DNA of 64,000 nt from Promethearchaeota archaeon (GTDB lineage Archaea; Asgardarchaeota; Lokiarchaeia; Sigyniarchaeales; SOKP01): assembly GCA_048940925.1 (NCBI GenBank), contig JBHLOC010000004.1:96554-160553 (forward strand). The letters are read 5' to 3'. The translations under genes were made by a program, and so were the position numbers. Under the pieces are notes generated by a model, which had not been told where the DNA came from, did no database searches, and saw only the letters and a list, made by a program, of their open reading frames with translations. Of this stretch, positions 1-64,000 are shown piece by piece; the stretch's first letter is position 1, and every line of letters starts with the position of its first letter.

Positions 1-119
1 TTGAATACATTATCTTTATTCTGTCGATTATCGATAATACTGTATTTGCTAATGGGCGATACCGCGAAAAAAATCCCTATAATTAATATAATTATTTTCA
101 TTTTGCGTTTATTTTTCAT
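1..119 (-). CDS. N-terminus of a secreted/membrane protein (runs off window edge)
   Basis: Manual translation from ATG at 119: MKNKRKMKIIILIIGIFFAVSPISKYSIIDNRQNKDNVF, a basic + hydrophobic signal-peptide pattern; open to the edge. Confidence 0.6.
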   Translation of the reverse strand, partial: MKNKRKMKIIILIIGIFFAVSPISKYSIIDNRQNKDNVF

Positions 120-272
120 TAAATTTCACTTGAAAATCATTGGATTATATAAAAAATTGACAAAAAAGTATTTAACACTTTTGAATCACTATTAATTCTG
201 AGATTCAATTTTCACAAAATTAATTGATTCTTGGAAAAAAAATACTTAAAAAAGAAAGATTTGAAATAGTAA

Positions 273-371
273 TTAAATAACTTCACTTACTCGTTTTCTT
301 TTACGCGATAGGAAAATTGCGATTACTGCTACTGCTATTCCATTTACAGTAGATATGATTGCTATTTTAGT
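273..371 (-). pseudogene. Orphan C-terminal membrane-anchor remnant
   Basis: TKIAIISTVNGIAVAVIAIFLSRKRKRVSEVI* (TM helix + basic tail), no start codon, in frame directly after the adh stop. Confidence 0.45.
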
Positions 372-1397
372 TTATTTCGCGACATTAATAACAGCTCTTC
401 CCGCAAATTTACCTTTGCTCATTTCTTCAAATACTTCACTAATTTCTGAAAGATCAGCAGTTCTGCCGACATGAGTTTTAACCTTGCCTTCTACTGCTAG
501 TTCAACTAGTTCTCTCATATCTTCAACTGTACCTGTTAAGGATCCGGTTATGTGTAAATTTCTCATTATTACATCAAATGGGGTTAATGACATCGGTCCC
601 TCACTAAATGGGGGCAGACCTACTGCAATTAATGTTCCCCCCACTTTGAGTAAATTAATTCCAAGATTATAAGCTGAAATATTTGCAGCAAATACCATGC
701 ATGCCTGAACACCGCCTAACTTTTCTTGAACAAACTTCCTAACTTCATTAGCATCTATTGCATGATCAGCACCGAGTTGTTTAACGATCTCTAATTTTTC
801 AAGGCCTTTATCGACTCCAATGACTTTATAACCAAAGGCTTTTGCGATCTGTACAGCATAATGACCAAGTCCACCAGCAGCCCCAATGATGGCAATATTT
901 GCCCCAGGAGATATTTTAAGATTCTTAAGTTTTTTGATTGCCCTATACGCTGTTAAACCCCCACATGCTAATGAAACTTCATTATCACTTAATTCATTTG
1001 GGATTTTTACCAGAGATTTAGCCCATACGGAAATGTATTCACTAAATATCCCGAACAAGGGTTTTCTTTCAGGACAATACATAGATTCTCCAGAAGTACA
1101 ATACTCACAGGTTCCACACCAGTATCCCCCTGTTCCACCAAGACCCAATATAACTCGATCACCTACTTTTATATCAGATTCCACGTCAGGGCCCAATTCC
1201 TCGACTATACCAATTCCTTCATGCCCTAGAGGCCGTGGAGTTGGTAATTCCATCCATTCTGCCATTACAACATGTAAATCTGTGTGGCAAACACCTGCAG
1301 TTGTAATTTTTACTAGGGCTTCTTCACGTTCGGGAGAGGGTTTAGGAACATCTATGATACTTACTTTACCAATTTCTTGAAGTATTGCGGCTCGCAT
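372..1397 (-). CDS. Zn-dependent alcohol dehydrogenase (MDR family, AdhP-like)
   Basis: GVCHTD, GHEG, CGTCEYC...C structural Zn site, GAAGGLG NAD-binding motif. Confidence 0.92.
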   Translation of the reverse strand: MRAAILQEIGKVSIIDVPKPSPEREEALVKITTAGVCHTDLHVVMAEWMELPTPRPLGHEGIGIVEELGPDVESDIKVGDRVILGLGGTGGYWCGTCEYCTSGESMYCPERKPLFGIFSEYISVWAKSLVKIPNELSDNEVSLACGGLTAYRAIKKLKNLKISPGANIAIIGAAGGLGHYAVQIAKAFGYKVIGVDKGLEKLEIVKQLGADHAIDANEVRKFVQEKLGGVQACMVFAANISAYNLGINLLKVGGTLIAVGLPPFSEGPMSLTPFDVIMRNLHITGSLTGTVEDMRELVELAVEGKVKTHVGRTADLSEISEVFEEMSKGKFAGRAVINVAK

Positions 1398-1511
1398 TTT
1401 ACTTATTTCATCTTTAAAGTTTTTTGTATTAAATATTTATTTATACTTTAGATTTTAAATAGCTTTGTTAAAATATTTCGAAAGTAATGCAGTTGTAATG
1501 GCATTAAAAAA

Positions 1512-1652
1512 TTATTTTGTAGTATCAATGCTTTCAATGATAAGTTTCTTTCTAAATATAACGATAACTATTTCTAAACGGGGAATTACAAAAATGAATC
1601 TCCCATAAAAACCAGAGGATATAAACATATCTTCAGGAGCGTTAGGACCCAT
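1512..1652 (-). pseudogene. C-terminal fragment of a beta-lactamase-family serine hydrolase
   Basis: MGPNAPEDMFISSGFYGRFIFVIPRLEIVIV matches the family C-terminal pattern P.D.F.A.G..GQ.I.VIP..D.V.V; no N-terminal SxxK region. Confidence 0.45.
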
Positions 1653-1722
1653 TCTCTCTGTATCATCTTTAAATGGTTAATCCCAATTCCTCAATTTCTA
1701 CCATAAGTTCTCTCAATGGATT

Positions 1723-2472
1723 TTACTTCTTTAAAATCTCTATTCTTTTTTCTTTTGGTAACTTTTCACTAGCATATCTGAGAATCAAGCGCGAGAATTT
1801 TTCCTTATTACTCATTAAATAATTAAAAATTGAACTGGGATCATAGTTTGAACATGTTTTTAGAAGCCAACCAATTGCTTTTTCAATGTAATTTTTATTT
1901 ATAAATTTAAGCATGTCTTCTACCTTTTGGAACACATAATGTTCATTAAATTCTTTATGGACCATAATAATTTTCAGAAGAATTACCATAGAAGCTCGTT
2001 TTATCCATAGTGATTTATTATGAGCCCATTTATCAATAGTGATTTTTGCTAATTGTTCATTATCTTTTTTTGCGAGGAATGGCCCTAATACTCTGATACA
2101 ACAACTATCACATGTACTCCAAGTATGACAATAAGGGAAATATTCAATTTTAAAAAATTGGGGGATGTGATTAGTAAAGAGTTTTTTATATCTATTAAGA
2201 AAGAAAAATGACGCGAATTTGTATTCTTCTACTTGAATTCTAGCTAAATTCTTAAAAATTTCCTTTGCATCACCAAATAAAGGTTGATATTTATTGTGAA
2301 TGTTCCTTACGATTTTTTCTATTTCAGCAGTTCTTATACCTAAAATAACATAATCTTCAATATCTGGATTTATAATTTTATACATTCTATTCCTTTGATC
2401 TTCAGATAATATAGGTTTTTGTTTATCTATTGATGTTTTAAAATCTAAAATGATATTATTGATTTCTTGCAT
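1723..2472 (-). CDS. DNA alkylation repair protein (AlkD-like HEAT-repeat glycosylase family)
   Basis: TWSTCD, W..R.S and YIEKAIGWLLK motifs. Confidence 0.85.
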   Translation of the reverse strand: MQEINNIILDFKTSIDKQKPILSEDQRNRMYKIINPDIEDYVILGIRTAEIEKIVRNIHNKYQPLFGDAKEIFKNLARIQVEEYKFASFFFLNRYKKLFTNHIPQFFKIEYFPYCHTWSTCDSCCIRVLGPFLAKKDNEQLAKITIDKWAHNKSLWIKRASMVILLKIIMVHKEFNEHYVFQKVEDMLKFINKNYIEKAIGWLLKTCSNYDPSSIFNYLMSNKEKFSRLILRYASEKLPKEKRIEILKK

Positions 2473-2513
2473 TTTATTTAAATCTAATTTGAATGTTTTT
2501 TTTTTATAAAATT

Positions 2514-3647
2514 CTACAAAAACTTATCTAAATTTGTTTTTTCATCTATTCTTTCTACATATGGTTTAATAATATCAATTTCTTTTTTATAAAAGCCTTC
2601 TAATTGGTTAAGTTTATCATTTTTATATATATTATGCACTGACTCTTTCAGATTATTCAACTTTAAACCAGCCCATTTCATAGTTGTATTAGATTTCCCT
2701 GTTTTTACGAGATCAAGGTATTCTTTATTCAAAAGAAGTTCAGATATTTTATAATTCCATTTTCTATAGTCTTTTGGAATCCATCTTTTGATACGGATAG
2801 GCAAATTGTTTTTTTGAGATAATTTGAATAATTTCGAATGCATCTTTTGGACATAATCAGCAGGAGGATGTATTTGACCTTTGTATAAGTTTAAAAGTGG
2901 TTTAACAACATGCTGATATTTACTATTTTTTAGTTTTTTAATGAAATATTCAGCTTGTAAGTCTCTTAGAGTCAACCCTGGACTGATTAAAATAAAATCT
3001 GCTCCTGCTTCTTTTGTTTTTTTGATAACATCTTTTAGATTTTTTTCATTATCTTCTAAAAAGGGAATAATTGGAATAAAATAAGTACCCACCTGGATTT
3101 GAGGTGCTTTATTTTTTATAATTTTTAATGCTTCAAGTCGCTCCGCAGGTGAAGACGAATAAGGTTCTAAAAATTTTGCTAATTCTTCATTTGTAGTAGA
3201 GATAGAGAAACCTATAGTACACCAAGTATCATCTGCAATTTTTTTAAGAATATCACCATCTCGAGTAATTAATTTAGACTTAGTAGCGACATTAATTGGA
3301 GACTTATGTTTTGCTATAACTTGCAAGACTTTTCTTGTTTGTTCAACTTTACTTTCAATTGGTTGATATGCATCATTTACACCACCGGGAGCTATTACAT
3401 CTGGTAATAGTGTCCGAGCTCTTTTAAGTCTGAGATCTAATTTTTTATCAAAATCAGTTTTGATAATGATTTCATTTTCAAAATCTTCTAAATAATAACG
3501 TTGACTTCGGGCATCACAATATATACATGCATGGGCACATCCAGAATATGCATTTAAGGTGTAACGTGCCCAAAACCAGGAATCTGGATATTTTAATTTG
3601 TTTATTACACTTTTAAATTCTTTATAAATATATTTAACCATATTCAT
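2514..3647 (-). CDS. Radical SAM protein, SplB/Rv2578c-like (DNA repair-associated)
   Basis: LNAYSGCAHACIYCDAR (CxxxCxxC), DAYQPIE, TKS motifs; adjacent to the AlkD-like gene. Confidence 0.85.
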   Translation of the reverse strand: MNMVKYIYKEFKSVINKLKYPDSWFWARYTLNAYSGCAHACIYCDARSQRYYLEDFENEIIIKTDFDKKLDLRLKRARTLLPDVIAPGGVNDAYQPIESKVEQTRKVLQVIAKHKSPINVATKSKLITRDGDILKKIADDTWCTIGFSISTTNEELAKFLEPYSSSPAERLEALKIIKNKAPQIQVGTYFIPIIPFLEDNEKNLKDVIKKTKEAGADFILISPGLTLRDLQAEYFIKKLKNSKYQHVVKPLLNLYKGQIHPPADYVQKMHSKLFKLSQKNNLPIRIKRWIPKDYRKWNYKISELLLNKEYLDLVKTGKSNTTMKWAGLKLNNLKESVHNIYKNDKLNQLEGFYKKEIDIIKPYVERIDEKTNLDKFL

Positions 3648-3726
3648 GAGAATTGAATTTGTAAGCTCAATAATTATGATAAAAATAAAAGATTATTGAA
3701 ATAGCGTACAAAAAGATGAAAAGGAT

Positions 3727-3807
3727 GAAAAAACGCCATTTTTAATAAATAATAAAGTGATCTAATATTCAATATGGAAATGGAAAATATTCGTATGGCG
3801 TTTTTTC
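3727..3807. repeat. 81-bp element with perfect 13-bp terminal inverted repeats (MITE-like)
   Basis: GAAAAAACGCCAT (3727-3739) / ATGGCGTTTTTTC (3795-3807), flanked on both sides by GAT. Confidence 0.5.
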
Positions 3808-3915
3808 GATATTAATACACAAGTTTGTAAATTTAACTTTATGCTTTTTGAATTATAAACAGTCTATTTCTTTATTAAAAAAGCATATAATATTTAATAA
3901 AAATTAGAAAATGAA

Positions 3916-3987
3916 TGCGTCGCCCGGGAATCGAACCCGGGTTACCGGCTTGGAAGGCCGGAATCCTGACCCCTAGACTAGCGACGC
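3916..3987 (-). tRNA. tRNA-Gly(TCC), intronless, CCA not encoded
   Basis: GCGTCGC acceptor stem, anticodon arm CCGGC-CT-TCC-AA-GCCGG, T-arm CCGGG-TTCGATT-CCCGG. Confidence 0.97.
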
Positions 3988-4029
3988 TTATAAATAAAAA
4001 AAGCATCATTTCATTTAACTTTAGCGATT

Positions 4030-4704
4030 TTATTGAATTTTATAATTTAATTCATAAAGAGTTATTATTTTATTAACAGCTACCCACGCATCTAAGGGGA
4101 ATTTTGAAAGTGAGATAATATTTTTAGAGAGTTTAAAGATATCGTCTGAAAAGTGACCTTTTTGGAATCCACCTATAATAACTATGAGATTTTCTGAAAG
4201 ATTTTTCAAAAATAATTCTTGATAATTTAGCACTAATTTACCTTTACTTGAAAATAAAAAGATTTCTGGCGTTTTAAATGTATGAATTAGATCCTTTATA
4301 GTTCCATTGAAATGAGATATTAATTCTGTATTAATGATAGTTATATTTTCGTCAATCAGTAATTTTCCCATTAATCCTTTAAATCGATTATAATTTCTTG
4401 CAATTCTAATTTTCGGATCAAATTTGAAAATTTTATTATTTACTGTATGAATGTATAATTTTAAATTCCCAGTTTTATTTAGAGGAGAACCTAAAGCATT
4501 TAGTAAGCATAAATGAACTATATCTGGACGACCCCTTTTTTCTAAATTTTTTAAATTTTTCATAGCAGTATGATGTAGTGCATTGTCTAAAAGTTGGGAA
4601 GAGAAAATACGTGAAGAGAGATTTCTTTTAATAGCAGGATGATTTCTAATCTCTTTAGGTATTAATTCTATTCCACATTCTACAAGAATAATAATCAATG
4701 GCAT
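4030..4704 (-). CDS. nep1: rRNA small subunit pseudouridine methyltransferase Nep1/Emg1
   Basis: GRPDIVHLCLL, RIARNYNRFKGLM, IGGFQKG SPOUT motifs. Confidence 0.92.
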   Translation of the reverse strand: MPLIIILVECGIELIPKEIRNHPAIKRNLSSRIFSSQLLDNALHHTAMKNLKNLEKRGRPDIVHLCLLNALGSPLNKTGNLKLYIHTVNNKIFKFDPKIRIARNYNRFKGLMGKLLIDENITIINTELISHFNGTIKDLIHTFKTPEIFLFSSKGKLVLNYQELFLKNLSENLIVIIGGFQKGHFSDDIFKLSKNIISLSKFPLDAWVAVNKIITLYELNYKIQ

Positions 4705-4733
4705 GTAGAAATTTAATCTCTTTTTTATTTATT

Positions 4734-5081
4734 TTAATTTTTTTGCATATTTTTTAATTTAATAAAGTATCGAGTTGTTTTATTACAATCGAAACAAGTT
4801 AAAGAAACATGAGAGCCTTTTCCTTTATGAGAATGCATTCTGACTCTACAATTCAATCCGGGGTATAAGAAATTTTTACATTTATTGCATATGTGTTTTT
4901 TCCACTCAGCAGGGATTTTAATTTTTGCTCTTTGTGCATAACGTCTAGCTAAATAAACATATTTATTTGCTAATTCCTTTTTCTCAGGAAATATTTCATG
5001 AGCTCTTTGGAATAAATATAACATACGATTGTTTGCTATACTTTTTATAATATATTTAGATTTTGGGTTTCTTTTCGGCAT
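4734..5081 (-). CDS. rnp4: RNase P protein component 4 (Rpp21)
   Basis: IA..RM..LF, YV.LAR, CNKC...PG...CFDC Zn ribbon; conserved synteny. Confidence 0.92.
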   Translation of the reverse strand: MPKRNPKSKYIIKSIANNRMLYLFQRAHEIFPEKKELANKYVYLARRYAQRAKIKIPAEWKKHICNKCKNFLYPGLNCRVRMHSHKGKGSHVSLTCFDCNKTTRYFIKLKNMQKN

Positions 5082-5107
5082 TTAGTAACTCAATAGGTCG
5101 AAATGAC

Positions 5108-5404
5108 TTAATTTAATTTTCTAATCTGTTCTAAAGAGAGAATAAATATTTTTCCTCTAACATCTACCAAATAGGATTGAGTTAATTGAGAAGTTTGGTT
5201 TGCCAATTCTTTTATATTTGATTTTGTTGCTATTGACTTTAATGCTTTGATTTTAATAATTTTATATCTTTTTAATAAATTAGTTACATGAGTGAGAAAG
5301 TCATCAGTAATTCCTTTCTTACCTAAAATGCAATGTGGTGGTGATAATGCCACTTTTTTAAATTCTTTTTGATAATCCATCGTCCTAGAACTCATAAAAT
5401 ACAA
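5108..5404 (-). CDS. YhbY/CRM-domain RNA-binding protein
   Basis: ILGKKGIT, IIKIK, VDVRGKIFIL (GxxG-like). Confidence 0.85.
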   Translation of the reverse strand: MYFMSSRTMDYQKEFKKVALSPPHCILGKKGITDDFLTHVTNLLKRYKIIKIKALKSIATKSNIKELANQTSQLTQSYLVDVRGKIFILSLEQIRKLN

Positions 5405-5485
5405 AAATTTTTAATTTATTCTAACTTTTAAAACGTATCAAATATAATAAAGAATGATTGAATTAAAGATTAATATCTTAGAAAA

Positions 5486-5911
5486 ATGTCAATATATGTC
5501 GTCCAACCACAAAAACTAATAAAAGAAATAGCAGAGAAATTAAAAGAGTTTCCTGAAATTAACCCTCCTAAAGGTTCTGAATTTTGGAAGACAGCTTTTT
5601 TTAAAGAATTAGCTCCTACTGATTCAGAGAATTTTTGGTATATTCGATGTGCCTCATTACTTAGAAAGATTAAAAAATTTCAACCTATTGGAGTAAACAA
5701 ACTCAGAAAACACTATGGGGGAAAAAATAGAAAAGGAAGTGGACTGAAGCATTCTGCAAAAGGAAGTGGAAAAATAATACGCCTTGCTCTGCAGCAGTTA
5801 GAAAAAGCAAATTTGATCGAAAATAAGGAAAAACTGGGAAGAGTTCTATCACCTGAAGGCATAAGTTTGTTAGAAAGGACGGCATATTCAATTTTAAGGA
5901 ATAAAAGTTAA
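5486..5911 (+). CDS. rps19e: 30S ribosomal protein S19e
   Basis: KELAP...FWYIRCASLLRK, YGG, GSGKIIRLALQQLE. Confidence 0.96.
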   Translation: MSIYVVQPQKLIKEIAEKLKEFPEINPPKGSEFWKTAFFKELAPTDSENFWYIRCASLLRKIKKFQPIGVNKLRKHYGGKNRKGSGLKHSAKGSGKIIRLALQQLEKANLIENKEKLGRVLSPEGISLLERTAYSILRNKS

Positions 5912-5945
5912 ATTTCGTAATATTCATGATTCTTAGTGAACCCCA

Positions 5946-6287
5946 ATGAGTGATAATGAAGAATTAGAAAATATCAGAAAAAAAAAATTAGAAGAACTAA
6001 AACACCAAGCAATTCAACAACAAATAGCTGAAGCTCAGCAACAGGAATTTGAAATAAAGAAATATCAGATTATGAGAAAGATATTAAGCCAAGAAGGACG
6101 GCAGAGATTAGAAAATATTCGAATGATTAAACCACAATTTGCTGAACAGATAGAACTACAACTGATCCAACTTTTTCAATCAGGAAGGTTAAGTGGTTCT
6201 ATTCCATTGTCAGATAAGGCATTTAAAAAACTGCTTGAGCAAATATCCTCTATGGGAAGAAAAAAAGAGTATAAAATAAAAAAATAA
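5946..6287 (+). CDS. PDCD5-family DNA-binding protein
   Basis: ILSQEGRQRLENIRMIKP, IELQLIQL; standard position after rps19e. Confidence 0.92.
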   Translation: MSDNEELENIRKKKLEELKHQAIQQQIAEAQQQEFEIKKYQIMRKILSQEGRQRLENIRMIKPQFAEQIELQLIQLFQSGRLSGSIPLSDKAFKKLLEQISSMGRKKEYKIKK

Positions 6288-6298
6288 GAGAAAAAAAA

Positions 6299-6460
6299 AT
6301 GGCTCGTAATAAAGATTTGCCCTCTAAATTAAGAAGAGCAAAATGTAAGAAAAAAAGTCAATCGATACCGAGTTGGGTGACCATGAGGACAGGCGGAAAG
6401 CTTAGAACTAGTCCAAATACTCAAAGATCATGGAGGAATACAAGGTTAAAAAGAGATTAA
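6299..6460 (+). CDS. rpl39e: 50S ribosomal protein L39e (not in ORF track)
   Basis: MARNKDLPSKLRRAKCKKKSQSIPSWVTMRTGGKLRTSPNTQRSWRNTRLKRD; synteny before rpl31e. Confidence 0.93.
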   Translation: MARNKDLPSKLRRAKCKKKSQSIPSWVTMRTGGKLRTSPNTQRSWRNTRLKRD

Positions 6461-6495
6461 AGATAAGTTATAAATTTGAGTTATATTGAGTAAAG

Positions 6496-6942
6496 ATGGC
6501 AAAGAAAGAAAAGGAAATTGATTTAGATGATTTAGAAGAAGAACTGCAAGAATCCGAACCTGAAGAAGAAATAGAGGAAATTGAAGAATTTAGTTTAGAT
6601 GAGATTACTGAAGAGGAAGAAATTAGTGAAGTTTTTGAAGAAGAAGCTGAATTATTGGAAGAAGTAGAAGAAGAAGAGGTTCCTAAAGAAGAAATAATTG
6701 ATGAAAGAATATATATAATCCCTCTTGCTAAAGCTAGAAAAGGTCCAAGAAATAAATGGGCTAAAAAATCAATTAGATACCTTCGAGAATTTATAACACG
6801 TCACTTTAAACCAGAATCCTTGGTTATATCTCAAGAAGTTAATGAACGAGTCTGGCAACAAGGAATTCAAAAACCTCCACGAAAGTTAAAAGTGAGAGTC
6901 ACTAAGAATATTGATGGACTATGTGTGGTATATTTAGCTTAG
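6496..6942 (+). CDS. rpl31e: 50S ribosomal protein L31e with acidic N-terminal extension
   Basis: ERIYIIPL, FITRHFK, VNERVWQQGIQKPPRKLKVRV. Confidence 0.95.
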   Translation: MAKKEKEIDLDDLEEELQESEPEEEIEEIEEFSLDEITEEEEISEVFEEEAELLEEVEEEEVPKEEIIDERIYIIPLAKARKGPRNKWAKKSIRYLREFITRHFKPESLVISQEVNERVWQQGIQKPPRKLKVRVTKNIDGLCVVYLA

Positions 6943-6951
6943 GAACTGAAA

Positions 6952-7632
6952 ATGGCAATTTTAAGAACTCAAATCTTTGGTAAAAGTCTAATTGGGGTTT
7001 ATTTAACTGCTAATAATTCATATATTCTTTATCCTCCCACATTACTTATACAACAGTTAAAAAAATTTAAGACTATTTTTCAGGAATCTTTTTATCCTCT
7101 TACGATTAACGATTCCATTTTATTGGGTGTGTATACGGCATCAAATAAGTACGGTATAATTGTCCCACACATTATTAAAGATGATGAATTAAATAAATTA
7201 AAAGAAATTTTAAAAGAGGAAGATGATTCATCGCAAATTGCTATACTTAAATCTATCGATAATGCTTTTGGGAATTTAATACTCTGCAACGATAAAGGCG
7301 CAATTATTAGTTCATTTTTAGAAGATTATAAAAAACAAATCGAAGATGTCTTAAATGTAGAGACAATTGTTTATGAATTTGCTGATAATTATCTTCCAGG
7401 TTCAATTTCATTAGCTAATAATAATGGATGTTTAGTTCATCCATTTACTACTGATGAGGAGATTGAATATATTTGTTCAATTTTAAAAGTTAAAGAGGTT
7501 GATGTCTCAACAATAAATCGCGGGATACCGTATCTAAGTTCAGGAGCAATTGTTAATGATAAAAACGGAATATTTGGTAGTGATTCAACCGGTCCTGAGC
7601 TTATGAGACTTACTTCCATTCTTGATTTATAA
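6952..7632 (+). CDS. eif6: Translation initiation factor 6 (aIF6)
   Basis: IGVY..AN, AFGNLILCND, TINRG..YLSSG.IVND, TGPEL pentein repeats. Confidence 0.95.
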   Translation: MAILRTQIFGKSLIGVYLTANNSYILYPPTLLIQQLKKFKTIFQESFYPLTINDSILLGVYTASNKYGIIVPHIIKDDELNKLKEILKEEDDSSQIAILKSIDNAFGNLILCNDKGAIISSFLEDYKKQIEDVLNVETIVYEFADNYLPGSISLANNNGCLVHPFTTDEEIEYICSILKVKEVDVSTINRGIPYLSSGAIVNDKNGIFGSDSTGPELMRLTSILDL

Positions 7633-7732
7633 AACGATTGACTTATTTTAGCAAGAGATAAAAAGAAAAATTTATTATTTTTAAAAGTATTATCTTTTTC
7701 TATAAACTGCGATACAAAGATTTATATTAGCC

Positions 7733-7960
7733 ATGTCAGAGATAAAAATATATAGAATTATTGGGAGTTACAAAAAGAATTATAAGAAATATTTATTCCG
7801 CAAAGAAGTGCGTGCTTTAAGAGAAGAAGATGCTATTGAAAAGGTGTTATCTCAAATTACATCGATAGGTATTTATAGACGCCAGATTGCAATAGAAGAA
7901 ATTAAAGAAATTACTTTAGATGAATCTCAAGATTATCTTATAAGAGAATTATCAGAATAA
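7733..7960 (+). CDS. rplX: 50S ribosomal protein L18Ae/LX
   Basis: IYRIIG...FRKEVRAL...AIEKV.S...RRQI.IEEI; synteny. Confidence 0.9.
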   Translation: MSEIKIYRIIGSYKKNYKKYLFRKEVRALREEDAIEKVLSQITSIGIYRRQIAIEEIKEITLDESQDYLIRELSE

Positions 7961-7972
7961 ATAATTATTTAA

Positions 7973-8404
7973 ATGGATTTGATAAAAGTGGAGTCTTCTA
8001 AAAATTATCAAGAACAATTATTAAGATTCAGATATTTAAAAGAACAACGAGACATGTACCAAGGTCAGTTAGAGATTATTAATGCTTCTCTTGCGAATAT
8101 ATTAAATACTAAAAATACAATAGAAAATTTAAAGGAGGGAGTAAAAGATGGAGATGAGATACTGGTCCCAATCGGTGGATTAGCCAGCATCAAAGCTTCT
8201 ATTAAAGATCCCACAAATATTCTGCTTTCTGTAACTCAAGATGTTGTAATTGAAAAAGATTTAAATGGTAGTATTGAATTTCTTGATAAATTAATTGAAC
8301 AACATAATAAGCAGGTCCAATTCTTAAGAACTCAATTACAAAATTTAGATATAAATTTACAAGAGACTTCGAATCTTATTCAAAGGGACATTGGTCAAAG
8401 GTAA
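7973..8404 (+). CDS. pfdA: Prefoldin alpha subunit
   Basis: Coiled coils flanking EILVPIGG beta hairpins; synteny with ftsY. Confidence 0.92.
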   Translation: MDLIKVESSKNYQEQLLRFRYLKEQRDMYQGQLEIINASLANILNTKNTIENLKEGVKDGDEILVPIGGLASIKASIKDPTNILLSVTQDVVIEKDLNGSIEFLDKLIEQHNKQVQFLRTQLQNLDINLQETSNLIQRDIGQR

Positions 8405-8466
8405 ATCTTTTAATCTTGTTTATTGTTATAACCATCATATCATTTCTAATTCTTGTGAAAAAGTAA

Positions 8467-9366
8467 ATGCTTGAAAAATTAAGGAATGTTTTTTCGACTT
8501 TTGTTAAAAAAGGTTTAACCGAGGAAAAGTTGGAAAATTCTATTAACGAATTAAAGCTGTTACTCATTAGCAACGATGTTGCTATTGATACAGCTGATGA
8601 AATATGTAACCAAATTATCGACTTGTATAAAGGACAGCAAATTAGTAGATTAACCTCTACAAAGAATTTATTATTTGAGACTTTAAGACAGGTTATTTCA
8701 AATATATTAACTCCTGATAAAGAAATAAACCTATTAGAAGAAATACATAAAAAAGTATCTCAAAATTCACCATATATTATCGTTTTTCTCGGTGTAAATG
8801 GAACAGGTAAAACAACCACAATGGCAAAGATTGCACATTATTTAAAGAAAAATCAATTATCAATTGTAGCTGCAGCTGCAGACACATTTCGAGCTGCAGC
8901 TATAGAGCAATTGACATATCACATGAATAATGTTGGAATAAAAACTATTAAGCATGAATATAAGTCCGATCCAGCCTCTGTCGCCTATGATGCTATTGAA
9001 CATGCTAAAGCTAAAAAGATAGATGTTGTCTTAATAGACACCGCTGGTCGTCAAGTATCAGATAAAAATCTAATGAAAGAAATACAAAAAATTTGCAGAA
9101 TTACTCAACCTGATTTAGTTTTGTTTATAGGAGACAGTTTAGCAGGAAATGATGCATTATATCAAGCAAGAGAATTTAACAAGCATGTTGGAATTGATGC
9201 TAATATACTAACTAAACTTGATGCCGATGCAAAAGGTGGTGCTGCGTTATCAATCTCCTATGAAACTAAAAAGCCAATTCTATTTGTAGGAATAGGACAG
9301 TCATATCAAGACCTTGAAACCTTCGATAGAGATTTATTTATATCAAATATACTTGATATTTTTTAA
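8467..9366 (+). CDS. ftsY: SRP receptor FtsY
   Basis: GVNGTGKTT, DTFRAAA, DTAGR, TKLD, GIGQ motifs. Confidence 0.96.
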   Translation: MLEKLRNVFSTFVKKGLTEEKLENSINELKLLLISNDVAIDTADEICNQIIDLYKGQQISRLTSTKNLLFETLRQVISNILTPDKEINLLEEIHKKVSQNSPYIIVFLGVNGTGKTTTMAKIAHYLKKNQLSIVAAAADTFRAAAIEQLTYHMNNVGIKTIKHEYKSDPASVAYDAIEHAKAKKIDVVLIDTAGRQVSDKNLMKEIQKICRITQPDLVLFIGDSLAGNDALYQAREFNKHVGIDANILTKLDADAKGGAALSISYETKKPILFVGIGQSYQDLETFDRDLFISNILDIF

Positions 9367-9428
9367 TTTTAATTTTGACGATCGGGTATAACGATAATTT
9401 AAAAAAAGTCCCTTAATTTTAAATAATT

Positions 9429-9665
9429 GTGTCCTACCCAAAATATGAAAAATATCAAAAAAAGGGAAGAAGTAAGAAATTAACACTTTATGAAAGATTA
9501 AGTTTATTTTACCAGAATTCAAAAAGAATTCTAAAAATTGCGAATAAGCCCGATAAAAAAGAATACTTTTTAGTTTTTAAGATCTGTGGAATTGGAATCT
9601 TACTTTTAGGTGCTCTTTCTTATGTAATACAACTTATCTTTTCTGTTATTAAATTGGCTGGTTAA
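9429..9665 (+). CDS. secE: Protein translocase SecE/Sec61 gamma
   Basis: RILKIANKPDKKEY followed by a C-terminal TM helix. Confidence 0.9.
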   Translation: MSYPKYEKYQKKGRSKKLTLYERLSLFYQNSKRILKIANKPDKKEYFLVFKICGIGILLLGALSYVIQLIFSVIKLAG

Positions 9666-9713
9666 CATTAGCTAATATTAATTATTAAGTACAACAATAG
9701 AGAGTATTCAAAC

Positions 9714-10937
9714 TTAGAAAAAGTAGACACTTATGTTATCAGGCGCAATTAACTCATCTTCTTTGTTTTTACATGCTATAAACTTTATTTTTAGAGTTGT
9801 AGAAACTGTAAGAAGACGTTTAGTCAATATCCCATCAATTATAAGAAACTGTGTTTCTTTATAATTTTGTATTTTTTCGTAAATTTCACCAACGGGTATA
9901 TCAAACAATTTCTCTAGATTTTTGTTTAATCCAATACCATGCCCCGTTTCAATATTGTTAATTATTTCAATTATTACAGATTCATCCTTTATTTTAAACT
10001 TCTTTAAAGCTTTTTGTAGTTTATCCTCTTTTTTATCCTGACTTTTTTCTTCTAAATATTCTCCTTCCAACTCTTTGTATGCTTTAGCAGATCTTTTATT
10101 TTGTAAAGCTTTAATCATTTGTTTTCTTGTTAATTCTTCTACTTCATATCCATTGGGAGCTCTAGCCACATAGTCAATTTTTGCAACCTGCATGAGTTCT
10201 TTTAGAATAATTGTACCTCCTCTATCACCATCTAAAAAAGCAGTGACCGTGTCTTTATTCTTAGTTAATTTAATAACCGACTTAGGAATTTGAGTTCCTT
10301 GAACGGCTATAGTATTTTTAATACCTATACGTAATAAGTTTAATACATCTGCACGTCCCTCAACAATGATTAGATCTTTATCACTTTCTACTTCAGGACC
10401 TGCAGGGAGTTTTTCCGAGCTCCATGAAATTATTTCACCTAGTTTAATATCTGTATCTATTTTTTCTTCTATCTCACTTTGCTCTAAAGATTTTTGATCC
10501 CATTCTTTTAACAGTTCAGCTGCTCTTTCTATTATTTTCTTTCTTTTTCTTTCACGAACATCACGAATTTCTATAAGAGTAAGCTCTGCTTCACACGGGC
10601 CGACTCGAGACACTGTTTCTACAGTTGCAGCCAATAATGCTGTTTCACGTCGTGTAAGGCTAGAGGGGATTTTAATAATTCCTGTAGAGACACCTTCCTC
10701 TGCTTCATTTTCTACTTCTATTCTTCCTATTCGTCCAGACTTCTGTAGGTCTCTTAGATCAAGGTCTAAGAGCAATCCTTCAGTTTGCCCAAAAATAGCC
10801 CCAACTATATCTGATTTCTCGACAACACCTTTAATGTTGAATTTAACTTCAATAATATATTTTGTAGTAAAATCTGATTGATCTGTAATCTTTACCACTT
10901 CCTTTTTAATTATATTATACCTTTTTGATTTATTCAA
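9714..10937 (-). CDS. dnaG: Archaeal DnaG-type primase (exosome-associated)
   Basis: GVVEKSDIVGAIFGQTEGLL, TOPRIM IIVEGRADV and FLDGDRGG. Confidence 0.96.
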   Translation of the reverse strand: MNKSKRYNIIKKEVVKITDQSDFTTKYIIEVKFNIKGVVEKSDIVGAIFGQTEGLLLDLDLRDLQKSGRIGRIEVENEAEEGVSTGIIKIPSSLTRRETALLAATVETVSRVGPCEAELTLIEIRDVRERKRKKIIERAAELLKEWDQKSLEQSEIEEKIDTDIKLGEIISWSSEKLPAGPEVESDKDLIIVEGRADVLNLLRIGIKNTIAVQGTQIPKSVIKLTKNKDTVTAFLDGDRGGTIILKELMQVAKIDYVARAPNGYEVEELTRKQMIKALQNKRSAKAYKELEGEYLEEKSQDKKEDKLQKALKKFKIKDESVIIEIINNIETGHGIGLNKNLEKLFDIPVGEIYEKIQNYKETQFLIIDGILTKRLLTVSTTLKIKFIACKNKEDELIAPDNISVYFF

Positions 10938-11499
10938 TAATTCAAAATCTAAGGAAGACCTATATCATAGAAGTAGTAAATAACCATTTAAAGTAGAAAC
11001 AATGATAAATTAATTATTTCTAATTAAATTATTTGATTTTTAATCTATTGAGATAAATTTATGAATTTTTTATAACCTTGAATTAGGAACCTACTTCTTA
11101 TTTTTTTTATAAGTCTAAATAATGATTTTGATTTATTGAATTGATTAAAATTTTGATTATTTGTTTGCTTAATTTACGACATTATTTAATTTATTTGATT
11201 AATAAACTAATTTAATAAGTTTATTTGTAAATTTAATATCTTTAATGTGTTAATATGATTGATTAATTTAATTAATAATTTAATGAATGATATCAATAAT
11301 TTTTATTATAATATATTCAAAAAATTGTTTAAAAATATTTATTAATTAATTTAATAAATTTTACAATTTATTTTTTGCTAATTTTCGGATTTCAAAACAA
11401 AAAGACAAATGCATACGAAAGAATATTAAATATTTGATTAGTTTTTTATTTCATATTTATTTTTGATATTTAGATTTTAATTTTATATTTTGATTAATT
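10938..11499. promoter_or_regulatory. Very AT-rich divergent intergenic region with repeated TTGATT(A) motif
   Basis: About 560 bp without an ORF; at least 8 same-strand TTGATT copies. Confidence 0.4.
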
Positions 11500-12522
11500 G
11501 TGTTAGAAGCTATACTAGTCCTTGGTGGCAAAGGAGGTGTTGGAAAGAGCACGATAAGTGCAGCAACAGCCGTAAGATTATCAGATCTCCTTCCAGATAA
11601 AAAATTTCTTCTTATTTCATTTGATATGGCGCATAATCTTAGTGATCTATTCGAACAGCAAATTGGAAGCAAATTAACACCTCTCACACATAATCTTTGG
11701 GGTATTGAACCAGATGCTAATATCTATGCTGAACAGTATACTGCTGATTTAATATACAAAATGAAATCTTTAATGAAAAAAATGCCAATTGTAGGTTTAA
11801 TTCCTCAAGTTGAGAAATTTATTGATACGACTTTTACAGCAGATTCTATACCATTAGCACTTAAGAACGCTATGTTTTTTCAGAAAATTTTAGATGCCGA
11901 AGATAAGAGTAGTCAAAATGTTCAATTTGATATTGTCATAGCTGATTTTCCTCCTACAGCTAATATGATTACACTTTTTGAAATTCCAGAAGATCAAGTT
12001 AAAGTTGTATTAAAATATTCCTTGAATTTTTATAACTCAATTAAAGGAGCAATTAGACATGTTTCAAAAATGTGGAGAAATATTACGAATCCTTTTGAGG
12101 ATAATAAAGAAAGGAAGGAATTAGGAAAAGAAATCTTCAATATGATTGTAGATCTTGAAAAACGAGGAGAACGAATTTCTGAACTAATTCATAAAGTGGG
12201 GTCACTTAGACTAGTAACTATTGCTGAAAAACCTAGTTTTGAAGAAATTAAAAGAGCTAGAGATTTAACTAAAAAATATATATCTCTGCATGCAGTTCAT
12301 ATAAATATGGTTACCCCCATAGCAAAACGATGTGAATTTTGTAATAGCTTACGAGAAAATCAACTAAAATTTATCACAGAGATTAAAGAAGAGTTTAAAC
12401 ATTTAAAAATTTGGGAATCAAATCGTCTTATTGAGGAGCCGATTGGAATAGAAGGAATTAAAAAATTAGCTAGAGAGATTTATGGATCCGCAACAGCCAA
12501 AGAGATTTTAAACCCCAATTAA
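11500..12522 (+). CDS. ArsA/Get3 (TRC40)-family ATPase
   Basis: GKGGVGKST, SFDMAHNLSD, DFPPT, and C-terminal CEFC. Confidence 0.9.
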   Translation: MLEAILVLGGKGGVGKSTISAATAVRLSDLLPDKKFLLISFDMAHNLSDLFEQQIGSKLTPLTHNLWGIEPDANIYAEQYTADLIYKMKSLMKKMPIVGLIPQVEKFIDTTFTADSIPLALKNAMFFQKILDAEDKSSQNVQFDIVIADFPPTANMITLFEIPEDQVKVVLKYSLNFYNSIKGAIRHVSKMWRNITNPFEDNKERKELGKEIFNMIVDLEKRGERISELIHKVGSLRLVTIAEKPSFEEIKRARDLTKKYISLHAVHINMVTPIAKRCEFCNSLRENQLKFITEIKEEFKHLKIWESNRLIEEPIGIEGIKKLAREIYGSATAKEILNPN

Positions 12523-12576
12523 AGTTTTGCTTTAGTATTGAACTGCAACTTTTAGAGAAAAACCATGTCAGAAAAA

Positions 12577-13677
12577 TTATATAATGGATTTCTTTTTTCT
12601 AGTAAATTTGTATTTGATTATTGAGGGAATAATTTTGCCAATTAGCTGTAACCTATCTTTAAATGAAACCTGTTTAAGGAGTCCAAATATCCATTGACGT
12701 GTTGTTATAGAGGTTCCCCTTGGTAAAAAGGGATTATTTAGTTTTAATTGCTTCTCTAAACGATAACGGCTATTTCCGATTTCAGTAATTGGAGTAATAC
12801 TAGTATTGGAAGGAATAAGTCCCTTTTGAGCTAAATTAGTGAAGAATTCTATTTCTTGTGATTTAAATCCCATTAGTTCAGCTGTTACCGCATCCGAAAT
12901 TCCAATGCTAGTAGAAACAATTAGCGCATTCCAATCAATTGGTTCCACTTTTACTTGATCAATCAAAGAGCCTGCAAAGCGTCCTCCATTAATTCCAACA
13001 CAAACAACACCTGCTTTATGAATTCTTTCTAATGCATCCACTATATAATCCTTTAATCCTAATCCTATATCTGAGAACGCAAGATGCAATAAATTTTTCT
13101 TAGGAAATAATGTTGATCCTATAATAAGTGATTTTCCACTTAAGGAAAAAGGAAGTCCTTTAAATCCTGCGACAAATTCTGAAAATGGTGCTTTAGGATT
13201 ACTAAAACTTATAATCAAATTTTTATTATTGAAGAGAAATCTTGGAAGTCTAACTGGTGGATAATCAAAACCATAATTCAAACTAACAATATCTTCAGGC
13301 TTTAATGATTTTTCTTTTAAACATAATATCCGGACCTGTGAGTATTTGCTAGCAAGTTGCGTATAGCCAAACTTTTCAAAAAGGTTTTCAATATTCCGAT
13401 TACTTGTTGCTGGGGTTTCATAAAAAGTGATTGGTTTACCAGCACTGGCTATAATTATAGCTTCAGCAAACTCGACATCAAGATAAGTTCCCTCTACAGG
13501 TTGTTCATCTCGAAAAAAACTTGCTCCTATTGGTACGTGTACATATATTTCATGAGCTTTATCAATAAGAGGGAGAATCTCTGCTTGTAAAAAAGCCTCA
13601 TATAAACCTTTTACTATCTCACGATTTTCAAGATCAATTATTATCGCTTTATCTTGTACTACATTTCCAGAATTCAT
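12577..13677 (-). CDS. DUF362-like protein (divergent)
   Basis: Pattern T...F.EAII / FYE / LPR.L / IISF..PK / SLSGK / D.V.AELMGF resembles DUF362. Confidence 0.55.
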   Translation of the reverse strand: MNSGNVVQDKAIIIDLENREIVKGLYEAFLQAEILPLIDKAHEIYVHVPIGASFFRDEQPVEGTYLDVEFAEAIIIASAGKPITFYETPATSNRNIENLFEKFGYTQLASKYSQVRILCLKEKSLKPEDIVSLNYGFDYPPVRLPRFLFNNKNLIISFSNPKAPFSEFVAGFKGLPFSLSGKSLIIGSTLFPKKNLLHLAFSDIGLGLKDYIVDALERIHKAGVVCVGINGGRFAGSLIDQVKVEPIDWNALIVSTSIGISDAVTAELMGFKSQEIEFFTNLAQKGLIPSNTSITPITEIGNSRYRLEKQLKLNNPFLPRGTSITTRQWIFGLLKQVSFKDRLQLIGKIIPSIIKYKFTRKKKSII

Positions 13678-13774
13678 GTAATTCTCATGTCCTTATAAGG
13701 TAAAAATTATTGGCAAAAAATATTCTATTTAGAGTATTTACTTTACAAATTCTAAGTTAATGATAATGTTCTCT

Positions 13775-14122
13775 TTATTTTAAGGTAATTTCAATAAAAA
13801 TTGATTTTTTTTCTCCTTCCCGATCTACTTTAAACATCAATTTAAACATGCGATATTTTTTCTTAAATAATTCAATGATAAGTTTAGACTCATCATCTGA
13901 GAGAATGCGAGCAATGCCATCAAAATATTCACCTTTAGGTTTACCTCGCATACTGGAAGAGGCAATTTTGATACTTGGATTATTCTTAATACGTTTAAAT
14001 TTATATCTTCCTTGTAATGTTACAAAATATATTTTTTCATTCTGTTCTACGAACCATACTGGTGTAACTATGGGATCCCCATTTTTTTTATATGTTATAA
14101 GGCTTACATATTTACCTTCCAC
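13775..14122 (-). CDS. PPOX-class (PNPOx-like) probable F420-dependent protein
   Basis: YVSLITYKKNG.P..TPVWF, K.KRIKNNP. Confidence 0.88.
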   Translation of the reverse strand: MEGKYVSLITYKKNGDPIVTPVWFVEQNEKIYFVTLQGRYKFKRIKNNPSIKIASSSMRGKPKGEYFDGIARILSDDESKLIIELFKKKYRMFKLMFKVDREGEKKSIFIEITLK

Positions 14123-14398
14123 AATGCTTAAACTAATTTTTTATTGTTATTAAATATTTGATCACTTTTTTAGAGAAAATTATTTAATTTTTTTTTTTAT
14201 ATTAAATGTCTTGGTTCTTCGAATTCTTTAGTTAAATTGTTTAATTTGCTTGTTCTTCAAATTCTACATTGTTAATTATTATAATAAAAGCAGAAAGGAT
14301 GTTGAAAAACAAAAGTTTTTTATTAAAAAAATTTAAATTTTATCTACGATTAAAGAGATTAATAATTCAGAAAATTTATACATTTTTACTTATAAAAA

Positions 14399-14977
14399 AT
14401 GATAAAGGCATTATTGTTTAATGGATATTCCAATTATGACTCTGATGCTGAAACTATTTGTTCCCTAATAATTGCAGAACTTAAAAGAAATAGATTTGAG
14501 GTAGAACAAATCTTAATAAAAGATATCTCTATCGCAGCTTGTCAAGGTTGCTTTGATTGTTGGTTAAATACACCTGGAGAGTGCAGAATAGATGATTACG
14601 GGCGAGAGACAACTAATAAAATGGTTCATAGTAATTTAATCATTTACATTACACCAATCACATTTGGAGGATATTCCTCTGAGTTGAAAAAAGTACTAGA
14701 CAGGTTTATACCCATTTTATTACCATTTTTAACAAAAAGAAAAGGAGAAACTCATCATAAATTCCGTTATAAAAATAGAGCCTCCATTATTGTTATAGGT
14801 ATTTTAGGTAAGCCAAATAATGAAAAAGAATCTATATTTAAAGAATTAGTTCATCGTAATTCGCTTAATATGGGAGCACCTGTTCATGAAGTGATTATAT
14901 ATATTAAAAGCCAAAGTAAAACCGAGTTTGTAAATAAATTAGCTAAAATTTTAAAGGAGGTGAAGGTAAAAACTTGA
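14399..14977 (+). CDS. Flavodoxin-family (iron-sulfur flavoprotein-like) protein
   Basis: CQGCFDCW..TPG.C...D, TPITFGGYSSELK..LDR. Confidence 0.88.
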   Translation: MIKALLFNGYSNYDSDAETICSLIIAELKRNRFEVEQILIKDISIAACQGCFDCWLNTPGECRIDDYGRETTNKMVHSNLIIYITPITFGGYSSELKKVLDRFIPILLPFLTKRKGETHHKFRYKNRASIIVIGILGKPNNEKESIFKELVHRNSLNMGAPVHEVIIYIKSQSKTEFVNKLAKILKEVKVKT

Positions 14978-15801
14978 ATAACAATAAAAAAGCACTTCTT
15001 TTAATCGGTAGCCCAAAAGTTGAAAAGAGTACTTCAGCTTCTCTTGGAAATTATTTAATCTCAAAATTAGAGAAATCTGGGATGTCAATTGAGAAAGGAT
15101 TTATCTATAAAATTATTAATCGAGAAGAAAAAATAAAAGAGCTCTTTAAGATGATTGATAATACAGATCTAATCATCCTTTCTTTCCCTCTCTATATAGA
15201 TTGCTTACCAGCTCCCGTGATTAAAGCGATGGAGTTAATTAAAGAAGGAAGAGATAATTTAGAAATAAAAAATACTCCAAGTTTAATGGCAATTTGCAAT
15301 AATGGCTTTCCTGAATCATCCCAAAATATGATAGCACTTCAAATTTGTAGAGTTTTTTCAAAAGATTGTGGATTTGCATGGAAAGGTGGAATCCCCGTTG
15401 GTGGAGGAGGTGCTATTAACGGTGCTCCACTTAAAAAAAGAAAAGGGATGGTAAGAAATATTATTAAGGGATTAGATATAGCAGCTAAAGACTTAGCGAA
15501 TGGAAGAGAAATTCCTCAAAAAGCTATCAACATAATATCAAAAAAAGTTGCATCCTATAATCTTTATAGAATTTTTGCTAACTTAGAATTTAGATTTCAG
15601 CTAAATCCCATCTTACTCACAGGTTTAATCACTCTTGGTTTGATTTTATTAATTAGTGGAACACCCCTTACGATTTATGGAATAATAATTAAAGATATGG
15701 TGGATTTAAACATCGGCATAGCATGTTTAATTATTGGAGGAGACTTTTTCATTTATGGAATGATATTTAGAATTAATATAAAAAAAAAAAAATCTATTTA
15801 A
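14974..15801 (+). CDS. Flavodoxin-like NAD(P)H-dependent oxidoreductase with C-terminal TM helices
   Basis: GSPK...TS, FPLYIDCLP, NNGFPE motifs; two hydrophobic helices at the end. Confidence 0.8.
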   Translation: MNNNKKALLLIGSPKVEKSTSASLGNYLISKLEKSGMSIEKGFIYKIINREEKIKELFKMIDNTDLIILSFPLYIDCLPAPVIKAMELIKEGRDNLEIKNTPSLMAICNNGFPESSQNMIALQICRVFSKDCGFAWKGGIPVGGGGAINGAPLKKRKGMVRNIIKGLDIAAKDLANGREIPQKAINIISKKVASYNLYRIFANLEFRFQLNPILLTGLITLGLILLISGTPLTIYGIIIKDMVDLNIGIACLIIGGDFFIYGMIFRINIKKKKSI

Positions 15802-15887
15802 GCTAGCAGAGAATAAGTTTTTTAGGCTGATACATTACTTAGATATGTTAATCTTAGACGGATACATTTTCCAAAATCAATCTTTAG

Positions 15888-16032
15888 AACCTCTTTTACT
15901 TTCAAGATCAGCTATTACCGCTTTATCTTGGACTACATTTCCAGAATTCATCTATAATCATAACCTTATATATTTACCTTCCATTATGCTTAAATTAATT
16001 TTTTATTGCTATTAAATACTTAATTAAATTTT
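15888..16032 (-). pseudogene. Collapsed duplicate of the 5' ends of the DUF362-like and PPOX genes
   Basis: 15900-15951 matches 13626-13677 (4 mismatches in 52 nt); 15965-16032 matches 14103-14170. Confidence 0.8.
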
Positions 16033-16376
16033 TATAGATTCTCTTAAATGTCTGTAATAATTATTAACAATTTACCAAGTAAATTCAACTTTTCATTGAA
16101 ATAGACTCTTAATTTACATTTCTAGAGGCAAGAAAAAGAGCTAGATATTTCAAAAAGCGATAAATCAAATTTGAGGGAATATAAATGAATATAAGTATTC
16201 CTGAACCTAAAAAATATGATTTCTGAGATAAAATTAGATCACTACAACCTTTATTCTTGACGATATATTTAGACATTAGCAGTTAAATATTACAAAATAA
16301 ATTGGATTTTTGAATATTAGTAATTTATTAATTATTTATATATTAAACTTGAAAAATTATAAATAATTAACTAAAT

Positions 16377-17330
16377 GTGAGGTTATGTTTAATGAATAAT
16401 GATATATGGTTTGGTTATCACGTTCCTTCTGAGGGTCTTAATTTCGAAAACATGAGAAAAATCTGCTTAACAGCTGAAGATGCCGGCCTTGATCTTTTTA
16501 CAACGACAGATCATTTTATGAATATGAGGAATCCAATGGGTAAGGAAAATCATCCTCTTGAATGTTGGACCTTGCTTGCTGGTCTTGCAGCAGTTACTAA
16601 AAAGATTCGTTTAGGACCATTAGTAACTTGTTATGGCTATAGAGCACCAACTCTTCTTGCAAAAATTGCTACAAGTGTCGATATTATAAGTAATGGACGA
16701 CTCGTAATGGGACTTGGAGCAGGATGGCATCAAGCTGAATTTAAAGGATTTTATGGAAAATTCCCCCTAGCAAAGGAACGAATACAAGGTTTTGAAGACA
16801 CATTAGCTATTGTCCATTCTATGTTCCGTAATGAGCACACTTCATATAATGGAATAGTTTTTTCAGTCGAAAATACTTTAAACAGCCCGCTCCCAATTCA
16901 GAAGGAAATTCCGATGATGGCGGGAGTTTTTGGGAATTTAACAATCAAGATTGCTACTCGTTATGCTGATATTATTCATTGTCTCTTTGACTCTACACCA
17001 GAGGTCGTAGAAAAACGGAAAATTCAAATAGCTGAAAACTGTAAAGAGATTGGGAGAAATCCGGATGAAATACGAATTGCCGCAGGATATTCAATCTGGC
17101 TAAATCCAACAAAGGAAGATATTTCTAGACGTATTACGAGATTAAAAAGCAGGGAACAAATATCCACAAAAGAAGCAAAAGAGATGGTTAATAGTGCTCC
17201 ATCAACGCCAGATGAACACATTGAAGTAATGCAAGAGTTAATCAACCGTGGATTGAAAGTTTTTACTTTTATGGGATCTACTGACCACTTAAAAATATTC
17301 GCAGATAAAGTTATTTCTAAATTGAAATAA
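16377..17330 (+). CDS. LLM-class (luciferase-like) flavin/F420-dependent oxidoreductase
   Basis: DHF, ECWTLLAGLA..T..IRLG.LV, LLAK...VD.ISNGRL..GLGAGW. Confidence 0.92.
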   Translation: MRLCLMNNDIWFGYHVPSEGLNFENMRKICLTAEDAGLDLFTTTDHFMNMRNPMGKENHPLECWTLLAGLAAVTKKIRLGPLVTCYGYRAPTLLAKIATSVDIISNGRLVMGLGAGWHQAEFKGFYGKFPLAKERIQGFEDTLAIVHSMFRNEHTSYNGIVFSVENTLNSPLPIQKEIPMMAGVFGNLTIKIATRYADIIHCLFDSTPEVVEKRKIQIAENCKEIGRNPDEIRIAAGYSIWLNPTKEDISRRITRLKSREQISTKEAKEMVNSAPSTPDEHIEVMQELINRGLKVFTFMGSTDHLKIFADKVISKLK

Positions 17331-17369
17331 TAATAATAATAAAAATAAAAGGCAAATAATATTGAAGAC

Positions 17370-18638
17370 TTAAGTGCCTTCTTCGTAACCGTGGATGTAA
17401 TTATATTGTTCTTCCGTTAGTTTGTCAATCTCGACACCCATCGCCTGCAACTTAAGAAATCCAACTTCGTCGTCAATATGAGCAGGTATTTCAATCATTC
17501 CAGGCTTAAGTGAATCTTTATTTTTAACTATGAACTCAGACATTAACGATTGGAGCGCAAAAGACATATCCATCACTTCACTTGGATGTCCTTCTGACAA
17601 CACAAGATTAGCTAATCGTCCTTTAGCCAATAAATAGACTTTCTTTCCTGAGGGAAATGTTAGTTCTTCCACATCTTTCCTTATGGGCTTTATTTCTTTA
17701 GAATATTCATATAACTCCTTTGTGGGTATCTCGATATCAAAGTGCCCAAGATTACCCAGAATGACATCATCTTTAAGTTTATCGAACATTTCCTTTGTTG
17801 GAGCAATTACATGTTTGCAACCTGTTGCCGTAAGAATGATATCTGCTTCAGGAATTGCCTTTGCGATAGGTTTTACTTGATATCCAGCAAATTTCGCTTG
17901 AAGAGCTTTAATTGGATCAACTTCTGTTACAATTACATTTGCACCTAACCCACGAGCTCTCAACGCCATCCCGCTACTGCAATGACCGTATCCGCATATC
18001 AGACAAGCCTTACCTGCAAACAAAACATGCATCCCATAAATAGCCGAAACTATCCCTTGTCCTGTTCCTAATTCGTTGTCAAATTGATTTTTACATCGAG
18101 CATCATTTACAGGAAATAAGGGTACTTTTAAAACACTCTTTTTTTCCATCGCTCTGAACCTTTTAACCCCAGTTGTCGTTTCTTCTTGACATGCTATTAT
18201 TGTTCCGGATGAGATAAGATCCTGATACTCCTGATGTGCCGTGACAATCATATCGCCACCATCATCAATTAAGATATTTGGTTTACCATCTAAACACTGT
18301 CTTATACACCAATAGAATTCCTCATCTGTATTACCACGCCACGCGAATACATTTATTCCTTCCTGAACCAGAGCTGCTGCAACATCATCTTGAGTAGACA
18401 GAGGATTACTTCCACATAAATATACATCAGCACCTCCAATTTTTAAAGTACGTGCTAAATTGCCTGTTTCTTTTGTAATATGGAGACAACCTGCAATTGT
18501 GATACCTTTTAGTGGTTTTTCTTCAGCAAAACGATCTCTCAGGATTTTCGCAGTTACAGGCATTTTATTTTCTGCAATATATAGGGCTTCCTTTCCTTTT
18601 TCTACTAAACTTTCGTCAGCAACTTTATAATTTACCAT
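17370..18638 (-). CDS. ahcY: Adenosylhomocysteinase
   Basis: CLHIT.ET, SNPLSTQDD, EETTTG, GHFDIEI, GRLANL, GHPSEVMDMSF. Confidence 0.97.
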   Translation of the reverse strand: MVNYKVADESLVEKGKEALYIAENKMPVTAKILRDRFAEEKPLKGITIAGCLHITKETGNLARTLKIGGADVYLCGSNPLSTQDDVAAALVQEGINVFAWRGNTDEEFYWCIRQCLDGKPNILIDDGGDMIVTAHQEYQDLISSGTIIACQEETTTGVKRFRAMEKKSVLKVPLFPVNDARCKNQFDNELGTGQGIVSAIYGMHVLFAGKACLICGYGHCSSGMALRARGLGANVIVTEVDPIKALQAKFAGYQVKPIAKAIPEADIILTATGCKHVIAPTKEMFDKLKDDVILGNLGHFDIEIPTKELYEYSKEIKPIRKDVEELTFPSGKKVYLLAKGRLANLVLSEGHPSEVMDMSFALQSLMSEFIVKNKDSLKPGMIEIPAHIDDEVGFLKLQAMGVEIDKLTEEQYNYIHGYEEGT

Positions 18639-18751
18639 TTAAATTCACTTATATGATTTTATAATTTATAATTTTAATTAATTAATAAAGCTATTTTTGG
18701 TGAAATGCAAATATTTTTATAATAAATTATACATATAATTAATATTTCCAA

Positions 18752-20080
18752 ATGAAAATGCAAAATTGTAATATTATGAATGATAAAAAAGATAGGCTAG
18801 AAATCCGACATTTTATAAAAAATTTAAGTGGAAAATCCAAATTCGTTATTTCAAAAAAGTCCCGTGCGATAGGTATTTCTAGACAAACCTATCAAAACAA
18901 ACTTGATAATTTAAGGAATCGAAAAATAATTACTAATTTCACAATTAATATCAATCCTAATCTTAAACCAAATAATCTAAAATATGTCATGCTTGAAATA
19001 AAAACTAACCCAAAAGAACCTGAACTTGTTGAACAATTGCTGAAAATCCCTCAAATAACAATGTTAAATGGTATTTTTGGAGAGTTTTCTCTATTTGCCT
19101 TATTTATCTTTAAATCCCCCGAGGAATATTATCAGATATTAAATAATATTGATAAGATTATGGCACGATCATATTTCAAAAAATATCAGATCATTGAAAC
19201 TATAAAGGTGTTTAAAACAAATGGAATTAGCTTAAGAAGCTTAAATATGAGTTACGAAGAACAATTCGTAGAACAATTAAATTGCATAATGAAACAGAAA
19301 AAAGATTATGAAACTAATTCAGATTCTACAATTGAGAATATTGAATTAAAACTTGCAGAAAAAGTTGATTTAAATCAAATTAGTCGAAATTATATGGATA
19401 TTGAGTATAATCCTAAGAAATTTCCGGGTATCCTTATTAAGATTGAAAAATTTAACATAACTATTTTAATTTTTTCAAGTGGAAAAATAGTTGTAACAGG
19501 TTTAAGAGAAACACAGGACACAGAGAAGGTAATAAATGAGATAATAAAAACTATGAGGAAGTTTGGGATAAATTTAGATAAGAAAACAATCGATCTAAAT
19601 CTTAAAATAGATAATATTGATTATGAAATATTACAAATTTTACGTGATCAGCAAGGAGATAAACCAATATCTACATATGAAATAAAATCAATCTTTAAGG
19701 AACAATTTAGTAATGATATTTCACAATCAACAATCCATAATAGAATTAAGAACCTTGAAAGCCAAAATATAATTCTTAATTACACGATTAATTTCTCTCC
19801 AAAAGAATTAGGGTATAAAGGTAAATTTATACTCCGAATAAAACCAAAAAATCCATCTAAATACAATGAACTTGCCTTCAAATTAGAAAATAACAAAAAC
19901 ATCACTGATCTTTTTCGAATAGGCGAACAGTATGGCTTATTAGCTATTGTTCGTGTAAAGAAAATAGAGGATTATGGAAATTTTTTAAGAGAACTTTATC
20001 TAACAGAGGAAATTGAAGATACTTTTACTCATTTCGTTTTAGATGAATTAATCAAATATACTAATTTTTTAATTTTTTAA
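18752..20080 (+). CDS. Tandem Lrp/AsnC-type regulator with an internal TBP (TATA-binding) domain
   Basis: wHTH+RAM (aa ~15-160), TBP repeat IEYNPKKFPG...ILIFSSGKIVVTGLR (aa ~193-275), second wHTH+RAM (IDNIDYEILQIL...SQSTIHNRIKNLE...GEQYGLL). Confidence 0.85.
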   Translation: MKMQNCNIMNDKKDRLEIRHFIKNLSGKSKFVISKKSRAIGISRQTYQNKLDNLRNRKIITNFTININPNLKPNNLKYVMLEIKTNPKEPELVEQLLKIPQITMLNGIFGEFSLFALFIFKSPEEYYQILNNIDKIMARSYFKKYQIIETIKVFKTNGISLRSLNMSYEEQFVEQLNCIMKQKKDYETNSDSTIENIELKLAEKVDLNQISRNYMDIEYNPKKFPGILIKIEKFNITILIFSSGKIVVTGLRETQDTEKVINEIIKTMRKFGINLDKKTIDLNLKIDNIDYEILQILRDQQGDKPISTYEIKSIFKEQFSNDISQSTIHNRIKNLESQNIILNYTINFSPKELGYKGKFILRIKPKNPSKYNELAFKLENNKNITDLFRIGEQYGLLAIVRVKKIEDYGNFLRELYLTEEIEDTFTHFVLDELIKYTNFLIF

Positions 20081-20193
20081 GAAAACAAGCTTTCAATGAT
20101 AAAATAATTTCTGAGGAGTAAATTCTTAATAATCTTAGAAAATTTCAATAAATTAGAAATAAAAAAAAATCTTCACCAAAAATATCGTATATA

Positions 20194-22284
20194 TTGAAAG
20201 GTATGAATTTTTTCTTTGAATTAAAAGCCAGTAGAATAGGTTATTCAAGAATAGGGCGGATATCATTATCGAAAGATCGGAAGCTTTATATAAATACTCC
20301 GAATTTAATGATTCCTATAAAGAATTCGTTAATGAAACAGTTTAGTTTTATACAAGAATTCGAAAGTCATAAACTCTTTATCATTTCAAAAGAGATATTT
20401 TTAAGAATTGGATTTCTTCGTGAAAAGTTTAAAGACACAGGATTTATTTTTTCTTATAATGGGACTTTTGAGAAATTTGAAGATATTTTAATACGAAATT
20501 TAGATATCTTCACTGAAGACAATATCATTTCAATATTACCATTTAATGTTCCTACAACTTCTATTAATAAAGATTTTGCAGAAGTAGAAATAACTGCATA
20601 TCTTAAAAAGGCTAAAAAGATCTTAAAACAATATCCAAATCTTAATTTTGGTATAACCATTAGAATTTTTGATTATACTGAATTGTTTGATCTCTATATT
20701 CCGATTATAAAAAAGAATGAAAATATTAAAATTCTAAACCTATCTGACATTTTTGATAATTTCAACAATTTTAGAGGTATTGCAAAAATTATATCTGAAG
20801 TTAAAGCTGAATTGGATAATAATCTTGTTGTAATGGCTTCAGGTAGGATAATTCCTAAATTATATCCTATTTTAGTATATTTAGGAATTGATTTAATTGA
20901 TAGCTCCTTTTTATTATATTTATCAGCTGAAAATTTCTACGACACAATAGAGTATCTTCTGCCAATATATAAAGTTAGGTATTTTCCCTGTGCCTGTGTG
21001 GCATGTAAAGGAAAATTGAAGAATCTTTTTGACATTAAACATTCTTCTGAAAAAATAGATTTATTATGTCTTCATAATCTCATATCAGCAACTAATTACA
21101 TTAATAAAATTAGCCAATATTTAAACTATGAAGATTACAGAACATTTGTTGAAAAATCTACCTTTGATGATACCAATTTAATCTCAATTCTAAAAATTTT
21201 AGATAAAGACTATTTTCATTTAATGAGATATGAAACACCGATAACTATTAAAAACAGAACTATTAGATGCCTTGGACCAACTTCATATAACCGCCCAGAT
21301 TTTCGAGAATACAGAGAAAGAACTTTAACTAATTTTGGACCTGAACCATGGACTACTTTAATTATCTTACTTCCATGCTCAGCTAAAAAACCTTATTCTG
21401 AATCTAAATCTCATAAGTTATTTTATAAAAAAATAAGAAAATTTTCAGAATTTCCAAATTTCCAAGAATTTATTCTAACTTCTCCTTTAGGGGTGATTCC
21501 AAGACAACTTGAAAACATTTATCCTGTTAATTCGTATGATATTTCAGTTACAGGTGATTGGAATAATGAAGAAATAAATATCACAGCTAATATGCTTATA
21601 AAAATATTAGAAAAATACAATAATGATATTCCGATAATTTGTCATCTTAAAGATGAATATTATGAGATTGTTAAAAGAGTTAAATCTAAATTAGCTCATA
21701 AATTCTTTTTTACCACAGTTTCAGATAAATTAACCTCAAAAGAATCTCTTCAATCATTAGAAGATTTAATTAATGAATATAAAGATATCTTTAAATCCAA
21801 ACAGCAATTAAAGAAAGGAAATTGCTTAACTAAATCGTGGATTAGAAAATTTAATAAAATTTTAGATTATCAATTTGGTATTGGTTCAGGAATGAGAGTG
21901 ATTTCACAAGAATTAACACAAATCAAACTTAAGTCTAATGGAAATGTTAATTTAATAGATAAAAAAAGCAAGGTATTATTGGGTATTTTCAGATCATCTA
22001 CGGGTCAAATTGATTTAACACTTAAGGGAATTAATCGATTAGTAAAAACACCTTATTCTATAGATTCAAATACAATTGTATTTGATGCAAATTTTATCAG
22101 AGGTAATACACTATTTCGAAAGGGCATAATAGCTTTCAGTCGAAATTTAATTCCAAATAATTTTACATATGTATTAAATAAAGATAAGAACGATATAATT
22201 GGAACTGGAAATTTATTAGTAGGGTCGAATTTTATAAAAAATTCTAAGACTGGGAGAGTAGTAAAAATCAATGATAAAAAATAG
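20194..22284 (+). CDS. arcS: Archaeosine synthase alpha subunit (ArcS/TgtA2)
   Basis: TGT-like fold, CACVAC...HN Zn site, LPCSAKKPYSESKSH, TSPLG.IPR.LE..YP...YD..VTG.W, C-terminal PUA. Confidence 0.9.
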   Translation: MKGMNFFFELKASRIGYSRIGRISLSKDRKLYINTPNLMIPIKNSLMKQFSFIQEFESHKLFIISKEIFLRIGFLREKFKDTGFIFSYNGTFEKFEDILIRNLDIFTEDNIISILPFNVPTTSINKDFAEVEITAYLKKAKKILKQYPNLNFGITIRIFDYTELFDLYIPIIKKNENIKILNLSDIFDNFNNFRGIAKIISEVKAELDNNLVVMASGRIIPKLYPILVYLGIDLIDSSFLLYLSAENFYDTIEYLLPIYKVRYFPCACVACKGKLKNLFDIKHSSEKIDLLCLHNLISATNYINKISQYLNYEDYRTFVEKSTFDDTNLISILKILDKDYFHLMRYETPITIKNRTIRCLGPTSYNRPDFREYRERTLTNFGPEPWTTLIILLPCSAKKPYSESKSHKLFYKKIRKFSEFPNFQEFILTSPLGVIPRQLENIYPVNSYDISVTGDWNNEEINITANMLIKILEKYNNDIPIICHLKDEYYEIVKRVKSKLAHKFFFTTVSDKLTSKESLQSLEDLINEYKDIFKSKQQLKKGNCLTKSWIRKFNKILDYQFGIGSGMRVISQELTQIKLKSNGNVNLIDKKSKVLLGIFRSSTGQIDLTLKGINRLVKTPYSIDSNTIVFDANFIRGNTLFRKGIIAFSRNLIPNNFTYVLNKDKNDIIGTGNLLVGSNFIKNSKTGRVVKINDKK

Positions 22285-23371
22285 GAATTTAAAAGAATAT
22301 AATGAAATTGTTGCAGAAAAAGTTAAATTTTTCAGAGAAAAAGCTCTAAAAAATAAAAAAAAATATGAGAAAGAGCAACTGAGTCAACCTGTTGCATTTT
22401 GGATAAAAAAGGACAGATTAATTAACGAAATAGGAAAGCAATTTACAATTATACTAAGAACCAAAGGATGTAGTTGGTCACTAAGTAAAACTGGAGGGTG
22501 TACGATGTGTGGATATATAAATGATGCAAATATTGATGACATTGAGCAATCTCAAGTTATAAATCAATTCATTTATGCAATTAACTCTAAAATGAGCGAA
22601 ATAGAAGAAGATCATGATAAATTTATTTTAAAAATATTTAATTCGGGAAGCTTTTTCGATGAAAAAGAGATCTCTGAAGTAGTTAGGAGAACTATTTATG
22701 AAAAAATCGCAGGAATCAAAAGCATTAAAGAAGTTGTCTTAGAAAGTAGATTAGAATATATTACTACAGAAATCCTTTCTGAGATAAGAGAATTTCTAAA
22801 AGATAAATATGTTGAGATTGCAATTGGACTTGAAACTGTGAATGATTATATTAGAAATAATTATATTAATAAGGGATTTCTCTATGAAAATTTTAAAGAA
22901 GTATGTAATGAATGTAAAGGGTTTGATATAGGTATAAAAGCTTATTTATTATTTAAACCACCATTTCTTAATGAACAAGCTGCTATAGATGATTGTGTAA
23001 ATTCAATTAGAAATCTTATTGAGCAAGATATTAATACGATTTCGATTAATCCCTTAAACATTCAAAAAGGTACTCTAGTGGAATATCTATGGTATCAAAA
23101 TAGATATAGACCTCCGTGGTATTATTCCTTATTTAAATGTTTAAAAAAATCACTTACCCAAAAAGATTTAGAAAAAGTCCGAATACTATCTGATCCGAGT
23201 GGAGCTGGAACGAGGAGAGGGATACATAATTGTTTGAAAAAGGAATGTGAGAATTCTGCAAAGCAAATGCTTAGTAATTTTGTTCTCTCTCAAAATTTAT
23301 CTGAGTTGAAACAAAATGGATTTGAGTGTAATTGTAAAAGCAAATATCAATTAGAGAAAAATTATTGTTGA
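22271..23371 (+). CDS. Archaeosine biosynthesis radical SAM protein RaSEA
   Basis: LRTKGCSW.....GCTMCGY, KIFNSGSFFD, KPPFL.E, YRPPW, RGIHNC; overlaps arcS. Confidence 0.92.
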   Translation: MIKNRNLKEYNEIVAEKVKFFREKALKNKKKYEKEQLSQPVAFWIKKDRLINEIGKQFTIILRTKGCSWSLSKTGGCTMCGYINDANIDDIEQSQVINQFIYAINSKMSEIEEDHDKFILKIFNSGSFFDEKEISEVVRRTIYEKIAGIKSIKEVVLESRLEYITTEILSEIREFLKDKYVEIAIGLETVNDYIRNNYINKGFLYENFKEVCNECKGFDIGIKAYLLFKPPFLNEQAAIDDCVNSIRNLIEQDINTISINPLNIQKGTLVEYLWYQNRYRPPWYYSLFKCLKKSLTQKDLEKVRILSDPSGAGTRRGIHNCLKKECENSAKQMLSNFVLSQNLSELKQNGFECNCKSKYQLEKNYC

Positions 23372-23490
23372 AATTTTTTTAAAAAAAAAAATTCGGTTAA
23401 ATTCTCATAAGAATAATATACTGTTAATTTCCATTTTTGTAAGAGAAAATAATGAAAACCATTATATTTAAATATTAACCACCATCATTT

Positions 23491-23775
23491 ATGTTAATCT
23501 CAATGTTAAAGCAAGGGACCCTTTTGAAAAAAAACTGGGTTAAATTAAATCTTTTCTACATTGGAAAATCTAAAAAACATCAAATATTTAGAGCTAAACA
23601 GTGGAATAAGAGTTTCGAAAAAATTTTGAAACAACCAGTGTATAATGAAAGATATGAAAAAATTGGAAATATAAAGGATATATTTGGTCCTATCAATTTG
23701 CCCTTTATTTCGATCAAGACTTTGCCTAATCAACCCTTTGAACCAAATATCAAATTATATACAAAAATAGCATAA
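23491..23775 (+). CDS. gar1: H/ACA RNP component Gar1/Naf1 (start uncertain)
   Basis: VYN....KIG.IKDIFGPI..PFISIK; conserved gar1-tfb synteny. Confidence 0.8.
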   Translation: MLISMLKQGTLLKKNWVKLNLFYIGKSKKHQIFRAKQWNKSFEKILKQPVYNERYEKIGNIKDIFGPINLPFISIKTLPNQPFEPNIKLYTKIA

Positions 23776-23819
23776 TTTTCTAAAAATTCTTTTAAAATTA
23801 AAGAATATAGTTAAAAAAG

Positions 23820-24800
23820 GTGTGTTTTATTTCAAGTTGGAGGGAAATAAATTCTACTTCAAATGAGAACTTGGGTATAGAAAGTGGTATTTGCTCTGAA
23901 TGTGGTAAAGCTATTTTTTTTGATGAAAATAGAGGGTTAATTGTATGTGAAGAATGTGGTTTAGTTCATTCCGAAAAACATATTGATCGTGGACCAGAAT
24001 GGAGAGCGTTTGATGCAGATCAGAAAAAAAAGAGAACTAGAACTGGCGCACCTATGACCTATATGATACATGACAAGGGACTTAGTACTATTATTGATTG
24101 GAAAAACCGAGACATATTTGGTAAAGAAATACCAGCTAAATTGAGGGGACAAATTTATCGTCTTCGAAAATGGCAGAGTCGAATCAGAGTATCAGATGCA
24201 ACAGAAAGAAATCTTACTTTTGCTCTTAGCGAACTCGATAGAATGGCTTCCAACCTAGATCTTCAAAAAAACTTAAGAGAATGTGCTGCTAAAATCTATC
24301 GAGATGCTGTAGAAGCGCATCTAATTCGTGGTAGAAGCATTGAAGGTGTTGCTGCTGCAAGTTTATATGCTGCTTGTAGAATGTATAAAGTACCAAGGAC
24401 GTTAAATGAGATTGCTGATGTAGCTCGAGTTGATAAGAAGGAAATTAGTAGATCTTTTCGATTTATTTCAAAAGAACTTGATTTAAATTTAAATCCCACT
24501 AAACCACTTGATTTTCTTACAAGATTTATTTCTGAATTGGATTTAACTACAAAATGTCATAGAATAGCAAAAACGATTATAAGAATGGCAGAAGATCGAG
24601 GTTTAACTTCGGGACGAGGCCCTACAGGCGTATGTGCAGCTGCAATTTATGCATCATGTATTTTGTCTAATGAACGAAGGACACAGAGGAGTATAGCTCG
24701 TGTTAGTTGTGTAACAGAAGTAACTGTTCGAAATCGCTTTAGCGAACTAGTGGAAAATTTGAAACTTAGGATTTCATTGAAAAAGAATAGCAAGATTTAA
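23820..24800 (+). CDS. tfb: Transcription initiation factor IIB
   Basis: CSECG...VCEECG Zn ribbon, GPEWRAF, HDKGLST, two cyclin repeats, VTEVTVRNR. Confidence 0.97.
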
Positions 24801-24927
24801 AACCCTACTATTCTCCTAAATTTAAGAAAAAATATTAAAAAATATTTAGAATTGAAGATTCCTTTTTAAAAGCAAGACTCTTTCTGAAAAATTGTTTTTA
24901 GAAATAGTTAATTATAATTCCTATATA

Positions 24928-25206
24928 ATGAAAAAAAAAGTAAATCCAGATAAAAAATTAAGATTACCTCCTGGTCAGCATATAACTAAACGTTTCCCTG
25001 TTCTTCAAAAAGGAAGAATTGTTCATATAGAGAGGAAGAATTGTAATTTAGAAATTAATGGAGAAATTGAACAATCATTGGTCTTAACTCTGGAAGAGTT
25101 AAAAAAATTGCAAGATATCAAAATAGTGGAAGATATCCATTGTGTAACTTCATGGTGTAAATCATCCCTAAAAATCATTTTAGGGATGATTTTTCTCTCA
25201 ACTTAA
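24928..25206 (+). pseudogene. Truncated sulfite-oxidase-like molybdopterin oxidoreductase
   Basis: RLPPGQ..T..FPVL and DIHCVTSW, then similarity stops at a palindrome; only about half the usual length. Confidence 0.7.
25159..25192. repeat. Perfect 15-bp inverted repeat at a gene junction
   Basis: AAATCATCCCTAAAA-atca-TTTTAGGGATGATTT. Confidence 0.85.
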
Positions 25207-25669
25207 GCAACTGTTGATATTGCCAATCTCTTTCTTTGGCTACATCAGTGTAGGCATCAGAAGTATTGTTGGCTCTATGTATAGCTTGTAATGCATAAAT
25301 GGCAGCACCAATAGAATGTGTTTTAACATGAGCTGTTGCAACGGCCTGACCAGCGGCACGAGCGGCAGAACACGCAGAGTTATCTGCACCTACTTCACGA
25401 GCTGCTGTATGAGCATCAAGAGAAGCTTTGCGTATTACCCTCATCTTAAACACACCTGTATTAATCCATGTTTGGAGTGTTTCGATAGCATTTCTAGGAC
25501 GATAGTCGTTAGGATATTTTTTCTCAAAATACGATAAAACTCGCTCGGTGCAATCAATCGCCCAGACAGCTAATATCTTTTTGTCAGTTTTTTTTAAAAG
25601 CTCTACAATTCTCTCATCGTTTCTATATTGTATAAGTGAAAATTTGGATTTTTCTTTTTTAATTCTCAT
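25175..25669 (-). CDS. Imm5-like putative immunity protein (likely ATG at 25669; ORF track extends to 25798)
   Basis: LAVWAIDCTERVL..FE..YP.D.RPR.AIE, AARAAGQAVATAHV..H..GAA.YA, ERDWQ. Confidence 0.8.
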   Translation of the reverse strand: MRIKKEKSKFSLIQYRNDERIVELLKKTDKKILAVWAIDCTERVLSYFEKKYPNDYRPRNAIETLQTWINTGVFKMRVIRKASLDAHTAAREVGADNSACSAARAAGQAVATAHVKTHSIGAAIYALQAIHRANNTSDAYTDVAKERDWQYQQLLKLREKSSLK

Positions 25670-25846
25670 ATAATTAAATGAATTGTGTATATAGTTATTA
25701 AACTTTTGACTATTAGAACAAACTATTCTGAGGAGAGCACAAATGGCAGAAATATTTGATATGCCTTTTTTAGCACTATAATATCTTTTTATTATCAAGT
25801 ATTATCTTCATATTATAACATTTAATGTTCAATTAATTTGATCTAA

Positions 25847-26233
25847 TTGATAGATCAAATTGATAATTTAGGTGTCATAGAATTGGATAAACATGAGAAC
25901 AACAGCATTATTAATGAAAGCGAAGTCAAATATTTTTTATATAGGATAGAAAAGAATTTTCCAAATTTTGTGGCAGGAGTTATTACTGATCGTCATGGTT
26001 TTCCTGTTGCATCAAAAATTTCCAAAAAATTATGGATCCTTGAAAATACTTTAGCCTTATCTGCGATTACTAAAAATCGGGATTTTATAGAGGATAATAA
26101 ATTGGTAAAGATCAAAAAGGATTTAGATAAGGCAAAAAATTACAAACTATTAATCTTGTTAGAAAAAACAAAAGATTACAAAAGCCGAATGAAACCATTA
26201 AAAGGTTTACTTAGATCCCAAGAACTTTTTTAG
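25847..26233 (+). CDS. Roadblock-like protein (divergent)
   Basis: Helix followed by FVAGVITDRHGFPVAS hairpin typical of Roadblock/LC7. Confidence 0.6.
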   Translation: MIDQIDNLGVIELDKHENNSIINESEVKYFLYRIEKNFPNFVAGVITDRHGFPVASKISKKLWILENTLALSAITKNRDFIEDNKLVKIKKDLDKAKNYKLLILLEKTKDYKSRMKPLKGLLRSQELF

Positions 26234-26422
26234 GTCTATTTATAAATTTTTCTCGCAAACCGTAGAAAAATAACCTTCCTACTTAAATTTTTATAAAGAA
26301 AATTTCTTTATTATCTAAAGAAGGTTAAAGGAAATTATATCTAGTTAGGTTTTAATAAATAGTTTTATAATTATTAAAAAACCATTAAATTTGGATATTT
26401 AATTAAGTAGGTTGACACATTC

Positions 26423-26893
26423 TTGAGTTATTCTGATGATGAGCATAAATTAAAAAATATACTGAATTCAATCATCAATAGCGCGCCAGGTTTAAATAAC
26501 GCTATAATAGTAGATGATACAGGTGTTACAATATTAAGTCAATCTAAGTTTAAATTTTCTGATCAGCAAAGTATTTCAATTGAGAAAATAGGGGCTATTG
26601 GAGGTGCTGTTTTTATAGCTGGAGAAGAACAAGGACATATACTAGGATATGGAGCAATAGATTTACAAATTACTGAATACTATAAAGGTATGATTTTTGC
26701 AATAAAAGTAGGAAAAGGAGTATTATGTATCAGTACTGATCGGAATGTTCAAATTGGATTTATTAGAGCTATTATGAAGAAATATGCTCCTGCGATATCT
26801 GCTATATTGAATCGCTATTTACAAGTAGAACAAGCAGAATTTAGTAAAGAAGTTAAAGAATTATTTAGATCAGATACAATTGGATTGTTATAA
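26423..26893 (+). CDS. Roadblock/LC7 (LAMTOR-like) domain protein
   Basis: L..I...APGL..AIIVDDTG..I.S, IGAIGG, ITEYYKG.IF, IGFIR..MK. Confidence 0.85.
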   Translation: MSYSDDEHKLKNILNSIINSAPGLNNAIIVDDTGVTILSQSKFKFSDQQSISIEKIGAIGGAVFIAGEEQGHILGYGAIDLQITEYYKGMIFAIKVGKGVLCISTDRNVQIGFIRAIMKKYAPAISAILNRYLQVEQAEFSKEVKELFRSDTIGLL

Positions 26894-26911
26894 ATTTCTG
26901 TCTATTTTTTA

Positions 26912-27228
26912 GACGCATAGATTTAGCCTAAAAACACTAACACTATTTTTTCATTTTAAGGGATTACCTTTAGATCAAAAATGTTCTCTCGTGCTAGGCA
27001 ATAATCTCTATGCGCAAGTGGGACATAATCATATCTGCACGTTGGGTACTGCCCTAATCCTCATCGCATTGGTGTTTACCGTTGCTAAGTTAAGAGCCCA
27101 TGTATTTGCAGTTAAATTTTATTGATTAGTTTAACTCTGGATGTTTGCAGTTCTTTGCACACATAATCATTAGCAGAACGCTTCAATGTGCCCTCGAATA
27201 TGCAATTATTCCGTCATTGATGTCCCAA
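26912..27228 (-). ncRNA. Candidate structured ncRNA, possibly a highly diverged RNase P-like RNA
   Basis: GC-enriched, ORF-free; TGGGACAT/ATGTCCCA closing helix; GTGCAAAGAAC and AACGGTAAAC motifs in RNase P order; TATA about 25 nt upstream; long 3' hairpin 26912-27015. Confidence 0.55.
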
Positions 27229-27249
27229 GATATTTATAGTATCATTTGA

Positions 27250-27264
27250 TTATAAAGATTTTTA
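27250..27264 (-). promoter_or_regulatory. BRE/TATA candidate for the 27.2 kb RNA
   Basis: AAAAATCTTTATAA on the minus strand, about 25-30 nt before GGGACAT. Confidence 0.5.
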
Positions 27265-27267
27265 TTG

Positions 27268-27762
27268 TTAAGAAAAAGGAAAAGGTTCCTTTTTATTTAT
27301 TCCTTTAATCCTATCCTCTATTCTTGTTATCAAGCTGGTTAGACTTCTGAAAAGTATTTTTTTTATTTGCTCATAAGTAAGATCTATTTCAATATCATTA
27401 TCATCTCGAAAGTCATCAAATTTATAAAATGCTTTATAGACATTTTCTGTATTTAATATTTTGTATGAACTATCGACCAAAAATGCATAAACACTTTCAC
27501 TTTCATACTCTTTTTTCATTATGAGTGAAAGCATTACAAATTCCTTATTCCCTCGCGCCCATTCAGAGGGAATTTCGAAATGGAAGTTAATAATTTTCTT
27601 TTTTTTCGTAATGAGTACAATTTCGAAAAATGTCTCATTAATTTCAAGGTCAAAAAATTTAATTAATGATTTAATGATATCTTCTTCTAACTCGACTTCA
27701 GGATAGGATAGATATACGCTTGGACCCTTAATTTGATGGAAAAAAGTGAGTACTAAATGCAT
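27268..27762 (-). CDS. Longin/uDENN-like domain protein
   Basis: N-terminal LVLTFFHQIKGPSVYLSYP (F[HD]xxxGP hairpin), FEIPSEWARG..E..M.S. Confidence 0.6.
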   Translation of the reverse strand: MHLVLTFFHQIKGPSVYLSYPEVELEEDIIKSLIKFFDLEINETFFEIVLITKKKKIINFHFEIPSEWARGNKEFVMLSLIMKKEYESESVYAFLVDSSYKILNTENVYKAFYKFDDFRDDNDIEIDLTYEQIKKILFRSLTSLITRIEDRIKGINKKEPFPFS

Positions 27763-27848
27763 GTAAAAGAAAGCTTGAAGTTTATTAAATTATATTTTAG
27801 GTTAATTTAAAGTTATTTTATTAAGAAAAGATTTATTCTTAGTTAGAA

Positions 27849-28574
27849 TCAACTCTTATTAATTAATGATAAGACATCATTATAAGAACCAAGCAATTTA
27901 TTTACATTTGAGTCTTTTAAACCTTCCTGAGGAATGCCTTCAAAAATAATCTTTCCGTCATCCAAAACTAACATTTTTTCTGCCCAGTTTTCCACAAAAA
28001 ATAAATTATGGGTGGTGAAGAGTATCGTTATTTTGTTTTCTTGTCTTAGATTTTCTAGAATTTTAAGGTGGTTATATATTGATTTAAAATCAAGATTTGC
28101 AAAGGGCTCATCTAAAATCAATAATTTAGGTTTCATTACAAGCAAGCCTGCTAGCGCAGCTCTCTTCTTTTGACCCCAAGAAAGGTTAAAAGGCGAAAAA
28201 CTTTTATAATCAAATAAATTAACAGCCTTTAAAGCCCATTCAACTCTATTTTTTACTTCAAGATCATCAAGTTTTAAATTTTTTGCGCCAAAACTAACAT
28301 CTTCTTCAATCGTAGGTGCGAATAATTGGTCATCAGGGTTTTGAAATAGAAAACCAATAGACTGTCTAATTTTCCATAATTTTTGTTTGTCTCTTGTCAA
28401 TGTGTCGTTAAAAATCTTAATTATTCCAGCTTCAGGTTTCAATAATCCTACTAATAACCTTAATAATGTTGTTTTACCTGAACCATTATTTCCTGTTAAT
28501 GCACATATTATATTTTCTTTCATTTTAAAAGAAATATCCTGAATTTTAAAGCCAGAATTATAGTTAAATTTCAA
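27849..28574 (-). CDS. cbiO: ECF transporter ATPase (CbiO-like)
   Basis: GNNGSGKTT, FQNPDDQLFAPT.EEDV.FG, LSWGQKKR, LDEP. Confidence 0.9.
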   Translation of the reverse strand: MKFNYNSGFKIQDISFKMKENIICALTGNNGSGKTTLLRLLVGLLKPEAGIIKIFNDTLTRDKQKLWKIRQSIGFLFQNPDDQLFAPTIEEDVSFGAKNLKLDDLEVKNRVEWALKAVNLFDYKSFSPFNLSWGQKKRAALAGLLVMKPKLLILDEPFANLDFKSIYNHLKILENLRQENKITILFTTHNLFFVENWAEKMLVLDDGKIIFEGIPQEGLKDSNVNKLLGSYNDVLSLINKS

Positions 28575-28585
28575 ACCTTTAACTT

Positions 28586-29389
28586 CTAATGCAAAAATAA
28601 TCTAAAAACCTCTTGATAAATTGATTCTAAATTAATAATAAAAATTAAAATAACTATGATTAATGAGAAAATAGCCAATATAAGAACATCAAACAACTTC
28701 ATCTTTTTTGATGCAAATGTAATTTTACCAGAAAAACCACGCATTTTTAAGCTTTCATATAATTGTTCACTTCTTTCCATATTCATTACAATACTTTTTC
28801 CCATGATATAAGCATGAGTTTTTAATTTTTGCCAATATGATGTAAAGTTCTTTCCCCTTATCTCCTGGGCTTCTAATATCTTTTTATTAGAATTTGCTAA
28901 AATTGGGATATAGTGTAACATTATAATTAAAGAGCCAACTAAGATTGAGGAGATTCTTAATTTTGTCAGGGCTTCTATAAATTCTGTATAGGTTAATGTT
29001 GAGAAAAAAGTTAAAAAAACGAATAGAGAAGTAAAAATTCTCAAAAATATTAATAATGCTAAATATAAACCCTCTTTATATATATTAAGTTTGATACCAA
29101 TATCCAATTGGTAAGAAATTGTATTTCCAACATAAAAAGGAAGGAAAACTATTATTAAAAAAATAAAAGGAATGACAATTTTAAATCGTGAAAGAATTTC
29201 TATGATGTTTAAACGCAGAGTGAGAATAATTATTAATGTAATTAAAAGAATTGTAAATATAAGATAAGTATTCTTCAAAACCAGAAATGGGATAACAAGA
29301 ATAAAAGGTAAAATTAATCGAGTTAATGGATGAATTTTACTTAAGTAAACTTTTTCATTTTCATGTCTAAAAGGTAAAGTCGTCTTCAA
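28586..29389 (-). CDS. cbiQ: ECF transporter T component (CbiQ-like)
   Basis: IHP..R, multiple TM helices, AQEIRG and MKMRGF-type coupling motifs. Confidence 0.88.
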   Translation of the reverse strand: MKTTLPFRHENEKVYLSKIHPLTRLILPFILVIPFLVLKNTYLIFTILLITLIIILTLRLNIIEILSRFKIVIPFIFLIIVFLPFYVGNTISYQLDIGIKLNIYKEGLYLALLIFLRIFTSLFVFLTFFSTLTYTEFIEALTKLRISSILVGSLIIMLHYIPILANSNKKILEAQEIRGKNFTSYWQKLKTHAYIMGKSIVMNMERSEQLYESLKMRGFSGKITFASKKMKLFDVLILAIFSLIIVILIFIINLESIYQEVFRLFLH

Positions 29390-29565
29390 TCTTACATTAA
29401 CAACTCCAATTTATATTTGATCGTTCTAAATGGTAATCTTTTCTAATCGAAATTCTATACATTCTAATTTCATACTAAAATAGAATAAAGTAATATTTTT
29501 TAATAATACTAAATTAAAATTTAATAATATTTATACTAAAAAAAATTATCTTTTATTTTTCAAAA

Positions 29566-30579
29566 ATGCATATACCAGATGGATTATTAGATCCCGCAAC
29601 ACTTATAGTGCTTTGGATTGTTGCTATTGGAGTAATGATTATTGGATTTTTTAGAATAAGGAAAGACTTTAAAGAAGAGGATTCTGAGAAATTAATTCCC
29701 TATATTGGTGTACTTGCTGCTGTGATATTTGCATTTCAATTTGTTAATTATCCTGTTCCTGGGGGCACTTCAGGTCATTTAGTCGGGGGAACACTTGTAG
29801 CTGTCATATTAGGCCCTTGGGCAGCGGTTATTGTGCTCTTCTTGGTGTTAATTGTGCAAAGTTTATTTGGGGATGGAGGAATTCTATCGCTTGGTGCAAA
29901 TGCTTTCAATATGGGAATTATTGGAGGTCTAGTAGGATTCTATATAGTAGTATTTATTGTAAAAATACTAAATAAAACATCTATGAAAAAAGAAATGAAA
30001 GTTACCATTGCCACAGCTATTGGTTCCTATATTTCTATTGTTTTCGCCTCTTTTGTCTGTGCTATTGAAATAAGTATCGGAGGAGCAATTCCAATTGAAA
30101 TTGCTATTCCTGCTATGGTTTATTGGCATCTATTAATAGGTATTGGAGAAGCTATCATCTCTGCTTTAATTATATTTTATATATATAGAGTAAAACCAGA
30201 TCTTATTACAACCGAATCAATAATGATGCAAAAAGTAATAACTTTTAATATTTCTAAATATAAAAGACCGATTATTTCGACAATTTTAATTATTGGAACT
30301 CTAATGTTGATGATAGCAATAGGATTTACTATTGGATTTCTGTCAGGAGCTCCAGATGGATTAGAACGGGTATTAATTGATCAAAATGGTGAATCATGGT
30401 TAGAAAATTTATTTTCTCCTTGGGTACCATTATTGAGTTGGATCACAAGTGATTATGTAGCAGGGATTATTGGGATTTTCATTTCTATTGCTTTAATGAG
30501 CTCTGTTTTTTATGTAATCATGCACTTTAGAAAAAAAGAATCTTCTAAAAAGGACATAACATCGGATTTAGGAAAATAA
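29566..30579 (+). CDS. cbiM: ECF Co/Ni S component CbiM/NikM fused to a PDGLE domain
   Basis: MHIPDG N-terminus, GTSGHLVGG, GDGG...LGAN, C-terminal PDGLE. Confidence 0.93.
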   Translation: MHIPDGLLDPATLIVLWIVAIGVMIIGFFRIRKDFKEEDSEKLIPYIGVLAAVIFAFQFVNYPVPGGTSGHLVGGTLVAVILGPWAAVIVLFLVLIVQSLFGDGGILSLGANAFNMGIIGGLVGFYIVVFIVKILNKTSMKKEMKVTIATAIGSYISIVFASFVCAIEISIGGAIPIEIAIPAMVYWHLLIGIGEAIISALIIFYIYRVKPDLITTESIMMQKVITFNISKYKRPIISTILIIGTLMLMIAIGFTIGFLSGAPDGLERVLIDQNGESWLENLFSPWVPLLSWITSDYVAGIIGIFISIALMSSVFYVIMHFRKKESSKKDITSDLGK

Positions 30580-30669
30580 AAATACAAATAAACAAAAGGA
30601 AAGGAGAGAGAAAAAATTCTATTATTTATTTCCATATTTTTTGAATAATTTTATTCCAATTATCACAAT

Positions 30670-30777
30670 TTATTGAATTGAATTAACGCTCATTTTAAAA
30701 ACTTCAGCAAGCTCCCGATATGGCATCCGAGAGATTACCATTAATAACATTGAAATAGAAAAGTCAATTTCATCCAT
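30670..30777 (-). pseudogene. Lrp/AsnC HTH fragment
   Basis: MDEIDFSISMLLMVISRMPYRELAEVFKMSVNSIQ* stops inside the recognition helix. Confidence 0.65.
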
Positions 30778-30900
30778 TTATCTGCAAGGTATTTATCTAA
30801 GTATTTAAAATATATCAATTTCTTAATTTTAAAATTATTTTAAATATAAGATTATAAATCTTATAAATTTAAAAACAAATGAAATTAAGCTTAAAAAATT

Positions 30901-31497
30901 ATGAATATTAAGTTTTTCGTTAAATCAACTACAGTTAATATTGATAGCTACACAATTAAGGATATACCAGGTTCTTCTGGTCGGTTAGATGTAATTTCTA
31001 GATGTATTCTCTCCGCAATCTTAGATCAGAATGCGTTCGAAAAAAACATACAGATATGGATATTTTTAAAGGCCTATGGGACATTTGTATTTAAACCTGA
31101 GTTGTTTAATTATGAGAATTTTCCTAAGAATGAAATACTTCTAACAGATTATTTTGTAAAATTCCTCCAAAAAAACTCTTCAAATAATATTCTAGAATCT
31201 AATCCTTTGAGATTACTAAAAAAATCTGAAATGAGTATAATAGATGCTATAAAATACTTTAGAAGTTTGAAATACGCTATATATATTTTAGATGAAAATG
31301 GAAAAAATTTTTTCAAATTAAGAAGTAGTATTCAAGAAAAAGAAAATATCCTCTTCATAGTTGGAAGTCAAGGGGGTGATTTTATTGATTCAAAGGAATT
31401 ATTAGCCTTAAAGTTACCCCGTATCAGCTTAGGAGCCCAAAAATATCTAGCTTCCTCTGTTATCCGATTGCTAAAATTACACCTAATAGCATTATAA
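30901..31497 (+). CDS. trmY: tRNA pseudouridine-54 N1-methyltransferase (SPOUT)
   Basis: DIPGSSGRLDVISRC, LDENG, FIVG, ISLG...YLAS. Confidence 0.85.
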   Translation: MNIKFFVKSTTVNIDSYTIKDIPGSSGRLDVISRCILSAILDQNAFEKNIQIWIFLKAYGTFVFKPELFNYENFPKNEILLTDYFVKFLQKNSSNNILESNPLRLLKKSEMSIIDAIKYFRSLKYAIYILDENGKNFFKLRSSIQEKENILFIVGSQGGDFIDSKELLALKLPRISLGAQKYLASSVIRLLKLHLIAL

Positions 31498-31560
31498 TAA
31501 ATTTTTTATTATAAATTTCTTTTAAAATTATAATCAAATTATTAAGACTATGAATTCAAT

Positions 31561-32277
31561 TTGAACGATCTTGAAAATCTGAATAAAAAAAGAGTAAATC
31601 AAAAACAAATCCTTGATAAATTTATAGATCGTCCTGTACATTTTTTAATTAAGCATAAAGTTTCACCTAATATTCTTTCTTTGATAGGATTTTTATTAAC
31701 ATTAGGAGCTACTTCTCTATTAGCTATAAATGTTATTTATAATTATTTTTGGTTTGCGTGGCTTGTTCCTTTCCTAATTTTTTGGGCGGGGGCATTTGAC
31801 GTTTTTGATGGTGCTGTAGCCAGAAGAACTGGCAAAATGACTAAAACAGGTGCATTTATTGATTCAAATTTAGATAGATTATCAGATGCACTGTTGATTT
31901 TAGGATTAATTTATGGCGGTTTTGTTAATTTTTTGATAGGGTATTTGATAATGTTTTTAATTATAATGATCTCATATATTCGAGCTAAAGCTGAAAATGA
32001 GAATATTGATATGAGAGGTGTTGGTTTCATGGAACGGGCTGAAAGATTAATATTAATTATGGTTGCTCTTAGCATTGAAACATGGGTATATCACTTTTCA
32101 GCACTTTTTACTGGAGAGCCCTGGATTGTTTTTAATCCTTTTATATCATCAACACCAATTACTTGGTTTTTTTTATTTTTCATTTTGATTTTTTTAATTC
32201 TATTAATTATAACTATATTTCAACGTTTAATATACACTTACAAGTCTTTGAGTAAAGAAGTCAACCAAAAACACTAA
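31561..32277 (+). CDS. CDP-alcohol phosphatidyltransferase (archaetidylinositol-phosphate synthase-like)
   Basis: DVFDGAVAR...GAFIDSNLDRLSD, SYIRAKAE, G.MERAER. Confidence 0.92.
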   Translation: MNDLENLNKKRVNQKQILDKFIDRPVHFLIKHKVSPNILSLIGFLLTLGATSLLAINVIYNYFWFAWLVPFLIFWAGAFDVFDGAVARRTGKMTKTGAFIDSNLDRLSDALLILGLIYGGFVNFLIGYLIMFLIIMISYIRAKAENENIDMRGVGFMERAERLILIMVALSIETWVYHFSALFTGEPWIVFNPFISSTPITWFFLFFILIFLILLIITIFQRLIYTYKSLSKEVNQKH

Positions 32278-32424
32278 TTATAATTAATCACATCAAGGTT
32301 TTTTAGAAATTTACTGATTTTATTAATATTCTAAATGAAAGAATAAATTTTTTAAGGTTTGCCCAATTCAATTTCATTAGAAATTATATCACAATTAAAT
32401 AAAAATTAAAACTAGCTGATCTCT

Positions 32425-32697
32425 ATTCCAAAAAAAAGAAAAAGTGGCGGTAAAAGTGGTTCTAGAAAAGGTCAATACAATAAAGTTCAATGTAGTAAAT
32501 GTGGTCGTTTTGTCGCCCGAAGTAAAGCGAAAGCCGTAACAAGAAAAGTTTCTTTAGTTGACGGAAGGATGTATGCTGAATTGAAAAAAGCAGGTACAAT
32601 AATTCAAGCACCGACAAAGACTAAATATTATTGTATAAGTTGTGCAATTCATTCTCATCAGATAAGTCAAAGAGATAAAAGTTTAAGGAAAGAATAA
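32425..32697 (+). CDS. rps26e: 30S ribosomal protein S26e (ATT start; not in ORF track)
   Basis: (M)PKKRKSGGKSGSRKG...VQCSKCGRFVARSKA...YYCISCAIHSH; in-frame TAG at 32413 excludes an upstream ATG. Confidence 0.93.
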   Translation: MPKKRKSGGKSGSRKGQYNKVQCSKCGRFVARSKAKAVTRKVSLVDGRMYAELKKAGTIIQAPTKTKYYCISCAIHSHQISQRDKSLRKE

Positions 32698-32701
32698 AAC
32701 A

Positions 32702-34693
32702 TTATAAATTTAATTGTTTAAAGAAGGAAGGAAGAGTATATTCAATTAAAACCTGATCCTTAGCTGTTATTTCAATAACTGCCCGTATTAGGTAATTATC
32801 TCTTAATTTTTCATCTGGTTTATATATCTTCATTTTAGCAGTTGGTTTTATTTTCAAGGAATAATTCTCAGCTATCCCCGAAATGTTTTCACTTGTTTTT
32901 ACTTTAATTCCTAGTAAACCTAATTCATAATGATAGACAATAAAAAGAATTTGATCTTGGTGATCTTCTGATTTTTCAAAATGAACCACTTCTAAATAAT
33001 CATCTTGAAGTTCTTTAGGGAGATTTGAAAAGGGAACGATTTTTTTCTTTCCAGAAATATAGGGGAATGGGGTATAAAACAGGAGATTGAAACTAGATAT
33101 TTTTTTTATTTGTTCATTGTACTTTTCTATATCTTTGATGGAGTAAGCTTTATCTAATAATATATCTAATTTCTCAGACATTTCTTCAGCGGAATAACCA
33201 TCTAAAACTGTAGAAATGTATGATCTTTTTAATTTCCCTATTAGAATCTCACTTTTAAAACTTAACTTATAGTCAATCGATATCTCTAAAGCTTGATTAT
33301 ATAAATTAGTAGCAATTTGGGAATGCCCTAACGCGAGGAAATAATCGCCAAGCTCACTGAATACTATAATTGCATCAAGGAAATTTTCATCTAAATCCAT
33401 AGTTGATATTTCTTCCATTATGGAAATAGCAGTTAATTTATCTTCTCCTTGGATATAAAGAGCTATAGCTTTTCCAATGAGACATTTTAATTTTAGCATT
33501 TTATCTTCATAAATCTCAGCTAACTCCTCGGTAAAATTATATTGCATTATAGCATTTTCGTATAATCCATGAAATAGAAAAATTAAGGCTTTTATGTAAT
33601 TAAGTGTTAGACAAGTTTTATAATTATAAATAATTGTTGAAAAAAGAGCTGCTCTTTCAAGTGAATCAATAGCGGCATTAATTCTACCGAGAGAAACTAA
33701 TAAGAATGCTCTTAAAAATTCCATTTTGCTGATTTCTGAACATATTAATTGCTCTACTATTTTATAATCTTTTACATCATTTAGTTGTCCTGAAGCTAGC
33801 TGAAGCAAAGAAACTAAAAATCCATTACCCTTTTTTAAAAATTTTACTGCTTCTTTCGGTATACTTTTTGTTATTGCTTCACGAGCTCGAATTACATACT
33901 CTCGTGAAATTCTCAAATTTTCAAGAAATTTTAAAATACCTACTACTTTTTCTTCTTCATTCTGTGGAATATCTTGATTATCTATATATTTTTCGGCAAT
34001 TTTAATTTCTTCAGCATATTTCGAAGTTCCTACTTCAAACTTTACACCCACATCTGGATTCTCTAATTCAATATCGCTCGATATAACTGAATCCTCTGTA
34101 ACAGCTACAGCTCTCTCAATAATCCAAGTTATTTTTTGCTCAGCAGGATAAATTTTTGAACGCTCAATCATATAGGATAAAGTATAATTTAAGCTTTGCT
34201 TCCAGATATTCTTGAAATATTTTCTCATTTGAGAGTTGCTTGTTGATTTCTGTAATTTTAGAAGAAAACTAGAAAGTGATAAGATATTGATTTTACCTTT
34301 ATAGAGTAAACCAGCATTTTTAACCAATTTAAAATCGTCAGTAACAAGGTGAACCGGTAGTGACTCATCTTCACTCAATAGATTCTTCCCAATATAAATT
34401 AATGAGAGATCAGGATCTTGTGCAGGAAATTTAATGTTATATTGACTAAGATCACCTTTAACAGCATCAATTTCAACATTAGATACTTTTTTTACATTAA
34501 CAATAGTTTTTAATTTCTCTTTGTATGTAGGTGGTGCTTTAATTTCACCAAATACCACTTCAGAAATATAGTATTTAAAATCTAGATCTCGCGCTGCTTT
34601 GTCTAAATTTCTTAGAATATTACGTGCTCTTATTTGTAGCATGCAAATAAAGAAATTCGCATCAAATATGATTCTTTCTGGTCTACGTGGCAT
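32702..34693 (-). CDS. PIN-domain nuclease (Nob1-like motifs) fused to TPR repeats
   Basis: IIFDANF, SEVVFGEI, DPDLSLI, LVTDDFKL; TPR-like helices at aa ~320-490. Confidence 0.75.
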   Translation of the reverse strand: MPRRPERIIFDANFFICMLQIRARNILRNLDKAARDLDFKYYISEVVFGEIKAPPTYKEKLKTIVNVKKVSNVEIDAVKGDLSQYNIKFPAQDPDLSLIYIGKNLLSEDESLPVHLVTDDFKLVKNAGLLYKGKINILSLSSFLLKLQKSTSNSQMRKYFKNIWKQSLNYTLSYMIERSKIYPAEQKITWIIERAVAVTEDSVISSDIELENPDVGVKFEVGTSKYAEEIKIAEKYIDNQDIPQNEEEKVVGILKFLENLRISREYVIRAREAITKSIPKEAVKFLKKGNGFLVSLLQLASGQLNDVKDYKIVEQLICSEISKMEFLRAFLLVSLGRINAAIDSLERAALFSTIIYNYKTCLTLNYIKALIFLFHGLYENAIMQYNFTEELAEIYEDKMLKLKCLIGKAIALYIQGEDKLTAISIMEEISTMDLDENFLDAIIVFSELGDYFLALGHSQIATNLYNQALEISIDYKLSFKSEILIGKLKRSYISTVLDGYSAEEMSEKLDILLDKAYSIKDIEKYNEQIKKISSFNLLFYTPFPYISGKKKIVPFSNLPKELQDDYLEVVHFEKSEDHQDQILFIVYHYELGLLGIKVKTSENISGIAENYSLKIKPTAKMKIYKPDEKLRDNYLIRAVIEITAKDQVLIEYTLPSFFKQLNL

Positions 34694-34912
34694 TTATGAG
34701 ATAAAATTCTTTTGAGTTCTTTGTAAAGATTTTAATTAAATAAATATTAAATCGGAAAATATTATAACATTATTATTTTAATATTAATTGATACAAAAGA
34801 CTCGCAATTAGTTAAAAATCAATACATATTTTCAAAAATTTGCTATTTAAAAAAACTTAGATACTTCTTTTTCTTAATAATTGTATAAACTATAGATTAA
34901 ATTCATAAGAGT

Positions 34913-35428
34913 GTGATTTATATACAAATCATTGATGTAATAGGTTATTCTGGTTCTGGCAAGACAAATTTTATAATAACCGCAATAAAATTATTTAAAA
35001 GGTATTTAAATTATGATGTTGCTATTATTAAAAATGTAAAACATCATCAAATTGATAAGGAAGGCAAAGATTCCTATAAATTTACTGAGGCGGGAGCAAC
35101 TTATTCTATCATTGGAAATGAGAAAAGAAAAATCGCTATATTTACGAAATTTAGTAATAATTTTTTAAATGAAATTACTAATTGGCTTGAAAAAGGACCT
35201 TTCAAAATACAAATATGTCTAACTGAAGGATTTAGGAATTTAAACAATCCCGCTGTTCTATGTATTAAAAATTTTGATGAGATTGATGAGCAATTAACTC
35301 GAAATGTCAAGGTGATTTCTGGGATAATTCTTTTATCAAATATCGAATTAGAAAGCTTTTCAAATATACCAATAATAGATATAGAAAAAGATTTTCGAAA
35401 ATTCTTAAAAATTTTTAAAATTAAATAA
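34913..35428 (+). CDS. mobB: Molybdopterin-guanine dinucleotide biosynthesis protein B
   Basis: GYSGSGKT, D.EGKDS.KF..AGA, EGFR. Confidence 0.88.
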   Translation: MIYIQIIDVIGYSGSGKTNFIITAIKLFKRYLNYDVAIIKNVKHHQIDKEGKDSYKFTEAGATYSIIGNEKRKIAIFTKFSNNFLNEITNWLEKGPFKIQICLTEGFRNLNNPAVLCIKNFDEIDEQLTRNVKVISGIILLSNIELESFSNIPIIDIEKDFRKFLKIFKIK

Positions 35429-35443
35429 CAAATTTGATAATAT

Positions 35444-37369
35444 TTATAATTTTAATTGTTTCCAGAAAGGAGCAAGTTGTTGACAAACGACTTTGAAATC
35501 CGTAATAGTTTCTTTATTTTCAATATCTGAAAGAAAAAATTCACTTAATTTCTCATAAATTTCAATTTCGTTTGAGGGATCTCTCACAGATCTATAAATG
35601 TCCGATATTAAATTATGTAGAGGTATAATTATCTCATAAATTATCCATTCCTCAAAAAAGGGCTGATCTGAGAATGATTGAATATTATAAGTAAGCATAA
35701 TTTGTATTAATTCTTCATCAGTATAGAAATGAGTATCAGGGATTTTCATATTAAATTTCTTTAACTCCTCTGTAATGTATTTTTTATTTAAACTAATTAT
35801 GTAGTCTGGCCAAACATCATCAGAATAGTTAATATCTTGAAAAACATATAGTTCTAAAACTCGTAAAGCTATGTTTTTACCAATATATCGGCTTCGAGGG
35901 TCAATGAAATTTACAGATGCTTCATCTGGTGTATTTCTAATGAAGATCTTATCAATCAGTACATAAAGCATCCTACATATGTGATCTACAATAATATTAA
36001 AAGTAAGAGGTGAATTATTTGAATTTTCAGAAAGAAGGATATTTGCTTGTGCAATTTCATTCGCAAAATTTGAATTAAAACTTTTTAAGAATGTTTTGAA
36101 GAACCCATAATTTAATTGAGAAACGTTTTTTTTAAAGACTTTTCGGAAGAATATATCAATATTCTCAATATTAGATAAAGCAGAAATAAATTTCAGAAAA
36201 TTATTTATTTCATTAATGAAATTAGCACCAATTACTTCATCTGCGTTTTTATTATGTTGATCTAATGTAGTTTTAAAAACTTTCGGTAAGAAAAGTAAAT
36301 TACTTACTTCTAATGCTTCAAGACCACTTCCAAAATAGTATTTCATATATAATAAGAATAGATTTAACTGTGATTTTGGAGTTGGTAAATTGTTTGCTTG
36401 AAATGTAGAGTAGAGTGTGGATTCTCGATCAAGGAGATCAAAAAATTTTATTAATAAATTCTTTTTCTCAATGCCATAATCTAAATTTGCAAGGAACTCT
36501 TTTCTAATAGTAACTATCTTAGAAAATAATGAATCTTCTACCCGTGAACCCACAAAATTAAAGAAATCTAATAAAGGTGAGAAACTTTGTAATAAATTAC
36601 ATTTCTTGTAAAAATAATATAACAAATCAACTAACTTTTCTTTAGCACGCGGATATTCTTCTATAGCTATTTGATATAGTTTTTCTCTTCCTTCCAATAA
36701 TTTATTATAAAAATCTTCTGGAATTCCGTCGAAGTGCCTAAGAAAATAGTATAGAACCATATTAAAGTAGCTATGGAAAATTTCATCTTTGCTATCCTTT
36801 ATAATTATCATAAAATTCAGAGTATTATTGTTTTCTACTTCTCTAACTATAACTCCATCAAGCAATATAAAGAGTTTTTCTTTGATTGTTTTTCTAATTA
36901 TCATTCCTAAAAGCCTAATTAGAAAATAAAGATATCCTGTGGTAAAAGAAAAACCATAGAAGATTCCGACATTCAGATTTTTAGAAATATTGTCAAAATG
37001 ATTTTCCTCTTCCTTTGTTAAAAAATAATTATATTCTAAAAATAATATCTTATCTGATATCTTTTCTTTAATAACGAGTTCCAATGAATTTTTCTCAAAT
37101 CCAAAGAATTTATTCATAAAAAATTTAAAAAAATAGGGAAAATTATTATAGAAGAAGGTTGTAAAAGTTTTTTTTAGAATCCTTTCTTCATTTTTACAAT
37201 TAAATTCATTCCACTTTAGTTTGATCTCTTTTTTAAATTCTTCATATTCTTCTTTTTTTTTATTTAAGATTTCAGAAAAAATGTTCATTTCTAACTTAAG
37301 GTTAAATTCCTTTCCATTGATCTGTTTTTTCAAGAAATCTAAGATTTCAGATAATTCTATGTTAACCAA
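35444..37369 (-). CDS. Large hypothetical protein (641 aa)
   Basis: Long open frame; no motif recognised. Confidence 0.75.
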   Translation of the reverse strand: MVNIELSEILDFLKKQINGKEFNLKLEMNIFSEILNKKKEEYEEFKKEIKLKWNEFNCKNEERILKKTFTTFFYNNFPYFFKFFMNKFFGFEKNSLELVIKEKISDKILFLEYNYFLTKEEENHFDNISKNLNVGIFYGFSFTTGYLYFLIRLLGMIIRKTIKEKLFILLDGVIVREVENNNTLNFMIIIKDSKDEIFHSYFNMVLYYFLRHFDGIPEDFYNKLLEGREKLYQIAIEEYPRAKEKLVDLLYYFYKKCNLLQSFSPLLDFFNFVGSRVEDSLFSKIVTIRKEFLANLDYGIEKKNLLIKFFDLLDRESTLYSTFQANNLPTPKSQLNLFLLYMKYYFGSGLEALEVSNLLFLPKVFKTTLDQHNKNADEVIGANFINEINNFLKFISALSNIENIDIFFRKVFKKNVSQLNYGFFKTFLKSFNSNFANEIAQANILLSENSNNSPLTFNIIVDHICRMLYVLIDKIFIRNTPDEASVNFIDPRSRYIGKNIALRVLELYVFQDINYSDDVWPDYIISLNKKYITEELKKFNMKIPDTHFYTDEELIQIMLTYNIQSFSDQPFFEEWIIYEIIIPLHNLISDIYRSVRDPSNEIEIYEKLSEFFLSDIENKETITDFKVVCQQLAPFWKQLKL

Positions 37370-37522
37370 TTTTAACCAATTATTTGATTAGAAAAATTAT
37401 ATTATAATTTGTTTAACCTGTAATTCTAAGAATTGTTTATAATATTAATAAAATTTAAAAAATAAAAATATTAGTCAAATAAAAAGGACAATTTTATCAT
37501 ATAAATTTAGTTTGACATTTAT

Positions 37523-38548
37523 TTAGAAAATCTTTATAATTTCATCAGTTTCAGAGTATTTAAGCAGACTTGTTTTACCATTTAATTTCTTAACTTTCAA
37601 ACCTTTATCTCTGGGAACAAAAACACCGATTTGCTCTGATTTAATTTTATTTTTTCTTAATAGATCAATTACATTATATGAATCTGCTTGATTCACGGCA
37701 ATTAATAACGATCCTGATGATATCGTATTATATGGATTAAGATCATATATTTTACTTAAAATTTTTGGTTCTGGTAAAATAGATATTTTCTCTTCTTCAA
37801 TCAAAATACCTGTATTTGAAGCAATGGTCATTTCAGCTATAGCAGTATAAATTCCCCCTTCCGTTGGGTCGTGCATAGACTTTATTTGAAAATATTCATT
37901 CGCTAATAAAGCTTCCTTATAAACACTGATACCCGGTTTATAAAGGTAATTTTTACATCTTTCTATAAAATTATAATCATAATTACGTTCTAGCAATTCA
38001 TTTTGTTTCTCTCTCCCAATAATACTGGTTCCTTCAATAAATATACCTTTAGTTAAGATCAGTGCATCTCCTGGTTCCGCACCAGAAGTAAGCACTAATT
38101 TTTCTTTCTTAACTTCTCCTAATAATGAACCAATTATTAAAGGTCGATCAATGTTCGGAGTAATTTCAATATGCCCTCCAACAATAGAAATTCCCATGGA
38201 TTTGCAAGTATTGTTGATATCTTTGAAAACAGCTTTAATTAAATCATCTGTAGTATTTTCCGCAGGCAATAATATCGTAGATTGAAACCATTTGGGTTTT
38301 GCGCCTGTACAAACTAAATCATTTACATTAATATTTACTACATAATATCCAATTTGCTTTGTAGCAAATGTAATGGGATCTGTTTTCGCTACTAAATAGT
38401 TTTCACCAGGAATGTCAATCACAGCAGCATCTTCTCCTAATTTTGAGCCCATAATTATTCTTTTATCTTGAATTTCTAGATCTGAAAGTAGATCTGTTAG
38501 GAATCTATGTTTAAGTTTCCCCAGAGTAAAATCTTCCTTGTTTCTCAT
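37523..38548 (-). CDS. AIR synthase-related (PurM/HypE-like) protein
   Basis: GEDAAV, TDPIT, NVNDL...GA.P, GGH.E, MHDPTEGG, SSGSLL. Confidence 0.85.
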   Translation of the reverse strand: MRNKEDFTLGKLKHRFLTDLLSDLEIQDKRIIMGSKLGEDAAVIDIPGENYLVAKTDPITFATKQIGYYVVNINVNDLVCTGAKPKWFQSTILLPAENTTDDLIKAVFKDINNTCKSMGISIVGGHIEITPNIDRPLIIGSLLGEVKKEKLVLTSGAEPGDALILTKGIFIEGTSIIGREKQNELLERNYDYNFIERCKNYLYKPGISVYKEALLANEYFQIKSMHDPTEGGIYTAIAEMTIASNTGILIEEEKISILPEPKILSKIYDLNPYNTISSGSLLIAVNQADSYNVIDLLRKNKIKSEQIGVFVPRDKGLKVKKLNGKTSLLKYSETDEIIKIF

Positions 38549-38729
38549 AGTATTCTTAATATAATAACAGAAGAAAACTATTTAAATTTAAAAGGTTGAT
38601 AAAACTGACACATTTTAAAATAAAGGAGAATTTCAATTCTAATTATCCTAAAATTTAAAAATTTAATTATTATATATATCAAATAAAATCGAATCTTACA
38701 TTTTAAATAAAATAAACAAACTCGGGAAC

Positions 38730-39263
38730 TTGAGTAAAATGGGATTTGGTAAAGCCTTTTTGTTAAGCCTGGTAGCTTTTATTGGAATAAATTTTATATT
38801 TACTATTATATATTTTTTGTTATTAGAAGATTTTGATACTCTTTTTTCTACTATTGCGGGGGATCCTTTAATGATTCTATACTACTTATTCGGTTCTATT
38901 TTGAGTATTCCGTTTTATAATTTAAAGTGGCTAGTAATAGATCCTTTATTAAACAATAATATGGATAACTTAATTTTAGGACTTGGATTTTTAGTAGCAC
39001 CCTTGATAGCTGCTATTTTAGCCGGAAATTTTGGAGAATCTAAATCGCAATGTTTCAGTGGTTGGCTTTTAACTGCCCTCGTTAGCAGTATAGCAACAAT
39101 AATAGGAGCTCTATTAAGCCAAACATTTCGTACTACAATAGAAACAACATACGAATGGTCCACTATTTTATCAATTATAGCCTTTACTGCATTAAGTTGT
39201 TTAATAAATATAGTATTCTACAGCTTTTTTGCGTTAGCGATATTTAAAACTGAGTACTATTAA
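38730..39263 (+). CDS. Hypothetical multi-pass membrane protein
   Basis: About five hydrophobic segments. Confidence 0.7.
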   Translation: MSKMGFGKAFLLSLVAFIGINFIFTIIYFLLLEDFDTLFSTIAGDPLMILYYLFGSILSIPFYNLKWLVIDPLLNNNMDNLILGLGFLVAPLIAAILAGNFGESKSQCFSGWLLTALVSSIATIIGALLSQTFRTTIETTYEWSTILSIIAFTALSCLINIVFYSFFALAIFKTEYY

Positions 39264-39420
39264 ATTGCTAATCAAATTTTAAAATTATAACATTTTTTTA
39301 ATATATTCTAAAAATCAAATCCGTACGTTACTAATATCTCTTATTTATGTTGACTGGATTACAAATTTTATCAAACTCGTTATAACGCTAAAATTCTTAA
39401 TTAAGTTATAAAAAATGTTA

Positions 39421-39445
39421 TCCTCCAACTTTATTAGTTGGAGGA
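39421..39445. repeat. Perfect 10-bp-stem hairpin (terminator or IS200/IS605-end-like)
   Basis: TCCTCCAACT-ttatt-AGTTGGAGGA. Confidence 0.7.
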
Positions 39446-39540
39446 ATAAAATCTGTGTTGCCTAACTCTGGAAATTTTTTCCCTCTTCCAAGTCAACTTT
39501 AAAAAATATTTATTCTTTGTATAATTATTTATTATTTACT

Positions 39541-39780
39541 ATTTCCTGCGATGATCAAGGAAAAAACTAGGAAGGAGTATCACTAATAAATGTTTGGATT
39601 GTATATGAGATCAAAGAGTAGGAGCGTTGTTCTCTAAGTGATAAATTTTGCATTACCTCAAATTTCGATTTCGTGGATCAGTGACAATAAAGTCAATTGA
39701 GGAAAAAGTTAGTAGAAATCTGCTATTGCTAGAGTTGTTGCCGAATCACTTAGGGTACAATTTTATCTGAAGAATATTTG
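39541..39780 (+). ncRNA. Candidate ~240-nt structured ncRNA (unknown family)
   Basis: Nested helices AAATGTTT/GAATATTT, CTCTAAGTGAT/ATCACTTAGGG, AATTTTGCA/TGCTAGAGTT, CCTCAA/TTGAGG and three small hairpins; G-U pairs favour the + strand. Confidence 0.55.
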
Positions 39781-40321
39781 AAAAAACACATGAAAATGAG
39801 AAGCTGATATATCTTTTTCTTACTTTAAAACTGGATTTAATTTCGATAAAGTTTAAAGTATTGATTTGAATGCATTATAATGTGAAATTAACCAAGTTTT
39901 AAATTACTGTGATTCTTCTCGAATTTTTCTTTGGATTTTTATATTTTAATTTGGATTCTTGAGTAAGAAGAGATACAAAATTTAAGATTTTACCTTGGAT
40001 TTCGCCTTTTTCTTTCTTCTTCTCTTAAAACTTTGAATTTTGATATCCTTTTTATCTATTTTTATAAACCTATAATTTCAAGAATTATTTCTTATTATTT
40101 CATTATAGTAAAAGAGTTAATCTCTTTATTCTATTTTTTCTCGTTCATTAGTAAACCATCGAAGAATATACAAGTATTTTAATTAAAGAACAAAATCTTG
40201 ATAAAAAGGGTTGAAATTATTACAATTTGGAAAAAACCAAATTTTTAATTCAATTTACAATTAGACTACACATACTTATTGAATATTATATGAGACTAAA
40301 AAAGATTTTGGAGAAATTAGG

Positions 40322-41779
40322 ATGGCTAGACCAAGTCCGTTAGAAATTTATGCTCTTTTGGATAAATCAAATTGTAAAGATTGTGGATATGATACTTGTA
40401 TGGCTTTCGCAACTGACATCCTTGAAAGAAAGATTAGAGTACAAGATTGCTCTCATCTAATGCAAGATCCTAAACAAACAAAAAATCGAGAAAAGTTAAT
40501 TACCCTTATTACACCGCCTCAAAAGCCGGTCATAATTGGTACTGGAAAACGTGCAGCTATTGTGGGGGGTGAAGAAGTATTAATGCGACACCAACTTACT
40601 TTTTATAATCAAACAGCAATATTCATGGAAATTGCTGATGATGACCCAGATTTAGAAGAAACAGTCAAATATCTTACAGATCTAAAAATAGAGAGAATTG
40701 GGGATGTACTTATTCTGAATGGAATTGCATTAAGGAATGTTTCTGGAAATGTTGATCAATTTAAGTTAGCTGCAAAAAAAATTGCAGAAATATCAAATCT
40801 TCCAATAATACTGTGCAGTTTCAATGCAGATATCTTGATAAGTGGTGCTGAAGAAATCAAAGATAAAAGACCATTATTATATGCTATAAAAAAAGATACA
40901 TGGGAGCAAATAGGTAAATTTGCTGTGCAGAATAACTTACCTGTAGCAATTTTCTCAAATAATTTGGATGAATTGGTATCTTTAAGTGCAACTTTACAAA
41001 AGTTGGGAGTAAAAGAAATAGTTTTAGATTCGGGAACATTTTTTGGTCCTGGTAATCTTTCATTAACTTATGATAACATTATGCAGTTAAGGACTGCGGC
41101 TATAAATAAAGAAGATGTGAACGCTTGTTGGCCTGTTATGGGTGTGCCAGCTTCTTATTGGAGCCAAGTGAATATAAATGATGGAATGGAACTTTGGGAG
41201 CATCAATATCAAGAAATAATAATGGGGGCAATCATGGAATCTATTGATACCAATTTGATAGTTTTACACACTGGTAAGAAAAAAGAAGAAATCTGGGCTC
41301 TTCTAGCATTAATGACTTTAAGACAAAGTGTATTTTCAGATCCACGAATTTATCCTTCTGTTGATCCTGGACTTTATAAGATAGGAGAACCGGGTGATAT
41401 GGCACCAATATTTGTTACAAGCAATTATAGAATGACTAAAATTCCAGTAGAACAAGATTTACGAGGAGCAAATTTGGATTGTTGGCTTTTGGTGGTGGAT
41501 TCTGAAGGTATTGGAATAGAAAGTGCAGTAGCAGGTGGACAATTCAATGCAGGTAGTATTGCTGAAGCAGTAAAGGAATTTGACGCATTTGGTAAAGTCA
41601 ATCATCGGGTTCTTATTATTCCTGGAATGGCTGCTCGGTTAAGTGGAGCACTAGAAGATGAAGCGAATAGTTATGTAGTAGTTGGCCCAAGAGATTCAAG
41701 TGGTATTCCTAAATTTATGGAAACTCAATGGAAACCAGATGAATTTATGAAAGAATATGAATCTTGGGGAGAGGAATAA
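40322..41779 (+). CDS. cdhE: Acetyl-CoA decarbonylase/synthase gamma subunit (CoFeSP large subunit)
   Basis: NCKDCGYDTCMAFA...C Fe-S domain, VGGEEVLMRH, RQSVFSDP, IIPGMAARLSG, VGPRDSS. Confidence 0.94.
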   Translation: MARPSPLEIYALLDKSNCKDCGYDTCMAFATDILERKIRVQDCSHLMQDPKQTKNREKLITLITPPQKPVIIGTGKRAAIVGGEEVLMRHQLTFYNQTAIFMEIADDDPDLEETVKYLTDLKIERIGDVLILNGIALRNVSGNVDQFKLAAKKIAEISNLPIILCSFNADILISGAEEIKDKRPLLYAIKKDTWEQIGKFAVQNNLPVAIFSNNLDELVSLSATLQKLGVKEIVLDSGTFFGPGNLSLTYDNIMQLRTAAINKEDVNACWPVMGVPASYWSQVNINDGMELWEHQYQEIIMGAIMESIDTNLIVLHTGKKKEEIWALLALMTLRQSVFSDPRIYPSVDPGLYKIGEPGDMAPIFVTSNYRMTKIPVEQDLRGANLDCWLLVVDSEGIGIESAVAGGQFNAGSIAEAVKEFDAFGKVNHRVLIIPGMAARLSGALEDEANSYVVVGPRDSSGIPKFMETQWKPDEFMKEYESWGEE

Positions 41780-41880
41780 AATTCTTAATCTATCTTTTCT
41801 TTATATTTTTCTTTAAACTTTTAATACAGCAATAAATTTTAAAGAAACTATATATAGCATCTAAGAAACCATATAAATCT

Positions 41881-42543
41881 TTAATGTAAGGAATTTATTT
41901 TATCGATAGTTAATTTTTTTAAGGTATCTAAAATAAGAATTGCATTTGTTTTAATTTGCTTTAATTCTTCTGCCGTGTGATTTCCCGTGAGTACTCCAAT
42001 AAAAGGGCAATTTAAGTTATTAGAAAGCATTGCATCTTTAGGGTGATCTCCAATTATAATTATATTATAATTGGGATACTTCTTTGTCAATATTTCTTTT
42101 ATTTCTGGATCCAATTTTCCAATTACTTTTCTTTTTTCGGTCTCTCCCAAGATATAGTCAAAAAGTTGGTCAATCTCTAAATAATGTACGACTTTTTCTG
42201 CGATTTCTTGTTTTTTAGAAGTAATAATACCTAAAGTGAATCCTTCTTTTTTGAATTCAATAAGTTTTTTTTTAACACCTGATAATAATTTAGATTGATA
42301 TATCCCCTTCTTTTTATAAAATTCCCGAAAAGCAGAAGCTAGTAAGGAAGAATTTATATTAGAAACTTGGGAAAACATTTCTTCTAACGGAGTTCCAATC
42401 ATTTTTTCAATTTTATCTTTAGCAATCTTAGCAAGATTGAATTTGCTAAGAGCATAATTAAATGACGCTACAATACCTTCTCTATTGTCTATTAATGTGT
42501 TATCTAAATCAAAACTTAACAAAATTTTCTTTTTAGTTTTCAT
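41881..42543 (-). CDS. HAD-family phosphatase (phosphoglycolate phosphatase-like)
   Basis: FDLDNTLID, ITSK, IGDHPKD, GVLTG. Confidence 0.9.
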   Translation of the reverse strand: MKTKKKILLSFDLDNTLIDNREGIVASFNYALSKFNLAKIAKDKIEKMIGTPLEEMFSQVSNINSSLLASAFREFYKKKGIYQSKLLSGVKKKLIEFKKEGFTLGIITSKKQEIAEKVVHYLEIDQLFDYILGETEKRKVIGKLDPEIKEILTKKYPNYNIIIIGDHPKDAMLSNNLNCPFIGVLTGNHTAEELKQIKTNAILILDTLKKLTIDKINSLH

Positions 42544-42661
42544 AAAAATTTAAGATTCTAAGGTAATAAACCATTAAAAGAAAAAATTAATAAAAATTTG
42601 TTTAATTTAAGAATATCATAATTTTTTTAATCACTCAAACGGGAGATCTACAAAAATGTAT

Positions 42662-44224
42662 TCATTTTATTATGAATCCTTTAAATAATTTCAAAAGATA
42701 AGTAATTTCCTCAGAGCTTTCAATAATTCTTCTTAAATTATAAGGAAAAATTGCTATTCCAACTTCTTTTCCCTGTGAAACTCTATCAATCATAATTTTT
42801 ATCAGTTCTATGTATTTTTTAACAGTTGTTCCCTCAGGTTCGATCTCCGAGATTACTTTCCAAGCTTTATCCAATTTTCCATTTAATATGCATGAGATCG
42901 AAGCTAAAACATAGCTTTGTACTATATGAGAATATCCTATTTTCTTTAAATTTGCTGCTCTATAGTAGTAGCGATAAAGATTATTAACCATTTCTCTTAA
43001 TAGAAAGTCTTTTGCTGTATCTAATTGCTCATAAAATTTTATACTTTCCAAGATGAGAGATGCTGCTGTATAAAACTGCTTATTTTTTAAACCTTCTTCA
43101 GCAATTTTATTTAAACCTCGAACAATTTGATTGAAGATTCCATATCTATTAAATTCTAATTCTCCTTCAATTGCTATATCATAAGCATTTAAATAACTCT
43201 CTGTTGATTCATTAATACTTCCTATCTTCCAAAAATTATCTCCTGCTTTAATGAAGTGTTTATAAGCCATTTCAAAATTATTCAACTCCTTGAAAATATT
43301 AGCACCATCAAAAAAGTTTATAGCAGCTTGGTTTAAATCATTAATTTTTTCTGAAAAATTACCAGCTAATATAAAACATGAAGCACATTCGATTAAATTA
43401 TTTTTAATGTCTTTATAACATAATCCTGCACCACGATAATATCTAGCAATCTTATGATAATTCTCTAATTTCTTTTCTAGTCTCTCTGCTAAATTGATAT
43501 ATGATCCAGCTTCTTTTTTAGAGAAAATTATGTATTTTTCTTCTTCATCTAATATTCTATGAAGATTTTTTAAAATCTGATATATTTGTGTTAAAGTTGC
43601 ATTATCATTTTCTTCTTCGAGTATAGTCGCTAAGTTTGAGAAAAATTCTACTCCATCTAAAATTACATCCTGAGATGTGTTATAGTCATCTATTTCTTCA
43701 TAACATGCCCCTATCTGCTGATATGAGAAAGATAACATATCATAATAACTATATACTTTTGAAATCTCGATTACTTTTCCAAAATATTTAATAGCATTGT
43801 TAAAATCAGTTAATTTCAGATATAATTCTGCAATATTTTGATAATTTTGAGCAAGTTTCCGTGTCTCATTAAATTCTTTTAATAGTCTAATTTCTTGTTT
43901 AAGGAATTTTATACTATTTAGTATATTTTTTTTTTCTAATTGTTTATCTTTAATCTTTTCTTGATATAAATCTGCAATTCTTAAGTATAATTCTGCTATT
44001 TCATGTAATTTAGCTTGTAGTTTATAGTTTATAATTTGTTGTTTATAAAATTCTACTATTTGATTATATAATTTGATACTTTCGGCAAAGTCAAGATTTT
44101 CTATAATATGAGCAGCAGAATATAAAAATTCTCCAGCTTCAAAAAATTCACCGGATTGAGCAATCTCATTTGAATAATTAATAGAGGTTTCAATAATTTC
44201 TTTTATTGATTTGTTTCTGTCCAA
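42662..44224 (-). CDS. TPR/SNAP-like alpha-solenoid protein (true start probably ATT at 44311/44314)
   Basis: Repeated A..Y..[AI]A..Y helices; frame open upstream to 44326 with GAGGAG SD at 44323-44328. Confidence 0.75.
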   Translation of the reverse strand: MDRNKSIKEIIETSINYSNEIAQSGEFFEAGEFLYSAAHIIENLDFAESIKLYNQIVEFYKQQIINYKLQAKLHEIAELYLRIADLYQEKIKDKQLEKKNILNSIKFLKQEIRLLKEFNETRKLAQNYQNIAELYLKLTDFNNAIKYFGKVIEISKVYSYYDMLSFSYQQIGACYEEIDDYNTSQDVILDGVEFFSNLATILEEENDNATLTQIYQILKNLHRILDEEEKYIIFSKKEAGSYINLAERLEKKLENYHKIARYYRGAGLCYKDIKNNLIECASCFILAGNFSEKINDLNQAAINFFDGANIFKELNNFEMAYKHFIKAGDNFWKIGSINESTESYLNAYDIAIEGELEFNRYGIFNQIVRGLNKIAEEGLKNKQFYTAASLILESIKFYEQLDTAKDFLLREMVNNLYRYYYRAANLKKIGYSHIVQSYVLASISCILNGKLDKAWKVISEIEPEGTTVKKYIELIKIMIDRVSQGKEVGIAIFPYNLRRIIESSEEITYLLKLFKGFIIK

Positions 44225-44546
44225 GGGATCGTTGATTTTTCTGATATCAGACTCATATTTTTTAAGTTTTTCTAAAAATTCTGTGTAATCTATGAATTCT
44301 TCCTCTTCAATAATTGTATAATCTCCTCAATTTTACAAAAAACTAAAACTATGTAATGAAATTAAATTAAAAATAAAAAATTTGGTGATTTTATAATTTA
44401 CATTTAAAAAGATCTTTAAAAACTAAAAAATTGAGATTATCCAAGACATATCAGACTAAGGAAATAATATTAAATATGATCAAGATTATAATATAAATAA
44501 TTAAAAATTTTGTAGGTGGTTTATCATAAAACAAATTTCAGAATTA

Positions 44547-44735
44547 TTGGAAACAGGTCTATATGAAACCTTTACTCCTGAAAAAACCATGACGGTAGCT
44601 GATTTGCTGAAAGAACTCAAATTGGAAGATAAATATTTCGGTATTCTCGTAAATGGAAAAAAAGCTACACCAGAAACCATTATCAACAGCGAAAGTGAAG
44701 TGGTTATACTTCCCCATATCGCAGGAGGAGTTTAA
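44547..44735 (+). CDS. MoaD/ThiS/SAMP ubiquitin-like sulfur carrier (start probably ATC/ATA at 44523/44526)
   Basis: TVADLLKEL...ILVNG...VVILPHIAGG-V. Confidence 0.85.
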   Translation: METGLYETFTPEKTMTVADLLKELKLEDKYFGILVNGKKATPETIINSESEVVILPHIAGGV

Positions 44736-44799
44736 GAGTTTAAGAATAATAAATTTTTTTGTTTTTTCTCTTTTTTATCTATATTTATCTCTTAGTGAT

Positions 44800-45792
44800 T
44801 TATTTCAGTTCGATTGTGAGAAGATCCCTAGCTAAAATAGTATTAGCAAACACTTCTTTAGCTTCTTCAAGCAGTTTATGAGCATCTTCTTGATATCTTG
44901 CTGATATGTGAGTTAAAATAAGTTGTTTCGCATTCATTTTTTTTGCATCTAACGCAGCATCTACAGAAGTAGAATGCAATTTTTCATCTGCTGTTTCAGC
45001 TAAGGATTTTGAGAATGTAGCTTCATGTATTAATATGTCTGAATCTTTTCCTAGATTTATTAAACTTTCTGTTGGCTTTAAATCTCCTGAATATGTTATT
45101 TTCCTACCTGGTCTTTTGGGTCCTACTATTCCTTCTTTAACAGGATCAATAATTTTTCCATATATATCAATAATTTCTCCTTCCTGTAATTTTTTCCATA
45201 TACGACTTTCTGGAATGCCTAATTCTCTTGCTTTATCTGGATTAAATTTACCAAATCGAGGTTTTTCAATGAAGGCATAAGCATAAGTTATAACAGAATG
45301 ATCAACAAGGGTATAATGTATTGAAAAATATTTAGAATCATATATAACATTTTTATTGAGATCTATAATATGGGTAGGTTCTTCAGAATCTAATCCCTCA
45401 AATTCGATTAGTTTCTTATTTTGATGGTCTATTTCAATAATTTTTATTGGATAATTAGCTTTTAAGCCGAGTATTTTTTTATGCAGATATATGTAAAGAA
45501 AGAGGTTTTGAGGACCAAAAATTGTTAGTGGAGCGGTTCTTTCGTTCAAACTCAACCGGAATAAAAATCCCGGAAGTCCAATTATATGATCTCCATGAAA
45601 ATGAGATATGAAAATAAAAAGAGGTTTATTAAACTTAAGTCCTGCCTCAGCAAATCTACGTTGAAAATCTTCTCCACAATCGAATAATATAATTTTATTT
45701 TTATAGCGTATTGCTATAGAGCTCAAGTTTCGTTCTTTAATCGGAGTAGCAGCTGCTGATCCTAAAATTATAAGTTCTAGTGTCATCCTCAA
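44800..45792 (-). CDS. rnz: Ribonuclease Z
   Basis: DCGE, SHFHGDH, GP exosite (ARELGIP), YSGD, HEAT, HST, LTHISARY. Confidence 0.95.
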   Translation of the reverse strand: MRMTLELIILGSAAATPIKERNLSSIAIRYKNKIILFDCGEDFQRRFAEAGLKFNKPLFIFISHFHGDHIIGLPGFLFRLSLNERTAPLTIFGPQNLFLYIYLHKKILGLKANYPIKIIEIDHQNKKLIEFEGLDSEEPTHIIDLNKNVIYDSKYFSIHYTLVDHSVITYAYAFIEKPRFGKFNPDKARELGIPESRIWKKLQEGEIIDIYGKIIDPVKEGIVGPKRPGRKITYSGDLKPTESLINLGKDSDILIHEATFSKSLAETADEKLHSTSVDAALDAKKMNAKQLILTHISARYQEDAHKLLEEAKEVFANTILARDLLTIELK

Positions 45793-45821
45793 GGAATAAA
45801 GTAATAAGTTCTATAATAACT

Positions 45822-47075
45822 TTAAATTTTTTTTCGTAATTGGGAGATCTCTATTCTTTGTTCATAATTTCGTTTTTTCAGGTCATAAATCATATTTTTT
45901 AATTCATTTAGTCTCAGACTTAAATGAGAATCTTCTTTAAAAGTTTCCTGAGGTTGGTTTTTTGAAAGAATCTGAGTAGGTTGACTTTCTAATTTGTCTA
46001 AAAGCTCATCAATTTTTTGATCCTTCATTTTTAGTTGAGATTCTAATTGTCTATACCTTTTTTTAATTTGAACTGCTTCATTTTTTATTGTTTCAAATTC
46101 ACTATCTTTTGTTTCAAGTTGTTTTTGTAGAAAAATTGCCATTTCTCGTTGCATTTTAAGTTTTCCTTCCAAATCTTCTTGGGGTTTACCTTGTTCTGGT
46201 ACTTTTTCTGCCTTAATTTTTTTAAGTTCCTCTTCAAGGGATTTAATTTGCATTTTTGCTTTATTCAATTTGTTTTGTAGGTCATTTTGTAATGTAATCA
46301 TCGTTTCAGTAGATTTACTTTCAGATTTACTTGTTTCTTTAGCGATTTGATCTTTTTTTACTGGTTCTCGTTCTTTTTTTTGTTTTTTTTTCAGTTTTTT
46401 TTCATATTTAGCAATTTTCTTTTTTAATTCTATTATTTGTGTTTTAGCTTTATTTAACTGTGTTTGAAGATCTTCAATTAACTTTTTTGCTATTGAGTCG
46501 CCTTGTTTATCTTCTGCAGAGGAACTAAGATCTTTTAATTTTTGATTCAACTCTAAAATCTCTGATTTATAGGTTTCAATCTCATATTCCTTTTCTTTTA
46601 AAATTTCATTCAAATTACCAGCGTCTTTATTTTTTTGCTCCAATTGGTTGATTTCTGATCTTTGTTTATTTATTTTATCTTGTAATTCCTTAACTAAGAT
46701 GTTTAAAGGTGCTTTTTCTCTTAAATCCTCAACTCTAATAACAGATGATTCTTTTTCAAAATTTTTTATTTCTAAATTTTTTTTTTCTAACTCTTGTTGG
46801 AGTTGGACTTTTTCTTTTCTCAAAAATCCCATTCTATCTCTCAGTTCTCTTATTTCTTTATCTTTTTTTTCAATAAAGGAGAGTTTTGAATCTATAATTT
46901 GCTGTTTTTTACCTTTTTTTTTATCACTATCTTCTGATACAAGATATTCTAGTTTACTTATTTTTTCTTCAAGTTCTTCAATTTTATCAAGATAACCATG
47001 AATTTCATAATCTTTATTCTCCAACTCCTTTTCTAATTCACTAATTATTGCTTTTAAATCGTTTACTTCTGACAT
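45822..47075 (-). CDS. Long coiled-coil protein
   Basis: E/K/Q/L heptads throughout; internal repeat LQ..LNKAK.QI..L. Confidence 0.75.
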   Translation of the reverse strand: MSEVNDLKAIISELEKELENKDYEIHGYLDKIEELEEKISKLEYLVSEDSDKKKGKKQQIIDSKLSFIEKKDKEIRELRDRMGFLRKEKVQLQQELEKKNLEIKNFEKESSVIRVEDLREKAPLNILVKELQDKINKQRSEINQLEQKNKDAGNLNEILKEKEYEIETYKSEILELNQKLKDLSSSAEDKQGDSIAKKLIEDLQTQLNKAKTQIIELKKKIAKYEKKLKKKQKKEREPVKKDQIAKETSKSESKSTETMITLQNDLQNKLNKAKMQIKSLEEELKKIKAEKVPEQGKPQEDLEGKLKMQREMAIFLQKQLETKDSEFETIKNEAVQIKKRYRQLESQLKMKDQKIDELLDKLESQPTQILSKNQPQETFKEDSHLSLRLNELKNMIYDLKKRNYEQRIEISQLRKKI

Positions 47076-47211
47076 TTTTAAGAATCATCTTTAATTGGAA
47101 ATTATTTTATTAATAACATTCTAAAAATTAAAATTTATCTTATCAATATTTATTTGTATTTTTTAGATTTAAAAAAATTAGTAATGATTTTTAAAAAAAC
47201 TGAAATATTTC

Positions 47212-49122
47212 TCAAAAAATATGAAAATCTTTAATATTAAAATTATTGATTTTTTTCATAATTGGAATCAGACTTAGGAGATTAAAGAGAGTAAAAATTC
47301 CAAGAAGTATAATAAAAATTGTAAATGGCATATATAAAGGAGGTAAATTGACTCTGGCAAAAAGTACAATAGAATTAAGGATCATACCTATACCCAGACT
47401 TAAGAAAAGTGAAGGAACAATGACATATATCGATTCTAAAAATAGGATTTTTTTTAAAGAATTATTATTGGCCCCAATTGCTCTCATTATTAAAAAATCT
47501 CTTGCTTTATCTATGATAGATGACTTCTGATAATTATATAATGACAAAATCCCAATAATTGAAACTATAATTATTAAAAATAAAGGATACAGTGATATAT
47601 TAGAAATAAAGGTTAGATTTTCATTAAAAACAGTATTTAAATTCAAGAGAGAAAAATTAGGTCCCAGGATGTTTAAAATATTTGTTAGTTCCTCCCTAAT
47701 TTTTTCATAGGAATCAGGATTTATTTTTAATAGTAAAAGGTTGATTTGATTGGTTAAATTAAGCGCTTGCTGAACAATATCTAAACTTAAATAACCTGCC
47801 CACCCTGAATAAAAACTATCAATAACTACCCCTGAAATATGAAATGATTTGCCATAGGACAAAAGTTTTAAACTTTGATCAAGAGCATAATCAAAGAAAT
47901 TTAGAGCTAAACCATCACCAATAGTCATGTTATCAAATGCATCTTCATTTGTGAAAAAATTACCTTCAATTTCAAAGTTTTGAATAAGGTAATCTGGATT
48001 CACGCCTATGATAGGGATAGTACCGCTTCTTCTTTGCCCAATAACTCTAAAATCTTGAATATCTTCAAAAAAATGAAATCCTTGGCCTTCTTGGACATCA
48101 TAAAAATTAATTATCCTTTTATCAATTTTTTCAATACCCTCAATATCTTGAATCTCACTAATATTATTGAAATTGAAAAAATACTGCTTTCTTGTGAAAT
48201 TTATAGTGTCTTTTGTTATAGATATTTCAGGCTCTGAGAACATTTTATACATCAAAGAATAGTTGGTTATTACATCTTCATGTCCTATAGCAATGATGTT
48301 TTCTCCTTGAGATTTACGTATCCAATTTTGTGAAGAAGTTCTTAAAACAATTGTTCCTAATCCTAAAGTAAAGATTACAAGACATATTAAAGAAAAAACT
48401 AGTAGATATCTTCGGAATTCACCTTTTCTCCTTAAAGTGTTAAAAATTGAAATTTTTACATTAAAACCTAAAGAAGAAAGCCATTTAGGGATAAATTTAA
48501 TTTTCTTAGAGGCATCAAAATTGTAGGGAATATCCTTAGAGAAAGTTTTAATTATTTTTTGTTTTCCAATCTTTCTTAGTGTATATCCTGTTATAAAGAA
48601 AATTCCAAATAAACAAGAAAAAAACAAAATTGGTGTATATATTAAATCAATTTGAAATTTAATGGGGAATTCTAAGAAATTAAGGATTAAACTAAATATC
48701 CCGAATGATATCAAACCAATTATTAAACCAAGGGTAAAACCTATGAAAAATATGATATATACTTCGGAAAAATAGAAATTATATAATTTTCGAGGTAGAG
48801 TTCCCAACGCTCTCATTATACCTATATCTTTTTTTTTTGTAATAACCAATGTTGTGGAGATTGAAAGAATAATAATGATCGCTAGAATAATTAATAAAAT
48901 CTGAATCAATGTATTGTATTGGCTGAAAATCCCATTAATACTTCCCGAAAAGAAGAACTGATTTACGAAGGAGGGTTGAATCAATACATTTAAACCCAAT
49001 GAGGTGGTAAAATAAATCAAAAATTCAGTTATAGATATAACGATAATAACAATTATTAAATATGGAATTGTTTGCTTCCTTTTACGATAGAAATCTTTAA
49101 GCGCAAAATCAAATGAGGACAA
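47212..49122 (-). CDS. FtsX/MacB-like ABC transporter permease
   Basis: Two KKDIGIMRALG / RDFLIMRAIGA permease motifs around an extracellular domain. Confidence 0.88.
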   Translation of the reverse strand: MSSFDFALKDFYRKRKQTIPYLIIVIIVISITEFLIYFTTSLGLNVLIQPSFVNQFFFSGSINGIFSQYNTLIQILLIILAIIIILSISTTLVITKKKDIGIMRALGTLPRKLYNFYFSEVYIIFFIGFTLGLIIGLISFGIFSLILNFLEFPIKFQIDLIYTPILFFSCLFGIFFITGYTLRKIGKQKIIKTFSKDIPYNFDASKKIKFIPKWLSSLGFNVKISIFNTLRRKGEFRRYLLVFSLICLVIFTLGLGTIVLRTSSQNWIRKSQGENIIAIGHEDVITNYSLMYKMFSEPEISITKDTINFTRKQYFFNFNNISEIQDIEGIEKIDKRIINFYDVQEGQGFHFFEDIQDFRVIGQRRSGTIPIIGVNPDYLIQNFEIEGNFFTNEDAFDNMTIGDGLALNFFDYALDQSLKLLSYGKSFHISGVVIDSFYSGWAGYLSLDIVQQALNLTNQINLLLLKINPDSYEKIREELTNILNILGPNFSLLNLNTVFNENLTFISNISLYPLFLIIIVSIIGILSLYNYQKSSIIDKARDFLIMRAIGANNNSLKKILFLESIYVIVPSLFLSLGIGMILNSIVLFARVNLPPLYMPFTIFIILLGIFTLFNLLSLIPIMKKINNFNIKDFHIF

Positions 49123-49145
49123 TTTATATTTACCATATTATAATT

Positions 49146-49937
49146 TTAATTTGAGATCCGTTCTTCATTTATTATTTTCCCTTCGTCAAAAGAAATAATT
49201 CTATCTGCTAATGCTATCAAATCATCATCATGCGTAGCAATTATTATCGTTTTTTTATCTTCCTTTAACAATTTAAAAATATCTCTTATAAATTGGCTTG
49301 TTTTTTTATCTAGATTGGCAGTTGGCTCATCAGCTAATATTACAGGTGGATCATTTGCCAGTGCTCTGGCAATTGCGACTCGTTGTTGTTCTCCAGCTGA
49401 CAATTGGAAAGGTAGGTGTTCTCTTCTATCAGATAATCTCATATCTTTTAATAATTTAATAGCGCGTTCTCTTTGTTTATCAAATTTCATACCTGAAAGC
49501 ATGAGGGGGAACATAATATTTTCTTCTGCGGTTAAAGAGCTAATAAGGTTATAGTTCTGAAAAATAAATCCTGAATTCATTAAGCGAAAAGTAGTTAAAG
49601 ACTCTTGATTCATATCAGAAATTTTGACACCTTGATTGTATATTCTTCCTTTATTAGGGGAATCTAATCCTCCAAGTAAATTCAAAAGAGTAGTCTTTCC
49701 TGCTCCGCTAGGTCCCATTATGGCAACAAATTCACCTACTTTTATTTTTAATGATACATTATCTATTGCTCGCACTAAAAAATCTCCTATCTCGTAATCT
49801 TTTAACAAATCCTCCCCAAAAATAACTATATTCTCTTCATTAAGCTCCTTTTTGAAATTTTCCTCCTCAAATTCTTGAACTTCTTCTAAATCAAATTGAT
49901 TTTCATTTCCCTTAGATAAATAGTTATTATCTGGCAA
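49146..49937 (-). CDS. ABC transporter ATP-binding protein (LolD/MacB-like)
   Basis: GPSGAGKTT, LSAGEQQRVAIARAL, ADEPTANLD, THD. Confidence 0.93.
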   Translation of the reverse strand: MPDNNYLSKGNENQFDLEEVQEFEEENFKKELNEENIVIFGEDLLKDYEIGDFLVRAIDNVSLKIKVGEFVAIMGPSGAGKTTLLNLLGGLDSPNKGRIYNQGVKISDMNQESLTTFRLMNSGFIFQNYNLISSLTAEENIMFPLMLSGMKFDKQRERAIKLLKDMRLSDRREHLPFQLSAGEQQRVAIARALANDPPVILADEPTANLDKKTSQFIRDIFKLLKEDKKTIIIATHDDDLIALADRIISFDEGKIINEERISN

Positions 49938-50100
49938 GTTTTTAAAAAGGTGTGCGGATTCTAATTGTAATTTAAGAAGATTCTAAATAAAAAAAATCCA
50001 AATTATTTAATTTTTATTTAAGAAATTAATATTGCATTTTTATAATTTATGTTCTAATTAAAAATAAATTTAAATATTAAAATGTCATATTAATATTTCA

Positions 50101-50252
50101 GAGGGAAGGTGAGAAAATACAATAATATCCCCTATAATTGAATAGCACAATTCGTACAATTGAGGAAATTTCCTAATTAAAATGGTAACTAAAACTTTAT
50201 CCCAAAATCTTACACTAGTTTATTAAGATTTTGATTTTTTCTCATCTCCCTC
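50101..50252 (+). ncRNA. Candidate ~150-nt multibranch ncRNA or leader RNA
   Basis: 16-bp terminal helix GAGGGAaGGTGAGAAAA/TTTTCTCATCTCCCTC, three internal hairpins, TTTAAATA at 50069-50076, pyrimidine tract after the 3' end. Confidence 0.55.
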
Positions 50253-50383
50253 ATTCTTCTCCTTTATTTTGAAAAAAATTGTAAGATTTCTCACATTGAT
50301 TTATTAATAAAATAAAATTTAAAGGATTATTAATTATCAACTTTAAATTAGGGAATTAAAGTAATAAAGAAGAGTAGAATTAT

Positions 50384-51019
50384 ATGAATTTTGAAGAATT
50401 AACAGAGCTTATTATTGAATTAGAAGTAGATGACATTGCTGATGCTGTAAAACAAGCATTAGATGAGGATAAAGATCCTTTTGATATATTAAATGCTTTA
50501 ACAAAAGGAATGGATGAGGTTGGTCGGCGTTATGAGGAGAAAGAATATTATTTAACAGAACTAGTTCTTGCTGGAGAAACGATGAAAGAAGCTTTCAATG
50601 TTCTCAGACCTGCGTTAGCTGCGTCTGATAAATCACAGGATAAAGTTAAAATAATTCTCGGTACAGTAAAAGGTGATAATCATGATATTGGAAAGAATAT
50701 ACTTGGTTCTCTATTATTAAGTTCTGGATTTGAACTTTATGATTTAGGTATGGATGTCGATGAAAACATAATAGTTGAAAAAGTAAAAGAAACTGGGGCA
50801 CAGATAATCGCTTTGAGCTCACTTCTTACTATGACAGTTGAACAAATTAAAGTCGTTCATGAAGCTTTGCAATCTGCGGGTTTAAGAGATAAGGTTAAAT
50901 TAATAGTAGGAGGAGCTCCTTTAAACCTGGAATTAGCAGAAAAGTTAGGAGCAGACGATTTTGCAGATGATGCTGTGGAAGGAGTAAAACATATTAAGCA
51001 GTTAGCTGGAATGAAATAA
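50384..51019 (+). CDS. Corrinoid (B12-binding) methyltransferase cognate protein
   Basis: Cap domain GMDEVG.RYE..EYYL.EL; GDNHDIGKN (DxHxxG), LSSLLT, VGGAP. Confidence 0.93.
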   Translation: MNFEELTELIIELEVDDIADAVKQALDEDKDPFDILNALTKGMDEVGRRYEEKEYYLTELVLAGETMKEAFNVLRPALAASDKSQDKVKIILGTVKGDNHDIGKNILGSLLLSSGFELYDLGMDVDENIIVEKVKETGAQIIALSSLLTMTVEQIKVVHEALQSAGLRDKVKLIVGGAPLNLELAEKLGADDFADDAVEGVKHIKQLAGMK

Positions 51020-51282
51020 CATCAAAAGTTATAAATTCTACTTATTTTTAAATCATTTAATTACTATCTAAAGCGTATTTTTTTTGGAGATTTATAAATT
51101 ATAAGCGTCTTTTCTTTTTTTTTATGACTTTTTTATATTTATTCTTAAATTTGATTAAATTATAATAAGAATATTTATACTTCTTACCAGTCGTTTATAA
51201 CACAGAAGTTAATGTGATCAAATTAAATATTAGAATAAAATATTAACGAAAATGTAATGAAAATTAAAAGGAGGTTGCATAT

Positions 51283-51537
51283 TTGACTAAAAATAAAAGT
51301 AAAGAACTTGAATATACAGAGGAATTAGATACAAGAGGTCTTTTCTGTCCAGAACCATTGTTTGAAGTTCGGAATTTTAGTGAGAATCTTGAAGTAGGTC
51401 AATGTTTTAAGGTCATCGCTGATGATCCTGCAGCTGAAGAAGACTTAAAACGTTGGGCAAAAAGAACCGATACTCAATTAGTTGAATTTCATAAGGACGG
51501 GGAAGATTTGATATTTTATTTTAAAAAAAAGGAATAA
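51283..51537 (+). CDS. tusA: TusA-family sulfurtransferase
   Basis: LDTRGLFCPEP, ADDPAA..D...WA. Confidence 0.9.
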   Translation: MTKNKSKELEYTEELDTRGLFCPEPLFEVRNFSENLEVGQCFKVIADDPAAEEDLKRWAKRTDTQLVEFHKDGEDLIFYFKKKE

Positions 51538-51552
51538 AGAGGATTCATAAAA

Positions 51553-51915
51553 TTGTCTGAAAAAAAACATATTTTATATGTACAAACAACTGACGCTCCA
51601 GAAAAACAATACAGTCCGCTTGTTTTAGCTCAAGCTGCAAAAGCAATGGAAATAGAAGCAACTGTGTATTATTTAGGAACGGGATTAAAAATATTAAAAC
51701 CTGGTGAAGCAGAAAAAATTAAATTAGGTAATTTTCCTAGTGTGAAAGAAATGATTGATAAGACATTAGAGATGGGTGTTGAAATTTTAGTGTGTGAAGC
51801 TTCAAAGCGTATGTTAGGATGGGATCAAGTAGATCTTATTCCAGAAGTTAAAATTGTGGGAGCGGCTACATTAAATGATTTAGTTTTAGATGTTGATGCT
51901 ACTCAATGGTTTTAG
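51553..51915 (+). CDS. DsrE-family sulfur-relay protein
   Basis: P..LA..A.AM, G...L, GVEILVCEAS, V.IVGAAT. Confidence 0.88.
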   Translation: MSEKKHILYVQTTDAPEKQYSPLVLAQAAKAMEIEATVYYLGTGLKILKPGEAEKIKLGNFPSVKEMIDKTLEMGVEILVCEASKRMLGWDQVDLIPEVKIVGAATLNDLVLDVDATQWF

Positions 51916-51954
51916 ATATTAAATATAATTATATAATAAAGGAGAATCAAAAAA

Positions 51955-53148
51955 ATGAATGTCTATTTAGATTATCAGGCAGCAAAGCCTGTTGATGTAA
52001 GAGCCATTTCAGAAATGACAGTATATTTAAATCAGAAATTTGCTAACCCAGCATCTCTTCACTGTGAGGGTGATGATGCTACAGATGCTTTAGTGGAATA
52101 TCGAAGTAAAGTTGCAGAATTTATTAATGCTCCCGATCCAGAATCTATAATATTCACATCTGGAGCAACTGAATCGAATAATTTAGCATTAATAGGCACT
52201 GCAATGAGATATAGGAAAAAGGGTAATCATATTATAATTTCAGAAATAGAACACATTTCAATTTTGAATATTGCTAAATATTTAGAACGAGAAGGCTTTA
52301 AAGTTAGTAGAGTTCCAGTAGATCAATATGGAATTATAAATCTCGATAAACTTGAACGGTTAATTACTGATAAAACAATTTTAATATCTATTGCTACTGC
52401 AAGTAATGAAGTTGGTTCACTTCAACCAATTAAGGAAATAAGTGAAATTGCTATGAAAAACAAAATTTTATTTCACACTGACGCTGTTGCTAGCGAAAGT
52501 GTTATACCTATAGATGTTCAAGAAATTCCAGTTGATATGATGACATTATCTTCAAATGATATTTATGGACCAAGAGGAATTGGTGCTTTATACTTGAAGA
52601 AAGGTGTTAGAATTAATCCTATTATCATTGGAGGAGGCCAAGAAAGAGGATTGAGATCTGGTTCTGAGAATGTACCAGGGATTGTGGGTTTTGGAAAGGC
52701 TGCTGAAATAATGAGGAGAGAAATTGGCGAAGAAGCTAATAGATTACAGATTTTAAGGGATAAGTTAATTAATGGGATATTAGAAACTATTCCGAACTCC
52801 CATTTAAATGGTCATCCCGAAAAAAGACTTCCTCATAATGCTCACTTCAGATTTGATTATATAGAAGGTGAATCGTTAATACTTGGTTTAAAAGATGAAA
52901 AGGTAGCAGCCGCAACAGGATCTGCGTGTAGTTCAAAAACTTTAGAACCTTCTCACACTTTGATGGCAATGGGTCTATTACATGAAGAAGCTCATGGTTC
53001 ACTTGTGATAACTCTTGGTCGTTATACTAAAGAAAAAGATATTGATAAACTCATAGAAGTTTTACCTAAAATTGTAAAAAGGTTAAGATTATTATCACCA
53101 TTAACTCCTCCTGATTTAATAAAAAAATATAATGAGGTGAAAGAATAA
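51955..53148 (+). CDS. iscS: IscS/NifS-family protein lacking the PLP Schiff-base lysine
   Basis: YLDY.A, NPAS.H, FTSGATESNN, IEH.S, RSG.EN, GSACSS; SSND replaces S.HK. Confidence 0.9.
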   Translation: MNVYLDYQAAKPVDVRAISEMTVYLNQKFANPASLHCEGDDATDALVEYRSKVAEFINAPDPESIIFTSGATESNNLALIGTAMRYRKKGNHIIISEIEHISILNIAKYLEREGFKVSRVPVDQYGIINLDKLERLITDKTILISIATASNEVGSLQPIKEISEIAMKNKILFHTDAVASESVIPIDVQEIPVDMMTLSSNDIYGPRGIGALYLKKGVRINPIIIGGGQERGLRSGSENVPGIVGFGKAAEIMRREIGEEANRLQILRDKLINGILETIPNSHLNGHPEKRLPHNAHFRFDYIEGESLILGLKDEKVAAATGSACSSKTLEPSHTLMAMGLLHEEAHGSLVITLGRYTKEKDIDKLIEVLPKIVKRLRLLSPLTPPDLIKKYNEVKE

Positions 53149-53149
53149 A

Positions 53150-53953
53150 ATGAAATCAACTCAGTATAGTGAGAAAGTTTTAGATCATTTTCGAAATCCA
53201 AGGAATATGGGAGAAATCGAAAATGCTGATGGTTTTGGGCGTGTTGGTAACCCTGTATGTGGTGATCTAATGTTTATGTATATTAAAGTTGCTAAAAACG
53301 ATAAAGATGAAGAATATCTTGAAGATGTAAAATTTAAGACATTTGGATGTGGCTCAGCAGTTGCTACTTCGTCAATGATCACTGAGATGGCGAAAGGATT
53401 ACCATTAGATGAAGCTTATAAAATATCAAGACAAGACGTAGCTGAAGAATTAGAAGGGCTTCCACCAATTAAAATGCATTGTTCAAATCTTGCAGCAGAT
53501 GCTTTAAAAGCTGCTATTGATAACTATAGAACTGGTTCTGAACCTGAAGTAGAAGTACCCACAGCATGTCAGCTAGAAATTCAATTAGTAATGGGTTTTG
53601 ATGAATTTCTCGGAAAAGGGACATATAAAGAAATTCCTAAGGATTTAGATAAATTTAGGGATAAAAGGATTCTAATTGTAGATTCCGGTGATGAGTCTTT
53701 AGAACTCGCCTTAAAATTAACGGATTATACAGGAAGAGTAGTTGTAGCAACTTCTTCAAAAGAGATCCCTGGAAGAGAATTAATAGCTAAGAGACTAAAA
53801 AAATCAGACGTAAAAATATTACAGCAATCTGAGCTTTTAGAGGTTAAAGGAGAACTCAATGAGGTCGACAGGGCAGTTATCCACGATTTCGATGAAAATG
53901 AGAATTATGAGCTATATGTAGATATTATTATATATTTAGATTATAGAGGATAG
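53150..53953 (+). CDS. iscU: IscU/NifU scaffold fused to a degenerate thioredoxin-reductase NADPH-binding domain
   Basis: YSEKVLDHFRNPRN, GNPVCGD, FGCGSA, LPPIKMHCS; C-terminal G.DEFLGKG...FRDKRILIV..GD..LELAL.LT. Confidence 0.88.
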   Translation: MKSTQYSEKVLDHFRNPRNMGEIENADGFGRVGNPVCGDLMFMYIKVAKNDKDEEYLEDVKFKTFGCGSAVATSSMITEMAKGLPLDEAYKISRQDVAEELEGLPPIKMHCSNLAADALKAAIDNYRTGSEPEVEVPTACQLEIQLVMGFDEFLGKGTYKEIPKDLDKFRDKRILIVDSGDESLELALKLTDYTGRVVVATSSKEIPGRELIAKRLKKSDVKILQQSELLEVKGELNEVDRAVIHDFDENENYELYVDIIIYLDYRG

Positions 53954-54044
53954 ATTTATCTTAAATTTACTTATTTTTATTTACTTTTTTTAATTAAATA
54001 GATAAAAATTAATACTTATTAAATTTGTACCCTAAACCTAATTT

Positions 54045-55181
54045 CTAGGGTTTTTTTATAGATTCTAAGATATAATCTGTTACATATTTACTTTCTATAT
54101 TCATTTTATTTTTATAATTGACATATCTAAAATTAAATACACATAAAGGGCACGATGATACAAGCTCTTTAGTGTCTAGCTTATCGAATAATTCTTTGCC
54201 AATTTTAATAGAAATACTACTATCAACTCCTCTAATTCCCGAACCTGCTCCGCAACAAGGACATTCTTCAGGATTATCTGAAAGTTCATTAATTTCTAAG
54301 CCACATTTCTTTAATAGCTCTCGTGGTTCAGAGAATAAAGATTTGCCTTTATTTTTTCTCCCTAATCGGCAAGGATCATGATAAGTAATCGATTTATTTA
54401 AAGGTTTTAATTTAATTTTGCCATTTTTTTCTAAATCAGAAATAACATCAATAATATGTTTTACGTTTAAATTATAATCCTTGCAATATTTTCTGTAAAC
54501 TTGATCAAAGGCATATAGACAACCACCGCAAGTAACAATTAAATTTTTTATTCCATTTTTTTTGAACATCTCTATATTTTCTTCAAAGATTCTTTTAGCC
54601 AAATCGATATTTCCTGTCGAATAGATATATTCTCCACAACATGGTTCTTTTTCTAAAATTTTAAAGTTAAATTCTGCCTGTTTTAGAATTTGATAAGGAA
54701 TAGTAGCGCTTTCTTTTACTCGGAATGAAGACATACATCCAAAAAATAATAATGTATCTGATTCCTTTTTTTCAAAAATCTCAGTTTTTTTATAATTTTC
54801 AGGCAACCAATTTAACCTTTCTTCCGGATTTCCGTTGACAGAATTATCTTTTTCAATTATTCCGTTAATAATTTTATTATGAATTTCTAATGGCGCTTTT
54901 TCTTCCTTTACTAAGGCTATTTTAGAGGAGTGAATAATTTCTGATATGTTTATAGATTGTTGGCAACTTAAATCACATAACGCACATAGAGTACAAGTAT
55001 AAAGGCTCACAAGTTCTTCTTGAGAAATCTCATGGTTATTAAACACTTTTTTGGCTATCTTTAATCTTCCATTAGGAGACTTCAATAGATCATTGGTTAC
55101 TAGATATGTATCACATACATCTAAGCATATTTTACAATCTATACATGATTCTATTTCTTCTATTAATTTATTTTCAACCAT
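54045..55181 (-). CDS. Fe-S oxidoreductase (HdrD/GlpC-like: 2x[4Fe-4S] + two CCG domains)
   Basis: CIDCKICLDVC, CTLCALCDLSC, EPCCG, YHDPCRLGR, CCGAG, SCPLC. Confidence 0.9.
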   Translation of the reverse strand: MVENKLIEEIESCIDCKICLDVCDTYLVTNDLLKSPNGRLKIAKKVFNNHEISQEELVSLYTCTLCALCDLSCQQSINISEIIHSSKIALVKEEKAPLEIHNKIINGIIEKDNSVNGNPEERLNWLPENYKKTEIFEKKESDTLLFFGCMSSFRVKESATIPYQILKQAEFNFKILEKEPCCGEYIYSTGNIDLAKRIFEENIEMFKKNGIKNLIVTCGGCLYAFDQVYRKYCKDYNLNVKHIIDVISDLEKNGKIKLKPLNKSITYHDPCRLGRKNKGKSLFSEPRELLKKCGLEINELSDNPEECPCCGAGSGIRGVDSSISIKIGKELFDKLDTKELVSSCPLCVFNFRYVNYKNKMNIESKYVTDYILESIKKP

Positions 55182-55314
55182 TTTTAGATCAATTATTGAA
55201 ATATTGAATTATTTAGGAAAGTTTCTAACTTATAATACCCAGATTTTTATTTTTTCATAAATTAAAAAGAAGTTAAGATAATTAGATTGTTTTAAAAAAA
55301 ACTTTAGGATAATC

Positions 55315-57705
55315 ATGACAAGAGTAATTATTATAGGTGGTGTTGCAGGAGGAGCTTCAGCAGCTGCTAGGTTAAGACGATTGAAAGAAAATTTTGATAT
55401 TATCATGCTAGAGAGAGGTCCTTATGTTTCCTTTGCAAATTGTGGTTTACCATATTACATTGGGAACGTTATTAAGGAACAATCCTCTTTAGAGTTAGTA
55501 TCACCACAGAGATTTCTCGAAAGATTTAATATTGACGTCAGGATCAATAGTGAAGTTATTTCTATAGATAAAAATAATAAATCAATAAGAATAAACGATA
55601 GGATAAAATCCAAAGAGTATACATTATATTATGATTATCTCATTTTAGCTACAGGATCATCTCCCATTGTACCTTCTTTTTCTGGTCTTGAATATGTGCC
55701 CTATTTTACTTTATGGTCTATTCCTGATGCAGTTAAAATAAGAGATTATGTGGAAAAATATCACATAAAGAAAGCAGTTATCGTAGGAGGGGGTTTCATT
55801 GGTTTAGAAATGGCAGAAAATCTCGTGGAACAAAGTGTCAAGGTAAAAATTGTAGAGATGCTCGATCAAGTTATGCCCTCGATTGATAGAGAAATGGCTC
55901 AATTTATTCATCAAGAATTAATCTTAAATGGAGTCTGTCTTGTTTTAGAAGATCCAGTGGATTCATTTGGAAGAACTCAAGATGGTAAACCATATGTAAA
56001 AACTAAAAGTGGACAGCTAATTGAAACTGATTTAATAATTTTATCAATAGGAATAAGACCAGAAAATAAATTGGCAGAAAATGCTGGTTTAAAGTTAGGA
56101 GAAAGTGGTCATATTAAAGTTAATAGTCATATGCAATCAACTGATCCTAATATTTATGCCGTAGGAGATGTTGTACAGGTTTCACACTTTCAGACCAAAA
56201 AACCGATAGCAATTGCTTTAGCGGGTCCAGCTAATAAACAAGGTAGAATTGCTGCTGATAATATTGCTGGCAGAGATACTGAGTATCAAGGTGTTTTGGG
56301 TGCCTCAGTGGTTAAGTTATTTGATATAACTATCGCAGTAGTGGGTTTAACAGAAAAGCAATTAAAAGAAACCGATATCAATTATGAAAAAGTGTATTTA
56401 CACCCCAATAATCATGCGGGGTATTATCCAGGAGCAACTCCAATGTCGATTAAATTATTATTTGAAAATCACTCAGGTAAAATTTTAGGGGCTCAAATAG
56501 TAGGGGGAATGGGTGCTGAGAAGAGAGTGGATGTTTTATCAACTATTATTAAAATGGGAGGCACTGTATTTGATTTAGAAGAATTAGAGTTAACTTATGC
56601 TCCACCATATAGTTCAGCCAAGGATCCTGTAAATATAGCCGGCTTTGTCGCAGCTAACTATTTAAGAAATGATATGCCAATAGCCCACTGGCATGATGTA
56701 GAGAATTTCAATTCAAATGGTGGTGTTATATTAGATGTTAGAACAAAAGAAGAACATATCGCACGATCTATTAATAATTCTGTAAATATACCAATTGAGG
56801 AATTACGAGAGAGAATTGATGAATTAGACAAAAATAAATCTATATTAGTGTACTGTGAGGTTGGATATAGAAGTTATTTAGCATCGAGAATTCTTTTACA
56901 AAAAGGATTCCATCAAGTTTTTGAACTTTCAGGAGGTTACAAATCTTATGAGATGGCGAACATTACAACTGAAGAGATTGTCGCTGCATGTGGTGCTTCG
57001 GAAAACATAATTGAAGAATATGTGAAAGAAAAAGCAATAGAAAGTGAAGATTTCATTGAGGTTGATGCATGTGGATTAAGTTGTCCAGGACCTTTGAATG
57101 CATTAATTAAGGGATTAGAAACTCTCCCTGAAAATAAAAAATTGAAGATCTATGCAACAGATCCTGGTTTTAAATCAAGTGTAGAAGCTTATGTTAAACT
57201 AAATGAAGCGATTCAATTACTTAGTCTAGCTAAAGAAGAGGGTAAATTAGTTGCTATCTTAGAAAAAGGACGAATTGAACTTGAAGATATTTCAGCTCCA
57301 GTAAAAGTTAAAAAGAAAACGAGAAAAGAATTGAGAGGACCTGATGCAATCCCAGTTTCAGAAATGAGCGTTGATGAATTATATGAACGTTTTAATACTG
57401 GAGATTCACCATCACTTCTAATTGACGTTCGGACTCCTGGAGAATATTATGGTGTAGGAGGTCATATAGAAAATACTAAGTTAATTCCATTAGGGGAATT
57501 GATAAACAATACTGATGCGATAAAAGAATATAAGGATGAAGAAATCGTCACTATTTGTCATTCTGGTTCACGTTCTATGATGGCTGCTCAAATTTTGGCA
57601 CAAGCAGGATTTAAAGATATTAGGAACTTAACGGGTGGAATGATGATGTGGCGTAGAAAAGGATATCCTTTAGAGGGAGAGAAAATTGAATATCAAAACT
57701 ATTAA
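55315..57705 (+). CDS. CoA-disulfide/persulfide reductase with rhodanese-TusA-rhodanese C-terminal domains
   Basis: GGVAGG, SFANCGLPY, GGGFIG, YAPP; rhodanese YCEVGYRS; TusA DACGLSCPGP; rhodanese ICHSGSRS. Confidence 0.92.
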   Translation: MTRVIIIGGVAGGASAAARLRRLKENFDIIMLERGPYVSFANCGLPYYIGNVIKEQSSLELVSPQRFLERFNIDVRINSEVISIDKNNKSIRINDRIKSKEYTLYYDYLILATGSSPIVPSFSGLEYVPYFTLWSIPDAVKIRDYVEKYHIKKAVIVGGGFIGLEMAENLVEQSVKVKIVEMLDQVMPSIDREMAQFIHQELILNGVCLVLEDPVDSFGRTQDGKPYVKTKSGQLIETDLIILSIGIRPENKLAENAGLKLGESGHIKVNSHMQSTDPNIYAVGDVVQVSHFQTKKPIAIALAGPANKQGRIAADNIAGRDTEYQGVLGASVVKLFDITIAVVGLTEKQLKETDINYEKVYLHPNNHAGYYPGATPMSIKLLFENHSGKILGAQIVGGMGAEKRVDVLSTIIKMGGTVFDLEELELTYAPPYSSAKDPVNIAGFVAANYLRNDMPIAHWHDVENFNSNGGVILDVRTKEEHIARSINNSVNIPIEELRERIDELDKNKSILVYCEVGYRSYLASRILLQKGFHQVFELSGGYKSYEMANITTEEIVAACGASENIIEEYVKEKAIESEDFIEVDACGLSCPGPLNALIKGLETLPENKKLKIYATDPGFKSSVEAYVKLNEAIQLLSLAKEEGKLVAILEKGRIELEDISAPVKVKKKTRKELRGPDAIPVSEMSVDELYERFNTGDSPSLLIDVRTPGEYYGVGGHIENTKLIPLGELINNTDAIKEYKDEEIVTICHSGSRSMMAAQILAQAGFKDIRNLTGGMMMWRRKGYPLEGEKIEYQNY

Positions 57706-57820
57706 TTCTCCTATTCTAAACCAATTTTTCTTTTAAAAAATAAGTATAAAAGTTAAAATTAAGGCAATATAATTTTAAATCCAAATACATTCTTTTAATT
57801 CGAAATATTTAAATTAAATT

Positions 57821-58420
57821 ATGGAGGCAAAAACTATGAAAGAAACTGCTAAAAAATTAATGAATGCCTATGCTGGTGAAGCACAAGCAAATTATAGATA
57901 CAGAAATTTCGCTAAAATAGCTAAAAAGGAGGGATATGTGTTGATATCTAAAATATTCCAAGAAACAGCAGATCAAGAATTTCAACATGGTAGTAAATTT
58001 TATACACATTTGCAAGAATTCAAGAAAGAAGAACCCTTTGATGAATTCGAAGTAGAGGCAAGTTATCCCACTACATATGGTACTACAATTGAAAATCTTA
58101 AATCTGCAATTGCAGGGGAAAATATGGAATGGCAAACTCTGTATCCAGATTTAGCCAACACAGCTGAAAAAGAAGGATATCCACATATTGCTAATAGGAC
58201 ACGGGCAATTATACGTGCTGAAAAACACCATTCAGAACGTTATGGTAAGCTCTTGAAGTTAGCTGGTGATGACGCATTCTTCAAACGTGGAGAAAAAATA
58301 ATATGGGTTTGTATGGAATGCGGTTATGAAGTAGAAATGGATGAGTTACCAAAGAATTGGGAATGCCCTAGCTGTGGACATAGCAGAGCATACTTCAGAA
58401 AGAAATGTGAAGACTTCTAA
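57821..58420 (+). CDS. rbr: Rubrerythrin
   Basis: AYAGEAQA, E..H twice, AIAGE..E, C-terminal CMECG...CPSCG. Confidence 0.95.
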   Translation: MEAKTMKETAKKLMNAYAGEAQANYRYRNFAKIAKKEGYVLISKIFQETADQEFQHGSKFYTHLQEFKKEEPFDEFEVEASYPTTYGTTIENLKSAIAGENMEWQTLYPDLANTAEKEGYPHIANRTRAIIRAEKHHSERYGKLLKLAGDDAFFKRGEKIIWVCMECGYEVEMDELPKNWECPSCGHSRAYFRKKCEDF

Positions 58421-58520
58421 AACATTAAAAAATTGTTAATTTAAAATTAAAAGTATTAAATAGAAATGTATAAGTCATAAAGAACAAATTAATTTTAGAA
58501 TTGAAAGAGGTTATAAAAAA

Positions 58521-58910
58521 ATGGAAAAAAAAGAAATTTACAAATGCGAAGTATGCGGTAAAGTAATTGAAATTCTTAATCCTGTTGCCCACGAAACGAT
58601 TTGCTGTGAACAACCAATGAAATTAATGAATCCCCAAACAAAAGACTGGAAAACAGAAAAACATGTTCCAAAAATCACGGTAGAGGGGAATAAGGTTACT
58701 GTGGATGTTGGAATCTCCATGGGTACTCCACATCCTATGACTGAAGAGCATTGGATTATGTGGATTGAAATTATGTGTGAAGGTGGCTGTTATGAAAGGC
58801 GATTTCTAAACCCAGGGGATGAACCTAAAGCCACATTTACAGTTGCCAACCCTGAGGGTCTTAAGGCAAGGGAATTCTGCAACATTCATGGTTTATGGAT
58901 TTCAGAATAA
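58521..58910 (+). CDS. dfx: Desulfoferrodoxin (superoxide reductase)
   Basis: CEVCG...CC N-domain, EKHVP, HPM..EHWI, CNIHGLW. Confidence 0.95.
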   Translation: MEKKEIYKCEVCGKVIEILNPVAHETICCEQPMKLMNPQTKDWKTEKHVPKITVEGNKVTVDVGISMGTPHPMTEEHWIMWIEIMCEGGCYERRFLNPGDEPKATFTVANPEGLKAREFCNIHGLWISE

Positions 58911-59149
58911 ATTTTTAAAAATATATTATAAAACTTATTTTTTTATTTCTATTTTAAAATTTTTAAATCTAAACTTAGATTAATTAAGACAATAAATTAG
59001 GTTGATGTAAACTAGTAATAATATAAAAATTAGCTATGTCATCAGTTCTACAAATTTTTGTTATTTGTTGCTTTATTATTTTCTTTATCTTTTTTTGATT
59101 ATTTATAATCTTAAAAATACTTAAATAGAATCATAGAGGAAAAAATTGA

Positions 59150-59314
59150 AAATCAGATATCGAACTAGTAGTGAATGCTGGTGGTAGAACTGCTTATCTT
59201 ACTACTACGCATGGAAATAGGCATTTACAAGAACTAGAATCTCTTGATATAAATCCAACGATAGTATGTGACAATTTTTTTAATGCAGCAAAAGAAATTT
59301 TAGCACTAAATTAA
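59150..59314 (+). pseudogene. C-terminal fragment of a HAD-IIIA (GmhB-like) phosphatase
   Basis: KSDIELVVNAGGRTAYLTTTHG...PTIVCDNFFNAAKEIL*; preceded by an in-frame stop, no N-terminal DxD. Confidence 0.5.
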
Positions 59315-59429
59315 TTAATCGAAGAATATTGATTTCCTTATTTCTATACTTTGATAAACGATTATTATAAAAATCTATAATTGTATTAATTAAATATTAT
59401 TTTATCTAAGAATATAATTTGGGATAGTC

Positions 59430-59915
59430 ATGTTTTACAAAAAGATAAATAATGCGGATCTATGGAATAAAATTCAGAAACTAAGAGATTTAATCAAGTT
59501 AGATGAGAATTTTAAAGAGAGAAAGTGTTGGAATTGTGGTAAAGATCTAAATATTTACGATTTTTTAAGTGATAATGTTGATTTTTCTCCGGAATATATT
59601 TTAAAACTTTGGCAGTTTCCTATATTAGAGTTTCATTGTTGTGAATGTTTTAGAAATCTTAAAATAGATGAGTTAAAAAAAATTGAACAAGAACTAGAAA
59701 AAAGATATTGTTTATTCTGTAAATCTTCAATAGACATCTATAAGTTTAGTAAATATCATGATTATTTGAAAATTTATGAACTAAGAAATCTTTGGCTGGA
59801 TGAAAATTTTAAAGTATTTTGCGACAATCTATGCCAGCGTAAATATTATAAAATTTATTATGATTTTCTTAAGAAAAAAAATTTAAAAAAGCAGAATAAA
59901 TTAATCCAAAAATAA
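59430..59915 (+). CDS. Hypothetical protein with two tandem Cys-rich (Zn-binding) repeats
   Basis: R.CWNC...NIY.F...L.LW....EFHCCEC and R.CLFC...DIY.F...L..LW....VFCDNLC. Confidence 0.75.
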   Translation: MFYKKINNADLWNKIQKLRDLIKLDENFKERKCWNCGKDLNIYDFLSDNVDFSPEYILKLWQFPILEFHCCECFRNLKIDELKKIEQELEKRYCLFCKSSIDIYKFSKYHDYLKIYELRNLWLDENFKVFCDNLCQRKYYKIYYDFLKKKNLKKQNKLIQK

Positions 59916-59946
59916 AAGAATTATAAATGAAAATCAGATTAAGAAT

Positions 59947-61140
59947 TTATCCTCTCTTCTTTCCAAGATAGGGCATTGCATGTTCATATCCCTTCATCAC
60001 GAATCTTGAGATAATTATTCTTTGAACTTCACTTGTGCCTTCATAGATTTGGTATAACTTAGCGTCTCTAAATAGTTTTTCAACAGGATAAGTTCGAAGA
60101 TATCCATATCCTCCAAAAATTTGTATAGCTTCCGTAGTTACTTTCATAACTACGTCTGAAGCAAAAGCTTTAGCGATTGCTGAACTTAAATTATTATCCA
60201 TACCTTGATCTGCTTCCCATGCGGCTTTATATGTTAAGAGACGAGCAGCTTCAATATCTTTATACATTTCTGCAATCTTAAACTGAATAGCTTGATAATT
60301 TTCAATTGGTCTTCCAAAAACTTCTCTTTTTTTCGCATAATCGATTGAATATTCCATTGCTGAACGTGCACATCCAGTTGCAAATGCTCCAATCGCAGGA
60401 CGAGTATGAGCAAAGGTTTGCATTGCTAAAATAAAACCTCTACCTGGTCTAGCTAAGATATTTTCTTCAGGAATTCTGACATCTCTCAAAACGATGGAGA
60501 CGGTATTAGATGCCCTTTGCCCCAATTTTGGGATATGTTTCCCCAATTTTACGCCCTCACTTTTTGTATCAACTATAAAAGCACCTATACCCTTATGCTT
60601 TTTCTCAGGATCCTCTGTCGCAAATATAGTTATATAATCAGCGTGACCTCCATTTGTAATCCAAAATTTATTACCGTTTAAAATAAAATCATCTCCATCT
60701 TTAGTAGCAAGACATTTCATTCCAGCTACATCAGATCCCATACCTGGTTCAGAAGTTGCAAATGCTATAAGTTTAAATTCATTTATAAGTTTCGTTAATA
60801 TTCTTTGCTTCTGTTCTTCACTTCCACCAATAATAATTGGTTCTGCTCCTAGATTATTGTCAAAAACTGATGTTGCTATCCCGGGACATGCAGAAGATAT
60901 TTCCTCAACTATAATACATGAATCTAATAAACTCTTTCCTTGACCTCCATACTTTTTAGGAATCCCTGTATTTAACAATCCCTCTTCCCAAGCTTTTTTA
61001 ATAACATCTAAAGGAAATTCTTCTGATTCATCATATTTCTGGGCTACAGGTAAAACCTCTCTTATAGCAAATTCTCTTGCTTTTTTTTGTAACCCTTTTT
61101 GCTCTTCGGTTAGAGTAAATCCGATCAATTTAACTACCAC
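59947..61140 (-). CDS. Acyl-CoA dehydrogenase
   Basis: ATSEPGMGSD, LNGNKFWITNG, R..FGRPI...Q, GGYGY, RDAK..QIYEGT. Confidence 0.95.
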   Translation of the reverse strand: MVVKLIGFTLTEEQKGLQKKAREFAIREVLPVAQKYDESEEFPLDVIKKAWEEGLLNTGIPKKYGGQGKSLLDSCIIVEEISSACPGIATSVFDNNLGAEPIIIGGSEEQKQRILTKLINEFKLIAFATSEPGMGSDVAGMKCLATKDGDDFILNGNKFWITNGGHADYITIFATEDPEKKHKGIGAFIVDTKSEGVKLGKHIPKLGQRASNTVSIVLRDVRIPEENILARPGRGFILAMQTFAHTRPAIGAFATGCARSAMEYSIDYAKKREVFGRPIENYQAIQFKIAEMYKDIEAARLLTYKAAWEADQGMDNNLSSAIAKAFASDVVMKVTTEAIQIFGGYGYLRTYPVEKLFRDAKLYQIYEGTSEVQRIIISRFVMKGYEHAMPYLGKKRG

Positions 61141-62326
61141 CCATCTTTTCTATTAATTTATTAATGATTTCGTCAAAGTTTAAATCTTCTGGTTTTGGCA
61201 CAAATTTAATTTGAATTGTTTCTTCCATAACATCTATCTTGGTGGCTTTCAACACTTCAACTATTTCTTTAACTGCACCACCACCCCAGCCATAAGAACC
61301 AAATGCCATTCCAATTTTATCCATAGGTTTTAAGCCCTTTTGATATGAGATATATTCTGCTACTGTTGGAAATAGCCCATTATTTAATGTTGGACTCCCT
61401 ATTAAAATCGCTTTTGCTTTCATAGCTTCTGTTATTACGTCAGAATAATCTGCATTTGTCAGCCTAAATCTTTTTACTGAAATGCCTTTGTGACTTATTT
61501 GATCTGCTAAGGATTTAGCAATTTTTTCAGTACTGCCCCACATAGTATCATACACAATTAAAACACTATTCTCTTCAATTTCACCTTTACACCATTTTGT
61601 ATACGCTTCAACGATCTCCTTAATATTTGTTCTCCAGCAGACTCCGTGTGAAGGGCAAATTACATCTATAGGTAAAGCTCCTACTTTTGGCAAAGCTTTT
61701 GCTATAATCCCTGAGAGATGAAGTAATATATTTGCATAATACTTTTCTGCTTCCTGCATAACTTCACATAAATCATTTTCATCATCCCATCGTTTTGATG
61801 TCGCATAATGTTGTCCAAAAGCATCGTTAGAAAATAATACATTTTTACCATTTTCATCGGTCATAAAGGATACCATTGAATCTGGCCAATGTATCATAGG
61901 GATTGGCACAAATGTGAACTTTTTACCATTTCCAATGTCTAACGTATCCCCTTCTTTGACTGCTCTAATCCTGCTAAAAATATCGTCTTCAACTTCTTGA
62001 TGAAAATGAGCTCTTAACGCATCGACACCTCTTTCTGACGCAATTAATTCGGCATTTGGTAAATATTTAATGATAAGAGGAAACGATCCTGAATGATCCA
62101 TTTCCACATGATTCGTAATAAAATAATTGATTTCTAATGGATCACATACATCCTTTATATTTTTTAAGAAATGCTCAAAGTAAGGTCGTTTTACAGTGTC
62201 TATTAATACTGTATTTTCACCACTTTTCACAATATACGCATTATAGCTGCTTCCTTTATGTGTTGAATAGCCATGAAAATTTCTAACCTCCCAATCCACA
62301 TATCCAACATAATTGATATCTTTCAT
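61130..62326 (-). CDS. fprA: Flavodiiron protein FprA (start probably ATT at 62344)
   Basis: G.SYNAY, NHVEMDHSG, HWPDSM, SNDAFGQH, PSHG, YDTMWGST, GSPT, FGSYGWGG. Confidence 0.95.
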   Translation of the reverse strand: MKDINYVGYVDWEVRNFHGYSTHKGSSYNAYIVKSGENTVLIDTVKRPYFEHFLKNIKDVCDPLEINYFITNHVEMDHSGSFPLIIKYLPNAELIASERGVDALRAHFHQEVEDDIFSRIRAVKEGDTLDIGNGKKFTFVPIPMIHWPDSMVSFMTDENGKNVLFSNDAFGQHYATSKRWDDENDLCEVMQEAEKYYANILLHLSGIIAKALPKVGALPIDVICPSHGVCWRTNIKEIVEAYTKWCKGEIEENSVLIVYDTMWGSTEKIAKSLADQISHKGISVKRFRLTNADYSDVITEAMKAKAILIGSPTLNNGLFPTVAEYISYQKGLKPMDKIGMAFGSYGWGGGAVKEIVEVLKATKIDVMEETIQIKFVPKPEDLNFDEIINKLIEKMGGS

Positions 62327-62489
62327 TAATTCTAAGTGAGTAATTTTAATTTCACCTCTATTTTTTAAGGTTAATTTTGATGTTTTGATTATTAATTAAG
62401 GTCAAGTTAAAAAATTATATTCTATTAATTATAAAATTTATATTAAAGTAAGCAATAAAAAAAAATAAAAAAATAAAGAGATTAAATAG

Positions 62490-62627
62490 TTAATCAATCT
62501 TTTCAAACATATCTTTACCAACTCCGCAAACTGGGCACGTCCAGTCATCTGGTAAATCTTCAAACTTAGTACCTTCAGCTTCTTCGTCATAAATATATCC
62601 ACAGGCCTGACATTCCCATTTAGCCAA
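62490..62627 (-). CDS. Rubredoxin (not in ORF track; alternative ATG at 62639)
   Basis: [45 protein letters not shown]. Confidence 0.95.
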
Positions 62628-62800
62628 TTGTTGTCTCATCTCTTGCTGTTTTTTGAAAATATATAATTTTATGGATTGTAATTGAAAATATATTAAATAT
62701 ATTAATTTAATATTTTATAAATAGATCTAATTAAATTCACTATTTTTGCTTTTACGTTTTAAGCATTAAGAAAGAAAAAAAAGAAGTATTAGTAATTAAT

Positions 62801-64000
62801 TCATAATTTGAGTTCAAGAATTTTTTCTTGGTGGAATGTTACCTTATCTGGAGTCAAATCATAATATCTCCAAAAGACTATTGTTGCTAAAAGCATAAAT
62901 ATGGCTGGAATTAACGCGAACTGGATATGTACTCCCCATATTGCTGATCCTGGTTGTTCAGACAGAGGTTGTCCTTCCCTAAATCCTGTAATCGTTTGAA
63001 CTGATGCAAACACAATTGCTTGTACTAAAATTGCTAATCGACCAAAGAATTGTAAGAATCCATTAAAGATACCTTCTTGACGTATTTGAGTATTAACCAC
63101 TGATTCATCAATAACATCGCCTAATACTGGTGCTAACATTGTCCAGAATCCTCCAAGACTAAAACCCCATAGAATTAGTACTATAAAGGCCAGCGACACA
63201 GTATTAAGAAATACAAACGGAACGGTAAATATTGACAGTAGAAGGCTATTAATCAGCATGATTAATTTATTATTATTAGTTTTTCGAGCAATAACGGCCC
63301 ATAGTGGTGAGGAAATTAGTGCACCAAGAAGAAAGGCAGCAGATAATAAGGTTTGAATACTCACCTCTTCCCCTAAGACATACTCAACAAAAAAGGGGAT
63401 TGATGCTTGAAAACAAATAACAAGCGATCGGTATAATGTATAGGTAATTATAAAAAACAGAAATGATTTTTGCTTTAGAGATGTGTTAAGCGTTTTAAAG
63501 AAGGATGGGTTTTCTTTGAATTCATGTTTGTCGAGATAGCGGTTAATAGTTGCTTGATCCTCACGACAACCTGGAATTGAAAGCATTAAGACAATTATTC
63601 CAATTATTATTACTAAGCCTCCATTTATTATGTATGTAGTGGCAACATCGCGATTTATTATTAAAGGTGGTATTAAAGCCCCAAAAGCAATCCCAATAAT
63701 TCCAACTGGAGTTTGCAAGCCTGTTGCTTTTCTGCGTTCATCTACTGAACGAAATTTGTCTGGAAAAAGAGCTGAAAAGTTCACAAAAAAAATTGAATTA
63801 AATGTATCAAAAATGCATGTAGACGCTACAAACCAAATGAAAAAAATCCAAGCCCCTGATTCCGGATCTACATTTGGAAGAAATACTGTAGGAGAGAAAA
63901 CAAATATATAACTAATAATATATAAAAATCCACCGATCATTACCCATGGAAATCTTCTGCCCCATTTTCTTGTGAACTTAAAGGGTCTATTTGTTAAATA
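62801..64000 (-). CDS. MFS transporter, GPH (MelB-like) family; 5' end outside window
   Basis: GRRFPW just inside the edge, LFPDKFRS..ERR, DVIDE...RQEGIF, YDLT; many TM helices. Confidence 0.88.
   Translation of the reverse strand, partial: YLTNRPFKFTRKWGRRFPWVMIGGFLYIISYIFVFSPTVFLPNVDPESGAWIFFIWFVASTCIFDTFNSIFFVNFSALFPDKFRSVDERRKATGLQTPVGIIGIAFGALIPPLIINRDVATTYIINGGLVIIIGIIVLMLSIPGCREDQATINRYLDKHEFKENPSFFKTLNTSLKQKSFLFFIITYTLYRSLVICFQASIPFFVEYVLGEEVSIQTLLSAAFLLGALISSPLWAVIARKTNNNKLIMLINSLLLSIFTVPFVFLNTVSLAFIVLILWGFSLGGFWTMLAPVLGDVIDESVVNTQIRQEGIFNGFLQFFGRLAILVQAIVFASVQTITGFREGQPLSEQPGSAIWGVHIQFALIPAIFMLLATIVFWRYYDLTPDKVTFHQEKILELKL

Follow-up and report, generated by a model that had tools for sequence, protein, structure and literature searches.

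What does one lobe of a TATA-binding protein (TBP) do inside a gene-specific regulator? The question is raised by a gene in the DNA analyzed here, a stretch of 64,000 nt from a Promethearchaeota archaeon (GCA_048940925.1, contig JBHLOC010000004.1, positions 96,554 to 160,553 of the forward strand; hereafter the window). A single unbroken ORF of 442 aa (P0001) presents the domain order wHTH + RAM, single TBP lobe, and wHTH + RAM—i.e. a tandem Lrp/AsnC protein with a TBP insert. Its parts are the following.

18752..20080, + strand: whole ORF, tandem Lrp/AsnC protein with inserted TBP lobe (ORF translation, Pfam, NCBIfam)
18776..18778, + strand: probable start codon M9 (conservation, P0002 gene call, non-coding DNA upstream)
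18785..18961, + strand: wHTH 1, aa 12–70 (NCBIfam profiles; AF2 helices 12–25, 33–40, and 44–56; mean pairwise identity 0.70)
18974..19231, + strand: RAM 1, aa 75–160, the best conserved domain (PF01037; mean pairwise identity 0.85)
19244..19327, + strand: linker A, aa 165–192, with a predicted helix at 168–185 (alignment, AF2)
19328..19576, + strand: single TBP lobe, aa 193–275 (PF00352, 1MP9 match, Foldseek, identity to own TBP-A)
19577..19609, + strand: linker B, aa 276–286 (alignment)
19610..19801, + strand: wHTH 2, aa 287–350 (Pfam/NCBIfam, AF2; mean pairwise identity 0.72)
19814..20071, + strand: RAM 2, aa 355–440 (PF01037, best stretch aa 363–431; mean pairwise identity 0.79)

The true start is probably M9 (ATG at 18776), which gives a protein of 434 aa and not the 442 listed. 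Specifically, M9 is at least 90% conserved in the family, the database gene call (P0002) has 434 aa, and the DNA 5' of M9 is a non-coding conserved motif at orthologous loci. Both domain families proposed in an earlier, sequence-only reading of this DNA score over their Pfam cut-offs: PF00352 (TBP) matches aa 199–271 with 71.2 bits (E 6.6e-20, cut-off 22.9), and PF01037 (AsnC_trans_reg) reaches 54.3 bits (cut-off 25) with two stretches in the protein, the one listed by Pfam falling in RAM 2. That reading had placed a TBP repeat at nt 19328–19576, and this is indeed the lobe. NCBIfam Lrp/AsnC/LysM/ChrS profiles align across aa 12–132 and 283–440. The Pfam models HTH_24 (17 bits) and HTH_AsnC (15 bits) stay under their cut-offs in this ORF; in the insert-less orthologue P0122, HTH_24 and HTH_AsnC-type models attain whole-protein cut-offs. 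Foldseek aligns whole Lrp chains (TM ~0.5 per target), and three helices lie ahead of each RAM in the AF2 model. The full-length model has low confidence (pLDDT 63.5, pTM 0.35) and is therefore unusable for the domain arrangement, such as where the lobe lies with respect to the HTHs; as such, we use it for secondary structure and the fold of the TBP lobe. Linker A is variable and is missing from short (86–87 aa) forms of the insert.

The fusion is not an artifact of assembly. More than 100 full-length homologues with the Lrp-TBP-Lrp layout are found in NCBI, JGI, ENA, and Logan assemblies, and one other-run contig of 3,018 bp covers 18600–20200 with 3 SNPs, while more contigs bridge each junction. 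Given that over 100 independent assemblies share the layout and other-run contigs cross both junctions, misassembly is excluded. The layout recognized from the letters is thus real and conserved, and it is not confined to this genome.

The inserted lobe is a close relative of genuine TBP. It matches TBP of S. acidocaldarius (1MP9) with E 2.8e-25 (TBPs in the PDB overall, E 1e-25 to 1e-15), and Foldseek superposes it on 1mp9_A over 88 columns with an rmsd of 3.2. Only one PF00352 stretch is present, so a single chain lacks the two-lobe saddle of TBP, and the TBP equivalogs of NCBIfam score 48–72 bits against cut-offs of 181–347 (72 vs 270 in one comparison). The genome encodes TBP-A (contig C8) and TBP-B (contig C58); compared with the host's own TBP-A, identity is 43–45% to the N lobe and 26% to the C lobe. 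Identities and nearest neighbours, used instead of a poorly resolved lobe tree (171 rows, 90 columns), establish on sequence grounds that the source of the insert was the N-terminal TBP lobe of the host (a TBP-A-like paralogue).

How much of the TBP surface has been retained? The two DNA-kinking phenylalanines that the sequence-only reading had pointed out are both there, F224 in FPG and F241 in LIFSSGK (yeast F99, F116 = L5.1). F224 is found in 96 of 96 members, and F241 is Phe in 85%, compared with 96–100% in canonical lobes; in the other 15% it is swapped for E, S, N, Y, C, L, or D, with Ser in the closest relative, P0003. Position 223 is K/R in 97% of the family and position 245 in 91%. 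We take the concave and convex faces of the lobe to be those of TBP, assigning positions by homology to the TBP fold. On this assignment, residues on the outer concave face (corresponding to yeast R98, F99, I103, R105, T112, L114, F116, K120, and V122) match the core in conservation (top residue 0.69 vs 0.70, residue class 0.90 vs 0.95), while positions on the convex helices (0.44) and on the inner, dyad side (0.44) are variable.

Strand S1, which sits at the dyad in TBP, is altered, as had been noted. In P0001 N196 is retained and the Val equivalent is E198 in the HMMER alignment to 1MP9, the S1 register being ambiguous under MAFFT; the Pfam match begins at profile position 11 of 85, leaving S1 unmatched, and the strand departs from the signature (I/L)(E/Q)N(I/V)VA(S/T). 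Family-wide, position 196 is N, K, or D in 41, 39, and 10%, and position 198 is E, S, or I in 49, 21, and 18%. Acidic residues are common on the concave side of S1 (E198 in 49%, E/D200 in 66%), and part of the strand is missing in ~70% of members. The T124 equivalent is T in 38% and the G125 equivalent G in 75%, compared with 88–100% in canonical lobes; together with S1, these positions show the weakest conservation in the lobe. In the C lobe of TBP, Glu residues at stirrup positions L3.2 and L3.4 contact TFB/TFIIB (PMC7221094). This pair is absent here: P0001 has N220 and K222, and the family is of N-lobe type (N79/D15% at L3.2 and E55/K15/Q14% at L3.4).

The lobe is also the fastest-evolving globular part of the protein, with a mean identity of 45% compared with 70–85% in the Lrp domains. 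Its dN/dS is below 1 in 51 of 51 pairs, with a median of 0.32 over a subset of 20, and is ~3 times higher than in the Lrp units (0.095 for unit 1, aa 12–160, and 0.127 for the other). These substitution rates indicate that selection on the TBP lobe is purifying but relaxed.

Of 40 genomes in one Lokiarchaeia-type GTDB family, 39 have the tandem Lrp as a positional orthologue, and a survey of orthologues with and without the insert reveals that about one-quarter of those genomes carry the lobe. It is absent from basal lineages and outgroups, which fits a single gain. This was followed by at least 3 in-frame losses, with partial-deletion footprints persisting in P0034 and P0093, and many congeneric genomes have an insert-less orthologue at the same locus. 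Because of these deletions, and because insert-less orthologues retain the same promoter blocks, the function of the lobe is not essential. In sum, a genuine and conserved fusion contains a lobe that is optional and evolves fast.

The surroundings of the gene are as previously described, with ahcY divergent and an arcS-RaSEA-gar1-tfb run downstream. The order ahcY, tandem Lrp, and arcS, with ahcY pointing away from the other two, is fixed in 30 of 30 loci examined, with or without insert; Gar1 and TFB genes follow in the run, tfb (23820–24800) lying 3.7 kb downstream.

17370..18638, − strand: ahcY, S-adenosylhomocysteine hydrolase, divergent neighbour (locus comparison)
18639..18775, no strand: divergent ahcY/Lrp promoter region (four conserved blocks)
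18669–18689: promoter block 1, TAATTTTAATTAATTAATAAA
18692–18722: promoter block 2
18727–18744: promoter block 3, ACA-TTAATTAATA type, found in insert-less loci too
18759–18772: promoter block 4, TGCAAAATTGTAAT, immediately 5' of ATG 18776
20194..22284, + strand: ArcS-like archaeosine synthase (TGT + DUF5591), downstream neighbour (locus comparison)
22271–23371: RaSEA, after the ArcS-like gene

The four blocks are at least 90% conserved in 12 insert-bearing loci, and they remain so while coding dS is ~1; they may represent TATA boxes and Lrp operators. In the window, the promoter motif TGCAAAATTGTAA (up to 2 mismatches) has 6 matches vs 9.7 expected, i.e. no recurrence above chance, and ACAWTTAATTAATA has 2 matches vs 1.1 expected, revealing no further targets. 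An insert-specific promoter element is not evident, as these blocks also occur in the closest insert-less loci (L025, L027). The earlier suggestion that the neighbouring genes are candidate targets does not gain from these data as far as the lobe is concerned: synteny with ahcY and arcS is equal with and without the insert, so any targets it indicates belong to the Lrp units and not to the lobe, and the promoter motifs are not repeated in the window.

Beyond the observed architecture, origin, distribution, selection regime, and conservation pattern, we propose a role for the protein. It would be a single-chain tandem Lrp/AsnC regulator whose two wHTH + RAM units fold as an intramolecular pseudo-dimer, as the tandem layout implies, and then oligomerise as other Lrp proteins do. 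The regulator most likely controls the shared promoter region of 115–137 bp, meaning its own promoter and probably that of ahcY, and would respond to a small ligand. In one Lokiarchaeia-type family the inter-unit linker received, in what looks like a single event, an N-terminal lobe copied from the host TBP. This lobe would act alone, as an accessory module that contacts or kinks the minor groove through the retained Phe pair and the basic/hydrophobic outer concave face. An AT-rich or TATA-like contact would thereby be added to the Lrp-operator complex, e.g. by bending or occupying a TATA-like box; a TATA-occluding or DNA-bending role is compatible with this proposal. We give a probability of roughly 0.4 to the lobe being such a lone accessory DNA contact and not half of a TFB-recruiting saddle. 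A single-lobe contact is favoured because the outer concave face is conserved and S1, the T124 equivalent, and the TFB-contact Glu pair are not. A precedent is the TBP-like single lobe of RNase H3, which touches the duplex minor groove via an aromatic residue at L5.1 (PMC7221094). Counting against such a contact are the replacement of F241 in 15% of members, the often acidic S1, the T124 equivalent that is T in 38%, and the repeated in-frame deletion of the lobe. Its contribution could be small, since the lobe can be lost and selection on it is relaxed.

The alternative that survives best, although we consider it doubtful, is that the lobe contacts proteins: it would bind free TBP through the concave face, or TFB or another factor, and so tether or sequester a partner at the promoter. 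Lrp activators of the Ptr2 type recruit TBP, tfb is encoded in the same run of genes, and the conserved hydrophobic/basic patch, being exposed, might serve just as well for protein binding. However, the canonical TFB interface, the C-lobe Glu pair, is absent (PMC7221094), and the convex helices are the most variable part of the lobe. It is this convex side of the TBP N lobe that usually docks proteins in eukaryotes.

It is somewhat less probable, and we regard it as unlikely, that the lobe is a tolerated spacer, a folded, near-neutral insert in a permissive linker that perhaps alters spacing or oligomer geometry only and persists chiefly because unfolded or partially deleted forms do harm. The low identity and ~3-fold higher dN/dS of the lobe are what such an insert would display, as are the clean in-frame losses, the partial-deletion intermediates P0034 and P0093, and the insert-less orthologues at the same locus in the same genera. 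Yet dN/dS is well under 1 in every pair, outer concave residues are conserved like the core despite being exposed while other exposed residues drift, and one exposed Phe is invariant. In addition, a second, independent family of wHTH regulators in these genomes also bears a TBP lobe.

We also considered whether lobes of different protomers pair and rebuild a saddle, as in the private, ligand-gated saddle of the sequence-only reading, which would stand in for TBP on a TATA box or block the box as a repressor. Oligomerisation of Lrp proteins is well established, the lobe is near kin of a real TBP lobe with the Phe pair in P0001 and most members, the intergenic region has several TATA-like blocks, and a stand-alone lobe of 88 aa in a sister genome suggests that homodimeric lobes are possible; a predicted complex of two lobe copies (score 0.01, mark 0.42) speaks neither for nor against pairing. 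Still, we find a rebuilt saddle more unlikely than a spacer, because S1, which would form the lobe-lobe seam with its central Asn/Val contacts, is unmatched by Pfam, variable, often acidic, and partly missing in most members, the T124/G125 equivalents are degraded, N and K replace the TFB-contact Glu pair, and the lobe has been lost repeatedly. More improbable yet is that paired lobes constitute a ligand-gated, promoter-dedicated TBP surrogate, with the regulator bringing its own TATA-binding activity. A homodimeric single-lobe protein has been postulated as the ancestor of TBP, and if pairing were true, this protein would be a living example of it.

Further single-lobe TBP proteins occur in the same Asgard family, namely a lobe-GTPase-wHTH fusion, a C-terminal-lobe protein, and a free lobe of 88 aa, the last being truly free-standing in a sister genome. 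The lobes of this family are 43–52% identical to working TBP. We count the lobe-Ras-wHTH regulator, encoded in the same family of genomes, in favour of the lobe as a DNA module, and the tree of lobes mentioned above (171 rows, 90 columns) does not separate one from two captures for the Lrp and GTPase lobes. A search of low sensitivity for split, free-standing lobes of the insert type (query region 186–285, shorter proteins) returned only four canonical TBPs among 45 candidates.

The statement that no described protein with the Lrp-TBP-Lrp architecture is known is borne out by the searchable literature, TBP-evolution papers included, where we found no description of it. TBP is mentioned in an ESCRT paper in connection with adaptin-type helix-grip folds, which have no bearing here. 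As far as that literature shows, a general initiation factor domain inside a gene-specific regulator is undescribed. Insert-bearing and insert-less orthologues at the same locus and with the same promoter offer a natural comparison, one that addresses which effects on DNA a lone TBP lobe can have and whether TBP could have begun as a one-lobe protein.

How does the protein compare with known systems? With archaeal TBP (1MP9; P. woesei 1PCZ/1AIS; own TBP-A, contig C8) the lobe shares the family PF00352, the FPG and (L/I)IFSxGK motifs with both Phe, counterparts of K120 and V122, and a helix-grip fold. By contrast, it is one lobe embedded in a larger protein, with a degenerate S1, poor T124/G125 equivalents, and no TFB Glu pair. 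Each half of the protein has a RAM domain and a probable wHTH like those of Lrp/AsnC (FFRP) proteins (FL11/PH1519 1RI7, 2E1C; LrpA 1I1G; E. coli AsnC 2CG4), among which Ptr2 and LysM are functional relatives, and the gene is divergent with a metabolic gene, a placement typical of local Lrp regulators. Unlike known Lrp/AsnC proteins, it has two units per chain and a foreign domain in the inter-unit linker. Its insert-less tandem orthologues (P0122, 323 aa; L025–L042) have the same ahcY/arcS locus and promoter blocks, and are 65–75% identical in both Lrp units; they do not have aa ~168–285, and the RAM 1 C-terminus leads through ~8 residues to the DNIDY motif of HTH 2.

Among single-lobe proteins, monopartite TBP-domain proteins are known in Euryarchaea, i.e. 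halobacterial TbpA and Thermococcales proteins of ~95 aa, and TbpA is near the host's real TBP in sequence and non-essential (Brindefalk et al. 2013, PMC3597702). TbpA and the lobe are thus alike in being single, near the real TBP of their host, and dispensable; however, the monopartite proteins are free-standing and euryarchaeal, and the lobe here is internal to an Asgard regulator of 434/442 aa. The N-terminal TBP-like domain of RNase HIII, also a single lobe fused to a functional domain, is the working analogy for our proposal of a lone DNA contact, although it is distant in sequence, bacterial, and joined to a nuclease and not to a transcription regulator. The TBP lobe-Ras GTPase-wHTH proteins (L006, 1486..3012; P0271–P0281) likewise have an optional module of N-lobe type on a wHTH regulator of the same lineage; they differ in that the lobe is N-terminal, it is joined to a small GTPase and a wHTH of ArsR/MarR type, and S1 is better preserved.

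The Lrp-TBP-Lrp gene is encoded on the forward strand, and its product (residues are numbered here from ATG 18752) carries a single TBP repeat, i.e. the lobe or insert (aa 193–275), between two wHTH and RAM units:

18752..20080, + strand: Lrp-TBP-Lrp ORF, single unbroken reading frame, 442 aa

The TBP domain recognized from the sequence alone is borne out by a Pfam scan, in which the PF00352 TBP repeat matches aa 199–271 (71.2 bits, E 6.6e-20; cut-off 22.9) and the Lrp/AsnC RAM domain PF01037 matches two stretches of the protein (54 bits). Full-length Lrp-type NCBIfam profiles (Lrp, LysM, AsnC, LrpA, and ChrS) align with aa 12–132 and 283–440, while NCBIfam TBP profiles align with aa 190–289 and reach about one-quarter of the cut-off, as half a TBP should. 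Compared with solved structures, the lobe hits TBPs, that of S. acidocaldarius (1MP9) at E 2.8e-25 among them, and the second Lrp unit hits FL11/PH1519, LrpA, and AsnC. Overall, AF2 models the full-length protein poorly (pLDDT 63.5, pTM 0.35), with the lobe itself folded at pLDDT 70–86; a Foldseek search with this poor model returns Lrp/AsnC chains as well as TBP 1mp9_A (88 columns, rmsd 3.2, 42% identity).

An artefact at the domain junctions is ruled out by more than 100 independent full-length proteins carrying both PF01037 and PF00352 (NCBI, JGI, ENA, and Logan assemblies; 400–443 aa, 57–82% identical), and by contigs from other sequencing runs. Specifically, a 3,018-bp contig spans 18600–20200 with three SNPs, and in a further run the two junctions are crossed by different contigs. 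The homologues are publicly annotated as "Lrp/AsnC ligand binding domain-containing protein" or "hypothetical," under submitters' taxon names that vary among Lokiarchaeia, Promethearchaeota, Thor-, Hermod-, and Heimdallarchaeota.

Of 200 genomes sampled across the phylum, 40 belong to the window's GTDB family, and 39 of these have close orthologues, with one tandem Lrp per genome; the remaining families yield nothing closer than distant tandem Lrps or canonical TBPs. The lobe is present in 11 sampled genomes besides the window's own and absent in about 28, and both states are found within the window's genus and within a second genus. Each examined locus has a divergent ahcY on one side and, if the flanking sequence extends far enough, an arcS in the direction of the Lrp gene on the other, with or without the lobe, so the two forms are positional orthologues. 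In insert-less proteins, the end of RAM1 is followed by about eight residues and then the DNIDY motif of HTH2.

In a tree built from the Lrp columns only and rooted with the more distant tandem Lrps, insert-less lineages are basal and the insert-bearers group in a single derived clade, which also contains insert-less forms, nested in it in at least three places. The lobe state requires a minimum of six changes, three of them forced by well-supported branches. Two proteins represent deletion intermediates: P0034 retains linker A, S1 (the first strand of the lobe), and H1 with the rest of the lobe gone, and P0093 retains only linker A. The simplest history is that the lobe was gained once and then lost in frame repeatedly. 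The tandem Lrp gene tree (loci L013–L042) is at odds with the genus labels of GTDB: within genera g1 and g4, some members have the lobe and others lack it, and several deep branches occur. Such a mismatch could stem from exchange of alleles at this locus, from hidden paralogy, or from genus limits drawn too coarsely.

The neighbours named in the sequence-only reading (ahcY, ArcS-like, RaSEA, Gar1, and TFB) are right, as are its coordinates and residues, and RaSEA scores 338 bits against a cut-off of 212. The RaSEA ORF start and the ArcS-like ORF end overlap by 14 nt (22271–22284), which is consistent with translational coupling of arcS and RaSEA within a single operon. By contrast, ATG 18752 is probably not the start codon it was listed as. 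Orthologues begin at M9 (the third ATG, 18776), the database call P0002 is 434 aa long, and the 24 nt 5' of ATG 18776 are kept as a DNA motif in orthologous loci even where out of frame; M9 is therefore probably the true start. The element TGCAAAATTGTAAT, between ATG 18752 and ATG 18776 and abutting the latter, is conserved at the DNA level among orthologous loci and looks like an operator of the Lrp type. Although coding dS is about 1 among the 12 loci compared, with synonymous sites near saturation, their ahcY/Lrp intergenic region (18639–18775) holds four long blocks with conservation of at least 90%. The ACA-TTAATTAAT block (18727–18744), about 35 nt 5' of ATG 18776, is conserved in insert-less loci too. 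We infer that this block is a candidate TATA box and that TGCAAAATTGTAAT is an operator, which would overlap the transcription start. A strongly constrained tandem Lrp fixed beside ahcY, together with intergenic blocks kept despite near-saturated dS, suggests that the protein regulates the divergent promoter locally and in response to a ligand.

The window's genome encodes two canonical two-lobe TBPs, TBP-A on contig C8 (~38.8–39.4 kb, L001) and TBP-B on contig C58 (~41.2–41.7 kb, L003); sister genomes have 1–4 such paralogues. TBP-A has a strongly acidic N-terminal extension of ~30 aa (a Glu/Asp run) ahead of its first lobe. Averaged across 23 diverse inserts, identity is 43% to the TBP-A N lobe, 35% to the TBP-B N lobe, and 26–28% to C lobes, and on the lobe tree, whose resolution is poor, the inserts have TBP-A-type N lobes as their nearest non-insert neighbours.

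A PF00352 census of 41 genomes of the family finds, besides 1–4 canonical TBPs per genome, single lobes in other settings:

L006 1486..3012 (contig C40 of the window's genome, ~184.4–185.9 kb, outside the window), + strand: TBP lobe-Ras GTPase-wHTH fusion, 508 aa
L043 776..1741 (genome G071, contig C14), + strand: 321-aa protein with a C-terminal lobe (aa 232–305, 69 bits)
L044 986..1252 (genome G132, contig C1), - strand: free-standing single TBP lobe, 88 aa (75 bits)

The fusion comprises a TBP lobe (aa 6–82), a Ras-family GTPase (106–271), and an ArsR/MarR-type wHTH (290–333), and its gene is divergent from an Elp3-like radical-SAM gene. This architecture forms 11 protein clusters, and its close relatives lack the lobe or have a receiver domain in its place. 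The N-terminal ~230 aa of the 321-aa protein have no Pfam match, and the tandem Lrp of the same genome is insert-less. In the 88-aa lobe, the S1 motif (IENIVG) is intact and FPP replaces FPG; the protein is a candidate for a homodimeric Asgard "mono-TBP." Given these several settings, the lobe behaves in this lineage as a mobile module, accessory to wHTH regulators. Halobacteria (TbpA) and Thermococcales are already known to have TBP proteins with a single lobe; a 2013 survey mentioned isolated recombinant TBP architectures and placed free-standing mono-TBPs in Euryarchaea only (PMC3597702); archaeal single-lobe versions have also been noted in passing (PMC7221094). No description of an Lrp-TBP-Lrp or TBP-GTPase architecture was found in the literature searched. 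The Lrp-TBP-Lrp protein is a real, conserved, lineage-specific variant of the tandem Lrp with an optional TBP N-lobe.

Within the lobe, only F224 (the FPG Phe) and G244 are invariant, and L207, I210, Y219, P221, P225, G226, and G272 are at least 90% conserved. The stirrup is of N-lobe type (Y-N-P-x-K/R-F-P-G). S1 lies outside the Pfam match and its register is ambiguous, with outward positions N/K/D, E/S/I, and E/D/K. With faces assigned by homology to the TBP fold, the outer concave set is conserved like the core (top-residue frequency 0.69 vs 0.70), and the inner concave set and exposed helix positions are alike variable (0.44 each).

Key lobe positions (yeast equivalent) in the insert family and in 72 canonical N lobes and 69 C lobes
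F224 (F99): insert family 100% F; canonical 100% F
F241 (F116 = L5.1): 85% F; canonical 96–100% F
245 (K120): 91% K/R; canonical similar
247 (V122): 86% V/I; canonical similar
230 (R105): 82% K/R; canonical similar
223 (R98): 97% K/R; more basic than canonical
249 (T124): 38% T; canonical 88% (N), 75% (C)
250 (G125): 75% G; canonical 100% (N), 99% (C)

The L5.1 Phe is the universally conserved DNA contact of TBP lobes, and two Glu residues contact TFB in C lobes (PMC7221094); the latter positions are N and K in the Lrp-TBP-Lrp protein. The conserved exposed surface is the distal, Phe-bearing portion of the DNA face, and the seam toward a second lobe and the TFB interface are not retained.

This combination leads us to prefer, tentatively (probability roughly 0.4), a lobe that would serve the tandem Lrp as a single-lobe accessory DNA contact. 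A protein-docking or decoy module is unlikely, the TFB interface being absent. We regard a tolerated spacer as rather doubtful. The sequence-only reading had asked whether the insert is private to this genome and neutral; the survey and dN/dS indicate neither, yet the lobe is optional. Its dN/dS is below 1 in 51/51 usable pairs (Nei-Gojobori; range 0.15–0.77 and median 0.32 in a 20-pair subset), against medians of 0.095 and 0.127 for the Lrp units, so the lobe is under constraint about three times weaker than theirs.

Mean pairwise identity by region among 105 insert-bearers
HTH1: 0.70
RAM1: 0.85
TBP lobe: 0.45
HTH2: 0.72
RAM2: 0.79
linkers: 0.37–0.39

A rebuilt TBP-like saddle is improbable with neither the seam nor the TFB interface retained, and the private saddle first suggested, which would be of high interest if true, is more improbable still. 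For the preferred accessory DNA contact by one lobe, the analogy is RNase HIII, which has a single TBP-like domain.

Follow-up and report, generated by a model that had tools for sequence, protein, structure and literature searches.

The stretch of DNA analysed here (the window) comprises 64,000 nucleotides from a Promethearchaeota archaeon and contains a four-gene operon of a Loki-type Asgard archaeon. The operon encodes, in this order, TusA, a DsrE3-like protein, an IscS with Asp in place of the PLP lysine (Lys-less IscS), and IscU (Table 1). Gaps of 15, 39 and 1 bp separate the genes, the first three of which (tusA, dsrE and iscS) are each preceded by a GGAGG-like ribosome site. The first gene starts with TTG, has its GGAGG site 7 bp ahead, and is preceded by 263 bp without an ORF, in which TTTATA-like stretches are present. 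The original prediction of four tightly spaced, co-oriented genes was thus confirmed, its coordinates coinciding exactly with the ORFs.

Table 1. Features of the operon and its neighbours, with positions counted from the first letter of the window.
Feature	Position	Strand	Description
Intergenic region upstream of tusA	51020..51282	+	AT-rich; probable promoter region (predicted)
tusA	51283..51537	+	TusA-family sulfur carrier, 84 aa; Pfam TusA E 9e-19
dsrE	51553..51915	+	DsrE3-like sulfur carrier, 120 aa; Pfam DsrE E 2e-14
iscS	51955..53148	+	Lys-less IscS of the A. fulgidus IscS2 type, 397 aa; Aminotran_5 E 5e-74
iscU	53150..53953	+	IscU, 267 aa; NifU_N E 1e-45
IscU scaffold domain	53150..53551	+	Residues 1-134; NifU_N, 7C8M, 4EB5_C
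IscU C-terminal domain	53552..53953	+	Residues 135-267; degenerate NAD(P)H subdomain, thioredoxin-reductase-like / FNR-like
HdrD/TfrB-like iron-sulfur protein	54045..55181	-	2x[4Fe-4S] and two CCG domains; Pfam CCG E 8e-23, Fer4_8
CoADR-rhodanese-TusA-rhodanese protein	55315..57705	+	796 aa, persulfide-reductase type; Pfam Pyr_redox_2, two Rhodanese, TusA

The IscS had been assigned to the Archaeoglobus fulgidus Lys-to-Asp type, and this assignment holds. Its closest solved relative is A. fulgidus IscS2 (PDB 4EB5_A, E 1.2e-138), which has SSNDIYGP at the aligned place, and the predicted motifs TLSSNDIYGP, DAVAS and GSACSS are all present in the translation. An engineered D199K variant of A. 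fulgidus IscS2 (4R5F) has SSNKIYGP; the native protein reportedly has no bound PLP. The Aminotran_5 match covers the full length of the window's IscS, consistent with the aminotransferase class V fold, and the protein scores under every NCBIfam equivalog cut-off for NifS/IscS. The PLP Schiff-base lysine of the S-x-H-K motif is absent from it. Asp202 is aligned there, and the mobile-loop cysteine, Cys325, is kept. Ala, Asn and Val occupy the positions of Gln183, His205 and Arg354, which together with Lys206 are PLP and substrate contacts (E. coli numbering).

These replacements recur among relatives. The residue at the lysine site was counted by alignment in 150 representatives. The best 120 database homologs (82-100% identity) carry Asp in 102 cases and Glu in 18. 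Because all of these closest homologs have one or the other, Asp202 is not a sequencing accident, and the site appears to be under purifying selection. Decay of the gene into a pseudogene was also considered and was rejected on the unchanged site in the same homologs. Among 138 proteins with Asp or Glu at the lysine site (D/E-type), Ala was found at position 183 in 128, Asn at 205 in 137, and Arg at 354 in none; 136 Lys-type proteins, on the other hand, have Gln183 in 131, His205 in 113 and Arg354 in 135. The mobile-loop cysteine (Cys328 in E. coli numbering) is conserved in all 138 D/E-type proteins. A FastTree phylogeny of 287 IscS-like proteins was built with the trait columns removed, with an Archaeoglobus sp. 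ortholog included and the A. fulgidus protein left out. It recovered a single clade of 142 Lys-less proteins (the 138 D/E-type and 4 others) with a support of 93 and no Lys-type protein inside. By its sequence, the IscS-like protein has lost all four residues of its PLP and substrate site (Lys206, His205, Gln183 and Arg354) and retains the fold, the mobile-loop cysteine and its partner IscU.

According to two reports (PMC7585200, PMC13066941), the A. fulgidus IscS is without desulfurase activity, and the [2Fe-2S] cluster on IscU takes its fourth ligand from the loop cysteine of this protein. That the window's protein is still a cysteine desulfurase, using another cofactor arrangement or another substrate, appears very improbable. 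Such an activity would be in keeping with the fold, His104, Asp180 and the loop cysteine, which D/E-type proteins keep, but four PLP/substrate residues have been lost together in 138 proteins, and the reported inactivity of the A. fulgidus member also speaks against it.

Both carriers encoded upstream have their predicted sulfur-binding residues. The window's TusA scored 67.5 bits against a Pfam cut-off of 28.6, with E. coli TusA as the closest solved relative (1DCJ/3LVJ_C, E 2e-8). Its persulfide cysteine, Cys22, lies in DTRGLFCPEP, matching DxxGxxCPxP, and is conserved in 126 of 127 cassette TusA proteins. For the DsrE protein (54.5 bits for Pfam DsrE), the closest solved relative is the DsrE3A of S. 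solfataricus (SSO1125, PDB 3MC3; E 1.8e-12), with whose cysteine the putative active-site Cys81 aligns; this residue is conserved in 83/83. DsrE3 proteins are described as giving sulfur preferentially to TusA (bioRxiv 10.1101/2023.12.18.572138). A complex prediction for two copies of Lys-less IscS with TusA, made with separate alignments and without controls, returned a score of 0.00, which is no evidence either way.

The tusA/dsrE linkage, lack of which would have counted against the original prediction, holds across genomes. In 35 Asgard loci picked by IscS similarity alone, the Lys-less iscS has tusA directly upstream in every case, and dsrE lies between the two genes in 23. When the SSN[D/E] motif was sought globally, the matches listed included 88 assessable loci, in which TusA is upstream in 77 (88%), DsrE in 55 (63%) and either carrier in 80; since it was the motif that selected these loci, and many of them come from related genomes, the fractions are not independent counts. 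The listed loci span at least 10 archaeal and bacterial groups, with TusA upstream in 57 of the 68 non-Asgard and 20 of the 22 bacterial loci among them, and IscU is downstream of the Lys-less IscS in 78 of 94 (83%). Neither carrier is upstream in 8 of the 88 assessable loci listed: seven have none nearby, and one (L085) has tusA just downstream. The order TusA-DsrE-IscS-IscU is likewise seen where a Lys-less IscS carries Ser or Ala in place of the lysine. By comparison, TusA/DsrE was found within 4 kb of a Lys-bearing IscS in none of 19 control loci (0/15 in Asgard archaea and 0/4 elsewhere). The linkage of TusA/DsrE to a "dead" IscS suggests where such IscS-IscU complexes obtain their sulfur.

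The direction of transfer within this linkage was reconsidered. Sulfur had been predicted to pass from TusA to DsrE and on to IscS, but the first two steps are probably the other way round: TusA is the more constant partner (88% against 63% for DsrE among the listed loci), the DsrE protein is nearest to DsrE3A, and DsrE3 proteins donate to TusA. By analogy with these proteins, the order DsrE to TusA to IscS is the likelier one. A reverse or sideways flow was also weighed, in which IscS-IscU would pass sulfur from the IscU cluster, or sulfide bound to Cys325, to TusA/DsrE for tRNA thiolation, molybdopterin or other thio-cofactors. The gene set indeed mirrors the E. coli IscS-TusA-TusBCD relay, DsrE belonging to the TusD family (Pfam; PMC13066941), and published work holds that sulfurtransferases form networks without strict direction. 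We nevertheless regard this as quite unlikely, for the IscS is predicted to be unable to make persulfide from cysteine, and IscU is kept in most of the listed loci. Moreover, MnmA, TusE, MoeB and ThiS-like genes were not found within the conserved cassette in the Asgard or the listed global loci, and the ThiF-TusA-ThiS-type genes of the same genome sit at a canonical IscS locus on another contig.

The last gene of the operon encodes more than a scaffold. The scaffold part matched 7C8M (E 3e-50) and 4EB5_C (E 1e-46), its model agreed with IscU structures at TM 0.83-0.92, and the protein scored 189.5 for NCBIfam NifU_clost against a cut-off of 187.9. The cluster ligands Cys37, Asp39, Cys67, His110 and Cys111, as well as L104-P-P-I-K108 (an LPPVK-type motif), are invariant in 41 orthologs. 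The remaining 133 residues form an extra C-terminal domain that the original prediction had overlooked. They matched NCBIfam TRX_reduct (E 6e-10; residues 149-260 against profile positions 119-230), and the AF2 model of the domain (pLDDT 83) was superposed by Foldseek on 2ZBW_B with an rmsd of 1.6 A over 121 columns (E 1e-9, 30% identity). Profile and model thus identify this domain as the NAD(P)H subdomain, in degenerate form, of a thioredoxin-reductase-like flavoprotein, an assignment that is new here. Only profile positions 119-230 were matched, the FAD-binding domain being absent; the domain has no redox CxxC, and its GxGxxG loop reads DSGDES. All short IscU fusions are without the first Gly of the loop, and full-length fusions retain GxGxxA. 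In three relatives (L041, L079 and L146) IscU is joined to a whole flavoprotein with GxGxxA intact, and the FAD-binding domain is present in L041. A word-indexed search with the C-domain returned Loki-type fusions only; a wider spread was seen in the pattern-scan loci.

Judged by its motifs, the C-domain of this archaeon would be unable to bind flavin and probably cannot bind NAD(P)H either, so it would not be a reductase in the window's protein. With flavin binding lost and NAD(P)H binding probably lost, its most likely role is that of a module for docking or regulation. The IscU-flavoprotein fusions of relatives fit a need for electrons, because a supply of persulfide (S0) needs them and a supply of sulfide would not. 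This bears on the possibility that free sulfide enters IscU directly, as in methanogens, and that TusA/DsrE merely regulate or stabilise the complex. The organisms inhabit sulfidic sediments, and minimal SUF systems can use sulfide (bioRxiv 10.1101/2024.03.20.586028; PMC13066941). We consider a sulfide source distinctly improbable, because it leaves unaccounted for the reductase-IscU fusions of some cassettes, the invariant persulfide cysteines of both carriers, and the occurrence of carriers with the Lys-less type only (listed loci against the 19 controls).

Two genes downstream of the operon had been suggested as suppliers of sulfur or electrons. The CCG-domain oxidoreductase could not be upheld in this role: it adjoins the cassette in 4 of the 35 Asgard loci, all from the window's genus, and is outside the conserved cassette. 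The CoADR-rhodanese protein is a lineage-specific neighbour: it occurs within 3 kb of the cassette in 11 of 17 loci of the window's family, and all 18 loci from other Asgard families lack it there. It matched 3ICR (E 4e-171), Npsr 3NTA (E 1e-154) and the CoA-persulfide reductase 8A56 (E 2.5e-143), and its translation has a predicted core redox Cys in SFANCGLPY and predicted rhodanese active Cys residues in YCEVGYRS and ICHSGSRS. In the window's family this neighbour may act as a loader of sulfane sulfur. The window also holds rubrerythrin and desulfoferrodoxin genes beside the cassette.

The same genome contains two IscS genes of the canonical type (HK, DAVQ and Arg354), one of them next to IscU, as well as a SufB-like gene (minimal SUF-type). 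As the genome has 8.4% contamination, we considered whether the canonical genes were contaminants; this was ruled out by an ortholog with 64-73% identity in 14 of 15 genomes sampled in the window's family. Thor-type genomes, in which a single IscS-like match was obtained, were considered as candidates for reliance on the Lys-less IscS alone. This was likewise ruled out, since a Pfam search of five such genomes carrying the cassette found SufS-type genes with RSGAHC. The cassette works beside the canonical IscS systems and the SufB-like gene, and does not replace them. The prediction of Fe-S assembly not fed by cysteine can thus apply to the cassette alone and does not extend to the organism: given the canonical genes and the SufB-like gene, only the cassette appears to be independent of cysteine, and it is not needed to account for the Fe-S supply.

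The presence of other assembly systems also agrees with a role in holding, repairing or transferring clusters, or in buffering reactive sulfane sulfur under stress, without assembly de novo. IscS-IscU would then be a cluster carrier, and TusA/DsrE would be persulfide sinks. The cassette of the window lies near a persulfide-reductase-type enzyme, rubrerythrin and desulfoferrodoxin, and some DsrE groups have been proposed in published work to detoxify reactive sulfur. Such a role is unlikely in our view, as the stress-type neighbours are lineage-specific while the four-gene core occurs in at least 10 groups, and the IscU retains every residue of an assembly scaffold.

We propose instead that the cassette is an ISC-type Fe-S scaffold fed by protein-bound sulfane sulfur and not by cysteine, with a probability of roughly 0.55. 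The mechanism is built on gene order and analogy. A trimeric DsrE3-like carrier would load sulfane sulfur on Cys81 and hand it on to Cys22 of TusA. TusA would dock on the IscS dimer like E. coli TusA, with the flow reversed, and loop Cys325 would become persulfidated. The IscS loop would then swing to IscU, where the sulfur would be reduced and built into the cluster. The extra domain of IscU is what remains of an NAD(P)H flavoprotein once fused to it, which in its full-length fused form plausibly gives the two electrons per sulfur that the persulfide route needs. Loading of the relay from polysulfide or CoA persulfide may, in the window's family, fall to the CoADR-rhodanese-TusA-rhodanese enzyme. 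Several points stand against the relay, among them the other Fe-S systems noted above and the 8 listed loci with neither carrier upstream. A strict anaerobe living in sulfide would need a source of sulfane sulfur; the reductase remnant in the window has lost its nucleotide motif, so that the electrons here would need another source; and DsrE is missing in about a third of the listed assessable loci.

More tentatively, and at somewhat less than even odds, we suggest that the Lys-less IscS-IscU proteins are no relics, and that they form a widespread, cysteine-independent ISC branch of single origin in anaerobes. In this branch sulfur would pass from DsrE3 through TusA and the loop cysteine of a PLP-free IscS to IscU, with electrons originally coming from an IscU-fused flavoprotein. 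Since 2012, Fe-S assembly has been modelled structurally on the A. fulgidus IscS-IscU complex, although its IscS is reportedly inactive. If the proposal is true, it answers where this complex obtains its sulfur, and the IscS-TusA interface would be shown to be able to run in reverse. The question bears on cluster building in strict anaerobes in the absence of cysteine desulfuration, and the carrier linkage turns it into a concrete hypothesis that is testable with four small soluble proteins. The results also mark many genes annotated as 'cysteine desulfurase' as something else, and the IscU-reductase fusions give a lead on the missing electron donor. The cassette is widely found among Asgard archaea, Bathyarchaeia, methanogens with their relatives, and several bacterial phyla of anaerobes; its function, if confirmed, would concern a large share of subsurface life.

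No description of the cassette emerged from literature searches, whether on its four proteins together in archaea or on the Fe-S systems of Asgard archaea; most subscription journals were out of reach, and a prior description is possible. The nearest known system is the A. fulgidus IscS2-IscU pair (AF0564/AF0565; PDB 4EB5, 4EB7 and 4HVK). It belongs to the same subfamily, shares SSNDIYGP, DA(V/T)AS and GSACSS, and has IscU immediately 3'. Its IscU has 153 aa and is without the reductase-like domain present in the window's protein. We found no literature linking the A. fulgidus pair to TusA or DsrE, as published work treats the pair alone; an Archaeoglobus genome in our set (L156) has the order TusA-IscS-IscU, and no DsrE was seen at this locus. 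The isc1 locus of Methanosarcina acetivorans (IscS1 MA0808, IscU1 MA0807) likewise encodes an IscS without the PLP residues and an oversized IscU of 24.2 kDa; recombinant IscS1 was insoluble. The MIS system (Garcia et al. 2022), as described in PMC13066941, is a two-gene pair of IscS-like and IscU-like proteins without chaperones or carriers in anaerobic archaea and bacteria. It has a cysteine desulfurase, MisS, whereas the cassette has a Lys-less member and two persulfide carriers.

For the extra domain of IscU, the counterparts are the thioredoxin-reductase-like ferredoxin-NADP+ reductases, such as that of T. thermophilus (2ZBW), whose NAD(P)H subdomain superposes on it. The carriers resemble the DsrE3-TusA pairs of sulfur oxidisers (Metallosphaera cuprina DsrE3A; Hyphomicrobium DsrE3C; PDB 3MC3), in which dsrE and tusA are adjacent and transfer from DsrE3 to TusA is preferred. 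Those pairs feed dissimilatory sulfur oxidation by sHdr and rDsr, but no such enzymes are linked to the cassette. The E. coli IscS-TusA-TusBCD relay (PDB 3LVJ) uses the same three families, IscS, TusA and DsrE/TusD. In E. coli the persulfide that TusA receives for tRNA thiolation comes from an active IscS; the window's IscS is predicted to be unable to make it. Since this IscS apparently cannot make persulfide, TusE and MnmA are not linked to it, and IscU is its fixed partner, the flow in the cassette is probably reversed with respect to that of E. coli.

The window comes from the 4.8-Mb genome of a Loki-type Asgard archaeon with about 28% G+C. Four ORFs lie within the operon, separated by intergenic gaps of 15, 39 and 1 bp, with purine-rich ribosome sites before tusA, dsrE and iscS and an AT-rich spacer of 263 bp ahead of the whole. 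The best solved relative of the encoded IscS was A. fulgidus IscS2 (4EB5/4EB7/4HVK, E 1.2e-138), and its motifs TLSSNDIYGP, DAVAS and GSACSS were read in the translated sequence as first described. The ORFs, the Pfam/NCBIfam assignments and the match to IscS2 confirm a four-gene operon with an altered IscS. The B12-binding protein (B12-binding_2 + B12-binding) encoded just ahead of the putative promoter region is stand-alone, with no adjoining methyltransferase partner.

Locations of the operon (cassette), its neighbours and related loci (G000, genome of the window; G398, another genome; L, loci from other contigs or genomes)
Feature	Location	Strand	Description
B12-binding protein	window 50384-51019		two domains
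Cassette	window 51283-53953	+	four genes
TusA	gene 1 of cassette	+	84 aa; Pfam/NCBIfam
DsrE-family protein	gene 2 of cassette	+	120 aa; Pfam/NCBIfam
Class V aminotransferase, IscS/NifS type	gene 3 of cassette	+	397 aa; Pfam/NCBIfam
IscU	gene 4 of cassette	+	267 aa; Pfam/NCBIfam
CoADR-rhodanese enzyme, persulfide-reductase type	window 55315-57705		796 aa; 3ICR E 4e-171; CoA-persulfide reductase 8A56 E 2.5e-143
Rubrerythrin	window 57821-58420
Desulfoferrodoxin	window 58521-58910
Canonical IscS-IscU locus (L001)	G000 contig 41, 131643-134937		outside the window
Stand-alone DsrE paralog	G000 contig 41, 137412-137777
Stand-alone DsrE paralog	G000 contig 51, 2316-2669
IscU-Pyr_redox_2 full fusion	L041:1335-2681	-	448 aa
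Cassette with tandem TusA frames	L190 (G398 contig 10), about 2781-5803
Lys-less IscS locus with PF04060 protein	L052:2853-6635

At the aligned place, A. fulgidus IscS2 carries SSNDIYGP and the engineered D199K protein (4R5F) SSNKIYGP. The lysine position was occupied by Asp in 102 and by Glu in 18 of the 120 nearest database clusters (82-100% identity), all of which retained the loop cysteine. An alignment of 287 IscS-like proteins allowed 138 D/E-type and 136 Lys-type sequences to be compared residue by residue, in E. coli numbering. Besides Lys206, which defines the Lys-type set, the D/E-type had lost Gln183 (Ala in 128/138; Gln in 131/136 of the Lys-type), His205 (Asn in 137/138; His in 113/136) and Arg354 (Arg in 0/138; 135/136), whereas His104 (137/138; 136/136), Asp180 (138/138; 135/136) and Cys328 (138/138; 134/136) were kept in both. 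A tree built without the trait columns placed the 138 D/E-type proteins and four other Lys-less ones in a single clade of 142 (support 93) with no Lys-type member. Among the best 150 of the 50%-identity representatives, 17 lacked the lysine, which was replaced by D, T, S, Q, A, P, M or G. The altered site is a conserved state rather than damage. Published work describes A. fulgidus IscS as devoid of desulfurase activity, its own cysteine being a ligand of the IscU [2Fe-2S] cluster, and M. acetivorans IscS1 as likewise without the PLP residues (PMC7585200, PMC13066941). Several orthologs in a sister genus (e.g. G255, G238, G231, G234, G268, G260) showed one in-frame stop inside the match; these stops may be alignment overruns, and the gene was intact at L027, the sole locus of this group that was read.

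By its own terms the original prediction would have been refuted had the tusA/dsrE linkage not been conserved; the linkage proved conserved. From 400 genomes of the phylum, 35 Asgard loci with at least seven family codes were picked solely by IscS similarity. As relatives are not independent, linkage counts are given as descriptive fractions only: tusA lay directly upstream of the Lys-less iscS in 35/35 loci, dsrE stood between them in 23/35, and an IscU with an extra C-terminal domain was found in 35/35 (33 adjacent, two within 3.1 kb). No TusA or DsrE was detected within 4 kb of a Lys-bearing IscS in 15 Asgard control loci, using an HMM that picks up the same genome's other TusA at E 2e-11, nor near Lys-bearing IscS at four representatives from elsewhere, three of which had IscU.

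Gene contexts were also read for Lys-less representatives of clusters other than that of the query. The orders found were TusA-DsrE-IscS-IscU (Ser at the site), DsrE-IscS-IscU (Ala), TusA-IscS (Asp) and IscS-TusA (Thr); three representatives were without any carrier. A global scan of 185,579 species genomes with the back-translated motif SSN[D/E]xYGP[K/R]GxG returned at least 119 loci, chosen by the motif itself. The matches listed came from Asgard archaea (Loki-, Thor-, Hermod-, Hod- and Odin-type), other archaea (Bathyarchaeia, Thermoplasmatota, Hadarchaeota, Methanosarcinales, Methanocellales, Methanophagales, Archaeoglobus, Geoglobus) and bacteria (Actinomycetota, Desulfobacterota, Aminicenantes and others). 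Among these matches, the motif-bearing IscS was present at 117 loci, 88 of them with 1 kb or more of sequence on the upstream side; on the same strand, tusA lay upstream in 77/88, dsrE in 55/88 and either carrier in 80/88, fractions that are descriptive and not statistics for motif-selected loci. The tusA gene was upstream in 57/68 non-Asgard and 20/22 bacterial loci listed, and iscU followed directly in 78 of the 94 listed loci with assessable downstream sequence. The Archaeoglobus locus L156 reads TusA-IscS-IscU, with an IscU of 154 aa. Because bacterial cassettes with the short IscU C-domain (Actinomycetota, Desulfobacterota, Aminicenantes) nest inside an Asgard-rich clade of the IscS-like tree (L056-L174, support 99), inter-domain transfer of the entire cassette is suggested. 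Two variant loci were seen: L190 has three tandem TusA-type reading frames followed by DsrE, Lys-less IscS and IscU, and L052, which lacks TusA and DsrE, has a PF04060 FeS-domain protein followed by a Lys-less IscS (AFSGSDLYGP), IscU and another class V aminotransferase.

Both carriers retain their cysteines. The best solved relative of the cassette TusA is E. coli TusA, and the DxxGxxCPxP cysteine was present in 126/127 cassette TusA proteins. The DsrE is closest to S. solfataricus DsrE3A (3MC3), with Cys81 aligned to the 3MC3 cysteine and retained in 83/83. Sulfur had been proposed to pass from TusA via DsrE to IscS. TusA accompanies the IscS more constantly than DsrE does, and its E. coli counterpart docks on IscS; from this we infer that the order DsrE -> TusA -> IscS is more likely. 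Elsewhere in the window's genome, the cassette DsrE has two paralogs (81-82% identity) encoded by stand-alone genes; one of these lies beside small winged-helix and Lrp-like genes, 3 kb away from the locus of the canonical IscS.

Residues 1-134 of the IscU form a complete IscU, in which Cys37, Asp39, Cys67, His110, Cys111 and the LPPIK motif were invariant in 41 orthologs. Residues 135-267 match thioredoxin reductase only over its NAD(P)H subdomain (E 6e-10 to positions 119-230 of NCBIfam TRX_reduct); this stretch lacks both an FAD domain and a CxxC, and has DSGDES for the GxGxxG loop. In an AlphaFold model (pLDDT 83) a disordered linker connects two domains, of which the second superposes on the TrxR-like 2ZBW with 121 columns at 1.6 A. 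The extra domain occurred in 41/94 cassettes among the global matches listed, and the first glycine of the loop was absent in all short fusions, archaeal or bacterial. IscU fused to a whole flavoprotein with GxGxxA intact was found in one Asgard family (L041) and in one cassette each from Methanosarcinales (L079) and an uncultured archaeon (L146), the latter two fusions being 443-444 aa long. We know of no report of such a fusion of scaffold and complete Pyr_redox_2 reductase. Since a supply of S0-level sulfur needs electrons, a reductase fused to the scaffold would fit such a supply; the short domain in the window most likely persists as a remnant for docking or regulation.

Neighbouring genes had been proposed to supply sulfur or electrons. 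The CoADR-rhodanese protein carries an extra TusA domain and a second rhodanese domain, and its gene is no more than 3 kb away from the cassette in 11/17 loci of the window's family and in 0/18 of other families; the CCG protein adjoins the cassette in only 4/35 Asgard loci. Both neighbours are lineage-specific additions. It is a reasonable speculation that the persulfide reductase loads sulfane sulfur locally or serves as its overflow valve. Immediately after the gene for this enzyme come those for rubrerythrin and desulfoferrodoxin, so that a small neighbourhood related to oxidative or sulfur stress adjoins the cassette.

The genome also encodes two canonical IscS, on contig 41 (adjoining IscU) and contig 5, both with HK, DAVQ and the arginine, together with one SufB-like gene and another three that are IscU-like. 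The canonical paralog belongs natively to this lineage, and Thor-type genomes with the cassette have SufS-type genes as well. On contig 41, a ThiF/MoeB-like E1 gene and another gene of the TusA family lie in convergent orientation to the canonical IscS-IscU pair, with a ThiS/MoaD-like gene ending in GG beside it; the arrangement resembles the classical route by which sulfur flows outward to a thiocarboxylate carrier. Given the canonical IscS and SufB-like genes, Fe-S assembly not fed by cysteine desulfuration may hold for this cassette but not for the organism.

The original prediction is partly supported: the Lys-less type and its conserved linkage stand, the relay order is more likely a different one, and cysteine-independence can apply to the cassette only. 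The sulfur-relay mechanism that we infer in its entirety is plausible. In the searchable literature, whose coverage is incomplete, we found no paper on TusA/DsrE encoded with the Lys-less IscS type or on a fusion of IscU with a TrxR-like domain. From A. fulgidus, a Lys-less IscS paired with IscU is already known; judged from its genes, the cassette appears to be an ISC-type system whose persulfide carriers have taken the place of the former desulfurase chemistry.
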